From the NCBI GenBank assembly GCA_015059445.1, contig SVAK01000002.1:36698-100697 (forward strand): a DNA stretch of 64,000 nucleotides, written 5' to 3'. Source of the stretch: Bacillota bacterium (lineage in GTDB: Bacteria; Bacillota_I; Bacilli_A; RF39; UBA660). A program made the translations under genes and the position numbers. Below the pieces are notes generated by a model, which saw nothing but the letters and a program-made list of their open reading frames with translations, made no database searches and was not told the origin of the DNA. This document shows, one piece after another, positions 1 to 64,000 of this stretch. How positions within the stretch are numbered: the stretch's first letter is position 1; each line of letters starts with the position of its first letter.

Positions 1-1217
1 CCAATTAATTTAGCTTCACCTTGTGGCTCATATGATAAAGTTTCTGAATCTAATTTATAAACTTCAACATAACCCTCTATCATTTTATTTGTTAGAGATA
101 AGCTGACATTTGTCTTTCCTTCAGTAACTGTAAATGAATGAGTTTCAGTATCTATAACATATCCTACCGGTGAAGTAACTTCTTTTAAAGTATAAGTTCC
201 CAATTTTAAACCAGTACATTTTCCATAGCCATCAGAATTTGTTGTAATAGTACATACTTTTATATTTGAACTATCATATATTTCATATTTAGCTCCTGCT
301 AATCTAATTGTGCCATTTTCATTTGTTTTATATAATTCAAAATCACCAGAATAAGATTCACCATATACATTAGCGATTACTGGGTCCAAATTACCCGGCA
401 CTAACATGTTTTGAGATTCTGAACTTGCTAAAAACATTAATTCGTTTTCATAAGCATCTGGCTTTTTTAAATTTAATTCTATTTCACCAACATTTGTCGC
501 AGTTATTATCAAATTATTATCTTGAATAGTTGCATTACAATTAGTACAACTTTCTACTTCATAAGTACTTATAACATTATTTGTATCAGTTAATGTTATA
601 GATTCTCCTACTGCTATTTTATGAGATGTACTATGAAAACTTGGCCTTGAAAAATGTTTATCGACCAATTCTTGAATTTCTTTCATTGCAGTAGCAACTG
701 CAGTAGGATCATTTATCTTATAACATTCTCCATTAGCACAATTTATATTTGTAAATACTTGATTTTCAAATACGCGATATATTAACATTTGTGTCGCAAT
801 AATATATACATTTGAATTATGGTTTCCATATCCATATCCATAGTAAGCATATTGTGATATTAAATTTAATTTTTCTTGTGTTAAAATATTTTGACTTTTA
901 TCTTGAGTATTATTTATTTTATCAAGTGCTAATTCATCACTGGGATATATAAAAGTATAATCTTTTGTACTATACCATATTTCACCAGGTGCAATACAAT
1001 AAGTTCTTAAATTTGCATATTGACCACTAGCTATATAAAAACTTTGAAGTTGACCGTATCTCACCCAATTACCATTAGCAGTTTTAAAACCATGATAATA
1101 AGCACCAATACCTTTAGTTTTAACTCTAGTCGTTTCTGCATTAACATTACTGCAATAAAAAAATCCTATTAGTAGTGTAAATACCAATAGGAAAAATATT
1201 TTTTTAAATTTTAAAAT
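1..1217 (-). CDS. Thioester-domain (TED) surface adhesin with SpaA/CnaB-type repeats; 3' part runs out of the window; not in the ORF track
   Basis: Manual translation gives a signal peptide (KFKKIFFLLVFTLLIGFFYCSNVNA), YCIAPG, ATQMLIY, then SpaA-like repeats (LAGAKYEIYD...GTYTLKEVTSPVGY). SD GGAGGTG at 1232-1226. Start codon uncertain (ATT at 1217 or ATA at 1223). Confidence 0.8.
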   Translation of the reverse strand, partial: MLKFKKIFFLLVFTLLIGFFYCSNVNAETTRVKTKGIGAYYHGFKTANGNWVRYGQLQSFYIASGQYANLRTYCIAPGEIWYSTKDYTFIYPSDELALDKINNTQDKSQNILTQEKLNLISQYAYYGYGYGNHNSNVYIIATQMLIYRVFENQVFTNINCANGECYKINDPTAVATAMKEIQELVDKHFSRPSFHSTSHKIAVGESITLTDTNNVISTYEVESCTNCNATIQDNNLIITATNVGEIELNLKKPDAYENELMFLASSESQNMLVPGNLDPVIANVYGESYSGDFELYKTNENGTIRLAGAKYEIYDSSNIKVCTITTNSDGYGKCTGLKLGTYTLKEVTSPVGYVIDTETHSFTVTEGKTNVSLSLTNKMIEGYVEVYKLDSETLSYEPQGEAKLI

Positions 1218-1267
1218 AACTATTCCACCTCCAATAAAAAAATTAGCTAACCAAGCTAATCTTCGAC

Positions 1268-1951
1268 TTAATTTTTAATTATCTTTTCTGGGCAACTATA
1301 CCCTAAATTTCGTAAATAACTTATTGCATGAATATCTTCAATATTATTTGGTAAATATAACATATCATTACCACCACAGGTATCACTTGGTATATATAAC
1401 TGCAATGTATACATTTCTTTAATACAAAATTCATCTTCATAAGTAATAGGACTTCTTCCATAAAAATAACCATAATCTAAACTTAACAATTGTTCTCCGT
1501 ATTTTTTTGATTCTTCTATACTATTAAATATTCTTGTTGATGAATTGATTTTTAAATAATTTGATAACCATTTTTTATATTTTGTATCTAAATCAGTACA
1601 TATATGCTTATCTATTTTTTCTTCTATCACAATTTCATCAGTTGTGCTATCAACTGGTGGCTCTTGTGATTCTTTTTTTTCTTCTTTGATAAAAGTGTTT
1701 TCTTTTTTCGATTCTTCTGTTTTCTTATTTTCTTTGTTAGCAGTGTCTTTAATAGAATCTTTTTCTTTTAGAGTTTCTGAAATATTTTCTTGATGAATAT
1801 TATTTGTTTCTATATTTTCTGTTTCAATATAATGATTCTCTTTCTTAGTAATTGTATAACTAGTATATTGATAATTTTTTGAAATAAATAAAAATGATAT
1901 AGAAATACAAATAACAACTAATAGAATTGTTAAACTTAGTTTTAATTTCAT
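1268..1951 (-). CDS. Membrane-anchored hypothetical protein of the island
   Basis: N-terminal TM helix, Lys/Glu-rich linker, Cys-containing C-terminal domain. SD AAAGGA precedes the ATG at 1951. Confidence 0.7.
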   Translation of the reverse strand: MKLKLSLTILLVVICISISFLFISKNYQYTSYTITKKENHYIETENIETNNIHQENISETLKEKDSIKDTANKENKKTEESKKENTFIKEEKKESQEPPVDSTTDEIVIEEKIDKHICTDLDTKYKKWLSNYLKINSSTRIFNSIEESKKYGEQLLSLDYGYFYGRSPITYEDEFCIKEMYTLQLYIPSDTCGGNDMLYLPNNIEDIHAISYLRNLGYSCPEKIIKN

Positions 1952-2009
1952 AACATATTTTCCTTTCGAGAATATAAGTATCATAAAACAAAATTAATTT
2001 CAATTGTTC

Positions 2010-2711
2010 TTATCTATCTAAATCATCCCATAAACCACTTTCTTTTTGAGAGAATTTTTCAAAATTTACTTGTAATGCGGTTTTTAAATATCCAAACTTA
2101 TTTGTTATATCATTTCCATATTCATCTTTATAATTTCTAGTTTTTAAACGAGCAATCACATAATGAATTGAACTATATAATTGCGAATAGGTATATCCTT
2201 CAGACAAATATAATTGAAACAAATTATCATAATTACTTAAAAAATCATCTTCTTTAAGATAACCACATTTTAATAATTCTAATGTTAAAATATTATGATG
2301 TATTTCTTCGCAAGAAGTATTATCTATATTATCATTTAGTTCTTTAGTATTTATTTGTGTGCCATTTACGGCATGCCCTTCAACCGCATGCCCTTTTTGG
2401 GTATATGGTTCATTCCCAGGAATTTCTTTGATTATATAATCATAATCAAATCTTCCCTTTTCACCGTGTTTTCTTTCTCTCGCAACATACCCATACATTT
2501 CTAATTCATGTATTGCACTTCTTATTGCTTTAATATTTTCTTTACATATTGCTGCTAATCCATTCAAAGAATAATCCCAATCTTCAGGAAGACTTAACAT
2601 AAAAGATAATAACCCTTTGGCTTTCAATGAGAGTCTTCTATCTCTCAAATGAAAATTACTCATCACTGTAAAATCTTTTGTTTTTTCAACTTTAAAAACC
2701 GTTATTATCAA
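2010..2711 (-). CDS. Helix-turn-helix replication initiator-like protein of Firmicutes mobile elements
   Basis: N-terminus VFKVEKTKDFTVMSNFHLRDRRLSLKAKGLLSFMLSLPEDWDY is typical of the family; follows parAB. Confidence 0.75.
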   Translation of the reverse strand: MIITVFKVEKTKDFTVMSNFHLRDRRLSLKAKGLLSFMLSLPEDWDYSLNGLAAICKENIKAIRSAIHELEMYGYVARERKHGEKGRFDYDYIIKEIPGNEPYTQKGHAVEGHAVNGTQINTKELNDNIDNTSCEEIHHNILTLELLKCGYLKEDDFLSNYDNLFQLYLSEGYTYSQLYSSIHYVIARLKTRNYKDEYGNDITNKFGYLKTALQVNFEKFSQKESGLWDDLDR

Positions 2712-2732
2712 TCACCTTCTTTCTTCAAAAGA

Positions 2733-3689
2733 TTATCTTTCATCACGATTCCTATCTTTTAAATATTTAACATAATGTTCAACTGATTTGATAATAAAAG
2801 TTTCCATATTTTCAACTTTTACACTTTTAGGAATAATATCTCTTATTTTATTTTCTTGTATTTTTATTTTTGTAATCTGGTTTGGCTTTTCTTCATTCAT
2901 TATATTAGAAATTGCAGCAACACTAAATTTTCCCGATTCTGTTAATTTTTTTATTCTTATTGCTTGGTCGTGAGATGGTGTACAAACAGTTGATTCAATA
3001 ATATTTAAAAGATGTTTTTGCTGACCTTCATTTAAATATGACAATTCTACTGCTGGTCTCAATGCTATCTCAAATTTATTTTTATCCTTAACAACTGAAT
3101 TATCTACCATTTCTAAAAGTTCTGGTATTAAATAAGTAAGCCTAATATATCTATAAACATTATCTCTACTTTCTCCACTTTCTAAACCAATTTGAGAAGC
3201 TGAATCCAACTTTGTCGCCAGTGGCGATGAAGTTAAATCTGTTCTATCTCCTTGATGTTTTAATGCGTTAAGTTTCATTTTAAAAGCAAATGCTTTCTCA
3301 CTCGGAAGCAATTGTTCTCTATGCATATTACTATCCACCATATAAATAGTGGCTTCATCATCGCTCATATCTCTAATAATACAAGGGATTGATTTTAAAC
3401 CTAGTATCTCACTTGCTTTTTTTCTTCTATGCCCAGAAATAATTTCATAAGATTCTCCACTTGGACGAACAATTACCGGTTCTAGTATTCCATTATCTTT
3501 TATGCTAATTACTAGTTTTTTTAATTCATCATTATTTAAAACTTTAAAAGGATGATTTTTAAAAGATTTTAATATAGAAATATCTAAATTATCGACTTTT
3601 TCTTTAATAGCATCATCTCTTTCTTCTTGAGTAGTAAAATAATCATCTACATTGAATTTTGGTATCGCAATATTTCTCTTTTGTTCCAT
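2733..3689 (-). CDS. parB: ParB/Spo0J family partition protein
   Basis: GILEPVIVR, YEIISGHRR, DSNMHRE motifs and a downstream HTH. Confidence 0.92.
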   Translation of the reverse strand: MEQKRNIAIPKFNVDDYFTTQEERDDAIKEKVDNLDISILKSFKNHPFKVLNNDELKKLVISIKDNGILEPVIVRPSGESYEIISGHRRKKASEILGLKSIPCIIRDMSDDEATIYMVDSNMHREQLLPSEKAFAFKMKLNALKHQGDRTDLTSSPLATKLDSASQIGLESGESRDNVYRYIRLTYLIPELLEMVDNSVVKDKNKFEIALRPAVELSYLNEGQQKHLLNIIESTVCTPSHDQAIRIKKLTESGKFSVAAISNIMNEEKPNQITKIKIQENKIRDIIPKSVKVENMETFIIKSVEHYVKYLKDRNRDER

Positions 3690-4470
3690 TTTCTATTACT
3701 TCCTTTGCAAAGTCAGCATATGCAATAGAAACCTTACTATTTTTATCAAACATAAAAATACTTTCACCTTGAGAAGTAGATTCTGCTGCTTTTATAGCTC
3801 TAGGAATTTGAGTATCAAATAATTTAAATACTGCACCATAAGTTTCTTTTAATTCACTTCGGATATTTTTAGCTAAATTAGTTCTTTCATCTACTAAAGT
3901 TAATAAAATACCACCTACAGATAAATTTGGATTTATTTGCTTTCTTACTTTTAAAACAGTATTAAGTAAATTTCCCATTCCCTTTGTAGCCAAAAAGTGT
4001 GATTGAACTGGAATTATAACTTCATCAGCACTTGCTAAAGCATTAACTGTTATCATTCCCAAACTAGGCATACAATCAATCAAAATATAATCATAATTAT
4101 TTTTGAAATTATTTAAGGAATTTTTTAAAACACACTCTCTGTCTTTTGTAGTAGGCAAAACTATTTCTAACGCAGATAATTCAATATTAGCAGGAATAAG
4201 GTCTACTCCTTCACTATGATGTAGTATAGCATCATAATTATTAATATTAACCTCATTAATATTAGATAACATTAATGTAGCTATTGTAATCGGAATCTCA
4301 TCATTATTATGCCATCCCATATAAGTAGTTAAATCTCCTTGAGGATCTGCATCTACTAATAACACTTGTTTCCCATTACTTGCAAGTGCTACCCCTAAAT
4401 TAAATGTTGTAGTAGTTTTACCCACTCCACCTTTTTGATTTGATATAGCAATAACTTTGCATTTTGACAT
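3643..4470 (-). CDS. parA: ParA/Soj family ATPase
   Basis: Deviant Walker A KGGVGKTT, VDADPQ, LIDCMPSLG. Confidence 0.95.
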   Translation of the reverse strand: MSKCKVIAISNQKGGVGKTTTTFNLGVALASNGKQVLLVDADPQGDLTTYMGWHNNDEIPITIATLMLSNINEVNINNYDAILHHSEGVDLIPANIELSALEIVLPTTKDRECVLKNSLNNFKNNYDYILIDCMPSLGMITVNALASADEVIIPVQSHFLATKGMGNLLNTVLKVRKQINPNLSVGGILLTLVDERTNLAKNIRSELKETYGAVFKLFDTQIPRAIKAAESTSQGESIFMFDKNSKVSIAYADFAKEVIENGTKEKYCDTKIQCR

Positions 4471-4637
4471 TCTTTCCTCCTTTCTAAAAAGCCATCTAAA
4501 AAAGATGGCTATGTTCTGTCACATTTAAACGAAATTTTTTAATTTCTATGTAAAAAATACTTAATTTTTATGAAAATCGCACATTTTTTAGCATTTTTAT
4601 CACTTTTTTTAACATTTTTTCAAAAAATCGTGATATT

Positions 4638-4782
4638 TTGTGTCAAATTGTGTCAATTTTTGATATTTGGTGCCGAAAAAAAGCACCATTTTTTTATTAT
4701 CATCAGGCTCAAACCCTTATAAACAGGGCATTTGCGAGGTTTTCGAGTGCCGAAAAACGAGTGCCAAAAAAAGTGCCCAAAA
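4638..4782. repeat. Short direct repeats at the island end
   Basis: TTGTGTCAA twice (4638, 4648). GTGCC followed by an A-run at 4670, 4747, 4761 and 4773. Confidence 0.7.
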
Positions 4783-4854
4783 TGGTAATATTTAGTGTAT
4801 TTTTGTAATATTTTATAACACTTTACGCTTTTAAAAAAAATATTTATATAAAGA

Positions 4855-4891
4855 AAAAAACCTTTGAAAGCCCGTACTTTCAAGGGTTTTT
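4855..4891 (-). terminator. Intrinsic terminator-like hairpin downstream of tRNA-Asn
   Basis: TTGAAAG-cccgta-CTTTCAA stem flanked by A/T tracts. Confidence 0.65.
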
Positions 4892-4903
4892 AAAAATTCA
4901 TAA

Positions 4904-4979
4904 TGGCGCCCGATGCAGGACTCGAACCTGCGACCTAACGGTTAACAGCCGTGCGCTCTACCGACTGAGCTAATCGGGC
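4904..4979 (-). tRNA. tRNA-Asn (GTT)
   Basis: Cloverleaf GCCCGAT...ATCGGGC-G-CCA; anticodon loop CT GTT AA. Confidence 0.96.
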
Positions 4980-4990
4980 ATTACTCCAAT

Positions 4991-5020
4991 AGTATAATAC
5001 ACAAGCTTTATAATTGTCAA
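4991..5020 (-). promoter_or_regulatory. SigA-type promoter of tRNA-Asn
   Basis: TTGACA-18 nt-TATACT on the minus strand. Confidence 0.75.
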
Positions 5021-5067
5021 CAAAAAACTGACAAAAAATGGATATTATACCATTAGAAAAATTTATA

Positions 5068-5508
5068 TTATAAATATTTTTTTAATTCTTCAATATTTTT
5101 TTCTAACATACTTTTTAACCTGTTAGCGAGTACTACTATTTCTGCATCACTATTATTATATGCATTGATTTTTTCTGTTATTTCAACAATCCCTTTATTA
5201 GTACCTTCAACCATCATCTTAGCAATTGATTGAGTAGTATTTTCTTTTAGCAAAGTCATTTCACTCATTACTTTAGTACCAACTTTAGCCATAGTTCCTA
5301 CTTCTTCATTTTGTTTACCATATTTTTTTAAAATATCTTCTGCTTCAGTACAAATACTTTTATAATCTTCTCTTTGTTCATTTAAAACTTTTTCAAATTT
5401 TTCATCTTGCACTTTTGTAATAATATTATTAATACCTATAATACCCATTTCAGCATTTTTATAAATAAACTGTAAAAATTCTACTTCTTCACTCATATTC
5501 TTTTTCAT
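5068..5508 (-). CDS. Conserved hypothetical protein, possibly a ferritin-like four-helix bundle
   Basis: All-helical pattern (YKNAEMG...KMMVEGTNKG). Confidence 0.55.
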   Translation of the reverse strand: MKKNMSEEVEFLQFIYKNAEMGIIGINNIITKVQDEKFEKVLNEQREDYKSICTEAEDILKKYGKQNEEVGTMAKVGTKVMSEMTLLKENTTQSIAKMMVEGTNKGIVEITEKINAYNNSDAEIVVLANRLKSMLEKNIEELKKYL

Positions 5509-5550
5509 AAAAAAATCACCCTAATCATATTATGAGTGATTTTTATTTTT

Positions 5551-7197
5551 TTATACTTCTTGAACTACTGCAATTATCATTGGTTTACATTCAGTCTCAG
5601 AATATAGATAATTGCTTAATTCTTCTCTTATTTCAACTTTAATTTTATTATAGTCAACAAATGTTGGTGTTATATTTCTTATAATAATATTTTCACAAAT
5701 ACTTTTAATTTCTTCAATTAAGTCTTTAGAATCTTTTACATAAATAAATCCTCTAGTTGTAACTTCTGGTCCTACTAATAGAACTTTATCTTTTTTGCTG
5801 ATTGTAGCGCTAATTAAAACGATACCATTTTCAGAAAGCATTTCTCTGTCCTTTATAACCAGTTCTCCAACATCTTCTGAAGACTTCCCATCAATTAAAA
5901 CATCATTGACTTTAATTTTTGCATGATTTTCCACCAATTTACCATTTTCAAAAGTTACTACTTCTCCATTTTGTTTTAATATAATATTATCAGCTTTTAT
6001 ACCTAATCGACTAGCTAAGTTTGCATTATTTACCATATAACGATATTCACCTTTAACTGGCATATAATACTTAGGTTGAATTAATTTAATCATCAGCATT
6101 AAATCTTCACTAGATGGATGATGTAAAATTATTTTATCATTAGGTAAATTAATAATATTACAGCCAAATTTTGCTAGTTCATTTTCTAATTTAACTAAAG
6201 TTTTTTCATTACTATCATATCTTGGCTCTGCAAATACTATTGTATCTGTATTCTTTTGAGTAATATATTTATCATATCCATGAAGTATTTTACTTACATT
6301 AGCATATGGATTAGCTCTTTCATCACTAATTAATAAAATTGAAGTATCATCGTTAATATTGGATAAATCACCAATAATTCCTGGCTCTATTTCTAAATAT
6401 TTTTCTTTAACAGCAAAATTAACTACATTTTGTAACTTTTTACCCATAATTACTATTTTACGATGCGTATTTCTAGCTGCATTAAAAATATCATTAATTG
6501 TATATAAATGGTATGGGAGTAATGAAAATATTATTCTTTTTTCATTATGTTTAATAATATCCTTAAAATATTCTTCTAATCTATGATTTGGTGAAGTATG
6601 CCCTTTTCTTTCTGAGAAAGTCGATTCACACAACATACATAATACACCTTGTTTGCCAATATATGCAATTTTACCCAAATCCATATCATATGCCCCAAGC
6701 ATAGTTGGATCAATTACAAAGTCTCCAGTATAACATATTGCGCCATCTTTAGAATTGATAACATACATAACAGCATCAGGAATACTATGAGAAACTGAAA
6801 GTGGAAAAATAGAAATATTATTATCAAAATTTAGCTTTTTATGAGGCTTTATTTCTATAATATTTTTATCTTCAATCCCATATTCTTCTAAAACAAACTT
6901 AGTAAATTTTGTTGCATAAATTTTAACATTAGGTAAATCTTTGGCTAAGTCTGCAATACTTCCCATATTTTCACTATGACCATGTGTTATAAATATACCT
7001 TTTATTTTCTTTTTGTTTTTCACTAAATAGCTAAAATCGGGCATTATGTAATCTATACCTAAAAGATTAGAATTAGCATATTTTAAACCACAATCAAATA
7101 CAAAAATATCGTCATCTATTTCAACAACGTAGGAATTTTTTCCATTTTCGGCCAGTCCACCCAAACCAAAAATTTTAATTTTACTCAATTTAATCAC
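5551..7197 (-). CDS. rnjB: Ribonuclease J, J2-like (degenerate metal motif)
   Basis: GLGGLAENGKN, HSIPDA, YTGDF. The HxHxDH motif is replaced by HGHSEN, as in RNase J2. Confidence 0.85.
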   Translation of the reverse strand: MIKLSKIKIFGLGGLAENGKNSYVVEIDDDIFVFDCGLKYANSNLLGIDYIMPDFSYLVKNKKKIKGIFITHGHSENMGSIADLAKDLPNVKIYATKFTKFVLEEYGIEDKNIIEIKPHKKLNFDNNISIFPLSVSHSIPDAVMYVINSKDGAICYTGDFVIDPTMLGAYDMDLGKIAYIGKQGVLCMLCESTFSERKGHTSPNHRLEEYFKDIIKHNEKRIIFSLLPYHLYTINDIFNAARNTHRKIVIMGKKLQNVVNFAVKEKYLEIEPGIIGDLSNINDDTSILLISDERANPYANVSKILHGYDKYITQKNTDTIVFAEPRYDSNEKTLVKLENELAKFGCNIINLPNDKIILHHPSSEDLMLMIKLIQPKYYMPVKGEYRYMVNNANLASRLGIKADNIILKQNGEVVTFENGKLVENHAKIKVNDVLIDGKSSEDVGELVIKDREMLSENGIVLISATISKKDKVLLVGPEVTTRGFIYVKDSKDLIEEIKSICENIIIRNITPTFVDYNKIKVEIREELSNYLYSETECKPMIIAVVQEV

Positions 7198-7252
7198 TCT
7201 TTCTAAAAAGTTCTTTTGCTACTTAAAATTATATCAAAAAAAGAGATTTAAA

Positions 7253-8032
7253 TCAATCTCTTTCTTCAGTAATAAGACTACTTAAACTGACAATATTTAA
7301 ATCTTGATAATATATTTGTCTTATTAATATTTTATAATCTGTTACTGAAACATTATCATTAATATAAAATATATAGCCACTTGATATACTATCTTTTATA
7401 GTAGCTAAATTATAATTATTCAAAATAGTACTAGCTTCAACTAAATATTTTTTGTTATCACGGCATATATCAATTATATTATTATTAATAACACAAATGT
7501 TTTTATTTATATTACTATTGTTAAGCATTTTTTCTACTTTTTTATATTCCTCTAAATCATTATTTATTTGTTCATAATAAGCATTTTTATCATAAGTATC
7601 TGTATCTACTAATCTAGTAATTTCAATTTTCTTTTCTTTAGAATAATTAATAATATCCATATTATCTTTTATTATTATTGCAACCGCATTTTTCTTTTTA
7701 TTACCATATTTAATAATTTTATCTTTATTGTTTTCTAATGATACATTTGGGCTAACTTTATCATATGCTAAATAATAAGAATTAAAGGTATCTAAATGTC
7801 TCATATTATCATAGCTTTTTAATACATTTACTGAATATCCATTTAGCCCGGGAACAATATAATCATCTTCAATAATTGCACTCACTGCTTCAACTTTATA
7901 TCTATTGCTATTTTCATTTATCTCTGTTACTAAACTACTATTATTTATAACAATATTACTCATCTTTTCAGTATAATAGAAACTAAATAAAAGTACTGCT
8001 GTAAGTCCTATATATTTAAAAAGATTTTTCAT
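7253..8032 (-). CDS. YlxY/SwsB-like sporulation protein with degenerate polysaccharide deacetylase domain
   Basis: IVPGLNGYSVNVLKSYDNM...VSPNVSL...YGNKKKNAVAI resembles the YlxY N-terminal part; no His metal ligands visible. Confidence 0.6.
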   Translation of the reverse strand: MKNLFKYIGLTAVLLFSFYYTEKMSNIVINNSSLVTEINENSNRYKVEAVSAIIEDDYIVPGLNGYSVNVLKSYDNMRHLDTFNSYYLAYDKVSPNVSLENNKDKIIKYGNKKKNAVAIIIKDNMDIINYSKEKKIEITRLVDTDTYDKNAYYEQINNDLEEYKKVEKMLNNSNINKNICVINNNIIDICRDNKKYLVEASTILNNYNLATIKDSISSGYIFYINDNVSVTDYKILIRQIYYQDLNIVSLSSLITEERD

Positions 8033-8243
8033 AAATCACCTTTATTAAATTATAATTAAAGACAAAAAAAATATTACTGATTATTCTTAACAAAAATATC
8101 CATCTTTGGTATTTAAAATTATTTGAAAAATCCTGATTAAAAACGGCCTGCGTTAAAATTTAAAATAAGAAATAATATTCATCTTCATACTTATTAGTTT
8201 CGATTAAAACTTTAAGCTATTTGCATTAAATTACAAAGAAAGG

Positions 8244-8615
8244 CTATTCACCTTTCTTATCATTACTACTCTTTTCATTTACTTCTTCATGTTTTTTATT
8301 AGTTGATAGAAATGTGACTCGCTCAGCTATGACATCAGTTATATAATGAGTTTTTTTATTTTCATCTTCGTATTTAGATGTTTGAAGCCTTCCTTTTACT
8401 CCGATAACATCACCTGCATGACAATATTCTGTTGTTGTTGAAGCTACACTATTCCAAAGAATACATCTAATGAAATCAATATCGTATAATCCATCAGCAT
8501 TTTTGAAATTACGATTGACTGCTAAAATTACTGTAGTGACTTTCTTAGCTCCTTCAATTTCAACAATTTCAGGATTAGCAGTTAAACGCCCAACTAAAAT
8601 AACATTATTCAACAT
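8244..8615 (-). CDS. ssb: Single-stranded DNA-binding protein, short SsbB-like form
   Basis: MLNNVILVGRLT, IGVKGRLQT; lacks the acidic DDLPF tail. Confidence 0.9.
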   Translation of the reverse strand: MLNNVILVGRLTANPEIVEIEGAKKVTTVILAVNRNFKNADGLYDIDFIRCILWNSVASTTTEYCHAGDVIGVKGRLQTSKYEDENKKTHYITDVIAERVTFLSTNKKHEEVNEKSSNDKKGE

Positions 8616-8760
8616 AAAACCTCCTTTCGTTCTAAAAATAACATATATTTTGAGAATCTTCTAATTGCGAATTCTTTAGAAATTCGCGTATAAATTAAGA
8701 CCTAATTTTTGTAAGAAATTAGATATAAAAAAGTTACCAAATATAACATTTTGGTAACTT

Positions 8761-10062
8761 TTAATCTTTTATTAATCTATTTAATTCAACAGCATATTCC
8801 ATAGGTAATTCTTTTTTAAAATCTGCAATAAAACCTAATACTAATAATTCTTTAGCTTTATCTTCAGATAATCCTTTTCCCATTAAATAGCATAATTTTT
8901 CTTCACTAACCTTGGAAATCGTTGCTTCGTGTTCTATAACACTAGAATCATTTAATACTACATTTTTGGGATAAGTATTACTACTAGATTTAGAATCTAA
9001 TATTAAGGTATCACATTTGATTTTAGCGCTACTATTTATAGCATCTTTAGTAATTTTAACTAAACCTCTATAATTACTAATTCCTGTATTTTCTGCTATA
9101 CTCTTACTAATAATATTACTTTTAGTATTCTTACCTATATGAATCATTTTAGCTCCAGCATCTAATGTTTGTCCACTCTTAGCATAAGCAATGGATAAAC
9201 TATTACCTACAGAATTATCCCCTTTTAAAATACAACTAGGATATTTCATTGTAACAGCACTACCAATATTACCATCAACCCATTCCATAGTTCCGCCTTC
9301 ATCTACAATAGCTCTTTTAGTTACTAAATTATAAACATCTGTTGACCAATTTTGAATAGTAGAATATCTACATCTAGCGTGTTTTCCAACATATATTTCT
9401 ACAACGCCCGCATGCAGGCTTGAAGATGAATAACTTTTAGCCGTACATCCTTCAATATAATCTAAACTACTATAATCATCTACAATAATAATAGTTCTTT
9501 CAAATTGTCCTAAAGATTCACTTTCAATACGAAAATAACTTTGAAGAGGACGATCTAAATGCGTATGTGGAGGAATGTAAATGAAAGAACCTCCACTCCA
9601 TAAAGCGCCATTCAATGCTGTATATTTATTTTCATCATATTTAACAAGATTATTGAAGTATTTTTTCAATAACTCTGGATGTTTTTTTAAAGCTTCATCT
9701 GTACTCATAAAGATAATATCTTTATCTGTTTTGTTTTTATGATATATTACTTCACTTTCATATTGGTTAGATACGCCATCTAAATAATTTTCTTCAGCTT
9801 TAATTACTCCTAGTTCATTAAAAGTATTTTTAATTTTACAATTTACTTTTTCCCATTTATCTTCTGTTTTAAGTACGTCACTTTTATAATAATTTATTTT
9901 ATTAAAATCAATATCTATTTTAGGACCAAAATTCGGATTTTCTAATTCTTGAAATTTTAAGAACGAATTGATGCGAAAATTTAACATAAATTCGTCTTCT
10001 TGTTTCTTACTAGATAACCATTTTATAAATTCAATATTTAATGTTTTATTCAATTCGTTCAT
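8761..10062 (-). CDS. sufB: Fe-S cluster assembly protein SufB
   Basis: GQFERTIII, YIEGCTA, YSTIQNWS, EHEATISK, LPMEYAVELNRLI. Confidence 0.95.
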   Translation of the reverse strand: MNELNKTLNIEFIKWLSSKKQEDEFMLNFRINSFLKFQELENPNFGPKIDIDFNKINYYKSDVLKTEDKWEKVNCKIKNTFNELGVIKAEENYLDGVSNQYESEVIYHKNKTDKDIIFMSTDEALKKHPELLKKYFNNLVKYDENKYTALNGALWSGGSFIYIPPHTHLDRPLQSYFRIESESLGQFERTIIIVDDYSSLDYIEGCTAKSYSSSSLHAGVVEIYVGKHARCRYSTIQNWSTDVYNLVTKRAIVDEGGTMEWVDGNIGSAVTMKYPSCILKGDNSVGNSLSIAYAKSGQTLDAGAKMIHIGKNTKSNIISKSIAENTGISNYRGLVKITKDAINSSAKIKCDTLILDSKSSSNTYPKNVVLNDSSVIEHEATISKVSEEKLCYLMGKGLSEDKAKELLVLGFIADFKKELPMEYAVELNRLIKD

Positions 10063-10152
10063 CCCCCTTTTAAATAATACAATAATTCTCTTACAAAAAC
10101 AATTGTAATTTAGTTGTTCCTTTGCTAAAATTATTATAATAGGTGATAGTGT

Positions 10153-10782
10153 ATGAGCAATGAGATATTTCTAGCGCAAATGAAATATAAATATGAATCA
10201 TTACAATATTTTAGTATTCAAAACGGTTTATTAGTCTTGAATTATCAAGGAACTTTTACAATACCTTTCGAAAACGTATATTTAGCAAATTTAAATGAAA
10301 ATTTATTTTTAATGGATCCTAACGAAATATTTCATATCCTTTATATGCTAGAACTCTTACCTAAACCACAATTAAATAATTTTGATGAAGAATTTATTAT
10401 TAACTATGTAAATCGATATTTACAATATAATGATAGTGCCCTAGAACATTCAAATAATCCTCATAATAATGAAGCTTTATTTGAATTAAAGAAAAAATTA
10501 AGTGGTTTTCAAATTCCTATTTATTTATCTTATGATCCACAATTTGAAAACACACCCACTAGCATAGCAATTCAAAATATTATGAATTTACATAGCGAAG
10601 AAATTGAGCAAGGAAAAGGCAATCACCAAAAATTAGTCCGAATAAATCCTAAATTTGCTCCAATTGAAGAAGAAAGTAATTTAGTAGCTTTTGAAAAAGC
10701 TGGGTTTACAACTTTAATATTAATTATAACTGCAATCGTTGCAACATGTTTATATATTGCTTTCTTTATGGTTAATGCCTAA
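10153..10782 (+). CDS. Hypothetical protein with C-terminal membrane anchor
   Basis: SD AGGTG; ends KAGFTTLILIITAIVATCLYIAFF. Confidence 0.75.
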   Translation: MSNEIFLAQMKYKYESLQYFSIQNGLLVLNYQGTFTIPFENVYLANLNENLFLMDPNEIFHILYMLELLPKPQLNNFDEEFIINYVNRYLQYNDSALEHSNNPHNNEALFELKKKLSGFQIPIYLSYDPQFENTPTSIAIQNIMNLHSEEIEQGKGNHQKLVRINPKFAPIEEESNLVAFEKAGFTTLILIITAIVATCLYIAFFMVNA

Positions 10783-10784
10783 AT

Positions 10785-10835
10785 TTGACAACAGTATAGA
10801 ATTATGTTAATATAAACCCCATAAAAGAGGGGTTT
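10785..10835 (+). promoter_or_regulatory. Promoter and inverted repeat upstream of the mraZ-like gene
   Basis: TTGACA(10785)-17 nt-TAATAT with TGn. AAACCCC(10814)/GGGGTTT(10829) inverted repeat overlaps the SD. Confidence 0.55.
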
Positions 10836-10837
10836 TT

Positions 10838-11242
10838 ATGTTTGGAAAAAATTTAATAATTGGTCATAGCGAAGGAAAAATAAGTGACAAAGGGCGAATT
10901 TTTTTACCTAGTTTTACAAAACCAGAAAAAGATGATAAAATTCTTATTCAAAAAGATACTTATGGCGATGAAGCAGCATTAAAGCTTATTGCATATAGTG
11001 AATATTTAAATATGATTGAAAGGTATAGACGGCTAAGAGATACTGCCACTTCTTTGGAAGAAGAACAAAAATATACAAAAAAAATTGAAGACATTAGTTT
11101 ATCTTTAACTCACTTAACTAAAGTAGATGCTCAAAGACGAATTCAATTACCTAAAGCTATTTTAGAGAAATATAATTGGTCACCTCAAGATACCATTAGA
11201 TATGATGGCTTAGGTGAATCATTATTAATTAGAAAAAAATAA
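10838..11242 (+). CDS. MraZ-like tandem SpoVT/AbrB-domain regulator, stand-alone
   Basis: Two DxxxR-I-x-LP motifs (DKGRIFLP, DAQRRIQLP). Confidence 0.75.
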   Translation: MFGKNLIIGHSEGKISDKGRIFLPSFTKPEKDDKILIQKDTYGDEAALKLIAYSEYLNMIERYRRLRDTATSLEEEQKYTKKIEDISLSLTHLTKVDAQRRIQLPKAILEKYNWSPQDTIRYDGLGESLLIRKK

Positions 11243-11276
11243 AATCATAAGTTAAATGCTTATGATTTTATTTTTT
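11237..11276. terminator. Bidirectional terminator between convergent genes
   Basis: AAAATAAAATCATAAG...CTTATGATTTTATTTT. Confidence 0.7.
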
Positions 11277-11280
11277 GAAA

Positions 11281-11541
11281 TTATTTTGCTTCAACGATTA
11301 ATTTAATCGCAGTTTTTTGTTCCCCATTAATAACTATATCATTAAAGGCTGGAATAACTACTAAATTATCACCAGTTGGTGCCACAAACCCTCGACATAT
11401 TGCTATTGCTTTAACTGCTTGATTTAGTGATCCAGCTCCTATAGTCTGCAGTTCTACACTACCTTTTTCGCGATAAATGTTAGCTATTGCGCCGGCAACT
11501 TTACTAGGATTAGATTTACTAGATACTTTTAAAATTTCCAT
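11281..11541 (-). CDS. spoVS: Stage V sporulation protein S
   Basis: MEILKVSSKSNPSKVAGAIA...IGAGSLNQAVKAIAI. Confidence 0.95.
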   Translation of the reverse strand: MEILKVSSKSNPSKVAGAIANIYREKGSVELQTIGAGSLNQAVKAIAICRGFVAPTGDNLVVIPAFNDIVINGEQKTAIKLIVEAK

Positions 11542-11610
11542 AATACATTCCTTTCTTTTACAATTTAAATATATGAAATATATTATTAAAAATTCACAAA
11601 AAAAGAAGAA

Positions 11611-12138
11611 TTATTTCTTCTCCATTATATAGCCCACTAAAGGATCCATTAATTCTAAAATACCATTTATTAAAAAGAAAAATCCTAAAACCAATATTTG
11701 AATATCACCAGTATAATATAAATTTATGGAAGCAAGCACCCCAGTTAAAATAAATATTATTAAATTAACAATATTAAGTTCCCATAATTTACTTTTCCTA
11801 TCATGATAATAATCGCTTTCTTTTAATTTTATTAGTGATATTAAAATTACCCAAATAAATAAAATTAAAGCTAGATTCCATGGGGAATCATTAACATCTA
11901 AAAATAGCATAAGAACAAGCGCTACTATACACGACAACGAAGTGCTAAATCCAGAATAATCTTTAGCAGCTAAAATAAAGAAATTTTTAATTAAATGAAT
12001 AATACCATATATAGCAATTATAACAATAAATACTGCCTTAACATTATTAACGTTAAATATTGGTAAAATTGTCATTATTCCACCTGCTAATACTAAAAAC
12101 CATGCTGTTATAAATTCAACTAAAGTTCTTCTATTCAT
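11611..12138 (-). CDS. Multi-pass membrane protein (HdeD/DUF308-like)
   Basis: About six hydrophobic helices. Confidence 0.65.
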   Translation of the reverse strand: MNRRTLVEFITAWFLVLAGGIMTILPIFNVNNVKAVFIVIIAIYGIIHLIKNFFILAAKDYSGFSTSLSCIVALVLMLFLDVNDSPWNLALILFIWVILISLIKLKESDYYHDRKSKLWELNIVNLIIFILTGVLASINLYYTGDIQILVLGFFFLINGILELMDPLVGYIMEKK

Positions 12139-12184
12139 ATCATTTCACATCCTATTTAAATTATAAATTATTTATTTTTAATTT

Positions 12185-12892
12185 TCAATTAGTTTTAACA
12201 TTCCCAAAAGTTCTATTTCGACTAATATAATATTCTATAGCGATATCGAAATCATTTTCTAAAAAATCTGGAAAATAGGTATCTACAAAATAAATTTCTG
12301 CATAAAAAGATTGATACAACATAAAGTTACTTAGCCGATGTTCTTTGCCGGTTCTTATAAGCAAATCAATTGGGGGCAAATCTTGATATAAATATTTTAA
12401 AAACGTTTCACGATTTAAATCATTTTCTTTTATCTTTCCAATTCTTAAATCATTTGCAACTTTTATTGAAGCATCCACAATTTCTTCCTGACCACCATAA
12501 TTTATACAAATATTTAATATGCAATTAGTATTATTTTTTGTTTTTTCAACGATTTTATCCATCGCCTCTAAAACATCATCTCTTAGTGGTTCTCTTCTAC
12601 CACTAAAAATTATTTTTATTCCCTCATCACAAACTTTATTTAGCTTATTATTAAAATAATGTATTACTAAATCCATTAAAAAATCTACTTCTTCTTTACT
12701 TCTTTTAAAATTATCAGTAGAAAAAGCATAAACTGATAAAACTTTAATGCCTAGTTTTTTTGCATATAACGCTAGTTTTTCTAACGTTTTACCGCCTTCT
12801 TTATGACCTTCACTACGTTTCTTCCCTTTTTCTTGCGCCCATCTTCCATTACCATCCATTATAATGGCAACATGATTTGGTATATTATTCAT
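12185..12892 (-). CDS. uppS: Undecaprenyl diphosphate synthase
   Basis: HVAIIMDGNGRWA, YAFSTDNFKR, DLLIRTG, RLSNF. Confidence 0.95.
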   Translation of the reverse strand: MNNIPNHVAIIMDGNGRWAQEKGKKRSEGHKEGGKTLEKLALYAKKLGIKVLSVYAFSTDNFKRSKEEVDFLMDLVIHYFNNKLNKVCDEGIKIIFSGRREPLRDDVLEAMDKIVEKTKNNTNCILNICINYGGQEEIVDASIKVANDLRIGKIKENDLNRETFLKYLYQDLPPIDLLIRTGKEHRLSNFMLYQSFYAEIYFVDTYFPDFLENDFDIAIEYYISRNRTFGNVKTN

Positions 12893-12979
12893 GAAATCAC
12901 CTTAATATATTATTATAAACACCTTTCTTTAATAATTATAACTTATATTTAAACAAATTAAAAGATGACTTGAGTCATC

Positions 12980-13513
12980 TTAATAACGAGCTATATTTAA
13001 TATAAAAATCATATATAAATAAAAATTATAACGAATCTTATAAGCGCAGACTTCAAAAATTGATACTAATAAATCTGAAACGCAAACAATAACACTATCT
13101 TTATTTTTAGGTTTATGTTCTTTAAAATATTTCTTATCATCTTCTTTCATAAAAGGCGTTAATCTTTTAAGCAAAGCATGATGATACATATGAGATTCAA
13201 TTATACTCGCTTCATTTTCGTCTATATCAAAATATTTTTTTGCATTTTCCACACTAGTTTTAGGATGTTTTAAATAACCATTCTCCACTTTAGAAGTTCT
13301 ACTTCCAAAGAAAAAATCATGCAATAAACCTGCTCTAGCTACTTCTCTACAATTCCCATTAAATAATTTCGCCATTAAATAACTTAAATATGAAACTCTT
13401 TTGCAATGATCGTATTTATTTGAACCATGATGAACATCATTTTTAAGTATAGCAAAATTTTCACTTTCTAAGATTTCACCAGTTATCTCTTTATATTCTT
13501 TATTTAATTTCAT
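12980..13513 (-). CDS. HD-domain phosphohydrolase
   Basis: DHCKRV, AGLLHD, HP, IIESHM, VSD. Confidence 0.85.
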   Translation of the reverse strand: MKLNKEYKEITGEILESENFAILKNDVHHGSNKYDHCKRVSYLSYLMAKLFNGNCREVARAGLLHDFFFGSRTSKVENGYLKHPKTSVENAKKYFDIDENEASIIESHMYHHALLKRLTPFMKEDDKKYFKEHKPKNKDSVIVCVSDLLVSIFEVCAYKIRYNFYLYMIFILNIARY

Positions 13514-13605
13514 TAAAAATCCTCTTACCTAATCATCAATATTATATTAACGACTTTTTAATTATATCACACTTTTATCCAAATTTATATACCTTCTACC
13601 AAAAA

Positions 13606-13857
13606 CTAGTTGTCATTTATTTCTATTAACTCATATTCTTTGGTACCAAATCCTAATTCATTAGCGGCATCTATGGTATGTATTCCATTTCTTGATTCAA
13701 TCCTTTCAATTAAGTGACTTTTCCCAGAATCATTTGAATTGTACACTAAATCTAAACAAGCCTGATCTAAAGCAATCGGATCCAAAGACGATAATATTCC
13801 GATATCTTTCATACATAGATCTTCAGCCTTTTTGCAACAATCACAATCAAATTTCAT
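13606..13857 (-). pseudogene. C-terminal fragment of a DUF362-family Fe-S protein
   Basis: DCDC...DIGILSSLDPIALDQACLDLV...LGFGTKEYEL; the N-terminal portion is missing. Confidence 0.7.
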
Positions 13858-14016
13858 TTAGACTATATCTAAAATCATAATCATTTTCCATAATAACTTA
13901 TTTAATTTATTTAGATAATTTTGCTCATGTTTATGATAATGCAATCCCAAAGTATGAGTATCAATAAAAGGGTCTAAATCTTCAAAAGAATATGGTAATA
14001 CAGGTAATCGATACAT
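13858..14016 (-). pseudogene. N-terminal fragment of Fe/Mn superoxide dismutase; not in the ORF track
   Basis: SD GGAGG, then MYRLPVLPYSFEDLDPFIDTHTLGLHYHKHEQNYLNKLN; stops after 52 aa. Confidence 0.8.
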
Positions 14017-14223
14017 TTAAAATCCTCCAATATAACCATATGAATATTTCAAAAAACTATGTTTATATAGTTTATTAAAAAAATTTTTTCTTCACAAAAA
14101 ATCTTGATAAGTTCCGCTTTTGGAAATTATCCGCTTTTCTCTTTAACTCTAAGAATACTTATAAATAAGTTAAAGCATTCATATCTACTAATTTAATTTT
14201 TAGCTGCAATCTTTTTACATTTT

Positions 14224-14253
14224 AAAACTCGAACTTAATTGTTCGAGTTTTTT
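14224..14253. terminator. Intrinsic terminator, possibly the original tRNA-Thr terminator displaced by the island
   Basis: AAAACTCGAAC-ttaatt-GTTCGAGTTTT, lying just beyond the distal GCACCA repeat on the minus strand. Confidence 0.65.
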
Positions 14254-14372
14254 ATCAATCTGGTGCGTAAGAATAGCACATTTGGAAATCGGTATTCAAG
14301 TTAATTTCTATATATAGTATAACATATTTTTTTATTTTGTGGTATAATAACTATCAAAAAAGGAGGCGTGTT

Positions 14373-15551
14373 ATGCGAAAAGAATTTTATCCAACAATAA
14401 AAGATTATATAAATATGGGGTTAACAGAAGAACAAATAGATACATTAATTTATTATGAAAATATAAAACATGGATTTCGCCAAGTAATTAGAAATGATGG
14501 TTATCATCAAAGTGAACCCCATAGTATATTTTTTCTAGATATAAAAAATACTTTATATCATAGTGGGGGTCATGGTAATAAAGGATTATTAGGACGAGCT
14601 GGTGATTCACAACCATTGTATATCAGAGATATTATAGCATTGGGAAACTTGCTAGAAAAGAGTACCGGTCAATCATTTAATATGGATACTTATAGAATAT
14701 CAACAAATGAAAGAGAATGTATATTTTACAACTTTCCAGAAAATTTAGAAGATGCTAAATACAAGTTAGATCTTCCTACTGGAAAATTTAAACCTATGTT
14801 TTCCCCAAACACCATAAGATATTCATCAAAAATAGGCCCATATAAAACAGTTTTTATATCAACAGATAACGTTGAAACACAAAGAAATATCATTTTATTT
14901 TTTCTACTTATTTATAAAATTTATTTTGGGCCACATATTACATATATAGGTAATCTAGAAATAGTTAAATTATCAGAGTTATTTGAAAAATGTGAATATG
15001 ATTATGATAAATTTATATCAAAATTACCCGATGAATACTCTAAAAGTTTTACATTGTTATCCGAACAAACAAAAAAAGAAATAGATAATATTATGAGTAA
15101 CATAACTTTTATAACTACTAAAGGTACTGGTTCAACAAAAGAAGAATTAATGCAAAAATTCTTAAATATGTATAATATTGAACATGGATTATCATATGAA
15201 GACTATAATGTATTTGCATGTGGTGATAAATATGAAGATGATGGTCCTATGGTAAAGCTAGCTTTTCAATTAGGCGGATATGGTTGTTTGAATGATGGCA
15301 CTTTTAATTTTTTTAGTAATGGAGAAAGTATAAGAAGAGATTTAGCATTAGACTATGGTATTGAAACTAGATTACCAGTTTCATCATACGGATTTAGTGA
15401 TTTCTATAATAAAGCAATGGACTGGAATTCGCTTCAAAGAACATGGAATTTAGCAGAAACTATGCAAGATGTTAATGATAAAGAAAAAACATTAATTTTA
15501 AATAGATTCAAGAAAACAAATCACTATATAAAAATAAAAAAGGAAAATTAG
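14373..15551 (+). CDS. Divergent HAD-superfamily-like protein
   Basis: SD AGGAGG before ATG 14373. FFLDIKNTL (motif I-like), RISTN (II), KGTGSTK (III), VFACGDKYEDDGPM (IV). Confidence 0.55.
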   Translation: MRKEFYPTIKDYINMGLTEEQIDTLIYYENIKHGFRQVIRNDGYHQSEPHSIFFLDIKNTLYHSGGHGNKGLLGRAGDSQPLYIRDIIALGNLLEKSTGQSFNMDTYRISTNERECIFYNFPENLEDAKYKLDLPTGKFKPMFSPNTIRYSSKIGPYKTVFISTDNVETQRNIILFFLLIYKIYFGPHITYIGNLEIVKLSELFEKCEYDYDKFISKLPDEYSKSFTLLSEQTKKEIDNIMSNITFITTKGTGSTKEELMQKFLNMYNIEHGLSYEDYNVFACGDKYEDDGPMVKLAFQLGGYGCLNDGTFNFFSNGESIRRDLALDYGIETRLPVSSYGFSDFYNKAMDWNSLQRTWNLAETMQDVNDKEKTLILNRFKKTNHYIKIKKEN

Positions 15552-15604
15552 ACAAAACAAAAAACATAATTATAATTCATACATTGAATACGTAATTATG
15601 TTTT

Positions 15605-16021
15605 TTATATGTTAGTTTCTAAAAATTCATCTTTTGTAAATGAGATTCTTTCAACTTTGTTGTTCACGATATATTTATTATATCTATTAATAATATTGTC
15701 GTATTCGGTTTTCTCAATTTTATAACCACTTTTATATAAATATTTTTCTAATCCAACAAAGTTTTCTATTACATAATTATCATTTATTTTGGCAAATGAT
15801 AATCTTGGTAATGGTGGATTATACTTTCTTATTAATACATTAAAAGGATAAGTAAAACAATTAGGTTTGCCATCAACTTTAGATATATTTATTAATGTTA
15901 GAGTATTATCTAAAGTGTTTTTATTTACTACTAACATTAATCTTTTTTTGCATTCTATATTTTTTATACCACTTGCAAAGTATGGTGGTACAAAATATAA
16001 AAACATACCTTCTTCAATCAT
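15605..16021 (-). CDS. Putative toxin, PemK/MazF-like fold
   Basis: G..L...PY...KKRLMLVV...ISK...PL..SFAKI pattern; start overlaps the antitoxin stop (TAATG). Confidence 0.6.
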   Translation of the reverse strand: MIEEGMFLYFVPPYFASGIKNIECKKRLMLVVNKNTLDNTLTLINISKVDGKPNCFTYPFNVLIRKYNPPLPRLSFAKINDNYVIENFVGLEKYLYKSGYKIEKTEYDNIINRYNKYIVNNKVERISFTKDEFLETNI

Positions 16022-16548
16022 TAATAATCTAGTTCTTCCATTGATTTGAATTCTTCTGAATTCATAATATTATAAGCATCCAAAACATCCCTAATGTTAT
16101 CAAGTTCTTTCTCTAATTCCTCATTTGGAACAAGTGATTTATTTTTATCTTTAAAATCAAATTTATTATTTGAAATTTGTAAATACTTTTTCCAATATTC
16201 AAATTGATGTGTCATATTAGATAAAGTATCAGCATTTTCAGAACCATATATATTTTTTGTTAATTCTAAAATTTCTAATTCTTCATCTGTTAATTTATTT
16301 CTTCTATAGTTTAGCAATTCATCTAAATTATTCTTGTATTTAAGTCTTACATTTTCCATAACCATGCCATTTTCAAATGCACAAAATTGATCATCAAATA
16401 ACAATTTGTTATTCTTTGCTAAACTTATTAACTGAGCAAAAAACAATAATTTTTGCAATTTCATATTACCTTTAAATGTATTTCTAGGAGTATCTAAATT
16501 GTTTTCTAAAAACCATTTAGTATAATCAAAAACATTAGTCTTGTTCAT
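16021..16548 (-). CDS. Panacea-domain (DUF4065/SocA) antitoxin
   Basis: NMKLQKLLFFAQ, LFDDQFCAFENGMV, YG...ADTLSNMTHQFEYW. Confidence 0.88.
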   Translation of the reverse strand: MNKTNVFDYTKWFLENNLDTPRNTFKGNMKLQKLLFFAQLISLAKNNKLLFDDQFCAFENGMVMENVRLKYKNNLDELLNYRRNKLTDEELEILELTKNIYGSENADTLSNMTHQFEYWKKYLQISNNKFDFKDKNKSLVPNEELEKELDNIRDVLDAYNIMNSEEFKSMEELDY

Positions 16549-16852
16549 ATTAACACCTCCATTATTATATTCATTATATCATATTCTCTAAAATTTTAGA
16601 ATATACTTTGCCCAAATATGTGATAAATATTATAACATATATTTTATAAAATGATACATTTTTTGTTAATAGTTCAAACAAATTTATGTACCATATTTAT
16701 ATTATGATTTTTATCATTTTATGGCCCAACTCGTGTATTCATTTTCAGCAGGATAATGTGTCAGACAACAGCTACCCAGTGGGTAGTTTATCTCAGTATT
16801 TAAAGGGTTTATAAGATATATTAATGTCATACAATTTTAAATTTGTCTTACT

Positions 16853-16953
16853 TTTGTACTAACAATTCATAAGTGAATTTATGTCATTTTTATTAAAAAA
16901 TAGCCAAAAGTATAACAATCGTTATAACATTTGTACTAACATCTGTTATAACA
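16853..16953. repeat. Iteron-like repeats with a 12-bp period
   Basis: TAACA at 16913, 16925, 16937 and 16949; TTTGTACTAACA at 16853 and 16930. Confidence 0.7.
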
Positions 16954-17037
16954 AAAAAGGCAAAAAAGTACCAAACCTGTGTCCTAAATATTAATATTTT
17001 TCAAATTATAAGGCCACAACATTGGTACATTTTTTTA

Positions 17038-18861
<1,824 letters not shown>

Positions 18862-18900
18862 TTATATATTATATAAATTAATTTTAAATTTAGTAACGGG

Positions 18901-19188
18901 TTATAAAGACCTATAGTTTTTAATATGGTCTTGTAAATTTTTTAATGGTATATAGTTTTCTAATGAATTAATATAAACGGTTTCACATTCATTAAAGAAT
19001 AAATAGGTTGTATTACCAATTACTAACTTATGTGGTTCTATATAAGCAAGATTAGTATTTTTAATACTTATAATATTTCCTTTTATAATTTTAGATTTGA
19101 TATTTAGAAATTTTAAAGTGCTTTTAATCTTTTTTTCTAAACTCTCTTCAATATCTAATTTTTCCTTTATTAAATGCATACTAATCAA
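18901..19188 (-). CDS. Small hypothetical protein upstream of the recombinase
   Basis: SD AAAGGAG; co-oriented with the recombinase. Confidence 0.7.
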   Translation of the reverse strand: MISMHLIKEKLDIEESLEKKIKSTLKFLNIKSKIIKGNIISIKNTNLAYIEPHKLVIGNTTYLFFNECETVYINSLENYIPLKNLQDHIKNYRSL

Positions 19189-19204
19189 CTCCTTTCAAGC
19201 ATAT

Positions 19205-19231
19205 AAAAAAGGTTAACCGAAATTAACCTTT
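19205..19231 (-). terminator. Terminator downstream of tRNA-Thr
   Basis: AAAGGTTAA-tttcgg-TTAACCTTTTTT on the minus strand. Confidence 0.7.
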
Positions 19232-19269
19232 CATATATTTAAAGTCGATTAGTTCGACTAATTTCCCTA

Positions 19270-19343
19270 TGGTGCTGAATAACTGAATTGAACAGTTCTC
19301 TAATGCTTACCATGCATTTGTTCTACCACTAAACTAAATCAGC
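19270..19343 (-). tRNA. tRNA-Thr (GGT)
   Basis: Anticodon arm AATGC-ATGGTAA-GCATT; T arm AACTG-TTCAATT-CAGTT; ACCA end; one U-U pair in the acceptor stem. Confidence 0.88.
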
Positions 19344-19391
19344 AATTCCTATTAGATTATATCACACAAAACAATTAAAGGAAATTACTGA

Positions 19392-20315
19392 TTACTCATT
19401 TGCAACTAAATCTAAATATACATCACAAGTTTGCTTACCAGAAGCCGTAATGCTAACTGAACCATCTGTATAATTTATAGTTGCTCCCATATCATTACCA
19501 GTCGAATCATAGCAATAACTATTTTTATGCTCAGACAACTCATATATTCTATTAGTTGGGATTGAATCTACTTTTTGATATGTAGTGCCGCTAACTTTAA
19601 CTTGAACATAAATATTAGCCATTATATCAGCTGTTTTTGTATCATTAAAATATGCATAACATGTATCTTTGGTTTGTGTTGAAACATTAAATTCTTTTGT
19701 TGCTGAAATATAATTTACTACGCCATCGTTATCACATTCATAACCTGCATAAGTATATCCATACGCTGGAATGTTTTCAATTAAGGTATATTTTTTATTG
19801 TTATAGTTTTTCTCTCCGTCAAGATCTTCTTTCATAATGTATACTTTTATGTCACTATCATATGGAGCATTAAAATAAAATTTACAAGTTACTTTATGTG
19901 CGCTTGTTAATTCAAAAGATTTTGTCACATCATCATAATCGTAATAGCAACTTGAAGAACCATCTTTTCCACAAGTGGCTTTACAATTTTCAGTTTCATC
20001 ATCATCACATGGTTTAGTACAAGTTGTAAGAGTATCATTAAATACATAGCCTACTGATGGTACAACATAACTTCTAGTATAAACATTTGTATTTTGACCT
20101 GTTTCCTTATAAATCATCATATTTACGTCCCCGTCACCGGTGTCAAAATCACCAATAAGACCAGCTAACAGATTTAAAGGCTTTGTATCATTATAATAAG
20201 CATAAACAGCTTGTATTCCAAAGATTAATGTAACGGCAAAAAAACTTATTATTCCAAATAAACAGGTTTTTTTCTTTTTTGGTGTTTTTTTGATTTTAGT
20301 ACCTATACTAGCCAT
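19392..20315 (-). CDS. Secreted Cys-containing protein with three internal ~75-aa repeats
   Basis: Basic N-terminus, TM helix, AVYAYYND; each repeat ends TC(K/Y/D)xY(F/L). Confidence 0.75.
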   Translation of the reverse strand: MASIGTKIKKTPKKKKTCLFGIISFFAVTLIFGIQAVYAYYNDTKPLNLLAGLIGDFDTGDGDVNMMIYKETGQNTNVYTRSYVVPSVGYVFNDTLTTCTKPCDDDETENCKATCGKDGSSSCYYDYDDVTKSFELTSAHKVTCKFYFNAPYDSDIKVYIMKEDLDGEKNYNNKKYTLIENIPAYGYTYAGYECDNDGVVNYISATKEFNVSTQTKDTCYAYFNDTKTADIMANIYVQVKVSGTTYQKVDSIPTNRIYELSEHKNSYCYDSTGNDMGATINYTDGSVSITASGKQTCDVYLDLVANE

Positions 20316-20491
20316 TAAACTGCCTCTCTCAACTCTACTAATTAAACATACATGTATTAATTTTCCTATTGTTTATTATAATATTCTTTCTATTATGATT
20401 ATAATATGTCGAAAAAAAGTTGTAAAGCGCTTTTATGGCTTAACATAGTAATTGACAAAAAGTGTACACTTTGTCGTGGCACAACAAAGTG

Positions 20492-21352
20492 CTAATTTAG
20501 ATATTTTTTTAAATGTTCTAATTGTTTTTTACAATCTTGAACTCCTAAATCATATACCTTTTGAAGTTTATCTTTGCTTCTTTCAATAATATTTACATTA
20601 ATATCTTCTGTTGGTCTAATTACAAATATTTCTTTTTTATTTTCTAAATCAATTATTTTCTCTACCACTTCATTATAGGTTTTATGCCTTTTTTCCATAG
20701 TATCAACTAAATTAGGATAATTTCTAAATTTTCTTTTTAAAGTCTTTACTACTTTTTCAGACAACGGTTTCTTACGATAATTTAAAGGCCTTGTTAACAC
20801 AACAATTATTTTGTCATACCCAAGTTCTAAACATTTATCTATTGGAATGCTATCAGAAATACCACCATCAAGATATTTCTTGTTATTTATTTCTACTACT
20901 TTTGAAGCCATTGGCATAGCTGAAGATGCTCGTAAAGCTTCTAATTGTTCAATACAATTATCTATTTTTAAATATTCTGCTTTTCCATTTTCGATATTAG
21001 TTACAACTGCATAAAATTCCTTTTTATTTTTAACATAAGTTTCGTTATCAAATATATCTAATTTTTGACTAACTTTATAAAAAGCAAAATGTTTATTAAC
21101 TATATTACCTGTGAATATTAAAGATGGCAAACTCATGTATCTTAAATCACGGCAATATTTCTTACTATATCTTATTACTCTACCCTTTTGCTTAGAAAAA
21201 TAATTAACTCCAAATAAGGCCCCAGCTGATACTCCAACTATACCGTCAATTTTGATGTTGTTATCCATAAAAGTATCTAACACACCTGCAGTGTACATTC
21301 CGCGCATTGCGCCACCTTCTAATACAAGTCCAACTTTAGTCACTATAATCAC
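20492..21352 (-). CDS. Patatin-like phospholipase
   Basis: LEGGAMRG, GVSAG, YLDGG. Confidence 0.93.
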   Translation of the reverse strand: MIIVTKVGLVLEGGAMRGMYTAGVLDTFMDNNIKIDGIVGVSAGALFGVNYFSKQKGRVIRYSKKYCRDLRYMSLPSLIFTGNIVNKHFAFYKVSQKLDIFDNETYVKNKKEFYAVVTNIENGKAEYLKIDNCIEQLEALRASSAMPMASKVVEINNKKYLDGGISDSIPIDKCLELGYDKIIVVLTRPLNYRKKPLSEKVVKTLKRKFRNYPNLVDTMEKRHKTYNEVVEKIIDLENKKEIFVIRPTEDINVNIIERSKDKLQKVYDLGVQDCKKQLEHLKKYLN

Positions 21353-21413
21353 CTTCTAATATAAATATTATAACACAAAAAAAACGAACTATTACAGTTC
21401 GATGAAATCAAGA

Positions 21414-21502
21414 TGGTGCCCAAGGCCGGACTTGAACCGGCACGAGGTTTAAATCTCGCAGGATTTTAAGTCCTGTGCGTCTACCTATTCCGCCACTTGG
21501 GC
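21414..21502 (-). tRNA. tRNA-Leu (TAA)
   Basis: CAGGA-CTTAAAA-TCCTG anticodon arm, long variable arm, CCA. Confidence 0.96.
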
Positions 21503-21595
21503 AGGCACGGTCTTAATTACTAAGACAATTAAAATTATAACTTGTTTTTTAAATAATTTCAATACTTTTTTCAATATTTTTTTCAATATTTACTG

Positions 21596-21625
21596 TTGAC
21601 ATAGTAATTTCCTGTATGTTATAAT
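21596..21625 (+). promoter_or_regulatory. SigA promoter of the tRNA operon
   Basis: TTGACA-18 nt-TATAAT with extended TGn. Confidence 0.8.
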
Positions 21626-21644
21626 CAATTTGTCCTTTGGAAAT

Positions 21645-21737
21645 GGAGGAATACCCAAGTCTGGTTGAAGGGACCGGTCTTGAAAACCGGAAGGTCGGGT
21701 AACCGGCGCAGGGGTTCGAATCCCTTTTCCTCCGCCA
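21645..21737 (+). tRNA. tRNA-Ser (TGA)
   Basis: CCGGT-CTTGAAA-ACCGG, long variable arm, GCCA. Confidence 0.96.
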
Positions 21738-21758
21738 TTTTTTAAAGATATATATTAT

Positions 21759-21836
<78 letters not shown>

Positions 21837-21839
21837 TTT

Positions 21840-21916
21840 GGTTCGTTAGTCTAGAGGCCTATGACGCCTGCCTGTCACGCAGGAGACCACGGGTTCGAAT
21901 CCCGTACGAACCGCCA
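21840..21916 (+). tRNA. tRNA-Asp (GTC)
   Basis: CCTGC-CTGTCAC-GCAGG; GCCA end. Confidence 0.96.
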
Positions 21917-21919
21917 TTT

Positions 21920-21995
<76 letters not shown>

Positions 21996-22005
21996 GAAGA
22001 TAAAT

Positions 22006-22031
22006 AAAACTCCATATTATTGGAGTTTTTT
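22006..22031 (+). terminator. Terminator of the tRNA operon
   Basis: AAAACTCCA-tattat-TGGAGTTTTTT. Confidence 0.8.
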
Positions 22032-22194
22032 ATTGTGTAAATGATTCTAAATTTATAAAAATATGGTATATCTAGTTAATCTTCAATCAGCATATGATGA
22101 AATTATTATAAAAAAAAAATAAATTTTTGAAAATAATATAAATTGCTAACAATCAATAATAATGCTATACTTTAGTTAAGAAAGTAGGAGTAAA

Positions 22195-23381
22195 ATGAGA
22201 TGTGTAGGAACAGTTGTTAGAGGTATTAGAACACCAATAATAAAGGAAAATGATGATTTAACAAATATTGTAGTTGATTCTCTTTTAAATGCACAAGTAA
22301 ATGAAAAGTTTGAATTTAGAGACAAAGATATTGTTGCAATTACAGAGGCTGTTGTAGGAATAAGTGAAGGAAATTATGTGAGCGTTGATAATATAGCTAC
22401 AGATGTTAAAAATAAATTCCCATCAAGAAAAATCGGAATAGTTTATCCTATCCTTAGTCGTAATAGATTTTCTATGATATTAAAAGGAATTGCGCGAGCA
22501 ATGGACGAGATAACTGTATTACTTAGTTTTCCATCAGATGAAGTTGGTAATGGTATTCTTGATGAAGAAACTTTAGAAAATAGCAAGTATGATTTAGCGA
22601 GCATTATAAGTGAAAGTGAATATGAAGAAACTTTTGGTAAATTTCTTCACCCATTCACCGGAATTAATATGGTGAATTTTTACAGGGATTTAATAGAAAG
22701 CGAAAATTGTAAAGCAAACTTTATTCTTGCGAATAACCCAAAAGTGATTTTAGACTATACCAAAGATATACTTACATGTGATATTCACACAAGATATCAT
22801 ACAAAGAAAATATTAAGCGACGCTGGAGCTAAAACAATTTATGGACTATATGAGGTTATGAATGAATCTATTGATGGAAGCGGTTACAATCCAGAATATG
22901 GACTTTTAGGTTCTAATAAATCCACTGAAGAACGATTAAAGTTATTTCCTAAAACAGGTAATAAATTAGTATTAGATATTCAAAAGAAATTAAAAGAAAA
23001 AACCGGAAAAACAATTGAAGTAATGGTTTATGGAGATGGAGCTTTTAAAGATCCTGTTGGACATATATGGGAACTAGCTGATCCCGTTGTATCACCCGCA
23101 TACACATGTGCTTAGAAGGAACGCCGAATGAATTAAAATTAAAATATATTTCTGATAATAAATATGCCAATTTAAAGGGTGACGAATTAAAAGAAGCAAT
23201 AAAAAAAGAAATTAGAAAAAAGGAAGACAATTTAAAAGGAAATATGTTATCACAAGGTACAACACCAAGAAGACTTACAGATTTAATTGGGTCCTTATGT
23301 GATTTAACTAGTGGTAGCGGTGATAAAGGAACACCAGTAGTATTTATTCAAGGATATTTTGATAATTTATCTGATGATTAA
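22195..23381 (+). pseudogene. F420-0:gamma-glutamyl ligase (CofE)-like protein split by a 1-nt frameshift near 23110 (pseudogene or sequence error)
   Basis: The two ORFs are the consecutive halves ...WELADPVVSPAYT and LEGTPNELKLKY...SGSGDKGTPVVFIQGYF. Confidence 0.75.
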
Positions 23382-23481
23382 AGTTTTTTTACCCTGTTTT
23401 ACGTCGTAATAATTGGGTAACCTTTGTTGAATATAAAATAAAAAAGGAATTTTGATTCCTTTTTTATTTTATATATTAGAA

Positions 23482-23835
23482 TTACTTTTTATAAAAATCT
23501 AATTTTTCTTCTAACCATTTATTCAGATTTTCTTTTAAAGGTAAGAAACCTTTTCTTGTTTCTTGTATAGGACTGTTATCATTTGTAGCTTTATAATTAA
23601 TGTTTTTTATTGATAACTTTAATTGTAAACTATTTTCATTTATTTCTAATACTTGACAATAAATTGTTTCACCAATTTTAACATAGTCGTGTATATCTTT
23701 TACATAATCTTCAGAAACTTCTGATATATGAATTAATCCATTGTACCAAGGATCAATATTGACAAATATCCCATATTTTTCAATACCAGTAACTTGACCT
23801 TTAATAATATTTCCTACTTTATACTCCTCTGCCAT
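23482..23835 (-). CDS. S1-domain RNA-binding protein (YugI/GSP13 family)
   Basis: GQVTGIEKYGIFV...GLIHISEV. Confidence 0.88.
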   Translation of the reverse strand: MAEEYKVGNIIKGQVTGIEKYGIFVNIDPWYNGLIHISEVSEDYVKDIHDYVKIGETIYCQVLEINENSLQLKLSIKNINYKATNDNSPIQETRKGFLPLKENLNKWLEEKLDFYKK

Positions 23836-23905
23836 TATAACACCTAAAGTTAGTATACCACAAAAATTATTTACTTACAAAAAAATGTCGTATATAATAT
23901 AAGAA

Positions 23906-24139
23906 GTGATTAAAATGGAAGAAAAAATTAAGGAAATGATTGAACAAATTAGGCCATATCTTAACATGGATGGTGGCGATGTAGAATATGTTAAATATGA
24001 AGATAACTATGTATATATCAAATTAAGTGGCAATTGCGCTAACTGTTTAATTCAAGATAGCACTATCAACGATGGACTACTTATCATGTTTCAAGAACAA
24101 ATACCTGAAATAAAAGGAATTATAAACATACCATTATAA
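23906..24139 (+). CDS. NifU C-terminal (Nfu/YutI-like) protein
   Basis: IRPYLNMDGGDVE...LSGNCANC. Confidence 0.9.
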   Translation: MIKMEEKIKEMIEQIRPYLNMDGGDVEYVKYEDNYVYIKLSGNCANCLIQDSTINDGLLIMFQEQIPEIKGIINIPL

Positions 24140-25063
24140 TTCCTTTTTTATTAACCAATCTATCTTTTCTAAATGAGTATATTTACTTATTTCATCATAA
24201 GCTTTTCTTAAAAATAATTCATATTCATTTACTCTACTTATTATTTTAACTAGCCTTTCCTCATTACTATTATTATTCATTATATCTTCATATAAATCAA
24301 AATAATAAGAAGGATACAAAAGTCTAGCATATAACATATGATAACTATAAGATGTTAGCCTTTTCATTTTTAAAAAGGTTATTAAATCTAGTAAACTATC
24401 TTCTCCATTAAAAAATTCTACTTTTAGGAATTCAGCAATATCTCTAACTTCTAAATCAAATATAAAACTTAAAGGATTCAAATAATTAAGTGATGTATTA
24501 GGATAAAAAATTCTCCTATGAGAAAGTGTAATATTATCATACTCACTAAGACCAATAACTTTATTGATTTTATTAACATAGCTTATTGCGTTTTCTGCCA
24601 AACCAATATAATAACTAAATGAATCTAAAATAATTGTCTTATCTTTTCCTATTTCTCTAATTTGGTATTCAAAATAATCAATTTTCTTGCTCCAAAGTTC
24701 CCCCCAATTATTACGATATAATTTACTATTTTTAGAGTTAAGTCTAAGTTTACTCAAAAATTCACAAGCACTAATAAAATTAATAGTATCTGTTTTTGGA
24801 GTATTTAATTTAAGTAATATAAAGAAATTATCTCCCACTTTGGTTGTTAAAGCTTTATTACGATTCAAAATTATATCATGAACTCTTATACCTTTTACTT
24901 TAAGTTCTATACACAAGTCTATAATATCTTTTAATTCTTCTTCATCTCTATCAAAAAAAACAAAATAAAAATCTTCGCCATAATAATTAAATGCCGAATA
25001 ATTTTTATTATCCTCTATTTCATCTATATCAAAATTGTAATAATAGTTTATAATTTCTTTCAT
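24134..25063 (-). CDS. yutH: Spore coat kinase-like protein, YutH/CotS family
   Basis: WGELWSKKIDYFE, SFSYYIGLAENAISY, RDIAEFLK, YARLLYPSYYFD. Confidence 0.8.
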   Translation of the reverse strand: MKEIINYYYNFDIDEIEDNKNYSAFNYYGEDFYFVFFDRDEEELKDIIDLCIELKVKGIRVHDIILNRNKALTTKVGDNFFILLKLNTPKTDTINFISACEFLSKLRLNSKNSKLYRNNWGELWSKKIDYFEYQIREIGKDKTIILDSFSYYIGLAENAISYVNKINKVIGLSEYDNITLSHRRIFYPNTSLNYLNPLSFIFDLEVRDIAEFLKVEFFNGEDSLLDLITFLKMKRLTSYSYHMLYARLLYPSYYFDLYEDIMNNNSNEERLVKIISRVNEYELFLRKAYDEISKYTHLEKIDWLIKKEL

Positions 25064-25109
25064 ATGATATCCATTAAATTGTATGAAAAAAACTGAGCTT
25101 TTACTCAGT

Positions 25110-25949
25110 TTACTTGCGATTTTCTAATTCTTTTTGAAATTTTTGAACTAAAGCATCAAACATGTTTTCACAAGCTTGCATAAATGCTTCTTTTTGTTCC
25201 TTAAACATATCTACTTCATTTAATGCTCCTGAAGTTACATCATTTACTACTTGAGTTGGTTCAATTACTGGCTCTGGCATTACAGGCTCAACTACAGGAG
25301 TTGGGGCTACTGGAGCACTTCCAAATGTAGGCATTGGTGTATTTAAATCCATAGCGGGAACAACCACATCAACTTCTGGAGCACTGATTATTGGTGTCTC
25401 TGAAACAGGAACATCAATTATTGGAGTTTCCGGAACTGGAATATCAATTACCGGCGCGCTAAGAGCAACTCCTTCTTGAACTACTGGCTGTGGTGCTGCA
25501 ATTGGTGTTTCTACTTGTGGCATAACTGGTTCAACTTCTGGCTCTAAATTATTATTTAAAATACCTGCGGTATTGTTAGTCTCTTCCACATCATATGCAT
25601 TTTTCAAAGCATCAAATGATGGCACTGGTAATGTTAATTGTGTGTAATAAATATCATCTGCAGCAATTTCACTATCAACTTTAACAAACTCTATTTGATT
25701 ACCAGCAATAATATTTTTTAAATATTCTTTAACGATTTGCCATTCGCCTTGATCAACTATTTTAATTAATCTGTTATTTTCTAATTTACAAACTAAAATA
25801 ATTGGTAATCCCATTGATCCATTCATTTCATTATCTAATACTACATAACTATTATTATTTGCTTTAAAGGCGTTTATTAAAGGCTTTTCTACAATTGCCC
25901 CAGACACTAAATTTAATTTAATCTTTCCCATCACGTCAATCCCTTTCAC
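25110..25949 (-). CDS. Hypothetical protein with Pro/Val/Glu-rich linker
   Basis: Globular N-terminus, low-complexity middle, helical C-terminus. Confidence 0.7.
   Translation of the reverse strand: MKGIDVMGKIKLNLVSGAIVEKPLINAFKANNNSYVVLDNEMNGSMGLPIILVCKLENNRLIKIVDQGEWQIVKEYLKNIIAGNQIEFVKVDSEIAADDIYYTQLTLPVPSFDALKNAYDVEETNNTAGILNNNLEPEVEPVMPQVETPIAAPQPVVQEGVALSAPVIDIPVPETPIIDVPVSETPIISAPEVDVVVPAMDLNTPMPTFGSAPVAPTPVVEPVMPEPVIEPTQVVNDVTSGALNEVDMFKEQKEAFMQACENMFDALVQKFQKELENRK
25387..25446. repeat. Two imperfect 30-bp intragenic tandem repeats
   Basis: Encodes DIPVPETPII / DVPVSETPII. Confidence 0.7.
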
Positions 25950-25970
25950 TACTATAACATTATAACAAAA

Positions 25971-26270
25971 CTATGCATCTTTTTCAATTGTTTTATTTTC
26001 CATCTTTTTTAAGATAAAATGTTTACAACCATAAGCACAATTATTATTGATATAGTCTTCAACTTTATCTATATCATTATAACTTTTAACAAATTTATTA
26101 TTATGATTATAAAATCCTTTCAATCGTAACTTACCATAAGCCCAATCCCCTACAATATAATCAAAATTATCATAATAATCAGTTACTAACTCATCTAAAT
26201 TTATGGTATTTATTGTTTCGCCATAATCTTTTATAACTCTATATTTTTTGTTTCTTATTTTAACTTCCAT
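25971..26270 (-). CDS. yutD: YutD/DUF1027 family protein
   Basis: DYIVGDWAYGKLRLKGF, CAYGC. Confidence 0.88.
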   Translation of the reverse strand: MEVKIRNKKYRVIKDYGETINTINLDELVTDYYDNFDYIVGDWAYGKLRLKGFYNHNNKFVKSYNDIDKVEDYINNNCAYGCKHFILKKMENKTIEKDA

Positions 26271-26279
26271 AAAACCACC

Positions 26280-27107
26280 TTAAAATACCAATGTACTAAA
26301 TATTACTATCACCATTATTGTGGTTACAATAACGCTCATAATTAATAATATGTCAACATATCCATTACCTGTTGTAATTGGATTATTTTGCACTTTTATT
26401 TCTCTTATTTTTTCTTCTAATAAATAATTTTTATTAATTGCATTTTCTGAAATATCAAAAGATTTATATATTTTACTATTTAAATTATTAACATCATCTT
26501 CAGTCATTTTACTTAAATCTGCAATACTCACATTAAAAAATTTATAAATATCAAATCCTAACAAATTTTTCTTTTCGACACTTTTTGCCACTTCTTTTGT
26601 TGCCATGGCCTTTTTATAATACTCAGCTACTTCATAAATATTTTCGGCATTTAAGAAATTATAAGACAATCTTAGAGCATTTGAAGTTCCCGGAGTATAT
26701 AATAAATCAAAAAATTCATGGCTTTCATCTTTTGTTAAACCAAAATTGACTCTTTTTAAATTAAATAAATCTATTAAACATTTTTGAACATCAATGAAAT
26801 AAGGATTTTCTTCTCTTCGAATCACCTGTTTATTTTTTTTTTCTATTACATAAAAACCATCAATCAATCTTTTTAAATTGGCAATGTCTTCTTTCGTTGC
26901 ACCATACTTCAACAAATTATCGTCAAATGCAAATTCATTTTTTACTTGAAAAGGGTTCACAATATCCAATTCGCCATAAATGCTAACAAGCAATCGTATT
27001 ACAACAACTAAAAAAGAATTATAAAGAATACTTTCTGGTTTTTCTTTACTCATAAGGTAATCATTAATCGCTTTATCAAATGCTTCATTAATAAAAAATG
27101 ATTTCAC
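26280..27107 (-). CDS. Hypothetical protein with C-terminal membrane anchor
   Basis: Ends TGNGYVDILLIMSVIVTTIMVIVIF. Confidence 0.75.
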   Translation of the reverse strand: MKSFFINEAFDKAINDYLMSKEKPESILYNSFLVVVIRLLVSIYGELDIVNPFQVKNEFAFDDNLLKYGATKEDIANLKRLIDGFYVIEKKNKQVIRREENPYFIDVQKCLIDLFNLKRVNFGLTKDESHEFFDLLYTPGTSNALRLSYNFLNAENIYEVAEYYKKAMATKEVAKSVEKKNLLGFDIYKFFNVSIADLSKMTEDDVNNLNSKIYKSFDISENAINKNYLLEEKIREIKVQNNPITTGNGYVDILLIMSVIVTTIMVIVIFSTLVF

Positions 27108-27139
27108 ACTCTCACCCTATTCTAAGTATACCACAATCT

Positions 27140-27880
27140 CTAACTCATGGGAATATCAAAAATTTTACTACTATTTTCATAAGTGCCACCATAAAATTCT
27201 GGGACACTTCCATTAACTACCATAGCACCAATCAATATATCATAATAAAATTTATCTTCATTTTTCTTTAAAGGCGTAATAATTAATTTTTGCATTTCTA
27301 CTGTAATATATATTTCTAACAATGCATTATTAAAACCATAATTTGTTACTTTAGTTTTTATATTTGTCAAAAGAAATTCATTAAAATTAATTAAAACTGG
27401 GATATTAGGACCAAGATTATTTAAAAAAATATTTTCGCTACCTAAAAATAATGGAATATTTAGAATTAAACCATTTTGGCTACTATTTAAATATTTATCA
27501 TAAATCGTAACATCTATTTTACCATTTTCCAAATTATTAATTCCGTTTTCTAAAATTTGTGATACATCAGTAAGTATTTTATATGTTTTTTCTAAATCAT
27601 AATTAACTGTTAATATTTCCCCCTTACTATTTTTAGTAATCTCCAATATATCATTTACACTATCTCTATTAATAACATCATTAGTTATCAAATCAGAAAA
27701 AAATTGAAACATAATCTTATCTAATTTTTGATCTATTAAAACAAATGCTTTAGGTGTTACTATAGAAGAATAACTATTAAATAACAAAAAAGAGCACATA
27801 AAAACACAAAAAAATACAAAAAATAGTAATTTATTTATTGTATTTTTGTTTTTGTTTTTATAAGTCCTTAATCTTTTCAT
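27140..27880 (-). CDS. yunB: Sporulation protein YunB
   Basis: IPLFLG...NLGPNIPV, YGFNNALLEIYI, VVNGSVPEFY. Confidence 0.85.
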   Translation of the reverse strand: MKRLRTYKNKNKNTINKLLFFVFFCVFMCSFLLFNSYSSIVTPKAFVLIDQKLDKIMFQFFSDLITNDVINRDSVNDILEITKNSKGEILTVNYDLEKTYKILTDVSQILENGINNLENGKIDVTIYDKYLNSSQNGLILNIPLFLGSENIFLNNLGPNIPVLINFNEFLLTNIKTKVTNYGFNNALLEIYITVEMQKLIITPLKKNEDKFYYDILIGAMVVNGSVPEFYGGTYENSSKIFDIPMS

Positions 27881-27897
27881 ATTAAATAATATGCAAT

Positions 27898-28704
27898 TTA
27901 TGAAAAATATATAGTTTTAACAAGAAGTGCTACTCCAACTAAGAATATTATAACAATAATTGCTATTATTACTTTTATAAAAGTATTATTAGATTCAATA
28001 CTCTTCGAAAAATCATCGATATCTTCAAAATCTTTTTGTTTTAAAGCATTTGATGAAGTATAAAAAGAATTAATCATTTGAGTATCTGTTATACTAGGAG
28101 AAGTTTTCTCTGACATTTCTTTCTTTTCCACTTCTTCTTTTAATCCCTTTAAAATTTCTGTGTCATCGCCACCTTTTAATTCACTTAAAATATCTAAAGG
28201 CGAACTATCATCATTGTTGCGATTTTCATTTAAAGCAATTGTGTTAATTAGATTTTTTAAATTATCTTCTTCTAAATCATCCTCTTCTTCAGCTTCTTCA
28301 TTATTATAAACATTAAGATTTTTTAAAATATCAAATTGCGTATCTCTTAATTTTTTTAATCTTTCCTCTTCGTAATTATCACATTTTTGTTCTCTAGCTT
28401 TTTCTAAAATAACATTTATATCATATTCTTTAGTTATTTCTCTTTCTTCTTCAAATTCTTCTGTATCTTCTAATCTAATACTTCTTCTTTTAGGTGTTTC
28501 GTTATATTTCGTATCTAATATTTTTTTTATCTTTTCAACATCAATTTCATTTTTTTTGTTTTCTCCTAAAATAGTTGCATTACTTTTTACATCAAAGCTA
28601 TTTAATTCATTTTTACTTATCTCTTTATATAATTCTTCATTTTTATGATATCTCGAATTAGTAACTTCCGGTTCATCATAATACTTATTCATTCGTGAAC
28701 TCAT
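27898..28704 (-). CDS. Acidic hypothetical protein with C-terminal TM helix
   Basis: SR-containing N-terminus, acidic body, single C-terminal TM helix. Confidence 0.7.
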   Translation of the reverse strand: MSSRMNKYYDEPEVTNSRYHKNEELYKEISKNELNSFDVKSNATILGENKKNEIDVEKIKKILDTKYNETPKRRSIRLEDTEEFEEEREITKEYDINVILEKAREQKCDNYEEERLKKLRDTQFDILKNLNVYNNEEAEEEDDLEEDNLKNLINTIALNENRNNDDSSPLDILSELKGGDDTEILKGLKEEVEKKEMSEKTSPSITDTQMINSFYTSSNALKQKDFEDIDDFSKSIESNNTFIKVIIAIIVIIFLVGVALLVKTIYFS

Positions 28705-28806
28705 AGTAACACCTCTAGCATAATAATAACATAAACAACATTTTTTTTAAATGGTTATATTGCTTTTAAAATTTTTTTTTACTATAATTATACAAGGAGG
28801 AATAAA

Positions 28807-29160
28807 ATGAAAAAATTATGTGTTAATGAAGAAGCTTGCATCGGATGTGGAGCTTGTGTTGCAATAGATGGTGCTCATTTCGATTTTAATGAAGATGGTT
28901 TATCTGAAGTAATCAGTAACGAGAATGTGGAAAGTGAAGAAGCTCAAAATGCTATTTCTTCTTGTCCAACTAATGCAATTAGTTATGAAGAGGAAATTGA
29001 AGCAGACACTTCAGAAGAAAAGCATTGTGAATGTGAAAATTGTACTTGTGAAGATTGTCAATGTGATAGTGGTGAATGCCATTGTCCTGGGTGTGGTGAA
29101 GAATCTGGTTCTGAGGAAAAAGAAGAATGCCACTGCGGCCACTGCACTTGTGAAGAGTAA
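28807..29160 (+). CDS. Ferredoxin with Cys/His-rich C-terminal tail
   Basis: CIGCGAC...CPTNAI, plus a tail with 13 Cys and 4 His; SD AAGGAGG. Confidence 0.85.
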   Translation: MKKLCVNEEACIGCGACVAIDGAHFDFNEDGLSEVISNENVESEEAQNAISSCPTNAISYEEEIEADTSEEKHCECENCTCEDCQCDSGECHCPGCGEESGSEEKEECHCGHCTCEE

Positions 29161-29181
29161 AAAAACACCTCGTGGTGTTTT

Positions 29182-29904
29182 TTATTTTAAGCTATATAAT
29201 AATTTTACTTCCTTAGTACTTAATTCTCTATATTCTCCGCTTTTTAATCCGTCATCTGTTAAAAACGCAAACTTACTTCTAGTAAGTTTCATAACATCAT
29301 ATCCCAATTTTTCAAATAATTTTCTAACAATATGGTTTCTACCTTCATGAATTGTTACTTCTACTAAAGAAGTATTTTTTATTTTATCTATTTTTCTTAC
29401 TTTAACATTATCAATTAATAATTTTCTGTCATCAATTAAAATTTCTTTACGCATTTTTTTAAAATCATCTTCATTTAATATTCCATTTATTTTAGCAATA
29501 TAAGTTTTATAAATTCTACGTTTTGGATGCATCAATATATTAGCAAGATCCCCGTCATTAGTTAAAATAATTAAGCCAGTAGTATCATAATCTAATCTTC
29601 CCACCGGATAGATTCTTGAGTTTGTCGAAATTAAATCCACTACTGTCTTTCGACCCTTATCATCTTCAACACTGCATATAACTTCTCTCGGTTTATTTAA
29701 TAAATAATATTCTTTAATATTATTTTTGGCAATCATATTGCCATCAATACATATTATATCTTTATCACTTACTTTAAATCCTAAGGTATTTACAATTTCG
29801 CCATTAACAGTAACATGATTAGCCTCTATTAATTCTTCTGCTTTTCTTCTTGAAGTATACCCACTATTTGCTATAACCTTTTGTAGTCTTTCCATCCCAA
29901 TCAC
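29182..29904 (-). CDS. rluB: 23S rRNA pseudouridine synthase RluB
   Basis: S4 domain ERLQKVIA, GRLDYDTTG, EGRNHIVR; follows spmB as in Bacillus. Confidence 0.92.
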   Translation of the reverse strand: MIGMERLQKVIANSGYTSRRKAEELIEANHVTVNGEIVNTLGFKVSDKDIICIDGNMIAKNNIKEYYLLNKPREVICSVEDDKGRKTVVDLISTNSRIYPVGRLDYDTTGLIILTNDGDLANILMHPKRRIYKTYIAKINGILNEDDFKKMRKEILIDDRKLLIDNVKVRKIDKIKNTSLVEVTIHEGRNHIVRKLFEKLGYDVMKLTRSKFAFLTDDGLKSGEYRELSTKEVKLLYSLK

Positions 29905-29932
29905 CTACAAAAATAGTATAACAAAATAATTC

Positions 29933-30457
29933 TTAAAAGAAAAGATTCGTTAAAACAAAGGCCATAATTATACCGACTAAATCAGCAAATAATCCCACCC
30001 ATAAAGAGTGTTTTATTTTTGTTATTTTTACTGTTCCAAAATAAAGGGCTATAACATAGACCGTAGTGTCAGTACACCCTTGCAAAATTGAGGCAAGTCT
30101 CCCTACAAAAGAGTCTGGTCCAAAACTTTTAAAAATATCATTAACTATAGCCAAAGAAGCAGTCCCAGAAACCGGTCTTAAAATGGCCATTGGAAAAATT
30201 TCTATTGGCAAACTAACATTTCCTAATACTGGACTCAGTAACTTTATGACAAATCCCAAAAAATTACTATCTAAAAAAATATTGATAGCAAAAATCATTG
30301 CAATAACTGCAGGAAAAATACTAAAGGTGGTAACAAGCCCTTCTTTAGCTCCCTCTAAAAAAGCATCGTAGACGTTAATTTTCTTCTTAACTCCATAAAA
30401 AACAATTATTACAACAAATAAAGGAAGTATTATTTTTGAAATTATTTCCATTATCAC
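29933..30457 (-). CDS. spmB: Spore maturation protein B
   Basis: VYDAFLEGAKEG, LRPVSG, DTTVYVIALYFG. Confidence 0.92.
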   Translation of the reverse strand: MIMEIISKIILPLFVVIIVFYGVKKKINVYDAFLEGAKEGLVTTFSIFPAVIAMIFAINIFLDSNFLGFVIKLLSPVLGNVSLPIEIFPMAILRPVSGTASLAIVNDIFKSFGPDSFVGRLASILQGCTDTTVYVIALYFGTVKITKIKHSLWVGLFADLVGIIMAFVLTNLFF

Positions 30458-31041
30458 TTTCTCTTTCTAATAAAATAATCTAAAGTAACACCCGCAATGG
30501 AAGAACAAGCTGTAGCCATTATTGCAGGCAAAATTATTTCTCCAGGACTAGCTGAATTATAAGCAACTCTTAATGCCAGAATTGTTGTTGGTATTAATGT
30601 AACACCAGCTGTATTTAGAACCAAAAATGTAATCATTGGAGTACTAGCTGTATCTTTTTGAGGATTTATTTTTTGAAGCTCGTTCATTGCTTTCAATCCT
30701 GCTGGAGTAGCAGCACTTCCAAGACCTAACATATTAGCAGCTATATTTGATGAAATATAACCTAATGCCTTATTATCTTTGGGAACATCTGGAAATAATC
30801 TACATAAAATAGGATTTAAAAAATTTGCAAATTTATCTAAAAGCCCACTGACTTCTGCTATTTTTAAAATCCCTGTCCATAAAACAATTATTGGTAGTAA
30901 ATCTAAAATTAATTTTAAAGCATCATTTGCGTTACTTAAAATACTTTCATTAATAATACTTATATTACCAGACAAAAGCGAATAAATAATTCCAATACCT
31001 ATCAAAAAAGCCCATATATACCCCACCATTAGAACAACCAC
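30454..31041 (-). CDS. spmA: Spore maturation protein A
   Basis: ANMLGLGSAATPAGLKAM, FLVLNTA. Confidence 0.93.
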   Translation of the reverse strand: MVVLMVGYIWAFLIGIGIIYSLLSGNISIINESILSNANDALKLILDLLPIIVLWTGILKIAEVSGLLDKFANFLNPILCRLFPDVPKDNKALGYISSNIAANMLGLGSAATPAGLKAMNELQKINPQKDTASTPMITFLVLNTAGVTLIPTTILALRVAYNSASPGEIILPAIMATACSSIAGVTLDYFIRKRK

Positions 31042-32102
31042 CTTTTAAATTTTTGCCACCAGCTTAACTTTTCTAAATTTTCTTTTTGAACTTTTACATA
31101 AATCGGTTCTTTATGAAAAATCTGATTATCCAATATAACTTCTATATAGCCAACCATAGTATCATCAATATAATCTTCTAGTTTCATTAAATTAATATTT
31201 AAAGATACTTTTTTTAGTTCATCTTTTGTTAATGTCATATTGTAATCATTTTTTATATACAATTTATCTTCCTTATAATAATCATCTTCTTCTACTTTAA
31301 AATTATTCTGATTAAATAATTCATAACTCTTATATTTTTGAAATGTCTGTTCATATATAGTTTTGTGATCATCCCAATCATTCGGATCATTTAAAGTTAC
31401 CACTACTAAATTTATATTATCTTTACTACCAGTGGTTACTAAAGTTCTTCTTGCAAGTTCTGTATAACCGGTTTTACCACCAGTAATATAATCTAAACTT
31501 AATAACTTATTTTTATTATGCCAGACATAAGTTTTATAATTTGTTTTAACCGTATGTTTTTGAGTTTTAAATATTTCTCTAAAAGTATCATTTTGCATCG
31601 CATACTTTGTTAGTTTAGCCATATCTAAAGTAGTAGATTTATTAGCATCTCCATTAGACTCCTCCAAACCATGAGGATTATAAAAAATTGTGTTTTTCAT
31701 ATTTAAATTAGCAGCATATTCATTCATCAAATAAACAAACTCTTCTTCACTACCCGACACAGCTTCAGCTATAGCCAAAGAGGCATCATTACCACTTCGA
31801 AGCATCAGTCCATATAGCAAATCTTTTAAAATAATTTTCTCTCCAACTTCAATATATATAGCACTACCATAAGCTTCATAAATAACATCACTCACTTCTA
31901 TTTCTTGGGATATATCACTATTTTCAATAGCTACAATAGCAGTCATAATTTTAGTGGTACTAGCAATCAACTTTTTTTCTTCTATATTATAACCATATAG
32001 TACTCTCCCTGTATCTAAATCCATCGCTATAGCTGATGAAGCACTAATGCTAAACACTTTTATAGGTATTAAAAATAACAACATAAACAACAATTTTTTC
32101 AT
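31029..32102 (-). CDS. dacB: D-Ala-D-Ala carboxypeptidase (DacB/PBP5*)
   Basis: ASTTK, SGND, GGKTGYT; upstream of spmAB. Confidence 0.9.
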   Translation of the reverse strand: MKKLLFMLLFLIPIKVFSISASSAIAMDLDTGRVLYGYNIEEKKLIASTTKIMTAIVAIENSDISQEIEVSDVIYEAYGSAIYIEVGEKIILKDLLYGLMLRSGNDASLAIAEAVSGSEEEFVYLMNEYAANLNMKNTIFYNPHGLEESNGDANKSTTLDMAKLTKYAMQNDTFREIFKTQKHTVKTNYKTYVWHNKNKLLSLDYITGGKTGYTELARRTLVTTGSKDNINLVVVTLNDPNDWDDHKTIYEQTFQKYKSYELFNQNNFKVEEDDYYKEDKLYIKNDYNMTLTKDELKKVSLNINLMKLEDYIDDTMVGYIEVILDNQIFHKEPIYVKVQKENLEKLSWWQKFKRWLF

Positions 32103-32183
32103 AAATTCACCTATGAAATTATATGTTTTGAAAATAAAAAAATGTTGATAACATAATAGTTACCAACATTAATAATATATTAA

Positions 32184-32615
32184 TTAGCTTTTCTTTGTTT
32201 TTCTATTTGTTTTTTTTGGTTCTTCTAATTTTTCAGCTGTGTTCTTTAGTATTTCAGCTGTTTTTGATTTAACTTTTTTTGCGGTTTTTTCTACAATAGG
32301 AGTTCCTTTTTCAATAGCTAAATCCACTAATTCTTGAGCTTTGATTTTAACGTCATTTGTCTTATCAATAATTAATTGTTTAGCAGTTTCTTTATCTAAA
32401 TCTTTAAGCGTATTTTCCAATTCTTTTGTTTTTACAATAATTGCATTTTTAACTTCTTCAACATCAATTTGTTTTGCTTTTTCAATTAAGTCTTTTATTA
32501 ATCTAGATAAATCTTCTCTTGTTTCCTTACCACTTTTAGGCGCGAATAAAAAACCTAATCCTAACCCAACAGCAGCGCCTATTAAAAAATTTCTTTTTTT
32601 ACTCATCTTCTTCAC
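32184..32615 (-). CDS. YtxH-family protein
   Basis: GAAVGLGLGFLFAPKSGKETREDL. Confidence 0.88.
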   Translation of the reverse strand: MKKMSKKRNFLIGAAVGLGLGFLFAPKSGKETREDLSRLIKDLIEKAKQIDVEEVKNAIIVKTKELENTLKDLDKETAKQLIIDKTNDVKIKAQELVDLAIEKGTPIVEKTAKKVKSKTAEILKNTAEKLEEPKKTNRKTKKS

Positions 32616-32898
32616 TCTCCATTTCTACTGTATTCTTATTCTTAAAAAATAATTTAACTATTAAATTTTCAATTGTTGATACCACTGATCCTAACACACT
32701 ACTAACTTTATCTGACACCATACCTAAAGTATCAAATAATGGAGCAACCTTTTCTACTTTTTCGTTAACATCATCAACTAATTTAACAACTTTATCTATA
32801 GTAATTATAAGCTTAATTCCTAAAACTATACCAACTGTTATTATTATTATTAACAAAAAATAAATAATTATTGGTAATACTTGTAATAATACTTCCAT
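32599..32898 (-). CDS. YtxG/DUF948-like membrane protein
   Basis: TM helix plus coiled coil; directly upstream of ytxH. Confidence 0.65.
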   Translation of the reverse strand: MEVLLQVLPIIIYFLLIIIITVGIVLGIKLIITIDKVVKLVDDVNEKVEKVAPLFDTLGMVSDKVSSVLGSVVSTIENLIVKLFFKNKNTVEMESEEDE

Positions 32899-32899
32899 A

Positions 32900-33706
32900 T
32901 TATTCCCCCTCCTCTCTTTCATCATACATAGAATCAATTAATTCAAATAAATCACTATCTAATGTATCATCCAAATCCTTATGTACAGTTTTCTCTTCAG
33001 TATCTAATTTTTCTAATTCCTCTTCAATAGCATCTAAATTATTTGTTTTAGGTATTTCTAAAGTATCTTCTAACGATATTTCATCAGAAGCATCTTCTAG
33101 TAAATCGTCAATAGATCTATATTCTTCTCTGGTTGGAACTTCTTTAATCTTAATAGTGTCTTTTTCCTCAAAGAATGTAACTACTGGTTCGTCGATAGTT
33201 TCAATAACTTCTTCTTGTTTCGGTTCAAAAGCTTTTTTTCTAACTGCTTCTATATCTATATTAGATGCACTATCTTTTTTATTAACAATATCTTCTGCCT
33301 TATAATCTTGATTTAAAATTCCATATACAGGCGAAATAATTGGCGATGGTTTGAATTTCTTCTTCTCCGTATATTCTCTTGTTTCAATCCTTTCATATCT
33401 TCCATAATCAGTTCTTTTTTCAACAGTTTTCTTTCTTTCATACTCTAAAACGTTTGCTTTTGGTTTAGGTCTTGCCATACTAGAAAATTCTTCTTCATCA
33501 AATTCTGGAAATTGGAAAGAATTCTCATTTCTAAATAATTCTCTTTCGCTTGTTGTCTCTTTTTGAACTTCTTTTTCTTCAACTTCAGGTTCAATTTTTA
33601 CTACCTTTGGTGCTTCTTCAGTTGTTTCTTCACGCACTTTTATCGGTTGTGTAAATTCTTCTTCCTCTTCAAATAAAATATCTTTTAATTTTTTTACTAA
33701 ACCCAT
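32900..33706 (-). CDS. Acidic hypothetical protein
   Basis: FKPSPIISPVYG motif within a disordered acidic chain. Confidence 0.7.
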   Translation of the reverse strand: MGLVKKLKDILFEEEEEFTQPIKVREETTEEAPKVVKIEPEVEEKEVQKETTSERELFRNENSFQFPEFDEEEFSSMARPKPKANVLEYERKKTVEKRTDYGRYERIETREYTEKKKFKPSPIISPVYGILNQDYKAEDIVNKKDSASNIDIEAVRKKAFEPKQEEVIETIDEPVVTFFEEKDTIKIKEVPTREEYRSIDDLLEDASDEISLEDTLEIPKTNNLDAIEEELEKLDTEEKTVHKDLDDTLDSDLFELIDSMYDEREEGE

Positions 33707-33718
33707 AGGTTCATCCTC

Positions 33719-34366
33719 CTAATTTAAAAAATCAGTATCCTTAATTTCTACTTGTTCTTCTTCCTCAGCATCGTTAACTTCAAAATCAAGATTACTAGAA
33801 TTTTCTTCAACTTCTTCAAACATATCAAAAATTTCTTCTGTATAAGTTAAATTATCATCGTTAAGTAAATTATCAATAATAGTATCATTGTACTTAATGC
33901 TGTTTAATATCACAATGGAATTTATTAGAGCTTTTTTTATCAAACTCTCATCTACCATCACTTCTATTTTAGCATAATTATACATAATTTCAATCAAATA
34001 TTGATTATTTTCCCATAATTTAATTTCAACATATCCGCGCTTACCATTATAATTTATTTTGGTTGAATATATTGCTTCATCATTTGTTTCATAATTAAAG
34101 TTTTTCTTAACATTATAACTAACTAAATCAATATATAAATAGTAGAAAACATCACTACTAGATAGAATTGCATAATTGGTTCCTGAGTCACTTACTTGTA
34201 AGCCCTTTGGTACATAAAATTGATGACCATTTTTAAATGTATTAGCAGGTTTGGGACTATGACTTAAAGTATTTACAATAGTATCGTAATTTAAACTATT
34301 TAAGTTTACACAACCAGATAAACAAAAAATTATAATTAATATTAAAAATATTTTTTTTAATTTCAT
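33719..34366 (-). CDS. Putative lipoprotein
   Basis: Lipobox LSGC after a signal peptide. Confidence 0.75.
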   Translation of the reverse strand: MKLKKIFLILIIIFCLSGCVNLNSLNYDTIVNTLSHSPKPANTFKNGHQFYVPKGLQVSDSGTNYAILSSSDVFYYLYIDLVSYNVKKNFNYETNDEAIYSTKINYNGKRGYVEIKLWENNQYLIEIMYNYAKIEVMVDESLIKKALINSIVILNSIKYNDTIIDNLLNDDNLTYTEEIFDMFEEVEENSSNLDFEVNDAEEEEQVEIKDTDFLN

Positions 34367-34393
34367 ATCTTACTCCGTTATCATTATATCAAT

Positions 34394-35005
34394 TTATTTT
34401 ATTGCTTTCAAATATTTTATTTTTACACCTTTATTACTAAATTTTTCTTCATATTCTGTTTTTATATTTGGTATTTTTGTGCTATGTAGATCGTAACTAA
34501 TATTTTCTATTACATAACCATAGTTTCTTATAGACTCCACACTGTAATCAAACAAATCATCATTATCCGTTTTTTGAATAATTACACATTTATCTCTAAA
34601 TAAACCATCATAAAGTTTTAAAAAATTGGGCGAAGTTAATCTTCTTTTTTCATGTCTTGCCTTTGGCCAAGGATCAGAAAAATTCAAATATATAACATCT
34701 ACTTTATTTTTTAACAAATCGCTTAAATCTACTATATCACTAATAATAACTTTTAAATTAGGCAAATCATATTCCATTATTTTTTTTATTGCTACACTAG
34801 CTACGCTTGAATATTTTTCAATACCAATATAATTAATATCTGGATTATTTATTGCCATGTTTAATATAAAATTACCTTTACCCATCCCAATTTCTATGTG
34901 TAATGGTAAATCTTTTTCAAAATTAATTTCATCACTAACTAAAAATGTACAATTATTAATAACTTCATCTTTGTATTTAGGGTTTCTCATCCGCATTTTA
35001 ACCAC
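34394..35005 (-). CDS. trmB: tRNA (guanine-N7)-methyltransferase
   Basis: EIGMGKG, LNFSDPWPK.RHEKRRL, KTDN, TEYEEKF. Confidence 0.95.
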   Translation of the reverse strand: MVKMRMRNPKYKDEVINNCTFLVSDEINFEKDLPLHIEIGMGKGNFILNMAINNPDINYIGIEKYSSVASVAIKKIMEYDLPNLKVIISDIVDLSDLLKNKVDVIYLNFSDPWPKARHEKRRLTSPNFLKLYDGLFRDKCVIIQKTDNDDLFDYSVESIRNYGYVIENISYDLHSTKIPNIKTEYEEKFSNKGVKIKYLKAIK

Positions 35006-35043
35006 TTCCTTTATTTTTTCATATAATGTTGTAGGAGGTATTT

Positions 35044-35355
35044 ATGAAAAAAACACGCAACTCTTTCTTTGCAGAAAGCTCTTATCAAGCCTACAACCCT
35101 ACTATGAATATGCAAATGCAACAGGCACCTTATCAAACCGCTAGCAACTATTTCTATCAAGGGCCTATGCCTGGACCTATGCCTAATAATTATAGCACAT
35201 TAAACACAGGTAATGATATAGAAAGTCGTCTTGCTAAAATTGAAAGGCAAATCAACAGAATTGACTATCGTTTAACAAAATTAGAAAATGCTAATAATAT
35301 CATGACTTCAGAAGATTTTGATACAAATAATAGCTCAAATATGTATATGTTATAA
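35044..35355 (+). CDS. Small Gln/Pro/Met-rich protein with coiled coil, spore-coat-like
   Basis: SD AGGAGG; IESRLAKIERQINRIDYRLTKLE. Confidence 0.6.
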   Translation: MKKTRNSFFAESSYQAYNPTMNMQMQQAPYQTASNYFYQGPMPGPMPNNYSTLNTGNDIESRLAKIERQINRIDYRLTKLENANNIMTSEDFDTNNSSNMYML

Positions 35356-35374
35356 ACTCAGAGTTCTGAGTTTT

Positions 35375-35542
35375 TTAATGATAAATAATCATTGCTGTAA
35401 AACAATATAATTGTTCTTCACCATTAATTGCAATGGCTACTTGATATTTAATATCTATAACATCTATATCTCTACTTAAAAATGCATTAATACTATTTTC
35501 CAAATCTTTTTCACAATCTTCATCTATAACTTTTACCTTCAT
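35375..35542 (-). CDS. cse60: Sporulation protein Cse60
   Basis: MKVKVIDEDCEKDLENSINAFL...DIKYQVA...YCFTAMIIY. Confidence 0.8.
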   Translation of the reverse strand: MKVKVIDEDCEKDLENSINAFLSRDIDVIDIKYQVAIAINGEEQLYCFTAMIIYH

Positions 35543-35820
35543 AAATATCACCTTTATAACTATATCAGAATAATTATGCAAAATTTGTCATATAAAAACC
35601 AATATGCAATTTATATATCAGTTTTAATCTAAATAACTAAATTTTAGTCAATTTATCTTTTCTTTTAATAACGATGAGTTAGTAGAATTGATTTAAATAT
35701 TATAGCTAGAATTTGTTAAGCGCTTAATTGTGACATAAATTACATGTTTAATTATAAATTTTAAACTCTTGTTACCAAAATATATTTATTTTGTGATATA
35801 ATTTTTAAAAAGGTGGTTGT

Positions 35821-37437
35821 ATGAAAGATAAAACTTATATATTTGGACATAAAAATCCTGATACCGATAGTGTTTGTAGCGCAATTAGTTTATCATATTT
35901 AAAGAACGCTTTAGGTTTTAATACTGAATCAAGAATTTTATCAAGTATTAATGAAGAAACTAAATATGTTTTAAAAAAATTCAAAATAAATATCCCAGAA
36001 ATTTTAAACGATGTTAAATTACAAGTTAGTGACATTAATTACCATAAAGATTTTAAAATAAGTATGAAAGAATCTGTTTATAATGCTTTTTTTAAAATGC
36101 AAAATGAGAATATGAGTACAATACCAATAGTTGATGAAAAAGAACATTTTGTTGGAGCTTTTGCCATGAAAGACATTGCAAAAAAAGAAATATTAGGAGA
36201 TAATAAAACCCTTAAATCAAATTATATCCACATATTAGAAGTTATAGAAGGTCAAGAAGTCTTAAAATTTAATGACGAAATTTTAGGTAATATTACTAAT
36301 GTAGATTTAAGAAGTACTACATTTTATAATCATTCTCAATTTAATAATGATACTATTTTAATCGTAGGAGATCGCCATTCCATAATTGAAGATGCCGTTA
36401 ATAAAAAAGTTAAGCTGATAGTTATTACCGGTAATAATAAAATAAAAGATGAGCATATAGAAATAGCAAGACAAAATAAAGTAAATGTAATTTATACGAA
36501 TAAAGATTCATATGAAACTTTATTAAAAATAGGATTTGCTAATTATATTGAAAATTATCGCTATACTAAAGATTTAGTTTGTGTAAACGAAAGTTTAGAT
36601 ATAAGTGATTTAAATGATATTATTAATAAAACTAAACATAGTTATTATCCCGTAATAAACAATGATAATACTTGTTTAGGATTAATTAAATTATCTGATT
36701 TAAGAGATACTCGTCCTAAAAAAGTTATCTTAGTAGATCATAATGAAACAACACAAAGTGTAGACGGTTTAGATGAAGCAGATATTATTGAAATTGTAGA
36801 CCACCATAAATTAGGAAATATAGGGACCAATCAACCTATTAATTTCCGTAATATGACTGTTGGTAGTACTTGTACTATTGTATACCAATTATTTAAAGAA
36901 AATAAAGTTAAAATTCCAGAACATATTGCTGCTTTACTCTTGTCCGGCATTATTTCAGACACTCTTTTATTAAAAAGTCCTACTGCCACTAAAGAAGATG
37001 AAAAAGTATTACATGATTTAGTTAAGCTTACAAATATAAATGCAGACAAATTAGCAATAGAAATGTTTAAATCTAATGATGTAGTAAAATCTAAATCAAT
37101 AAAAGAAGTGGTATATATGGATTTTAAAACATTTAATATTGACAAAAAAGTAGTAGCTATAAGTCAAATAAACACTCTTAATTCTAAAGCCATTTTAAAA
37201 CAAAAAACAAGTTATATTAAATATTTAAATAAAGAAAGTAATAAACAAAATTATGATATTATGATTTTTATAATTACTGATATATTTAAAAATGGGTCAT
37301 ATATATTATTTAATGAAAGTGCTAAAAATACTTTGCGATTGGCATTTACTGAAACTTTAGAACAAGGTGACTTTTTAGCAAATATTGTTTCTCGAAAAAA
37401 ACAAATACTACCAGCTATAATGAATTTTCTAAAATAA
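35821..37437 (+). CDS. ppaC: Mn-dependent inorganic pyrophosphatase with CBS/DRTGG insert
   Basis: GHKNPDTDS, VGDR, LVDHNE, IVDHH, IISDTLLLKSPT, VSRKKQ. Confidence 0.95.
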   Translation: MKDKTYIFGHKNPDTDSVCSAISLSYLKNALGFNTESRILSSINEETKYVLKKFKINIPEILNDVKLQVSDINYHKDFKISMKESVYNAFFKMQNENMSTIPIVDEKEHFVGAFAMKDIAKKEILGDNKTLKSNYIHILEVIEGQEVLKFNDEILGNITNVDLRSTTFYNHSQFNNDTILIVGDRHSIIEDAVNKKVKLIVITGNNKIKDEHIEIARQNKVNVIYTNKDSYETLLKIGFANYIENYRYTKDLVCVNESLDISDLNDIINKTKHSYYPVINNDNTCLGLIKLSDLRDTRPKKVILVDHNETTQSVDGLDEADIIEIVDHHKLGNIGTNQPINFRNMTVGSTCTIVYQLFKENKVKIPEHIAALLLSGIISDTLLLKSPTATKEDEKVLHDLVKLTNINADKLAIEMFKSNDVVKSKSIKEVVYMDFKTFNIDKKVVAISQINTLNSKAILKQKTSYIKYLNKESNKQNYDIMIFIITDIFKNGSYILFNESAKNTLRLAFTETLEQGDFLANIVSRKKQILPAIMNFLK

Positions 37438-37440
37438 TAG

Positions 37441-37469
37441 AAAAGGAACGGTGAATCGTTCCTTTTTTT
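37441..37469. terminator. Intrinsic terminator after ppaC
   Basis: AAAAGGAACG-gtgaat-CGTTCCTTTTTTT. Confidence 0.8.
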
Positions 37470-37595
37470 ATAGTGTGAGTTTTAGGTTATTTTTTTACTT
37501 TAAACAGTTAATATCATCTCCTTACAATTAAATGTTAGTAATTATTTGTGATAATTATATGTTTAATTGAAGAAAATTTTATAGACCTTTGTATC

Positions 37596-40500
37596 TTAAA
37601 TTTTTAATCCTTCTAGAACATCTTCTGACCTACCATTTGGAAATAATTCCGGTCTTAACTTAGACAATTTTTCTAAAGTGCTTCGTGCATAAGAAGCACC
37701 GGTTGGTAAATAATTAGTTATTACCTTATTATCTTGAGTAATTATTACATACCAATCTTTACCAAAGTATACCTCTGCCATATCTACATCAAGACTAATA
37801 TTTAGTTTTTCGTTTATACTATTAATAAAATATACTGCTTTTTTATATTGTTCTAAAAGATTTGTCCCCGGTTTCATACTAATCAACTTTTTATATAAAT
37901 CTAAATATTTCTTCTTATACGCTTTTATTTCCAGCCATAATCTATAACGTTCTTTTTGATAATCAGTTAGACCTGGACTTAAATCAAACCTTTTATTGGA
38001 TAATACAGAAATATTATTCTTAATTTCAACAATTTGTTTCATCATAATCAATTCCTCTTGAGAAAATTGATATATAAAATTATATTCAAAAGTTGGATAG
38101 TCATATGAACGCATTGCGCTTCCATAAGAAATATCTGATATTTTTTTTTCAGGATTAAATGCTAGTATGTGATGAGAAGTACTTCCCAAATTATTATACA
38201 TCCCATTAAAACTATTATTTGCATCATATATATGAAATTTTTTATCAGTAGGTAATACTCCCTTGCAAAAACTTTCATCTAAATAAGCAAGATTAGAAAT
38301 AGCGACAAAATCTAAATTATCACCAGACGCTTTAGCTTCAGCTAAAGTTTTTTCGGCATATTGAATTAACATTTCGTGCACCACTTTCAATAACTCTGTA
38401 TTATGATGTTCAGTTTCTATACTATGTATCATTAAAACATTACCATTTCGCAAAAGAGGCGAGAACATAATAGTTTGACCTTTATTATCTCTTATTTCAA
38501 TTCCTCCGCCATATTCAGTTGAAACACAATAATTAAGTAATGATGTGTCTTTGCCTTGATCATCAGCATTACCATTTGGCCGGAAGCAACAATGACTTCG
38601 ATGCCCAGCACTTAAAATATCTCTATCTTGCGGACCATATACAAACAATGTGTAATTATCTTTTTTAATAGTTACATTAGGAAATTTTTTAGTTTTAATA
38701 TCCTCCATTCGTCTAGATAATGTTTGAGCTCGCCTTCTGGCCGTACTAGGATTGGTAACCCATTGAGTATCAACACCAACATAATCAAAAACTCGACTGT
38801 TTTTTAATGGCTCATCCCTAAAGTCTAATGTTATTTCTTCTTGAACTGATAATACTCTTTTAGCAATTGCATTGATAAATGATATATTCAATTTTGTGGG
38901 TAATTTAGATACGTTTAATAATTTATAATATTCTTCTTCTATTAATTCCCAGTTATCAAAAGCCCAACTAAAGCGATTGATAAATTTTTCAATATTTTCT
39001 TTAAGAGATGCAAATTGAGCTCTAACTTCTTCTTGTTTTTCTTTTTTCTGATGTGCAGATAGCTTACTATCGTTTTCTATTTTTGCTATAGATTTTTCCA
39101 TTTCTATAGTTAAATCACTAAAATTTGTTAGATAGTGATGAATTGCAGCATTTTTATCTTTATAATTATTTCCAAACATTAAGGTCATTAATTTTTGATT
39201 TTCAACTGGGACAAAATTATTTCCTTGTTGCACTAGTAAAACATTATCTAAAGAAATATTTGAAAAAATAGCGTTCAATTTTTCATAATTTACTGGACCA
39301 TAATTTTTTTCTTGATTAGGACTTAATAAATCCCTACAATGAACATAACCAATCGTTCCATACATACGAATAGCTAAATCAAACGCTTGAAATGAAGAAA
39401 CATTAAATTGATTTGATATTAATGTTATTATTTCCTTTAAATGTTTTTTGTTTATAAACTCATAAAGTGTACCATGCGCTGTCGAAATTTTTTCAGCATC
39501 TTTTCTAGATAATATATCTGTAAATTGCGCAGCAACTTTTAAATGCGCATCAGATTTAATATAATTTAATGAGAAAGAATTTCTAGTACCATTTAGCATC
39601 TTCTCAACAACTAAATATGCACTCGACTTATCATTAAATTGTAATGCCAAAGAATTTTTAACTCTAGTTAAATAATATTCACATAGTTGATTCAAATTTT
39701 CATCATTTAAACCACATCTTTTATAATTTTTAATTACAATCATCGCCAGCGATAAATCAAAACTTTTTTGGATTTCAGCAAAAAATAATTTAAAATCTTC
39801 AAGAGTAGATATTTTAATTAACGACTCTACTAATTCATAATTATGAGTAATAAATGAATTAGTTTTAAAATCCCTATATTCTTTTTGTCTAAAATACAAA
39901 TTAATAATTTCACTAAATAGTTTTTTATCTTCTTCATTACTTAATTGTATCTGATTTAGTATACTTAATAAAGATATAGTTTCATAATTATTATTTAATA
40001 TATCATTTTTACATCTTATTAAAAGACGATGAATAAAATAATTATCATCTGACAATTTATTTAAAATTCGTTTTATTTCGTTACTTGAAAGATTTAAACA
40101 AATATATTCAATATTTTCTTGGGTAAAACTTTCATTGGGAAAATATAGCAAATACTGTAAAAGTTCTTTTTTTTGTAAAAAAATCTTTAATATCTTTGAA
40201 GAGCTTGTATAATCCTTAGGAAAAACAAATTCTCTTTCTTGTTCAAAAACATTTACAAGTTTATTAATTTGTTCTTCACTAAAATTATCTATTGTTGACA
40301 TTCTTAAAAAATCATAATATTGTTTGAAATCCTGTAATGACATTATAGCATCTGTAATTAGTTTTGATTGAAAAATAAAATTAAATTCTCGTCCATAAAA
40401 GATACCTTCTTCAAATCTAAAAGAACCATCTCGAATCATTTCTGCCATAATTTGTAGAGCATAATTCTTTTTATGAGCAGGAACAGCTAATATTATTCTA

Positions 40501-41117
40501 TAATTACTTTTCATTAAATTAATTAATATTTCATCACTATTCCATATAAAACTATTTTTTATGGAATCAGTATTAACTGGTATATATTCAACCTGCATAT
40601 TTTCTATTATTTGATTTAAAAATTTCCCATCATCATAGTAATTTTCTAATATACTCACCGCTAATGACAAATGTACAGAACCTCTGTTTAATAAATTTAA
40701 AATATAATCTTTTACTGATTGGAGTTTAAACAATCGAGATGGTAATCTAGATAAATCTAAATACTCGATTGGTTTGGTAGTTAAATATTCTTCTAAATAT
40801 AAAATATGTTTTTCTTCTAATGCTTTAGGAGAAATTTTAAAACAAAGGGATGGTTGATATTTTATAATTAAATCTATAAATTTTTTATTATAATCTAATT
40901 TTCTCAATAATTTATTTAAATCTAAATCATCTATTTCAAAATTACATTTTTCATAAATATATGAAAAAAAAGCATCAGTTAATAAATCTGGAAAATATTC
41001 CACCAGCTTTACTGAATCAAAATGCAAACTATCTTGAAATTCTCTAACTAATTTTTTTATCTCGTTTTTATATAAAAATGGATACTTAGCCATTAATTTT
41101 AATTTTCGTGGATTCAT
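37596..41117 (-). CDS. 1173-aa protein of unknown function
   Basis: Long intact ORF with a Leu-rich helical N-half, a coiled coil and a motif-rich C-terminal domain (SHCCFRPNGNAD). Confidence 0.85.
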   Translation of the reverse strand: MNPRKLKLMAKYPFLYKNEIKKLVREFQDSLHFDSVKLVEYFPDLLTDAFFSYIYEKCNFEIDDLDLNKLLRKLDYNKKFIDLIIKYQPSLCFKISPKALEEKHILYLEEYLTTKPIEYLDLSRLPSRLFKLQSVKDYILNLLNRGSVHLSLAVSILENYYDDGKFLNQIIENMQVEYIPVNTDSIKNSFIWNSDEILINLMKSNYRIILAVPAHKKNYALQIMAEMIRDGSFRFEEGIFYGREFNFIFQSKLITDAIMSLQDFKQYYDFLRMSTIDNFSEEQINKLVNVFEQEREFVFPKDYTSSSKILKIFLQKKELLQYLLYFPNESFTQENIEYICLNLSSNEIKRILNKLSDDNYFIHRLLIRCKNDILNNNYETISLLSILNQIQLSNEEDKKLFSEIINLYFRQKEYRDFKTNSFITHNYELVESLIKISTLEDFKLFFAEIQKSFDLSLAMIVIKNYKRCGLNDENLNQLCEYYLTRVKNSLALQFNDKSSAYLVVEKMLNGTRNSFSLNYIKSDAHLKVAAQFTDILSRKDAEKISTAHGTLYEFINKKHLKEIITLISNQFNVSSFQAFDLAIRMYGTIGYVHCRDLLSPNQEKNYGPVNYEKLNAIFSNISLDNVLLVQQGNNFVPVENQKLMTLMFGNNYKDKNAAIHHYLTNFSDLTIEMEKSIAKIENDSKLSAHQKKEKQEEVRAQFASLKENIEKFINRFSWAFDNWELIEEEYYKLLNVSKLPTKLNISFINAIAKRVLSVQEEITLDFRDEPLKNSRVFDYVGVDTQWVTNPSTARRRAQTLSRRMEDIKTKKFPNVTIKKDNYTLFVYGPQDRDILSAGHRSHCCFRPNGNADDQGKDTSLLNYCVSTEYGGGIEIRDNKGQTIMFSPLLRNGNVLMIHSIETEHHNTELLKVVHEMLIQYAEKTLAEAKASGDNLDFVAISNLAYLDESFCKGVLPTDKKFHIYDANNSFNGMYNNLGSTSHHILAFNPEKKISDISYGSAMRSYDYPTFEYNFIYQFSQEELIMMKQIVEIKNNISVLSNKRFDLSPGLTDYQKERYRLWLEIKAYKKKYLDLYKKLISMKPGTNLLEQYKKAVYFINSINEKLNISLDVDMAEVYFGKDWYVIITQDNKVITNYLPTGASYARSTLEKLSKLRPELFPNGRSEDVLEGLKI

Positions 41118-41335
41118 AAACTTGTCTTTTCCTTCTTTTCAACCTTTAATGCATAGTCTAAATCGCCAAAATTAGGTATAAATTCCACCGTTTCACCCGT
41201 TGTGTATATTTCCTTTGCATTAACACCGCTAGATTGTTCAAAATAATATAAAGATTCATCAGCTCCGATAATATACCCATAACCTTTTGTTTTGTCAAAC
41301 CACTTTATAGTTCCATTCATTTTAAGTTCTTGCAT
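41114..41335 (-). CDS. Cold-shock-domain protein, divergent
   Basis: GTIKWFDKTKGYGYI (RNP1); RNP2 altered to YFEQS; GETVEF. Confidence 0.8.
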   Translation of the reverse strand: MQELKMNGTIKWFDKTKGYGYIIGADESLYYFEQSSGVNAKEIYTTGETVEFIPNFGDLDYALKVEKKEKTSL

Positions 41336-41356
41336 ATTTTAAACACCTTATTTTAA

Positions 41357-42745
41357 TTATAGCATATTTATTTTAAAATAAAATACTGAACCTTTATTTA
41401 TTTCACTTGTAACACCATATTCAAAATTATGTTTATTAAGTATCTCTTTAACTATAGATAATCCTAAACCTGTACTCACAACATTTCTTCTGTGATTCTT
41501 TTCATTTTTATAATATTTATCCCAAATATAAGATAACTCATCTTTTTTTATTCCTTTTCCAGTATCTATAATTTCTACTAAATAATCTTTATTTTCTTTT
41601 GTAACTTTTATTTTAACGATTTTATCTTTTCCTGTATAATTTATTGCATTATTCAATAAATTATACATTACTTGATTTATTTTGTTTTTATCAGCCTTTA
41701 CTATTACTTTCTTAGGTAAATCTAAAATAAATTTATATTCTTCAAGCTCTTTCATAACAGAATATCTTTTAATTATCCCCTTTATTTCCTTTATTAAATC
41801 ATATTCTTCATAATTATACATATAAGAATCATTTTGAACTTTAGAAAGTTCTAGTATATCATTAACTAAAATCGTTAATCTATCCGTTTCTTCCATTATA
41901 ATATCTAAATGTTCATTCATTTTTTTTGGTTCTTTATGTGATATATCTTTAATCATTTCGGCATAAGCCTTAATCATGGTAAGAGGAGTTTTTAAATCAT
42001 GAGAAACATTAGCCATTAAATCCCTTTTTAACTCATCACTTTTACTTAATTCTTTTTGAACTTCTTCTAAAGTTTTAGATAATTCTTCTATTTCTAAAAC
42101 CCCATTTTTAGGAAACTTCGTATCATACTTTCCTTCGCCAAGTGATTTTGCTTTTTTTGTTATTTCCCTTATTGGTTTGGTTATTTTATTTGCTAAGAAA
42201 AAAGATATTAAAACTGAACATAAAATTATTAACAAAATAAAATAAATTTTTTGTCCTTGAAACAATTTAATAAAACTAGACACATTTTCCAAATTACTAT
42301 ATATAAATACATTTTTACTATTAGTTTTAAATGCATAAAGTATTCCCTTAGTATCTGTTTTATAGTTAGTTATGTTAAAATAATCACTCGCCTTATCACT
42401 TAAAATAAACTTTTTAATTTTATTATTTATTATCTTATCATTATTATTTAAAACACATCCTTTTTGCAAAGTATTAAAATTAAATGCTACATAATTATTA
42501 TCAATAACTTTTATACATACTTCATTTTCATATGCTAATTGCTCTGCTAAAACATAAGTATCTTTATTAGAAAAATTAAATTCTTCTATAATATTATTCA
42601 TTTTGTTTATTTGATAATTTCTATATAATAAACTAAAAATTATATTTTCGCTAAACCACAATAATAAAATTATTCCAATATTAAATATCAAAATAAACAT
42701 TAAAGTTTTAAATTCTATTCCTTTAATTTTTTTCTTTATATTCAA
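41357..42745 (-). CDS. HAMP sensor histidine kinase
   Basis: Two TM helices, VSHDLKTPL, NLLNNAINY, DTGKG, GLGL. Confidence 0.95.
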   Translation of the reverse strand: MNIKKKIKGIEFKTLMFILIFNIGIILLLWFSENIIFSLLYRNYQINKMNNIIEEFNFSNKDTYVLAEQLAYENEVCIKVIDNNYVAFNFNTLQKGCVLNNNDKIINNKIKKFILSDKASDYFNITNYKTDTKGILYAFKTNSKNVFIYSNLENVSSFIKLFQGQKIYFILLIILCSVLISFFLANKITKPIREITKKAKSLGEGKYDTKFPKNGVLEIEELSKTLEEVQKELSKSDELKRDLMANVSHDLKTPLTMIKAYAEMIKDISHKEPKKMNEHLDIIMEETDRLTILVNDILELSKVQNDSYMYNYEEYDLIKEIKGIIKRYSVMKELEEYKFILDLPKKVIVKADKNKINQVMYNLLNNAINYTGKDKIVKIKVTKENKDYLVEIIDTGKGIKKDELSYIWDKYYKNEKNHRRNVVSTGLGLSIVKEILNKHNFEYGVTSEINKGSVFYFKINML

Positions 42746-43397
42746 TTTTATAACCCATTCCTCTAACTGTTTTAATTAAATCGCGATATTTACCTAATCG
42801 CGATCTTAAAGTTTTGATATGCGTATCAACTGTTCTATCATCACCATAAAAGTCATACCCCCAAATAGCAGATAATAATTTTTCTCTAGATAATGCTATA
42901 TTTTTATTTTCCATTAGGCATTTAAGCAAATCATATTCTTTAGGAGTAAGTTCAATTATTTTATCATCTACATAAACTTCATGTGCTAAATCATCTATTT
43001 TAATTCCTGATAATATTAAACATTCTTCTCTATTATTTCTCTTTGTTATCGCTTTAACTCTTGCCACTAATTCTTTAGGACTAAAAGGTTTAGTTACATA
43101 ATCATCTATTCCTAAATCAAATCCAATAAGTTTATCATACTCTTCACTTCTAGCAGATAGCATAATAAAAGGAATATCCTTCAAATGTTTTATTTCTTTA
43201 CATGCAGTATAACCGTCCATTTTTGGCATCATTATATCCATAATAACTAAATCTATATTATGTCTTTTTATTACATTAATGGCATCAATACCATTCTCTG
43301 CTTCGTAAGTAACAAAACCTTCTAAATTTAAATATTCTCTAATTACTTCTCTTATTAATTTTTCATCGTCAACAATTAAAATATTCATGAATACCAC
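42723..43397 (-). CDS. OmpR-family response regulator
   Basis: LIVDDE, DIMMPKMDG, KPFS, winged helix RTVDTHIK. Confidence 0.95.
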   Translation of the reverse strand: MVFMNILIVDDEKLIREVIREYLNLEGFVTYEAENGIDAINVIKRHNIDLVIMDIMMPKMDGYTACKEIKHLKDIPFIMLSARSEEYDKLIGFDLGIDDYVTKPFSPKELVARVKAITKRNNREECLILSGIKIDDLAHEVYVDDKIIELTPKEYDLLKCLMENKNIALSREKLLSAIWGYDFYGDDRTVDTHIKTLRSRLGKYRDLIKTVRGMGYKIEYKEKN

Positions 43398-43446
43398 CTA
43401 TGTTATATAGTATAACATAAATGTGAAATATACATGAAAAAAGCAA

Positions 43447-45468
43447 CTATTCTAAAGTTGCATCTCTTTTCTTCATATTAAACAAATCATAAGTAATAAT
43501 TGCATTATTTACTCCTAACAATGTTTCAGTATATTCTACATTATCAGTTATATAATCATTATCTAATATTATACCTTCTTTTAAAATTTTATATTCCCCA
43601 GTTGAGTTATTGTAATATATTGTATCTGTTAAATAATTTCCATTAGGAAACACAACTATATTATTATTTTGGATATTAAAGATATCATGACCTAAAACAT
43701 ATTTATTGTCAATATCTAACATATTATATAAAGTAGGAGCAGCATCATACATTCCCATTGTTGTATCAACTTCACCTTTTAATTTTTTGGATAAAGTTTT
43801 ATTTTTAGTCCATATAATTAAAGGAGTCTTTTTATTTAAATTGTGATCATAACTATCATACTCTATATAACTTTCATCTTCTTTATCTTTCAATTTACCA
43901 GTTGTATAATCGTAATTATATAAATAATTCATATCTTTATAGCTTATTTTTGCATCATGATCACCATAGAAAATAAACACTGTGTTATTAAAATAATCAC
44001 TTTCCTTAATATAAGTTAAAAAATCTCCTAAAGCTTCATCAGCATAATGACTACTAACAATATATCTTCCAATATCTCTATCACATAAATAACAATTACT
44101 AACATCAAATCCTGTAACTTCGTCAGTATAATAATCGGTTAAGTCTAAATCAAATGATTCATGTGAATCAAAAGGTGAATGGTTAGATAAAGTAATGACT
44201 GTTCCAAAATAATTTTCATAAGTACTTTCAAAAGTTTCTAATTTCTCTATTGCCTGCTCAAAGAATACTTTATCATTTACACCTAATCCAATCCAATCTT
44301 TTTCTGTATCAAAGACAAATGATTCTCGATAATACATTTCACTATAACCTAGCCTTGGATGAACATTATTTCTATTCCACATTGATGAATAATTACCATG
44401 CATGCTAAATGTATAATAACCTTTATTTTTTAAATTTGTGGCTATCGTATTAAAAGTATTGTCATAATAACTTACAAATACTGTTCCACTAGATGATGGC
44501 ATCAAACCAGTAAGCATTATATATTCAGCGTCAGATGATGTTCCAGTAGATATTTGAGGATAAAAATTACTAAAGAATAGTCCTTCACTAGCTAATTTAT
44601 TTAAGTTGGGTGTAACAGTTTGACCATTAAATTCTAAATCCATCAAAAAGTTTTGAATACTTTCCATGTGAACGTAGACTACATTATAGCCTTCTAAAAT
44701 TCCAGTATATTTATTTTCTTTGTTATATTTTTCTCTTTCTTCACTTTCAAAATAATTAGTAAATAATTCATAAGCTTCTTCATAACCAAATAAGCTATTA
44801 ATTTTTGGAATAAGGGTTTGAAAAATATCATTACCCTGATAAAGTAGTATACCGAATCTTTCAACAACACTTTCTCTATTCCATAACTTTGCAAGACGGC
44901 TAAAATCAGATGGCGTAGAAACGATTAATCTGAGTACAATTATTGCTATCCCAATACCCATAGTAAATAAAAACAATTTTAAACTTTTCTCAATTTTTAG
45001 CATGTAATTATAATATGGTGAATATCTAAGTTTTTGATGAATATAACAGAAGGTTATTGGTATGAACAAATAAATAAAATCCACTAATTTTAAACCATCA
45101 AAAATAGAATCTGTAACTGTTTCGGCTTGAGATAAGGTTGCCAATTCTCCTACTGAGGCGAAATTGGTATAAAAAGTATAGTATATTGAATTTACAACAA
45201 AAATCAGCGTAAAAATGCATAACCAACTAAAAAAATATCTAAATTGTTTATCTGGCTTACAAAAATATCCAAATGATCCTATGATAAAAATTAATCCTAA
45301 TTCAGTTATCATAGACTTAAAATTTAATGCGTTACCAATAGTAAATCCCCTTAAAAATAAACAACCTGCAAATGATAAAATAACGTATGATAAAAACAAC
45401 CTATTTTTATATATATAAGAATATAAAAGCAAACTAATTTTTTTCAAAACATTGTTAATCTTCTTCAT
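43447..45468 (-). CDS. ltaS: Lipoteichoic acid synthase family protein
   Basis: Five TM helices, HMES, TPNLNKL, GTSSDAE, TLSNHSPF, YGDH. Confidence 0.9.
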   Translation of the reverse strand: MKKINNVLKKISLLLYSYIYKNRLFLSYVILSFAGCLFLRGFTIGNALNFKSMITELGLIFIIGSFGYFCKPDKQFRYFFSWLCIFTLIFVVNSIYYTFYTNFASVGELATLSQAETVTDSIFDGLKLVDFIYLFIPITFCYIHQKLRYSPYYNYMLKIEKSLKLFLFTMGIGIAIIVLRLIVSTPSDFSRLAKLWNRESVVERFGILLYQGNDIFQTLIPKINSLFGYEEAYELFTNYFESEEREKYNKENKYTGILEGYNVVYVHMESIQNFLMDLEFNGQTVTPNLNKLASEGLFFSNFYPQISTGTSSDAEYIMLTGLMPSSSGTVFVSYYDNTFNTIATNLKNKGYYTFSMHGNYSSMWNRNNVHPRLGYSEMYYRESFVFDTEKDWIGLGVNDKVFFEQAIEKLETFESTYENYFGTVITLSNHSPFDSHESFDLDLTDYYTDEVTGFDVSNCYLCDRDIGRYIVSSHYADEALGDFLTYIKESDYFNNTVFIFYGDHDAKISYKDMNYLYNYDYTTGKLKDKEDESYIEYDSYDHNLNKKTPLIIWTKNKTLSKKLKGEVDTTMGMYDAAPTLYNMLDIDNKYVLGHDIFNIQNNNIVVFPNGNYLTDTIYYNNSTGEYKILKEGIILDNDYITDNVEYTETLLGVNNAIITYDLFNMKKRDATLE

Positions 45469-45523
45469 TTTTTCCTTCTTCTTTGATTAATTATAGCAAA
45501 TAACACTTTCTTAATCAACTTTT

Positions 45524-45715
45524 CTAAAGAGGATAAGTAGCTAAGAACAAAATAATAGAAATTGCAATAGCAAATATTAAATAGAAAATTTTACATAAAC
45601 AAATCAATACTTTTTTAATTCCGCTATTTTTTATTTTTTCTATTTTATGTTCTATGGGTTTATAAATAGTTAACCCTAAACCTTCATTATAAATTTGTTC
45701 AACGTATTCTTTCAT
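45524..45715 (-). CDS. Small membrane protein coupled to the GT2 gene
   Basis: Starts 1 nt after the GT2 stop; C-terminal TM helix. Confidence 0.6.
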   Translation of the reverse strand: MKEYVEQIYNEGLGLTIYKPIEHKIEKIKNSGIKKVLICLCKIFYLIFAIAISIILFLATYPL

Positions 45716-45716
45716 A

Positions 45717-47240
45717 TTAATTATCCTTTTTAGATTTATCTATATCATCAATTGTTATTTGACTATTATGTGGAATTGGTTTCCAAGTAACTTTAACAAA
45801 TAATGCTGCATAAATAGTATATCTTCCTATAATGTCAAATGTCGGCCACGTCAAAGTATATAAACATTTTTTCCAAAAACTAATTTTTTTGATACGATGA
45901 CCTTCAACTATAAATAAATATACTGCCACCCAACATTTTGCTAAATAAGTTCCTATACGATATATAAATCTTGCTAATATTGCAAGTAAAGCGCTTACAA
46001 AAAAAGCGGTTATTCCAGGGCTTAATGTTAGCCTTTTTTTGCCAAATAATAAAACTAAGGCTTTGGCAAACCAAGTGTTTCCAGTAATTATTGATACATT
46101 TTCTAAACCATAAACACTAGAAAAACATGCATAAATTATAACACTTACTAATATCCATCTAACTAAATTAATTACCACTATAGGTGTTAACTGCATTAAT
46201 GTATCAAAAGAGGCAAAACGATGTCTAATTGATTCTAATATTGAAAGTAAAAAATCTTTTAGTGTTTTTTGCTTTTTTGCTTTTTTATCGTTATTCCACT
46301 TTTCTTTTACAAAAAGTTTTCCGAAAAATATATTCAAAAACAGACTAGGTCCCGATTCGGCAAATGCTAGTAAATGTCCTTTTGACCATCTTAATCTTTG
46401 ACGTAATGCCACTCTTAAACTGGTTGGTTGTTCATCAAAAAATTCTGCTTCATCTTGGTAAGTTATTTGATAACCTTGTGCAACTGCATCCGCAGTTAAT
46501 GCTCTATCCTCAGTTAAAGAAGTATATTTCCAACCGTTTTTAACAATTTCGCTAGCGAATAAAAAACCTGTTCCTTGAATATTTGTTGCAAGTCTTAAAA
46601 CACTTCTAGCGCGATGATTACATCTAATTGATCTTATCCAATGCAGCGCATATGTTGATGCAATCCAATTCTCATCAAAATTCTTAGTATTACGATACGA
46701 TGTTATTATTTTTTCGCCAGAATCAAATGCATCATTCATCTTTGTAATAAAATTTTGATTTAATAAATTATCAGCATCAAATATAAAATATCCTTCAAAA
46801 GACATACGACCATAATCTTTTTCTATTTGTTCAAGCAAGTATTGCATAGCAAAACCTTTTGTCTTATGTTCATTATCAAATCTTTCATAACAAATTGCAC
46901 CATGTTTCCTTGCGATTTCAGCAGTGTTATCAGTACAATTATCAGCTACCACAAATGTTGTTAATAAATCACTTGGATAATCTTGCTTTTTAATGCTATC
47001 AAGCAAATTACCTATAACAAATTTTTCATTTCTTGCTGCAATTAATATTGCATATTTATGTTTATTTGTGGCTGGTTTAAACTTTCTTGTAAACAAAAAT
47101 CCTATAGCATAATAAACGGATTTATAAATAGTTAAAATTCCCAATACAATTCCAATAATATTATAAATTTCTCTACTTTTTAAATAAGAATTACCAATTG
47201 TTTCTATTATACTTAAAAAATTCATAAAATACCTCGTCAC
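45717..47240 (-). CDS. Processive-type GT2 glycosyltransferase
   Basis: AARNE, FDAD, LTED, QRLRW (D,D,D,QxxRW). Confidence 0.9.
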   Translation of the reverse strand: MTRYFMNFLSIIETIGNSYLKSREIYNIIGIVLGILTIYKSVYYAIGFLFTRKFKPATNKHKYAILIAARNEKFVIGNLLDSIKKQDYPSDLLTTFVVADNCTDNTAEIARKHGAICYERFDNEHKTKGFAMQYLLEQIEKDYGRMSFEGYFIFDADNLLNQNFITKMNDAFDSGEKIITSYRNTKNFDENWIASTYALHWIRSIRCNHRARSVLRLATNIQGTGFLFASEIVKNGWKYTSLTEDRALTADAVAQGYQITYQDEAEFFDEQPTSLRVALRQRLRWSKGHLLAFAESGPSLFLNIFFGKLFVKEKWNNDKKAKKQKTLKDFLLSILESIRHRFASFDTLMQLTPIVVINLVRWILVSVIIYACFSSVYGLENVSIITGNTWFAKALVLLFGKKRLTLSPGITAFFVSALLAILARFIYRIGTYLAKCWVAVYLFIVEGHRIKKISFWKKCLYTLTWPTFDIIGRYTIYAALFVKVTWKPIPHNSQITIDDIDKSKKDN

Positions 47241-47322
47241 TTCATAAAAATTATAACATATACTATAAATATAATGAAGTTTTTATTGCAATATATCATT
47301 ATTTTTGTTATTATAAATTTAT

Positions 47323-47397
47323 GCAGGTGTAGTATAATGGTTAATATATAACCTTGCCAAGGTTGAGATGGGAGTTCGATTCTCCTCACTTGCTCCA
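47323..47397 (+). tRNA. tRNA-Gly (GCC)
   Basis: GCAGGTG...CACTTGC-T-CCA; TAACC-TTGCCAA-GGTTG. Confidence 0.92.
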
Positions 47398-47588
47398 TTT
47401 GAAAACAACTTACGAACCAATACGGTGTCGTAAGTTTTTATTTTGTGTTTCAATCGAACTCGGGTAGCAGCCTGAAAGATATATAGATACAATGTTATCT
47501 TTCTATGAAAGATAACATTTTTTATATTTTAATACTTCATTATGCATTTTTTTATTTAAAATAAAGTAACCCAAATAAATTCAATGTT

Positions 47589-48146
47589 TTATAAATTAAA
47601 TTTTTTTATTATTATATCCGCAGTTTCTTGTGGTGTTAGATTTGTATTATCTATCTTTATATAGTTTTTATATATTTTATCTACTTCCCCTTCTGTTGAT
47701 ATTAATCTATATTTATCAACAGAATCAATTAATTCTTGATCACTACTTTCTGTATTTCTCTTAGATGGTTTATTATATAATCTATGTTGTGTTTTATTTC
47801 TGTCAAGTCTAGTTTGCAAATCTGTAACTAGTTCTACGATATATAGTTGTCCATCAAATATTTTATTTATATTTTCAACATAATTCCAATCTTCCTCTTC
47901 ACTAAATGCCCAAACATAAGTAAATATTAAATCACTATTAGTACTTATTGCGGCATTAAATGTCGCCATTCTGATATCTTTAGATAATATTTTGTGCGCT
48001 GGATGTCCCCAACCAAATATTTTTGCAGAAAGGTCTAAACTATCATGATTCATAGTCATTGATATTCCTGTTTTTTCTTTTATAGCTTCTGCTACCGTCA
48101 TTTTTCCTACAGCTTGGGCTCCTGTTATTAATATTAATTTTGACAT
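47589..48146 (-). CDS. P-loop kinase (AAA_33/shikimate-kinase-like)
   Basis: ITGAQAVGKMT, RLDRNK, KIDNTNLTP. Confidence 0.8.
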   Translation of the reverse strand: MSKLILITGAQAVGKMTVAEAIKEKTGISMTMNHDSLDLSAKIFGWGHPAHKILSKDIRMATFNAAISTNSDLIFTYVWAFSEEEDWNYVENINKIFDGQLYIVELVTDLQTRLDRNKTQHRLYNKPSKRNTESSDQELIDSVDKYRLISTEGEVDKIYKNYIKIDNTNLTPQETADIIIKKFNL

Positions 48147-48502
48147 TTTTATTTTTCCTCCTTTATTACCTAATAAATCTATTGAATTAAAATAATTTTT
48201 TTGATTAAATCATATCATACAAATATAAAAAGACTATTAACTCTATAAATTTATAGATATCATTAACCTTTTAATTATAAAAACAATCAAAATATTATTC
48301 AAAAATAGCAATAATAATACTTTGTACTATTGATAGTGCTATTTTTTTATAATGGCTACTTTGGTAAAAGAAGTTACGTATAAAAATTATTCACAACACC
48401 AATTTGTTTATAATTATGTAGGTCCTTAACACCTCGGCTTTTTTCTAATTTGTTAACACAGTTTTGTTATTTTTTCAAACGAAAGTCTAGTGTGTTTATG
48501 AT

Positions 48503-51500
48503 TTAATAATATTTTTGAATTTTTACTTCTGCTACATTATCATTAGAAGTAACATTTAATAATAAATCGCACTTATCTAATTCACATAAATCAGCTAATG
48601 TTTCGTTAGAAATGTATTGTAACATCTTTTCAGTTAAATTAGATTTGATTTCTAATTTAATTCTTTCACTAATTTCAAGATTTAAACTTTTTCTTCCATC
48701 TTGAATATTTCTTACGATTTCACGAGCCAATCCCTCTTCTTTTAACTCTTCTGTTAAAATTGTATCTAATTTAATTACAATTTCATTATCATTAGCAACA
48801 GAGCAATCTGATTTTGATGTATATCTTACAACTAAATCTTCTGATGAAAAAACTTCACCATTTGAAAGTTTATATCCTTTATCTAAAATTTCAAAACTTT
48901 TATTCTTAATTAAATTACTAACTTCTTTCATATTTTTACCATATTTAGGTCCAAGAGTTTTAAAATTAGGTAAATATTCTACATTAGCAATTTCTGCAAC
49001 TTCATTTAAAATACAAATATCTTTAATATTTACTTCTTCACAAATTGTTTCTTTAAACTTATTTACAATAGAACTATAATCTTTTGTAAATGCAACTTCA
49101 ATTTTTGAAAGCGGTTGTCTAATTTTGATATTTTCTTTTTCTCTTAGATTTCTTGTTAATGAAATTACTCTTTGAATTACTTCTGTTTCTTTTAAAATTT
49201 GCTCATTTTTAAACTTAACATTAATACTACACCAATCACTTAAATGAATAGAATTATCTTTAGTTAAATTTTTATATAAATATTCAGAAATAATAGGTGT
49301 AACTGGTGCTAATAATTTACAAATATTAACTAACACGTAGTATGTTGTTTCATATGCATTTTGTTTATCTTTTGTAAATTCAGATTCCCAGAATCTTCTT
49401 CTTGATCTCCTTAAATACCAAGAACTAAATCCATCAATTAATTCTACAATTGGCTCAACATAATTATCAATTTGATAATTATTCATATTTTTTGTAACTT
49501 CTTTTTCTGTATGATATAATTTTGCTAAAATCCATTTATCTAATTCATTATCAGATGATGGCAATTTAACATTATCTGGTTCAAATTTATCTAAAATCGC
49601 ATATGAATTAAAGAAGCTTGCACAATTATATAATGGCAATAAAACTTGTTGAACTTGTTCCTTAATTCCTTTTTCATCGAACAATAAATCATTCATAATA
49701 ATGGCATTCGACCTAAATAGATACAATCTAAAGGCATCGGTTCCATAAGTTTTCATAAGTTCCATTGGGTCAGTATAATTCTTTGAAGACTTAGAAAGTT
49801 TCTTTCCATCTTTAGCTAAAATTGTTCCATGTACTACACAATTTTTATATGCCGGTTTATCAAATAATGCTACAGATAATACATGTAAGTAGTAGAACCA
49901 ACATCTAATTTGTCCAGTATATTCAACTATGAAGTCTGATGGGAAATGATTTTCAAACCATTCCTTATTTTCAAATGGATAATGTTTTTGAGCAAAAGGA
50001 ACTGAACCGGATTCAAACCAGCAATCCAATACTTCTGGAACTCTTCTCATAGTTCCGCCACAACTACATCCAAACTCGACTTTGTCCATAAATTGCCTAT
50101 GTAAATCTGTTAATATAACACCACTTACATTTTCGATTTCATCAATACTTCCTAATACTTTTCTCTCATGACATTCATCACATTCCCAAATTGGAATTGG
50201 TGTACTCCAATATCTATTTCTTGAGATATTCCAATCTCTTGCATTTTCTAGCCACTTTCCAAATCTTCCATGTTTAACATTATCAGGAATCCAATTGATT
50301 TCTTCATTACATTCAATTAACTTATCCTTGATTTTCTCAATACTAAAATACCAAGCATCCATTGCTTTATAAATTAAAGGCGTCTTACATCTCCAACAAT
50401 GCGGATAATTATGTACGAGAGTTCCCTCTAAAATAACTTTGCCACTTGCTTTTAGGAATCTAAGCACATCTTGATTCACTTCCATAACGTTTTGACCTAC
50501 AAAATCAGTAATTTGTTCTGTGTATCTACCTTTTTCGTCAACAGGACAAACAAGAGGTATATTGTTTGATTTGCATACCCAATAATCATCTTCACCAAAT
50601 GCAGGTGCAATGTGAACGATTCCAACACCTTCATCTAATTCGACAAAATCTGCAGAAATTACTTTGAAAGCACCATCATTCTTTTTGTCCTCAAAGTAGT
50701 TCATCAATGGTTCATAAGATATCCCAACTAATTCACTACCTTTAATAGTTTTTACTACTTTAGGTTCATCTCCAAGAATCTTAGTATATTTACCTAATAG
50801 AGTGCTTCCTAAAATATAAACTTCATTTTCGACTTCAACATAAGCATATTCAAAATCGTTATTTACTGCTAGAGCCATATTTGAGAATAATGTCCATGGA
50901 GTTGTTGTCCACGCTAACAAATATACCGGTTTATTATTGCATGTTTCTTTGATTTTAAATTTAGCAATACACCAAGTATCTTGTTTTGGCCTTGTAGAAT
51001 CTGATTCTCTAGTATCTGAAATAGAAAGTGCAGTTTCACATCTATAGCAATATGGAGTAACTCTGTAATCTTGATAAATCAAGCCTTTGTTATAGCACTC
51101 TTTGAATGCCCACATAACACTTTCCATAAATGGTGTATTCATTGTTTTATAAGCATTATCATAATCTACCCATCTGCACATTTCTCTAACATATTCACGC
51201 CAAGAATCATTGTTGTTTGACACAATACTATGGCAACAATCATTGAACTTATCAATTCCAACAGATGATTCGATTTCTTTCTTATCGTTGATATCTAAAA
51301 GTTTTTCTGCTTGAGTTTCAACCGGTAATCCATGACAATCCCATCCCCAAACTCTAGGTACCGAATGACCATTCATAGTATGATATCTTGCTATCATATC
51401 CTTAATGAATGAAACTAGCACTGTACCATGATGAGGTTTTCCTGTTGGGAATGGTGGCCCATCATAAAAAACTATTTCTTTTTTATCCTTGTTTTTTAAC

Positions 51501-51604
51501 GACTTCAAAAAAGTCTTATCTTCTTCCCAAAACTTCAACATGTCTTCCTGCATCCTTGGAAAGTTAGGGTTATTATCTAATTTGCTAAACTTCATTTTAT
51601 TCAT
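48503..51604 (-). CDS. ileS: Isoleucyl-tRNA synthetase, type 2 (IleRS2)
   Basis: YDGPPF, GWDCHGLP, WTTTPWT, DWNISRNRYW, KLSKS; IleRS2-type C-terminus (EEGLAREIVRNIQ); no C-terminal Zn finger. Confidence 0.95.
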   Translation of the reverse strand: MNKMKFSKLDNNPNFPRMQEDMLKFWEEDKTFLKSLKNKDKKEIVFYDGPPFPTGKPHHGTVLVSFIKDMIARYHTMNGHSVPRVWGWDCHGLPVETQAEKLLDINDKKEIESSVGIDKFNDCCHSIVSNNNDSWREYVREMCRWVDYDNAYKTMNTPFMESVMWAFKECYNKGLIYQDYRVTPYCYRCETALSISDTRESDSTRPKQDTWCIAKFKIKETCNNKPVYLLAWTTTPWTLFSNMALAVNNDFEYAYVEVENEVYILGSTLLGKYTKILGDEPKVVKTIKGSELVGISYEPLMNYFEDKKNDGAFKVISADFVELDEGVGIVHIAPAFGEDDYWVCKSNNIPLVCPVDEKGRYTEQITDFVGQNVMEVNQDVLRFLKASGKVILEGTLVHNYPHCWRCKTPLIYKAMDAWYFSIEKIKDKLIECNEEINWIPDNVKHGRFGKWLENARDWNISRNRYWSTPIPIWECDECHERKVLGSIDEIENVSGVILTDLHRQFMDKVEFGCSCGGTMRRVPEVLDCWFESGSVPFAQKHYPFENKEWFENHFPSDFIVEYTGQIRCWFYYLHVLSVALFDKPAYKNCVVHGTILAKDGKKLSKSSKNYTDPMELMKTYGTDAFRLYLFRSNAIIMNDLLFDEKGIKEQVQQVLLPLYNCASFFNSYAILDKFEPDNVKLPSSDNELDKWILAKLYHTEKEVTKNMNNYQIDNYVEPIVELIDGFSSWYLRRSRRRFWESEFTKDKQNAYETTYYVLVNICKLLAPVTPIISEYLYKNLTKDNSIHLSDWCSINVKFKNEQILKETEVIQRVISLTRNLREKENIKIRQPLSKIEVAFTKDYSSIVNKFKETICEEVNIKDICILNEVAEIANVEYLPNFKTLGPKYGKNMKEVSNLIKNKSFEILDKGYKLSNGEVFSSEDLVVRYTSKSDCSVANDNEIVIKLDTILTEELKEEGLAREIVRNIQDGRKSLNLEISERIKLEIKSNLTEKMLQYISNETLADLCELDKCDLLLNVTSNDNVAEVKIQKYY

Positions 51605-51616
51605 CCTCTCTTAATT

Positions 51617-51654
51617 AAAAAACTCGATTAGTTATATAGTGCTAATCGAGTTTT
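51617..51654 (-). terminator. Attenuator terminator upstream of ileS
   Basis: AAACTCGATTAG-loop-CTAATCGAGTTTTTT. Confidence 0.85.
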
Positions 51655-51725
51655 ATTTATATGTATATCAACTTATCTCTTATAGCACTAACGACAAAAC
51701 CGCATGTGCCATATAGACACATACG

Positions 51726-51770
51726 CTAACGTATTATTATCACTATATTAAATAAGTTGCCTTTGTTCAT
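51726..51770 (-). CDS. Leader peptide MNKGNLFNIVIIIR of the ileS attenuator; not in the ORF track
   Basis: SD GGAGAGG at 51782-51776; codons ATA GTG ATA ATA ATA near the 3' end. Confidence 0.75.
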   Translation of the reverse strand: MNKGNLFNIVIIIR

Positions 51771-51799
51771 AAATACCTCTCCAATCGAGTTCCAATAAA

Positions 51800-51829
51800 A
51801 TTATAATACTTTAACATTATTTTTGTCAA
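51800..51829 (-). promoter_or_regulatory. Consensus SigA promoter of the ileS leader
   Basis: TTGACA-18 nt-TATAAT. Confidence 0.8.
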
Positions 51830-52020
51830 TTTAATTCTTCTTATTACCCTTATTAAATATCATTATTTCCATAAAATCTTGCAAAAGTTGTTTATATTCT
51901 GAAAGTAATACTTTCTTTACACAATACCGCATAAATTTGATAATATCAAACAATAAATAATAAAAACATTTGATGTAAAATTTTAAAAGCATAAATGCTT
52001 TTCACACTTATGCTTTTTTA

Positions 52021-52632
52021 TTAATTAATTTTATGTAACAATGTTTCTTTACCATTTGAATCTATACCATATAAATCATGTGAAACGTAATCGCCGGATA
52101 CTGGCATTAGTTTAAATGATACAATATCTTTAGCTTCTAATTTTTCAAATGAAATTTCAAAAGAAAATTGATAATTAATATCTTGTTCTGACATATACAC
52201 GTTGCCATCAGTAGTTAAGATTAATAAATATGCACTTCCTGCACAGCATACAGGTCTTGTTGCGATATTTTTAACTGGTTCTTTATCAAAAATCATTTTT
52301 TCTTCATTTGTTTTTAAGTTTTTTGCATATAATTTATTATTTTTTATATATGTTTTATATTCAACTAATTCTTCTGAACTATTACCATGGTTAATTGCAT
52401 CTACTTCTGATTTTAATTCAATTTCCTCTGCTATTGCTTCATCATCTTCAAATTTATTTTCACCATTTGAATCACCATCAGTTGCATTATTTGAATTATT
52501 ATTACTACATTCTACATTCGAAGATTTAAAACTTATGGTTCCTGTAGCAAATAAAACACATAATATTGACAATATAACAATGATTACAACAAGTAACGCT
52601 ATTACTCCTTTATTATTTTTTTGATTCTCCAC
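52021..52632 (-). CDS. Membrane-anchored extracellular hypothetical protein
   Basis: N-terminal TM helix, Asn-rich linker, beta-rich domain (LLILTTDGNVY). Confidence 0.75.
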   Translation of the reverse strand: MENQKNNKGVIALLVVIIVILSILCVLFATGTISFKSSNVECSNNNSNNATDGDSNGENKFEDDEAIAEEIELKSEVDAINHGNSSEELVEYKTYIKNNKLYAKNLKTNEEKMIFDKEPVKNIATRPVCCAGSAYLLILTTDGNVYMSEQDINYQFSFEISFEKLEAKDIVSFKLMPVSGDYVSHDLYGIDSNGKETLLHKIN

Positions 52633-52849
52633 TTTTTATTCGCTCCTTCTAAATTAATTTTAACATAGATTTATGATATTTGATATGATAATTATTGAAT
52701 TTTTTACTGTTATTTGTCATTTAATATTCTATAAATTAAAAACCTCCTACAAGATGCAAAACGATATTGGTTCTAATTGTAATGCATAAATTATTCTAAG
52801 AAAAGTAAAACAAAAAAAACAATAAACGAAAATTTATTGTTTTTTATAT

Positions 52850-53119
52850 TTACATTCTTACATTTATTTTTTCTAACATTCTAATAAAGTGATTAGCTTC
52901 TCTTACAACATGATCAGAAAGTAAAGGAATAATAATACTTTTTATTTTACAATATAAAATACCTTCTTCTCCTGCTATTTTAAAATCTCTAAATTTAAGA
53001 GCTTCATTTAAACTAACATTTGTTAAGTATTCTGGATTATTACTATATCCTTGAATAATAGTTTTATATTCTTTAACATAATTATTTGCTGTAGAATAAC
53101 ATAAATAATATATTTCTAA
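52850..53119 (-). pseudogene. C-terminal fragment of a DUF2935-family protein
   Basis: KFRDFKIAGEEGILYCKIKSIIIPLLSDHVVREANHFIRML; no start codon before the upstream stop. Confidence 0.65.
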
Positions 53120-53330
53120 TTATTGAAATTACTGCTATCACTGCACCAGAATCCCCTTTTAACAACACATAAGAAATTGTTAGTAATTAAGATTTTTGTA
53201 CGATTTTTTTAATTGATAAGTCAACATTAAAAAAATATAATTAATTATAGTAAAAATTTGCGATAACACATAATTAATAGTTAACTCCACAATCAATCAC
53301 TCCCAATTAGTATTTTTTATTTTATATATT

Positions 53331-54290
53331 TTAACTATTTGTACTTTTATTTAAAATTCTTTGTAATAAACCTTTATTTACATTTGGATGACTCAAATTT
53401 ATATGCGTATAGCTATCTATTTCATTAGGGTAATTTTCTATTTCAAATCCATTCACTTGAACTTCCATTCTCTGTAATAATCTTATAAAATTATTTAAAA
53501 TTCTTTCTAAAATCAAATCACTTCTAATCTCGCTAGAAGCCCTATAATAATTTCTATAGCGTGCAAACAAAAAATCTGGTACCAATAATTTATTAACTTC
53601 ATAATTATCTAATACTTTTAAAAAAAGTGCAAAGGTTAAAACAAAACTTGGCGAAACATTTCGACATTTAGAAACCCCTGTATTCACCTGCTTCACTATT
53701 TTTTGAAAATTAATATCGGAAGAAACTTCGCGATTACGCCCATATTGAATTGCAAATAAATGACATACATTATTTTCATCAAAAGTATATCTCACTAAAG
53801 GTAAATTATAATATTTGCCATCCACTATCATTGAAAATGCCAGAATAAAAGGTGTTTCTAAACCTGGTGTTTCTAAATATCTTTGCACATAAAAACTAAC
53901 GTTATCAACAATTGTTAATAATTGAGGAGTATCAAATTCTTTAAAATGTTCATTACTAAAATAATAACTTCTTTCATTTATATATTTAACTAAATCTAAT
54001 GCATCATTACTAGTCATATTAAAAAACAAATTATTAAAGAAAAAAGATAAATCATGATAACTTTGTAATATATTATTTTTTGCATAAAATTCATTTAAGC
54101 ATTCTACAAAATGAATTAATGATTGCTCTAATTCAGATAAATCTTTTACAATAATACTGGGTTTAAAATACTGTTGTTCTTCTCTTGGTTTAATTAAAGC
54201 TCTATTGTCTTCAATAACAACATCGAATTTTCCCTTTTTTCTAATTTCACAAAAGAAAAATTCCACTATATTATCTGGCATTTCTAACAT
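53331..54290 (-). CDS. Hypothetical protein
   Basis: SD AGGAGG; motifs ETPF, LPLVRY, FAIQ, RNVSPSF. Confidence 0.8.
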   Translation of the reverse strand: MLEMPDNIVEFFFCEIRKKGKFDVVIEDNRALIKPREEQQYFKPSIIVKDLSELEQSLIHFVECLNEFYAKNNILQSYHDLSFFFNNLFFNMTSNDALDLVKYINERSYYFSNEHFKEFDTPQLLTIVDNVSFYVQRYLETPGLETPFILAFSMIVDGKYYNLPLVRYTFDENNVCHLFAIQYGRNREVSSDINFQKIVKQVNTGVSKCRNVSPSFVLTFALFLKVLDNYEVNKLLVPDFLFARYRNYYRASSEIRSDLILERILNNFIRLLQRMEVQVNGFEIENYPNEIDSYTHINLSHPNVNKGLLQRILNKSTNS

Positions 54291-54594
54291 AATACCCCTC
54301 CTAAAAAGCCTGAGTATTATAACATACTAAATAATATATTTCAATTTTTTATCTTTTTAATAACTTTTCATAATCTCCTGTTTTAGCAATAATATTATAA
54401 TCATGTTCTTTTCTTGGAATTTTTTACACTTCTTTAACAACATAAATATATAATTTCAGAGCTTTTTTCTTTAATAGTTTTCGTAATCTTTAATTGTTTT
54501 TACCACACTCCTGTCCATAATAGCTCCTATCTAAATATAGTATAACATAATTCATATTTAGAAATTTTTAAAATAAAATTTATTAGGTGATATT

Positions 54595-55041
54595 TTGAAA
54601 AAGTTATTTTATTTATTTTTACCCTTATTAAGTGGCTCACTAATAGGCTTAATAATATCTAATTTTATTGATTATGGAATATTAGAAAAACCGTTTTTAT
54701 CTCCACCTGGATTTATTTTTCCAATAGTATGGTCTTTACTATATCTTTTAATGGGAATATCTTATTATTTATTTAAAGAGAAAAATCCTAGTGAAACTAA
54801 ATTAGTAAACACTATATATTATTCACAATTAATATTTAACTTATTATGGAGTATATTATTTTTTGTTTTCAAATGGAGATTATTTACAATTGCGTGGACT
54901 ATTATTTTGGTACTACTAGTAATTTATTTATTGTATTTATTTTATGAAAAAAGTAAAATCTCTAGTTATTTAAATATCCCTTATTTAATCTGGCTAATAT
55001 TTGCCACTTACTTAACAATTGGTATTTATGTACTAAATTAA
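54595..55041 (+). CDS. tspO: TspO/MBR tryptophan-rich sensory protein
   Basis: KPFLSPPGFIFPIVWSLLYLLMG, QLIFNLLWS, PYLIWLIFATYL. Confidence 0.92.
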   Translation: MKKLFYLFLPLLSGSLIGLIISNFIDYGILEKPFLSPPGFIFPIVWSLLYLLMGISYYLFKEKNPSETKLVNTIYYSQLIFNLLWSILFFVFKWRLFTIAWTIILVLLVIYLLYLFYEKSKISSYLNIPYLIWLIFATYLTIGIYVLN

Positions 55042-55074
55042 AAAGAATTATTGACTAGTCAATAATTCTTTTTT
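55040..55074. terminator. Bidirectional terminator
   Basis: AAAAAGAATTATTGAC-ta-GTCAATAATTCTTTTT between convergent genes. Confidence 0.75.
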
Positions 55075-55739
55075 TATCTTCTATCATTAAAAACTGCTAT
55101 TAATCTTATTATTTGAAGCACTGAAGTTAAAACCGATGCTACATAAGTCATAGCTGCCGCTCCAAGCATTTTTGATACTCCAACATCCTCACCTTTGCCT
55201 ATTAGATTTAATTTTTCTAATTCTTTCTTAGCTCTTTTACTAGCATCAAATTCTACTGGTAATGTAACAAGTTGAAATATCAAACCAATACTTATTAATC
55301 CAATTCCAAAAATAAATATATTGAATGCTTCAGAAATTAGTCCAATAAATATTACTGCCCATGAAAATGATGAGACTAAATTTACCACAGGTACTAGGAA
55401 ACTTCTAATGCGCATAAATGTGTAACTTTCTTTATCTTGAATAGCATGTCCACATTCATGAGCTGCTACTGATGCTGCAGCAATGGTTTCCCCTTTAAAA
55501 ATATCTTTTGATAATTTAATCACTTTTCTATTCGGGTCATAATGATCAGTTAAATTGCCATTAGTCTCTACGACATAAATATCTTCTAAACCATTCGCAT
55601 CTAAAATTTTTCTAGCAACTTCAAAACCAGATAATCCAGTACTATTTTTGACTTTTTTATATTTTCCATAAGATGAACTAATATTAATTTGAGCTATAAC
55701 AGGAATTAAAATAATTAATATATATAATATTGCGTTCAA
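55074..55739 (-). CDS. YugP-family neutral zinc metallopeptidase
   Basis: LTDHYDP, AAHECGHA, TLPVEFDAS.RA. Confidence 0.92.
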   Translation of the reverse strand: MNAILYILIILIPVIAQINISSSYGKYKKVKNSTGLSGFEVARKILDANGLEDIYVVETNGNLTDHYDPNRKVIKLSKDIFKGETIAAASVAAHECGHAIQDKESYTFMRIRSFLVPVVNLVSSFSWAVIFIGLISEAFNIFIFGIGLISIGLIFQLVTLPVEFDASKRAKKELEKLNLIGKGEDVGVSKMLGAAAMTYVASVLTSVLQIIRLIAVFNDRR

Positions 55740-57125
55740 TTAAATCACCTCAAATATTGTTCCTTCTCTTGTATCTTTTATTAATATACCCATATTTAAT
55801 AATTCTTCTCTTATTTTATCTGCAGTTGCATAATCTTTATTTTTTTTAGCTTCATTTCTTTCAGCTATCTTTGATGTAATAAATTTTTCATCTACTTGAT
55901 TTTCCCATTTTTTTGTTAAATCTAAACTAAGAACATTATCAAAATCACTAATTATTTTAAGCTTAGTAGTATCATTACATTCACTTTTTAAAACATCATA
56001 TATTAATGATAAAGCATTTGCAGTATTTAAATCATCTTGTAGAAATAATTTAAATTTATTGTTAAATTCATCATAAATATTAATGTCTACTTCTCCAGTA
56101 TCTTTTAAATTTAACACTTTATTTTTTAATTTCTTATAAGCATTTTCTGCCCCATCAAGGGATTTATAACTAAATGTTAATTGTTTTCGATAATGACTTT
56201 GTAAACACATAAATCTATAACTCAAAGGATTATAACCTTTATTTTTTAATGTGCTTACAGTTAGAGTATCACCTTTACTTTTACTCATTTTACCTGAGGC
56301 ATCATTTAAATGTTCGCCATGAACCCAATATTTACACCAATCATGACCCAAATAGCTTTCAGTTTGAGCAATTTCATTTGTATGGTGTGGAAAAATATTA
56401 TCCACTCCCCCACAATGAATATCTAAATATTGACCTAAATATTTCAAACTAATTCCAGAACATTCAATATGCCAACCTGGATATCCTAATCCAAAAGGAC
56501 TTTCCCATTTTAATTCTTGATCATCAAATTTCGATTTCGTAAACCATAATACAAAATCAGTTTTGTTTCTTTTGTTATCATCTACTTCAACTGTATCTCT
56601 TACTCCACTAATTAAATCATTTTCAGCTTGATTAGTTAATGCATAATAATTAGATAATTTTGAAGTATCAAAATAAATGTTCCCCGCTGCTTCATATGCA
56701 TAACCATCTTGAAGTAATTTTTCAATTATTTTAATATATTCATCTATATTACTAGTAGCAGGACTAATAATTTCTGGTTTTGCTATATTTAAATCCTTAC
56801 AATCAAGAAAAAAAGCATCAGTATAATATTTAGCAATTTCTAAAACAGTTTTTTTCTCTTTTTGAGCACTTTTAACCATCTTATCATCACCAGTATCAGC
56901 ATCACTTGATAAGTGACCGACATCGGTTATATTCATACAACGAATTACATTAAAGCCAACATAATTTAAAGTTTTTTCTAATATATCTTCCATTATATAT
57001 GTCCTTAAATTACCTATATGAGCATAATGATATACTGTAGGACCACACGTATACATTGTTACCCTTTCTTTACTCCATGGAATAAATTCTTCTATTTTAC
57101 GGGTTTTCGTATTATATAAATACAT
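55740..57125 (-). CDS. cysS: Cysteinyl-tRNA synthetase
   Basis: CGPTVY...HIGN, PGWHIEC, KMSKS; SD AGGAGG before ATG 57125. Confidence 0.96.
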   Translation of the reverse strand: MYLYNTKTRKIEEFIPWSKERVTMYTCGPTVYHYAHIGNLRTYIMEDILEKTLNYVGFNVIRCMNITDVGHLSSDADTGDDKMVKSAQKEKKTVLEIAKYYTDAFFLDCKDLNIAKPEIISPATSNIDEYIKIIEKLLQDGYAYEAAGNIYFDTSKLSNYYALTNQAENDLISGVRDTVEVDDNKRNKTDFVLWFTKSKFDDQELKWESPFGLGYPGWHIECSGISLKYLGQYLDIHCGGVDNIFPHHTNEIAQTESYLGHDWCKYWVHGEHLNDASGKMSKSKGDTLTVSTLKNKGYNPLSYRFMCLQSHYRKQLTFSYKSLDGAENAYKKLKNKVLNLKDTGEVDINIYDEFNNKFKLFLQDDLNTANALSLIYDVLKSECNDTTKLKIISDFDNVLSLDLTKKWENQVDEKFITSKIAERNEAKKNKDYATADKIREELLNMGILIKDTREGTIFEVI

Positions 57126-57135
57126 AACTCCTCCT

Positions 57136-58554
57136 TTATTTAAGTCTATCAATAACTTTATCTTTCCCAATTAAATATATTTCATCAGGAAGTTCTGGGC
57201 CATGCTCTACGCCACTTATTTTAATACGCATAGGCATATACAATAATTTTCCTTTAATTCCAGTTTTTTCTTTAACTTTATTGATAACTTCCGCAATGTT
57301 TTCAACATTCCATTCAGTTATATTACTTAATTCATTCTTATAAGCACTGATCACTAACGGAATATTTTCATCACTATTTAAAAATTCTTGATTTTCTCTA
57401 CTAATATTTATTTCATCATTGAAGAAAATTCCTACTAATTCATTTATTTCATTCCCATATGATAAATGATCTTTATATATAAGTAATAATTTGTTTACCC
57501 ATTCTTCACTTTTATCACTAACATCATATGTTAAAAAAGGTTTAACAAATTTAAGGTAATCTTCATCACTTAAATTTTTTATATATTTGGCATTAAACCA
57601 TCTTAATTTTTTTATATCATAACTTGATGGAGACTTACTAATTCTTTTAGCATCAAAAGCTTTTATTAACTCATCCATAGTATATATTTCTTGATTGGTT
57701 TCTGGACTCCATCCAAGTAATACTAAATAATTTACTACAGCTTCTGGTAAATATCCTTCATTATATAAATCCATAAATGAAGCATCTCCATTACGTTTAG
57801 ATAATTTATTTCCATCTTCACCTAATACCATTGGGACATGAATATATGTAGGGGCTTCCCATCCAAATGCTTCATATAATAAATTATATTTTGGTGTTTG
57901 TGATAAATATTCATTTCCTCTTATAACATGAGTTATTTTCATTAAATGATCATCAATAACATTAGCAAAATTATAAGTTGGATAACCATCACTTTTTAAT
58001 AATATTTGGTCTTCTAAAACGTTATTATCAACTTTTATATCACCATATACTAAATCATGAACTACACTAGTCCCTTCTTTAGGCATTTTTTGTCTAATAA
58101 CATATTTTTCACCATTATTAATTTTAGCTTCAATTTGTTCTTGAGATAACCGCGAACATCTTCCGTCATACATAAATGGTTTTTTTCTTCTATCAGCTTC
58201 AGCTCTCATTTCTCCTAAAACATCTTCACTACAGAAACAGTAATAAGCTTTCCCCATTTTTACTAATTCTTCAGCATATTGTTTATATAAATGAACTCTT
58301 TCACTTTGTATATATGGACCATATTCCCCTTCATTATTTGGCCCCTCACTTATTTCCATCTTACATAAATTTAAAGTATTATAAATAAAATCAATAGCCC
58401 CTTCAACTTTTCTATTTTGATCAGTATCTTCAACTCTTAGTATAAAATCACCATCATCATGTTTAGCAACCAAATATTCAAAAATTGCAGTTCTTAAATT
58501 ACCTATATGCATAAATCCTGTAGGTGATGGTGCAAATCTAGTTCTTGTTCTCAT
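57136..58554 (-). CDS. gltX: Glutamyl-tRNA synthetase
   Basis: RFAPSPTG.MHIGN, RVEDTD, KLSKR. Confidence 0.96.
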   Translation of the reverse strand: MRTRTRFAPSPTGFMHIGNLRTAIFEYLVAKHDDGDFILRVEDTDQNRKVEGAIDFIYNTLNLCKMEISEGPNNEGEYGPYIQSERVHLYKQYAEELVKMGKAYYCFCSEDVLGEMRAEADRRKKPFMYDGRCSRLSQEQIEAKINNGEKYVIRQKMPKEGTSVVHDLVYGDIKVDNNVLEDQILLKSDGYPTYNFANVIDDHLMKITHVIRGNEYLSQTPKYNLLYEAFGWEAPTYIHVPMVLGEDGNKLSKRNGDASFMDLYNEGYLPEAVVNYLVLLGWSPETNQEIYTMDELIKAFDAKRISKSPSSYDIKKLRWFNAKYIKNLSDEDYLKFVKPFLTYDVSDKSEEWVNKLLLIYKDHLSYGNEINELVGIFFNDEINISRENQEFLNSDENIPLVISAYKNELSNITEWNVENIAEVINKVKEKTGIKGKLLYMPMRIKISGVEHGPELPDEIYLIGKDKVIDRLK

Positions 58555-58668
58555 AATCCACTTCCTTAAGCCATATTTTACCACAATATATAATATTATT
58601 CACTATTATTTTATGATAATTCAGTTAATTTTCACATAGAAAAACTCGCTAAAAGCGAGCATGTTAAT

Positions 58669-60822
58669 TTAACAAACTTGTTTCATACTTAATGATACTT
58701 TTTGCTTTTCAATATTAATACTATCTACATATACATCAATAATATCTCCAACATTTACAATTTCACTCGGATGTTTTATAAATCTATCAGTCATTTTAGA
58801 TATATGTACTAAACCATCATTTTTTATTCCAATATCTACAAAAGCACCAAAGTCTACGACATTTCTAACAGTTCCTTGTAATTTCATTCCTACTTTTAAA
58901 TCTTCCAAATGTAAAACATCCTTTTTCAAAAGAGGTTTAGGTAACATATCTCTTGGATCTCTATTAGGCTTAACTAAAGAGTCTATTATATCTTGTAATG
59001 TATATTTATCTACATTTAATTCTTTTGATAACTTATCAACATTAACATTTAATAAGTTATTTCTGATTGCATCTGTTCCTATCATTTCCATATTTAAAGC
59101 TAAATGATTTAATAATTTTAAGGTTGTATCATAACTTTCTGGATGAATAGAAGTCATATCCAAAATGTTCGTACCATTTAAAACCCTTAAAAATCCGATA
59201 GCTTGTTCATAAGTCTTATCATTAAGAATTTTCTTTTTTAATAACTCTTCTCTACTTTTAAACATACCATATTGATCACGATACTTAATAATCTTATCAA
59301 TGGTACTTTTGGTTAACCCAGAAATATATTTTAAAATTGAGGCAGATGCAGTATTCAAATTAACTCCAACTTGGTTAACTACTTTTTCAACAATAAAATT
59401 TAAACTTTCTTTTAATTTTTTATCTGTAACATCGTGTTGATACAATCCTACGCCAATACTTTCTGGGTCTATTTTAACAAGTTCAGAAAGGGGATCTGAT
59501 AATCTTCTTCCAATGGAAATTGCACTTCTTTCTTCAACATGTAAATCAGGAAATTCTGCAATAGCTAATTTAGATGCCGAATAAACTGACGCTCCTGCTT
59601 CATTAACTATTATATATTCCACTTTTTTAGGACATGTTTTTATAACATCTGCAATAAATGTTTCAGATTCTCTTGAGGCAGTCCCATTACCAATAGCAAT
59701 AACATCAATATTATATTGATCTATTAACCTTAAAATAATTTCTTTACTTTTTTCATATTCATTTTTTGGTTCATGCGGGTAAATAACTGCAATTCTTAAT
59801 GGCTTACCAGTTTTATCAATAACTGCCAATTTACAGCCAGTTCTATAAGCCGGGTCAAAGCCTAAAATAACTTTTTCTTTAATCGGAGGTTGCATTAATA
59901 ATTTTTCTAAATTATCACTAAAATTATTTATTGCTACATCTTCTGCTTTTTCTTTTAATTCACTTCTTATTTCTCTTTCAATAGATGGGGAAATTAACCT
60001 TTTATAACTATCTTTAATTGCAGCTTCCACAATACTTACTATTTCTTCATTACTAGCATTTCTTATAACTTTGCTTTTTAAAAAATCTAGTATTATATCT
60101 TCTTTTACATCAACATTAACAGACAAAATATTTTCAGATTCTCCACGATTAATTGCTAATACTCGATATAATTTAATACTTTTTACTGGCTCATTAAAAT
60201 CATAATACATCTCATAAGTTTTTAATTCATCTTCACTATTCTTCTTTTTCTTACTTGCTAGTATACCATTCATATAAGTTAAATATCTGATTTGTTTACG
60301 ATAGTAAGCATTATCACTTATCCATTCTGCAATAATATATTTAGCACCGATAATGGCATCTTCTTCTGTTTTAACACTATCATTTAAATATTTTTTAGCA
60401 ATATCATATATATTACCAACTACATTAAAACTCATTATCATTTTGGCTAAAGGTTCTAGTCCATTATTAATGGCATCTGTAGCTTTAGTCTTTTTCTTTT
60501 CTTTAAATGGTCTATAAATATCTTCTATTTCTACTAATTTAGATGCTCCATCAATTTTATTGACAAGTTCATCAGTTAGTAAACCTTTTTCCTCAATTAA
60601 TCTTTTTATTTCATCTTTTCTCTTTTGTAAGTTTACTTGATAATTATATTCAGTTTCTATTGCTCTAATTTCCGTTTCATTCAAATTACCAGTTACTTCT
60701 TTTCTATATCTAGCAATAAATGGAATTGTATTTCCATTTTCTAATAATTCTAACGTACTTTTAATACTTTTAATACTTATATTTAAACTATTACTTAATT
60801 CATTTATTATTACATCATTCAT
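58669..60822 (-). CDS. tex: Tex family RNA-binding transcription accessory protein
   Basis: TIPFIARYRKE, DPAYRTGCK, EAGASVYSAS, C-terminal S1 domain. Confidence 0.95.
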   Translation of the reverse strand: MNDVIINELSNSLNISIKSIKSTLELLENGNTIPFIARYRKEVTGNLNETEIRAIETEYNYQVNLQKRKDEIKRLIEEKGLLTDELVNKIDGASKLVEIEDIYRPFKEKKKTKATDAINNGLEPLAKMIMSFNVVGNIYDIAKKYLNDSVKTEEDAIIGAKYIIAEWISDNAYYRKQIRYLTYMNGILASKKKKNSEDELKTYEMYYDFNEPVKSIKLYRVLAINRGESENILSVNVDVKEDIILDFLKSKVIRNASNEEIVSIVEAAIKDSYKRLISPSIEREIRSELKEKAEDVAINNFSDNLEKLLMQPPIKEKVILGFDPAYRTGCKLAVIDKTGKPLRIAVIYPHEPKNEYEKSKEIILRLIDQYNIDVIAIGNGTASRESETFIADVIKTCPKKVEYIIVNEAGASVYSASKLAIAEFPDLHVEERSAISIGRRLSDPLSELVKIDPESIGVGLYQHDVTDKKLKESLNFIVEKVVNQVGVNLNTASASILKYISGLTKSTIDKIIKYRDQYGMFKSREELLKKKILNDKTYEQAIGFLRVLNGTNILDMTSIHPESYDTTLKLLNHLALNMEMIGTDAIRNNLLNVNVDKLSKELNVDKYTLQDIIDSLVKPNRDPRDMLPKPLLKKDVLHLEDLKVGMKLQGTVRNVVDFGAFVDIGIKNDGLVHISKMTDRFIKHPSEIVNVGDIIDVYVDSINIEKQKVSLSMKQVC

Positions 60823-63034
60823 ATTGTTTTTTTACTCTTTCTATCAATTCTTTTGTTTCTTTATAAGATTCATCTAATAACTCAATCCGATAGTTAGTTA
60901 TACCTAAATCTTTTAACTTCTTTATATCATTAATTAAATTAGTTTTGCTGCAATTTAAGATGGTAGTACTATGAGTAAGTGAATTATTTTCTAATCTATA
61001 AAATTTATTATTTCTATCTTTTAAATAATACTTATTATTTTTTTGACAAACAGTACAAATTTTATCTTTATTAACAATTGTGTTAAGTGGACAATATTTC
61101 ATCAACATTAATTCTATGTTTCCATAAACTAATACTTCCACGCTTGGCTTATCATTGTAACTATTCATAATGTCTTTTAATGAATCTATATTACACTCTA
61201 CTGATAAAGTTGCTAAATTTGCATAATTACTTATATAATCCAAACTGTAATGATTAGTAATGTTTAAATAATAATCTGCTCTATTGTTTGGATATTTATC
61301 TAAGCTAGCATAATCAGTTACTAATAATTTTTCATAATTATAATTATGATTAAAACTATCTCTGGGGACTCTAAATATTAAATCTTTATCCATTAAATCT
61401 TTGTTAATAACTATTATGTTTTCAACATTTAAATTGCGACAGGCTTTTAACTGTTCTTTAGTTCTAACCAAAACGCTAATTCCACTAATTTTTTTATTTT
61501 TTCTAACTGATGGTTTATATACTTTTTCTACATATTCTATTTTTGCGTTCTCTCTAATAGTTTTTAATTTATCTAAAACTTGTCTTCTAAGCTCATTCAG
61601 ATTTCCAATTGGAATAAAGACGTTATCATCCATATTTATGTTTATTTCATTTGTCACAAATGGTGTATTACCCGTTTTAACTAAACATTCTTCAATTCTA
61701 TTTTTAGTAATTGGACTAGATTTAGCTTCTTCTACTACATTTCCTTTTAAAGATACAATTTTATCATTATTATAAACGGATATTATCATAGGTTCATTTA
61801 ATTTGGCCTCAAATTTCATAGAAATTGTAATTTTTTTCGTAATTTCATTCTCAACTTTTACCAAAGGGTTAGTTAGCATTATTTCATCTATTTCTCTTAA
61901 ACCTATATTATTGTCTAAATAAATTGTTTCATTTGAGTGCGCTTGATTAATTAAATTATCGTTTATATCATACATAAAATTAATTGTCATACCCAAATTA
62001 CTATTTTTAAATCTTATTCCCTCAAATTGCTTTAAACAATGACTTAATTTAATTCTAATTTTCTTTTTGGTAACCCTTGTTGCCTTTCCAATGCTAATTC
62101 CTAAATGATTAGGAGCTGTAAAATTCATAATATTATTATCTTTAAATAAAAAACCTTTAGTATATTCTCTATTAAAAATAGCTTTTAATAAAAACAAATC
62201 TTCTTCATTAATTTTTAAATTTTTTCCTTCATCATATTGGTCCATTAAGTTACGATAAATTTTAGTAACAATTCCTACGTAAGCCGGAGATTTCATTCTT
62301 CCCTCAATTTTAAAACATTTAATATTACTCTCCATTAATTCTTTAAAATGTTCTAATGAACTTATATCTTTCGGGCTAAGAATGTATTCTCCAGAAACAT
62401 CAATTTCTTTGTCATCATCATACAATTTGTATGGAAGCCTACACATTCCAGCGCATTCGCCACGATTACCACTTCTTCCTAGAATACACGATGAAAATAA
62501 ACATTGCCCACTATAAGAAATGCATAAAGATCCATGAATAAAGACTTCTTTTTCTAAATTTGTCTCTATATTATTAATATAATCAAGAGATAATTCTCTT
62601 GCAAACACTACCCTTTTTATTCCTAGGCTTTCTAAAAAATTTAATGATTCTTTAGAATGATTGTGCATTTGAGTAGAAGCATGTATTTCTAAATTAGGTA
62701 ATACTTGATGAACTAAATTTATTAAACCTATATCTTGCATTATTACTGCATCAACACCAATTTTATGCAAATTTTTACAATACTCTAAAGCCTCCTTAAT
62801 TTCTCTTTCAAAAATTAAAGTATTAACTGTTACATAAATTTTAACATCATATAAATGACACAACTTAGTAGCTTTCTCTAATTCTTCTAAAGTAAAATTA
62901 CTCGCAAAAGCTCTTGCGCCAAATCTTTTGCCACCTAAATAAACTGCATCAGCTCCATTATTAATCGCTGCTATTAATGATTCAAAGTTTCCTACTGGAA
63001 CTAATAATTCATGGGACATATTAAAATTACTCAT
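60815..63034 (-). CDS. U32-family RNA hydroxylase (RlhA-like, with DUF3656)
   Basis: GADAVY, HASTQM, CISYSGQC...NRGECAGMCR, KIEGRMK. The true start is probably 63034 or 63019. Confidence 0.88.
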   Translation of the reverse strand: MSNFNMSHELLVPVGNFESLIAAINNGADAVYLGGKRFGARAFASNFTLEELEKATKLCHLYDVKIYVTVNTLIFEREIKEALEYCKNLHKIGVDAVIMQDIGLINLVHQVLPNLEIHASTQMHNHSKESLNFLESLGIKRVVFARELSLDYINNIETNLEKEVFIHGSLCISYSGQCLFSSCILGRSGNRGECAGMCRLPYKLYDDDKEIDVSGEYILSPKDISSLEHFKELMESNIKCFKIEGRMKSPAYVGIVTKIYRNLMDQYDEGKNLKINEEDLFLLKAIFNREYTKGFLFKDNNIMNFTAPNHLGISIGKATRVTKKKIRIKLSHCLKQFEGIRFKNSNLGMTINFMYDINDNLINQAHSNETIYLDNNIGLREIDEIMLTNPLVKVENEITKKITISMKFEAKLNEPMIISVYNNDKIVSLKGNVVEEAKSSPITKNRIEECLVKTGNTPFVTNEININMDDNVFIPIGNLNELRRQVLDKLKTIRENAKIEYVEKVYKPSVRKNKKISGISVLVRTKEQLKACRNLNVENIIVINKDLMDKDLIFRVPRDSFNHNYNYEKLLVTDYASLDKYPNNRADYYLNITNHYSLDYISNYANLATLSVECNIDSLKDIMNSYNDKPSVEVLVYGNIELMLMKYCPLNTIVNKDKICTVCQKNNKYYLKDRNNKFYRLENNSLTHSTTILNCSKTNLINDIKKLKDLGITNYRIELLDESYKETKELIERVKKQYE

Positions 63035-63890
63035 TTTCAACTCGTCCAGTAATACCACAAGATAAATATAAGTCAGTATTTTCAATTGGTAAACACAAAT
63101 CATCTACTAATACTTTTTTATTTTTAAAATTTATTTTTAAAATGTTTTCTAAACTAACGCTAGGTAAATTGGTCGAATATGTATTAATAATAAAGAATAA
63201 AAAATTATCATTTAAAATTTCGATACATAATTTAATTAAACTTTCTAAATCATTTTCTAATGACCAAATTTCTCCATTAGCTCCTCTTCCATAACTAGGA
63301 GGATCCATGATAATTGCATCGTATTTATTACCTCTCCGTATTTCTCTTTTAACAAATTTCACTACATCATCAACTAGATATCTAATAGGCTTATCTTCTA
63401 AATGATTTAGCTTAACATTTTCTTTAGCCCAATCAGTCATTCCTCTAGAGGAATCAACATGAGTTACTGATGCACCAGCAGATAAACATGCTACTGATGC
63501 TGCTCCGGTATACGCAAATAAATTTAAAACTTTAATATCTCGGTTAGCGTTTTTAATTTTGTTTATTGCAAAATCCCAATTTGTCGCCTGTTCCGGGAAC
63601 AATCCCGTATGTTTAAAGCCCATTTCTTTAAGTAAAAATCTTAAATTTTTATAATTTACTACCCAAGATTCTGGTGTTTTTATTTTATTTTCCCAGTGCC
63701 CGCCTCCGGTATTGCTTCTATGATATACTGCATTTATCTTAAAATCACTAAAATCACCTAAATCCCATGTAATAACTGGATCTGGTCTAAGCAATAAAAC
63801 ATTTTTCCAGCTTTCTAACTTCATGCCTTTACTTGTTTTTAAAATTTTATAATCTTGCCAATCATTACTTACTAACATATTTTCACCCAC
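63027..63890 (-). CDS. Class I SAM-dependent methyltransferase (RlmI/YwbD-like)
   Basis: KHTGLFPEQ, VLNLFAYTG, MDPPSY. Confidence 0.88.
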   Translation of the reverse strand: MGENMLVSNDWQDYKILKTSKGMKLESWKNVLLLRPDPVITWDLGDFSDFKINAVYHRSNTGGGHWENKIKTPESWVVNYKNLRFLLKEMGFKHTGLFPEQATNWDFAINKIKNANRDIKVLNLFAYTGAASVACLSAGASVTHVDSSRGMTDWAKENVKLNHLEDKPIRYLVDDVVKFVKREIRRGNKYDAIIMDPPSYGRGANGEIWSLENDLESLIKLCIEILNDNFLFFIINTYSTNLPSVSLENILKINFKNKKVLVDDLCLPIENTDLYLSCGITGRVENE

Positions 63891-64000
63891 AAAATTATTA
63901 TACTACAAAAAAGAAAAATCACATATTGATTTACATTTTATTTTTAGGTTTTCCAATCGCTAACATCAATGATGCGCTTCTTAAATGTGCTAAAAGAAAA

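Follow-up and report, generated by a model that had tools for sequence, protein, structure and literature searches.

A probable leader-peptide attenuator, in the position of a T-box, upstream of a second type-2 isoleucyl-tRNA synthetase gene

The window analyzed here is a 64-kb stretch of a 124-kb contig, taken from the 1.02-Mb genome of a small gut bacterium (27% GC, 95% complete) that carries two full type-2 isoleucyl-tRNA synthetase (IleRS) genes, ileS-B in the window and ileS-A on contig C15. The likely start of ileS-B is the ATG at 51595, which gives a protein of 1,030 residues and is preceded by the Shine-Dalgarno (SD) sequence AGAGAGGA at 51611-51604 with a spacing of 8 nt; the first ATG in the ileS frame (51604) abuts this SD, and the start at 51595 agrees with database proteins of 1,030 residues. 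The product consists of tRNA-synt_1, Anticodon_1, and DUF5915 (852-1031) domains, with HHGT at the HIGH position and a KLSKS motif. DUF5915, which we read as the type-2 C terminus, is present in both IleRS-A and IleRS-B, CxxC is missing from both, and the two proteins are 38% identical to each other. An earlier interpretation of the locus made from its letters alone (the sequence-only reading) had called the enzyme a type-2 IleRS, and the TIGR00392 match, the DUF5915 C terminus, and the absence of CxxC from the last 200 residues of ileS-B bear this out. ileS-A is preceded by a T-box (101.3 bits) with a specifier that we read as AUC.

The two genes have different relatives. Each of 24 genomes of the same genus gives a single ileS match, which is 37 to 40% identical to ileS-B; at all 24 same-genus loci, ileS is 67 to 90% identical to ileS-A and 36 to 39% identical to ileS-B. 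A search of 30 genus relatives found neither ileS-B nor the AAA_18 gene directly downstream of it; because these genomes are 70 to 94% complete, ileS-B is described as not found in them rather than as absent. The relatives of ileS-B in species-representative genomes (54 to 69% identity in the best segment) come from metagenome-assembled genomes (MAGs) labeled Oscillospiraceae, Lachnospiraceae, or Clostridia, and metagenome protein records reach 70 to 93% identity. HHGT occupies the HIGH position at all 80 loci with an N terminus at least 60% identical to that of ileS-B, and GLHH or GVHH is found at 12 of 13 ileS-A-type loci. Not found in the genus relatives and with kin of the Clostridia type, ileS-B looks horizontally acquired, and the window genome would be a case of an imported second ileS with its own leader beside a T-box-controlled resident copy.

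The leader of ileS-B is read 5' to 3' on the minus strand, in the coordinates of the window (Table 1). Its promoter is the sole perfect site among 14 promoter-like sites between 50600 and 52700, and the upstream gene ends in its own hairpin and U run (approximately 52019-51977), so the leader forms a separate transcription unit. The four isoleucine codons of the leader open reading frame (ORF) (51746-44, 51740-38, 51737-35, and 51734-32) are all ATA; they account for four of the five codons that precede the last sense codon, in the run AUA GUG AUA AUA AUA. The central hairpin, which begins one base past the leader stop codon and continues into GUUUUGU, was itself scored as terminator-like. The true terminator is a 12-bp stem (51653-51642 with 51631-51620) with six U residues, the first of which already takes part in the last three pairs of the stem, and it ends approximately 12 nt ahead of the ileS SD. 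In sum, an SD and short ORF near a promoter, a run of cognate codons, an intrinsic terminator, and a mutually exclusive antiterminator, the hallmarks of a classical attenuator, are all found here. Promoter, SD, 14-codon ORF with four ATA codons, hairpin, and terminator, as listed in the sequence-only reading, are all confirmed on rereading, and its coordinates hold.

Table 1. Elements of the ileS-B leader and gene, in window coordinates
Feature	Coordinates	Strand	Details
Sigma-70-type promoter	51829-51800	-	TTGACA 51829-51824, 18-nt spacer, TATAAT 51805-51800; match 12/12
R0 (GGAACUCGAUUGG), 5'-UTR copy of terminator 5' arm	51793-51781	-	Overlaps start of leader SD
Leader SD GGAGAGG	51782-51776	-	5 nt ahead of leader ATG, read from sequence
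Leader ORF, peptide MNKGNLFNIVIIIR, 14 codons	51770-51726	-	ATG 51770, TAG 51728-51726
R1, leader coding segment	51759-51736	-	Pairs with R2 if no ribosome is on top
Central hairpin, 10 bp	51725-51701	-	One base past leader stop, then GUUUUGU
R2, switch segment	51696-51669	-	Pairs with R1 (terminated) or R3 (antiterminator)
R3, terminator 5' arm (51653-51642) and part of loop	51653-51637	-	Predicted fold
R4, terminator 3' arm (51631-51620)	51631-51617	-	Runs into six-U stretch 51622-51617
ileS-B, type-2 isoleucyl-tRNA synthetase	48503..51604	-	TIGR00392 890.7 bits vs cutoff 621.4

The 191-nt leader folds with an energy of -54.4 kcal/mol, compared with -32.6 ± 3.4 kcal/mol for shuffled sequences (z = -6.4), and none of 200 shuffles folded as well. 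The free minimum-free-energy fold combines R1:R2 with the terminator R3:R4, and the R1 helices within it pair positions 37-46 with 118-127, 49-54 with 110-115, and 57-60 with 104-107 in the numbering of the folded RNA. When 29 nt around an isoleucine codon are masked, as a ribosome would mask them, the fold changes to R2:R3 plus R0:R4, and all 12 terminator pairs of the window leader are lost. R2 contacts R3 through 51690-51683 and 51679-51677, and the R3 bases used in the antiterminator are 51650-51648 and 51644-51637, an 8-bp perfect duplex plus 3 bp. The mutually exclusive pairings proposed in the sequence-only reading turned out to be exact: 51690-51683 (UAGUGCUA) is perfectly complementary to 51644-51637 (UAGCACUA), and the helices 51759-51752/51676-51669 and 51747-51743/51685-51681 are both part of the minimum-free-energy fold. 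In addition to those pairings, R0 forms a 13-bp helix with 51632-51620, which the sequence-only reading had missed, in all folds in which a ribosome is masked on an isoleucine codon.

The layout just described recurs in other lineages. Approximately 150 ileS-B-like loci were fetched, and the leader layout is seen in three lineages: the window (genome G000), the loci L131 to L135, and the locus L057. L131 to L135 are five near-identical metagenome contigs (27 to 28% GC), the ileS protein of which is 72% identical to ileS-B. They have a -10-like TATAAT and share the 5'-UTR string AACUCGAUUGGAG with the window; the leader ORF, MKKVGFNKLNNIAIII, contains the run ATA GCA ATA ATA ATA (isoleucine in four of five codons, ATA in four of four), its spacing from SD to ATG is long in L131 (11 nt), and it is followed by a hairpin, a switch segment, and a terminator. 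The leaders of the window, L131, and L132 have a mean column identity of 84% in a three-row DNA alignment (A2), and the window and L131-type leaders are clearly homologous. L057 comes from a MAG labeled Lachnospiraceae (G041, 1.1 Mb) and encodes an IleRS 60% identical to ileS-B. Its leader peptide, MKNLIISIII, has isoleucine in five of six codons (ATC ATT ATA ATA ATT); the primary sequence of this leader is unlike that of the window, and MAFFT could not align it to the other leaders, but the parts come in the same order. A UUGGAG motif lies ahead of the leader ATG in both L131 and L057, and the central hairpin is at the equivalent place in both, with differing sequences. G041 gave no other ileS; it has T-boxes at other places and encodes TilS.

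All three lineages show the same switch. The free minimum-free-energy fold contains R1:R2 and the terminator in L131 and L057 as in the window, and masking 29 nt around the isoleucine codon gives R2:R3 plus R0:R4 in each of them; across the three, the terminator is favored by 6 to 13 kcal/mol in the free fold, and the stalled-state fold is 3.1 to 4.1 kcal/mol better than the best terminator-enforced fold. R2 pairs with the terminator 5' arm and loop over 8 + 3 bp in the window, 15 + 3 bp in L131, and 19 bp in L057, and R0 pairs with the terminator 3' arm over 13 bp in the window, 11 perfect bp in L131, and 5 + 6 bp in L057. In both the window and L131, the sequence of R0 nearly duplicates the 5' arm of the terminator itself, and in L131 the 3' arm is better matched by R0 than by the true 5' arm. 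Across the three lineages, the helices are kept with different sequences. These predictions describe equilibrium folds rather than co-transcriptional kinetics, with R0 and R4 lying approximately 150 nt apart. In L057, masking a ribosome on the stop codon still leads to the antiterminated fold, so that the decision there would rest on ribosome release, beyond what folding energies show.

Trained on the leaders of the window, L131, and L132, a covariance model recovered the full-length L057 leader with 24.5 bits; its remaining hits at E < 0.28 were the training leaders and palindromic reverse strands (99 sources; L132). The model had no match in the other ileS-B-clade loci (approximately 90) among the 99 sources and none in 150 other scored genomes of the window's class, and a DNA search gave no plasmid match to the leader. 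The gene neighborhoods differ among all three leader lineages, which suggests that leader and ileS travel as one unit. Closer to the window, gut metagenome contigs from four runs are approximately 93% identical to it and span ileS-B together with its leader as far as 51792-51805; two long contigs differ by 84 and 83 letters over approximately 1,200 nt, and one contig has 8 differences in the 189-nt leader, compared with approximately 7% over the whole stretch. The contigs of two of the four runs diverge beyond 51792 and have another promoter sequence there; this divergence, just upstream of R0, fits a transcript that starts at R0. A comparison of homologues, as the sequence-only reading had proposed, has revealed an upstream ORF with an isoleucine run before ileS in two further lineages, with the stems kept and the letters changed.

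According to the textbooks, Bacillota control their synthetase genes with T-boxes, and the sequence-only reading had predicted that the T-box model (RF00230) would find none at this place. At gathering score, no T-box and no member of another Rfam family turned up anywhere in the window, and a search of 51400-52100 with a threshold of E = 10 gave none either. The genome itself has 10 T-box matches, one before ileS-A and the other nine elsewhere, at least three of which immediately precede other class-I synthetase-like genes, indicating that T-box control is the norm here. Among 11 orthologues of ileS-B tested, Rfam places a T-box directly upstream of four (L059, L062, L075, and L085; 67 to 77 bits, E ≤ 2e-12, below the gathering score) and none before the other seven. 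By eye, T-box features can be seen at L139, L147, L176, and L235, and neither T-box nor leader at L234 and L236; the orthologue T-boxes inspected in this way share the string AUCAC with the T-box of ileS-A. A relaxed T-box pattern found all 10 of 10 controls and marks T-boxes at no fewer than 3 of 149 loci, an undercount because this pattern misses the divergent T-boxes that Rfam scores at 67 to 77 bits. With T-boxes at orthologues and at other synthetase genes of both G000 and G041, a sensor of tRNA charging is expected before ileS-B.

A rapidly made tree with 39 rows (L069 among them being a faulty translation) joins the window to L131 and L134 (support 100) and L057 to one T-box locus and one sensor-free locus (support 100); it does not show the leader-bearing ileS genes as one clade. 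T-box loci are scattered through the tree, including a basal branch, and the T-box therefore looks ancestral. In one lineage or in two, a leader peptide looks to have taken its place; the tree fits one origin of the leader or two, and does not tell them apart.

We propose, with a probability of about 0.8, that a ribosome-mediated (leader-peptide) transcription attenuator tunes ileS-B to the supply of charged tRNA-Ile. This was the core of the sequence-only reading, an isoleucine leader-peptide attenuator without a T-box before a type-2 IleRS, and it is now backed by the fold switch, the leaders of orthologues, and the absence of a T-box. Counting against it are the small number of lineages with the leader (three, two of them clearly homologous), the lack of further model matches, the long SD spacing in L131, the stop-codon fold of L057, and the tree, in which the leader-bearing genes do not come out together. 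From elements, conservation, and a thermodynamic switch that are observed in three lineages, we infer leader translation, pausing, stalling, and a cellular response, as follows. Transcription would start at approximately 51793. The hairpin past the leader stop codon, a candidate pause hairpin, probably holds the polymerase until the ribosome arrives, by analogy with the trp leader, in which a pause hairpin couples polymerase and ribosome. When Ile-tRNA is plentiful, the ribosome would complete the 14 codons and leave, R1:R2 and R3:R4 would form, and transcription would stop before ileS-B. When it is short, the ribosome would stall in AUA GUG AUA AUA AUA with R1 covered; the relevant tRNA at this point would be the AUA reader, most likely lysidine tRNA-Ile2. 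With R1 covered, R2 would take the 5' arm and loop of the terminator, the freed 3' arm would be captured by R0, and ileS-B would be transcribed. R0 would thereby serve as a decoy, keeping hold of the 3' arm after R2 has occupied the 5' arm.

The pairings could in principle be an idle by-product of AT-rich and palindrome-rich DNA around a terminator that is constitutive and leaky, or around an mRNA stabilizer, with no regulated switch at all, and the rarity of the element (three lineages in approximately 150 ileS-B-like loci) speaks for such a view. We consider it very improbable: the leader has a mean column identity of 84% between G000 and the L131 group, the proteins of which are 72% identical; the leader of one gut contig has 8 differences in 189 nt, compared with the approximately 7% of the whole stretch; when the 141 nt upstream were put through 300 dinucleotide shuffles, masking the isoleucine codon flipped terminator to antiterminator only twice; and L057 keeps the pairings with different letters. 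Across the genome, moreover, 3,248 short ORFs are preceded by an SD, 19 have at least four isoleucines in five codons, and 2 of these 19, the window leader included, have a terminator-like hairpin within 190 nt. The layout of the leader and its switch are not due to chance.

A switch could still have a trigger unrelated to translation, for example, an RNA-binding protein, a small ligand, or an uncharged tRNA recognized without a T-box, with the ORF being incidental. The structure is strong by itself (z = -6.4), Ile-rich short ORFs are common in AT-rich DNA, as the 19 in this genome illustrate, and translation of the leader ORF is a prediction. However, an SD and an ORF that ends in an isoleucine run are found at the same place in three lineages, even where the sequence differs, as in L057; masking flips the fold exactly where the run lies; the gene under control is that of the Ile-tRNA synthetase; and the Rfam families gave no match, so that we regard this explanation as improbable, if the least so of the three considered here. 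A stalled ribosome would also free the downstream segment in the topology of erm- and cat-type leaders, in which an antibiotic aimed at the ribosome would arrest it on the hydrophobic tail NIVIII and so induce the gene; this Ile/Val-rich C-terminal tail is somewhat reminiscent of erm leader peptides. The chance of such a drug-sensing arrest peptide appears slimmer than that of either other alternative, since the gene downstream is an aminoacyl-tRNA synthetase rather than one for ribosome protection or modification, the isoleucine run is the sole feature conserved among the three peptides, and orthologues use Ile-specific T-boxes. Stalling at isoleucine codons under low tRNA-Ile charging thus remains our preferred reading.

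Whether the leader responds to AUA in particular is a separate question. AUA makes up 39% of the isoleucine codons of the genome (40 per 1,000 codons) and is therefore not rare here. Its share falls to 4.5% in EF-Tu, 8% in the presumed RpoC (1,220 residues), and 9.5% in a likely S3, these three having been identified from their first 30 residues, and ATA is the most avoided codon in a set of usually highly expressed genes. In ileS-B, ATA is the most deviant codon, with 6 of 73 isoleucine codons (p approximately 4e-9; 3 of 577 genes are as low), and the leader, with four of four, runs counter to the gene's own usage. The ileS of L131 likewise has 4 ATA codons in 69, compared with 52 to 66% in flanking genes, and that of L057 shows no depletion (24 to 25 of 70 to 73). 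As proof of an AUA-specific design the depletion fails, since it is also found in the T-box-controlled orthologues L139, L173, L176, L235, and L147 and hence is not tied to an AUA leader. Another point against a special role of AUA is that several third-position A residues of the leader pair with R2. Because the all-ATA leaders of the window and L131 are homologous, they count as one observation, and L057, with its mixture of ATC, ATT, and ATA, argues that AUA-specific sensing is not a trait of the family. The sequence-only reading had suggested that the leader monitors the minor AUA-decoding tRNA-Ile: its AUA run stands, and the proposed specificity is plausible but weakened by the mixed codons of L057 and by the 39% share of AUA. 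We regard AUA-specific sensing as possible, with the odds leaning against it.

The genome has three tRNA genes with a CAU anticodon as well as TilS, and the AUA reader of the host is probably lysidine tRNA-Ile2. This permits a speculative view, which we consider unlikely, that the two ileS genes are wired to two tRNA-Ile isoacceptors in an isoacceptor-specific two-sensor circuit. On the resident side, the T-box of ileS-A, with its specifier read as AUC, may sense tRNA-Ile(GAU); on the imported side, the all-AUA leader may respond exclusively to lysidine tRNA-Ile2, the AUA decoder, which is present in a single copy. Being nearly AUA-free (6 of 73 codons versus 39%), ileS-B could stay translatable when AUA decoding fails. 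If the circuit were true, the role of ileS-B would be to rescue AUA decoding or to charge tRNA-Ile2 preferentially, AUA accounting for 4% of all codons in the genome. A tRNA-Ile(UAU) gene was also considered as the dedicated partner of IleRS-B and was rejected: it lies, unlinked to ileS-B, on a 35-kb contig (C13) among genes for an HNH endonuclease, terminase, portal, tape-measure, and tail proteins, an integrase, and an RNA ligase, surroundings that mark it as phage-borne and outside the ileS-B system, and TilS is present. No close copy of this tRNA was found in 24 genus relatives, which gave one partial match (37 nt, 84%, in G010); tRNA-Ile(UAU) has been discussed as a rarity for Mycoplasma mobile (PMC3575796).

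The sequence-only reading had described ileS-B as a backup or a resistance IleRS. The first term suits a second ileS that was not found in 30 relatives; for the second, we obtained no specific support. The NCBIfam exception models for MupA and MupB score ileS-B at 738.6 and 725.4 bits against a cutoff of 1,900, and its identity to plasmid MupA is 37.9%. Both ileS copies are type 2, and ileS-A has the GLHH form of the signature; this form fits the [A/G]xHH variant that has been linked to mupirocin hyper-resistance in a 2026 preprint (10.64898/2026.02.03.703510). No sequence feature appears to mark ileS-B as the resistant partner, so backup fits better than resistance, and a role in mupirocin resistance is not supported.

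Leader-peptide attenuation of a synthetase operon is known from pheM-pheST of Escherichia coli, and in the enterobacterial ilvL/ivbL and leuL leaders stalling at runs of branched-chain codons chooses between terminator and antiterminator, the run in leuL consisting of rare CUA codons. The leader of ileS-B resembles leuL in using one particular synonymous codon in its run; however, ilvL, ivbL, and leuL precede biosynthetic operons of Proteobacteria, whereas here a synthetase gene is controlled, and the genome is reduced and Bacillota-like. A 2005 comparative study notes classical attenuators upstream of pheST and, as predictions, of trpS and leuS in Streptomyces; according to it, no Firmicutes synthetase gene is known to be under such control (PMC1262725). 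With these systems the ileS-B leader shares an ORF of cognate codons and a terminator/antiterminator before a synthetase gene; it differs from them in the amino acid (isoleucine), in the phylum, in the R0 copy of the arm that would capture the 3' arm, and in having the last or last-but-one sense codons as its regulatory codons.

Compared with the T-box of ileS (RF00230), the leader has the same position, gene, and logic, in which low charging of tRNA-Ile would lead to readthrough of a terminator; unlike the T-box, it has no Stem I, specifier, or T-box sequence, and its sensor would be a translating ribosome instead of direct tRNA binding. In Priestia megaterium, T-boxes precede both ileS1 and ileS2, which encode one type-1 and one type-2 enzyme (10.1101/2022.02.09.479832). 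That species also has two IleRS genes in one genome, described there as a housekeeping gene and a copy induced by uncharged tRNA-Ile; in the window genome, unlike that pair, both are type 2 and the sensors are of two kinds. In a literature of mostly open-access coverage, ileS was nowhere described as preceded by a leader-peptide attenuator, and an earlier report is possible; on this basis, a classical ribosome-mediated attenuator is new for ileS and for a synthetase gene of Bacillota. The points that set it apart are the gene (ileS), the Bacillota-like genome, the T-box position, the decoy arm in the 5' UTR, and the T-box-controlled paralogue.

A sensor read by the ribosome, at a place where orthologues carry a T-box, suggests that the two gauges of tRNA charging are evolutionarily interchangeable, and the ileS-B locus is a compact natural system in which T-box and leader-peptide sensing can be compared. 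As an element of design, the copy of the terminator arm in the 5' UTR, a putative decoy, is of interest for other attenuators. A 1-Mb genome with two type-2 IleRS enzymes under different sensors raises the question of what role the second enzyme has; that role is testable, since the all-AUA leader would allow codon-swap reporters to probe whether separate isoacceptors are monitored.

In the start region (window 51593-51604, minus strand) of the window's type-2 IleRS gene, ileS-B, the first ATG in frame, at 51604, abuts the Shine-Dalgarno sequence. Another ATG, at 51595, stands at a normal distance from that sequence and agrees with 1030-aa database proteins, and on these two grounds the true start is probably 51595. 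Neither ileS-B nor the AAA_18 gene next to it was found in 30 genus relatives, and the latter may be part of the same imported segment.

The resident type-2 copy of the same genome, ileS-A, lies behind a T-box scoring 101 bits, the specifier of which is read as AUC. The HIGH-motif position of ileS-A is GLHH; GLHH or GVHH is found in 12 of the 13 ileS-A-type loci checked, and a GLHH-type variant is tied to mupirocin hyper-resistance in a preprint (10.64898/2026.02.03.703510). A tRNA-Ile with anticodon UAU is carried by contig C13, which also encodes a terminase, portal, tape measure and tail proteins, a serine integrase, and an RNA ligase/kinase-phosphatase; the genome hosting this contig encodes TilS too.

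Features of the window, its genome and comparison loci
Feature	Location	Strand	Remarks
AAA_18 gene	window 47589-48146	-	kinase-like P-loop, 185 aa; directly downstream of ileS-B
tRNA-Gly gene	window 47323-47397		adjoins AAA_18 gene
ileS-A	L001 1216-4533 (G000 contig C15)		second type-2 ileS, resident; T-box-preceded
Phage or prophage contig	G000 C13 (L229, L230, L211)		35 kb; phage gene content
tRNA-Ile(UAU)	C13:34176-34251		flanked by HNH homing-endonuclease genes
ileS T-boxes, Lachnospiraceae-type loci	L059 188-421; L062 1120-1319; L075 1188-1425; L085 1186-1425		
ileS T-boxes, Lachnospiraceae-type loci	L139, L147		T-box features seen by eye

In the Lachnospiraceae-type ileS T-boxes, a divergent core, GGUGGUAUAA, replaces the usual GGUGGUACCGCG. 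Their Rfam scores (67-77 bits at L059, L062, L075, and L085) fall below the T-box gathering score of 93, so they would escape standard annotation.

ATA codons are strongly depleted in the ileS-B coding sequence (window 48503-51604, minus strand) compared with neighboring genes, and so they are in the ileS genes of L131, L139, L173, L176, and L235. The depletion is seen at leader-peptide and T-box loci alike and is absent from several ileS loci without a recognized sensor; it may be a general trait of ileS genes regulated by Ile-tRNA.

Sixty relatives (G183-G242) of the genome carrying the leader-bearing orthologue L057 were sampled, the first-drawn ones being mostly 0.8- to 1.3-Mb genomes. Each has a single ileS match, and when compared with the L057 enzyme these matches form three classes, one at 59-70% identity, one near 40%, and one near 34%, a distribution suggesting that the IleRS gene has been replaced repeatedly in this lineage.
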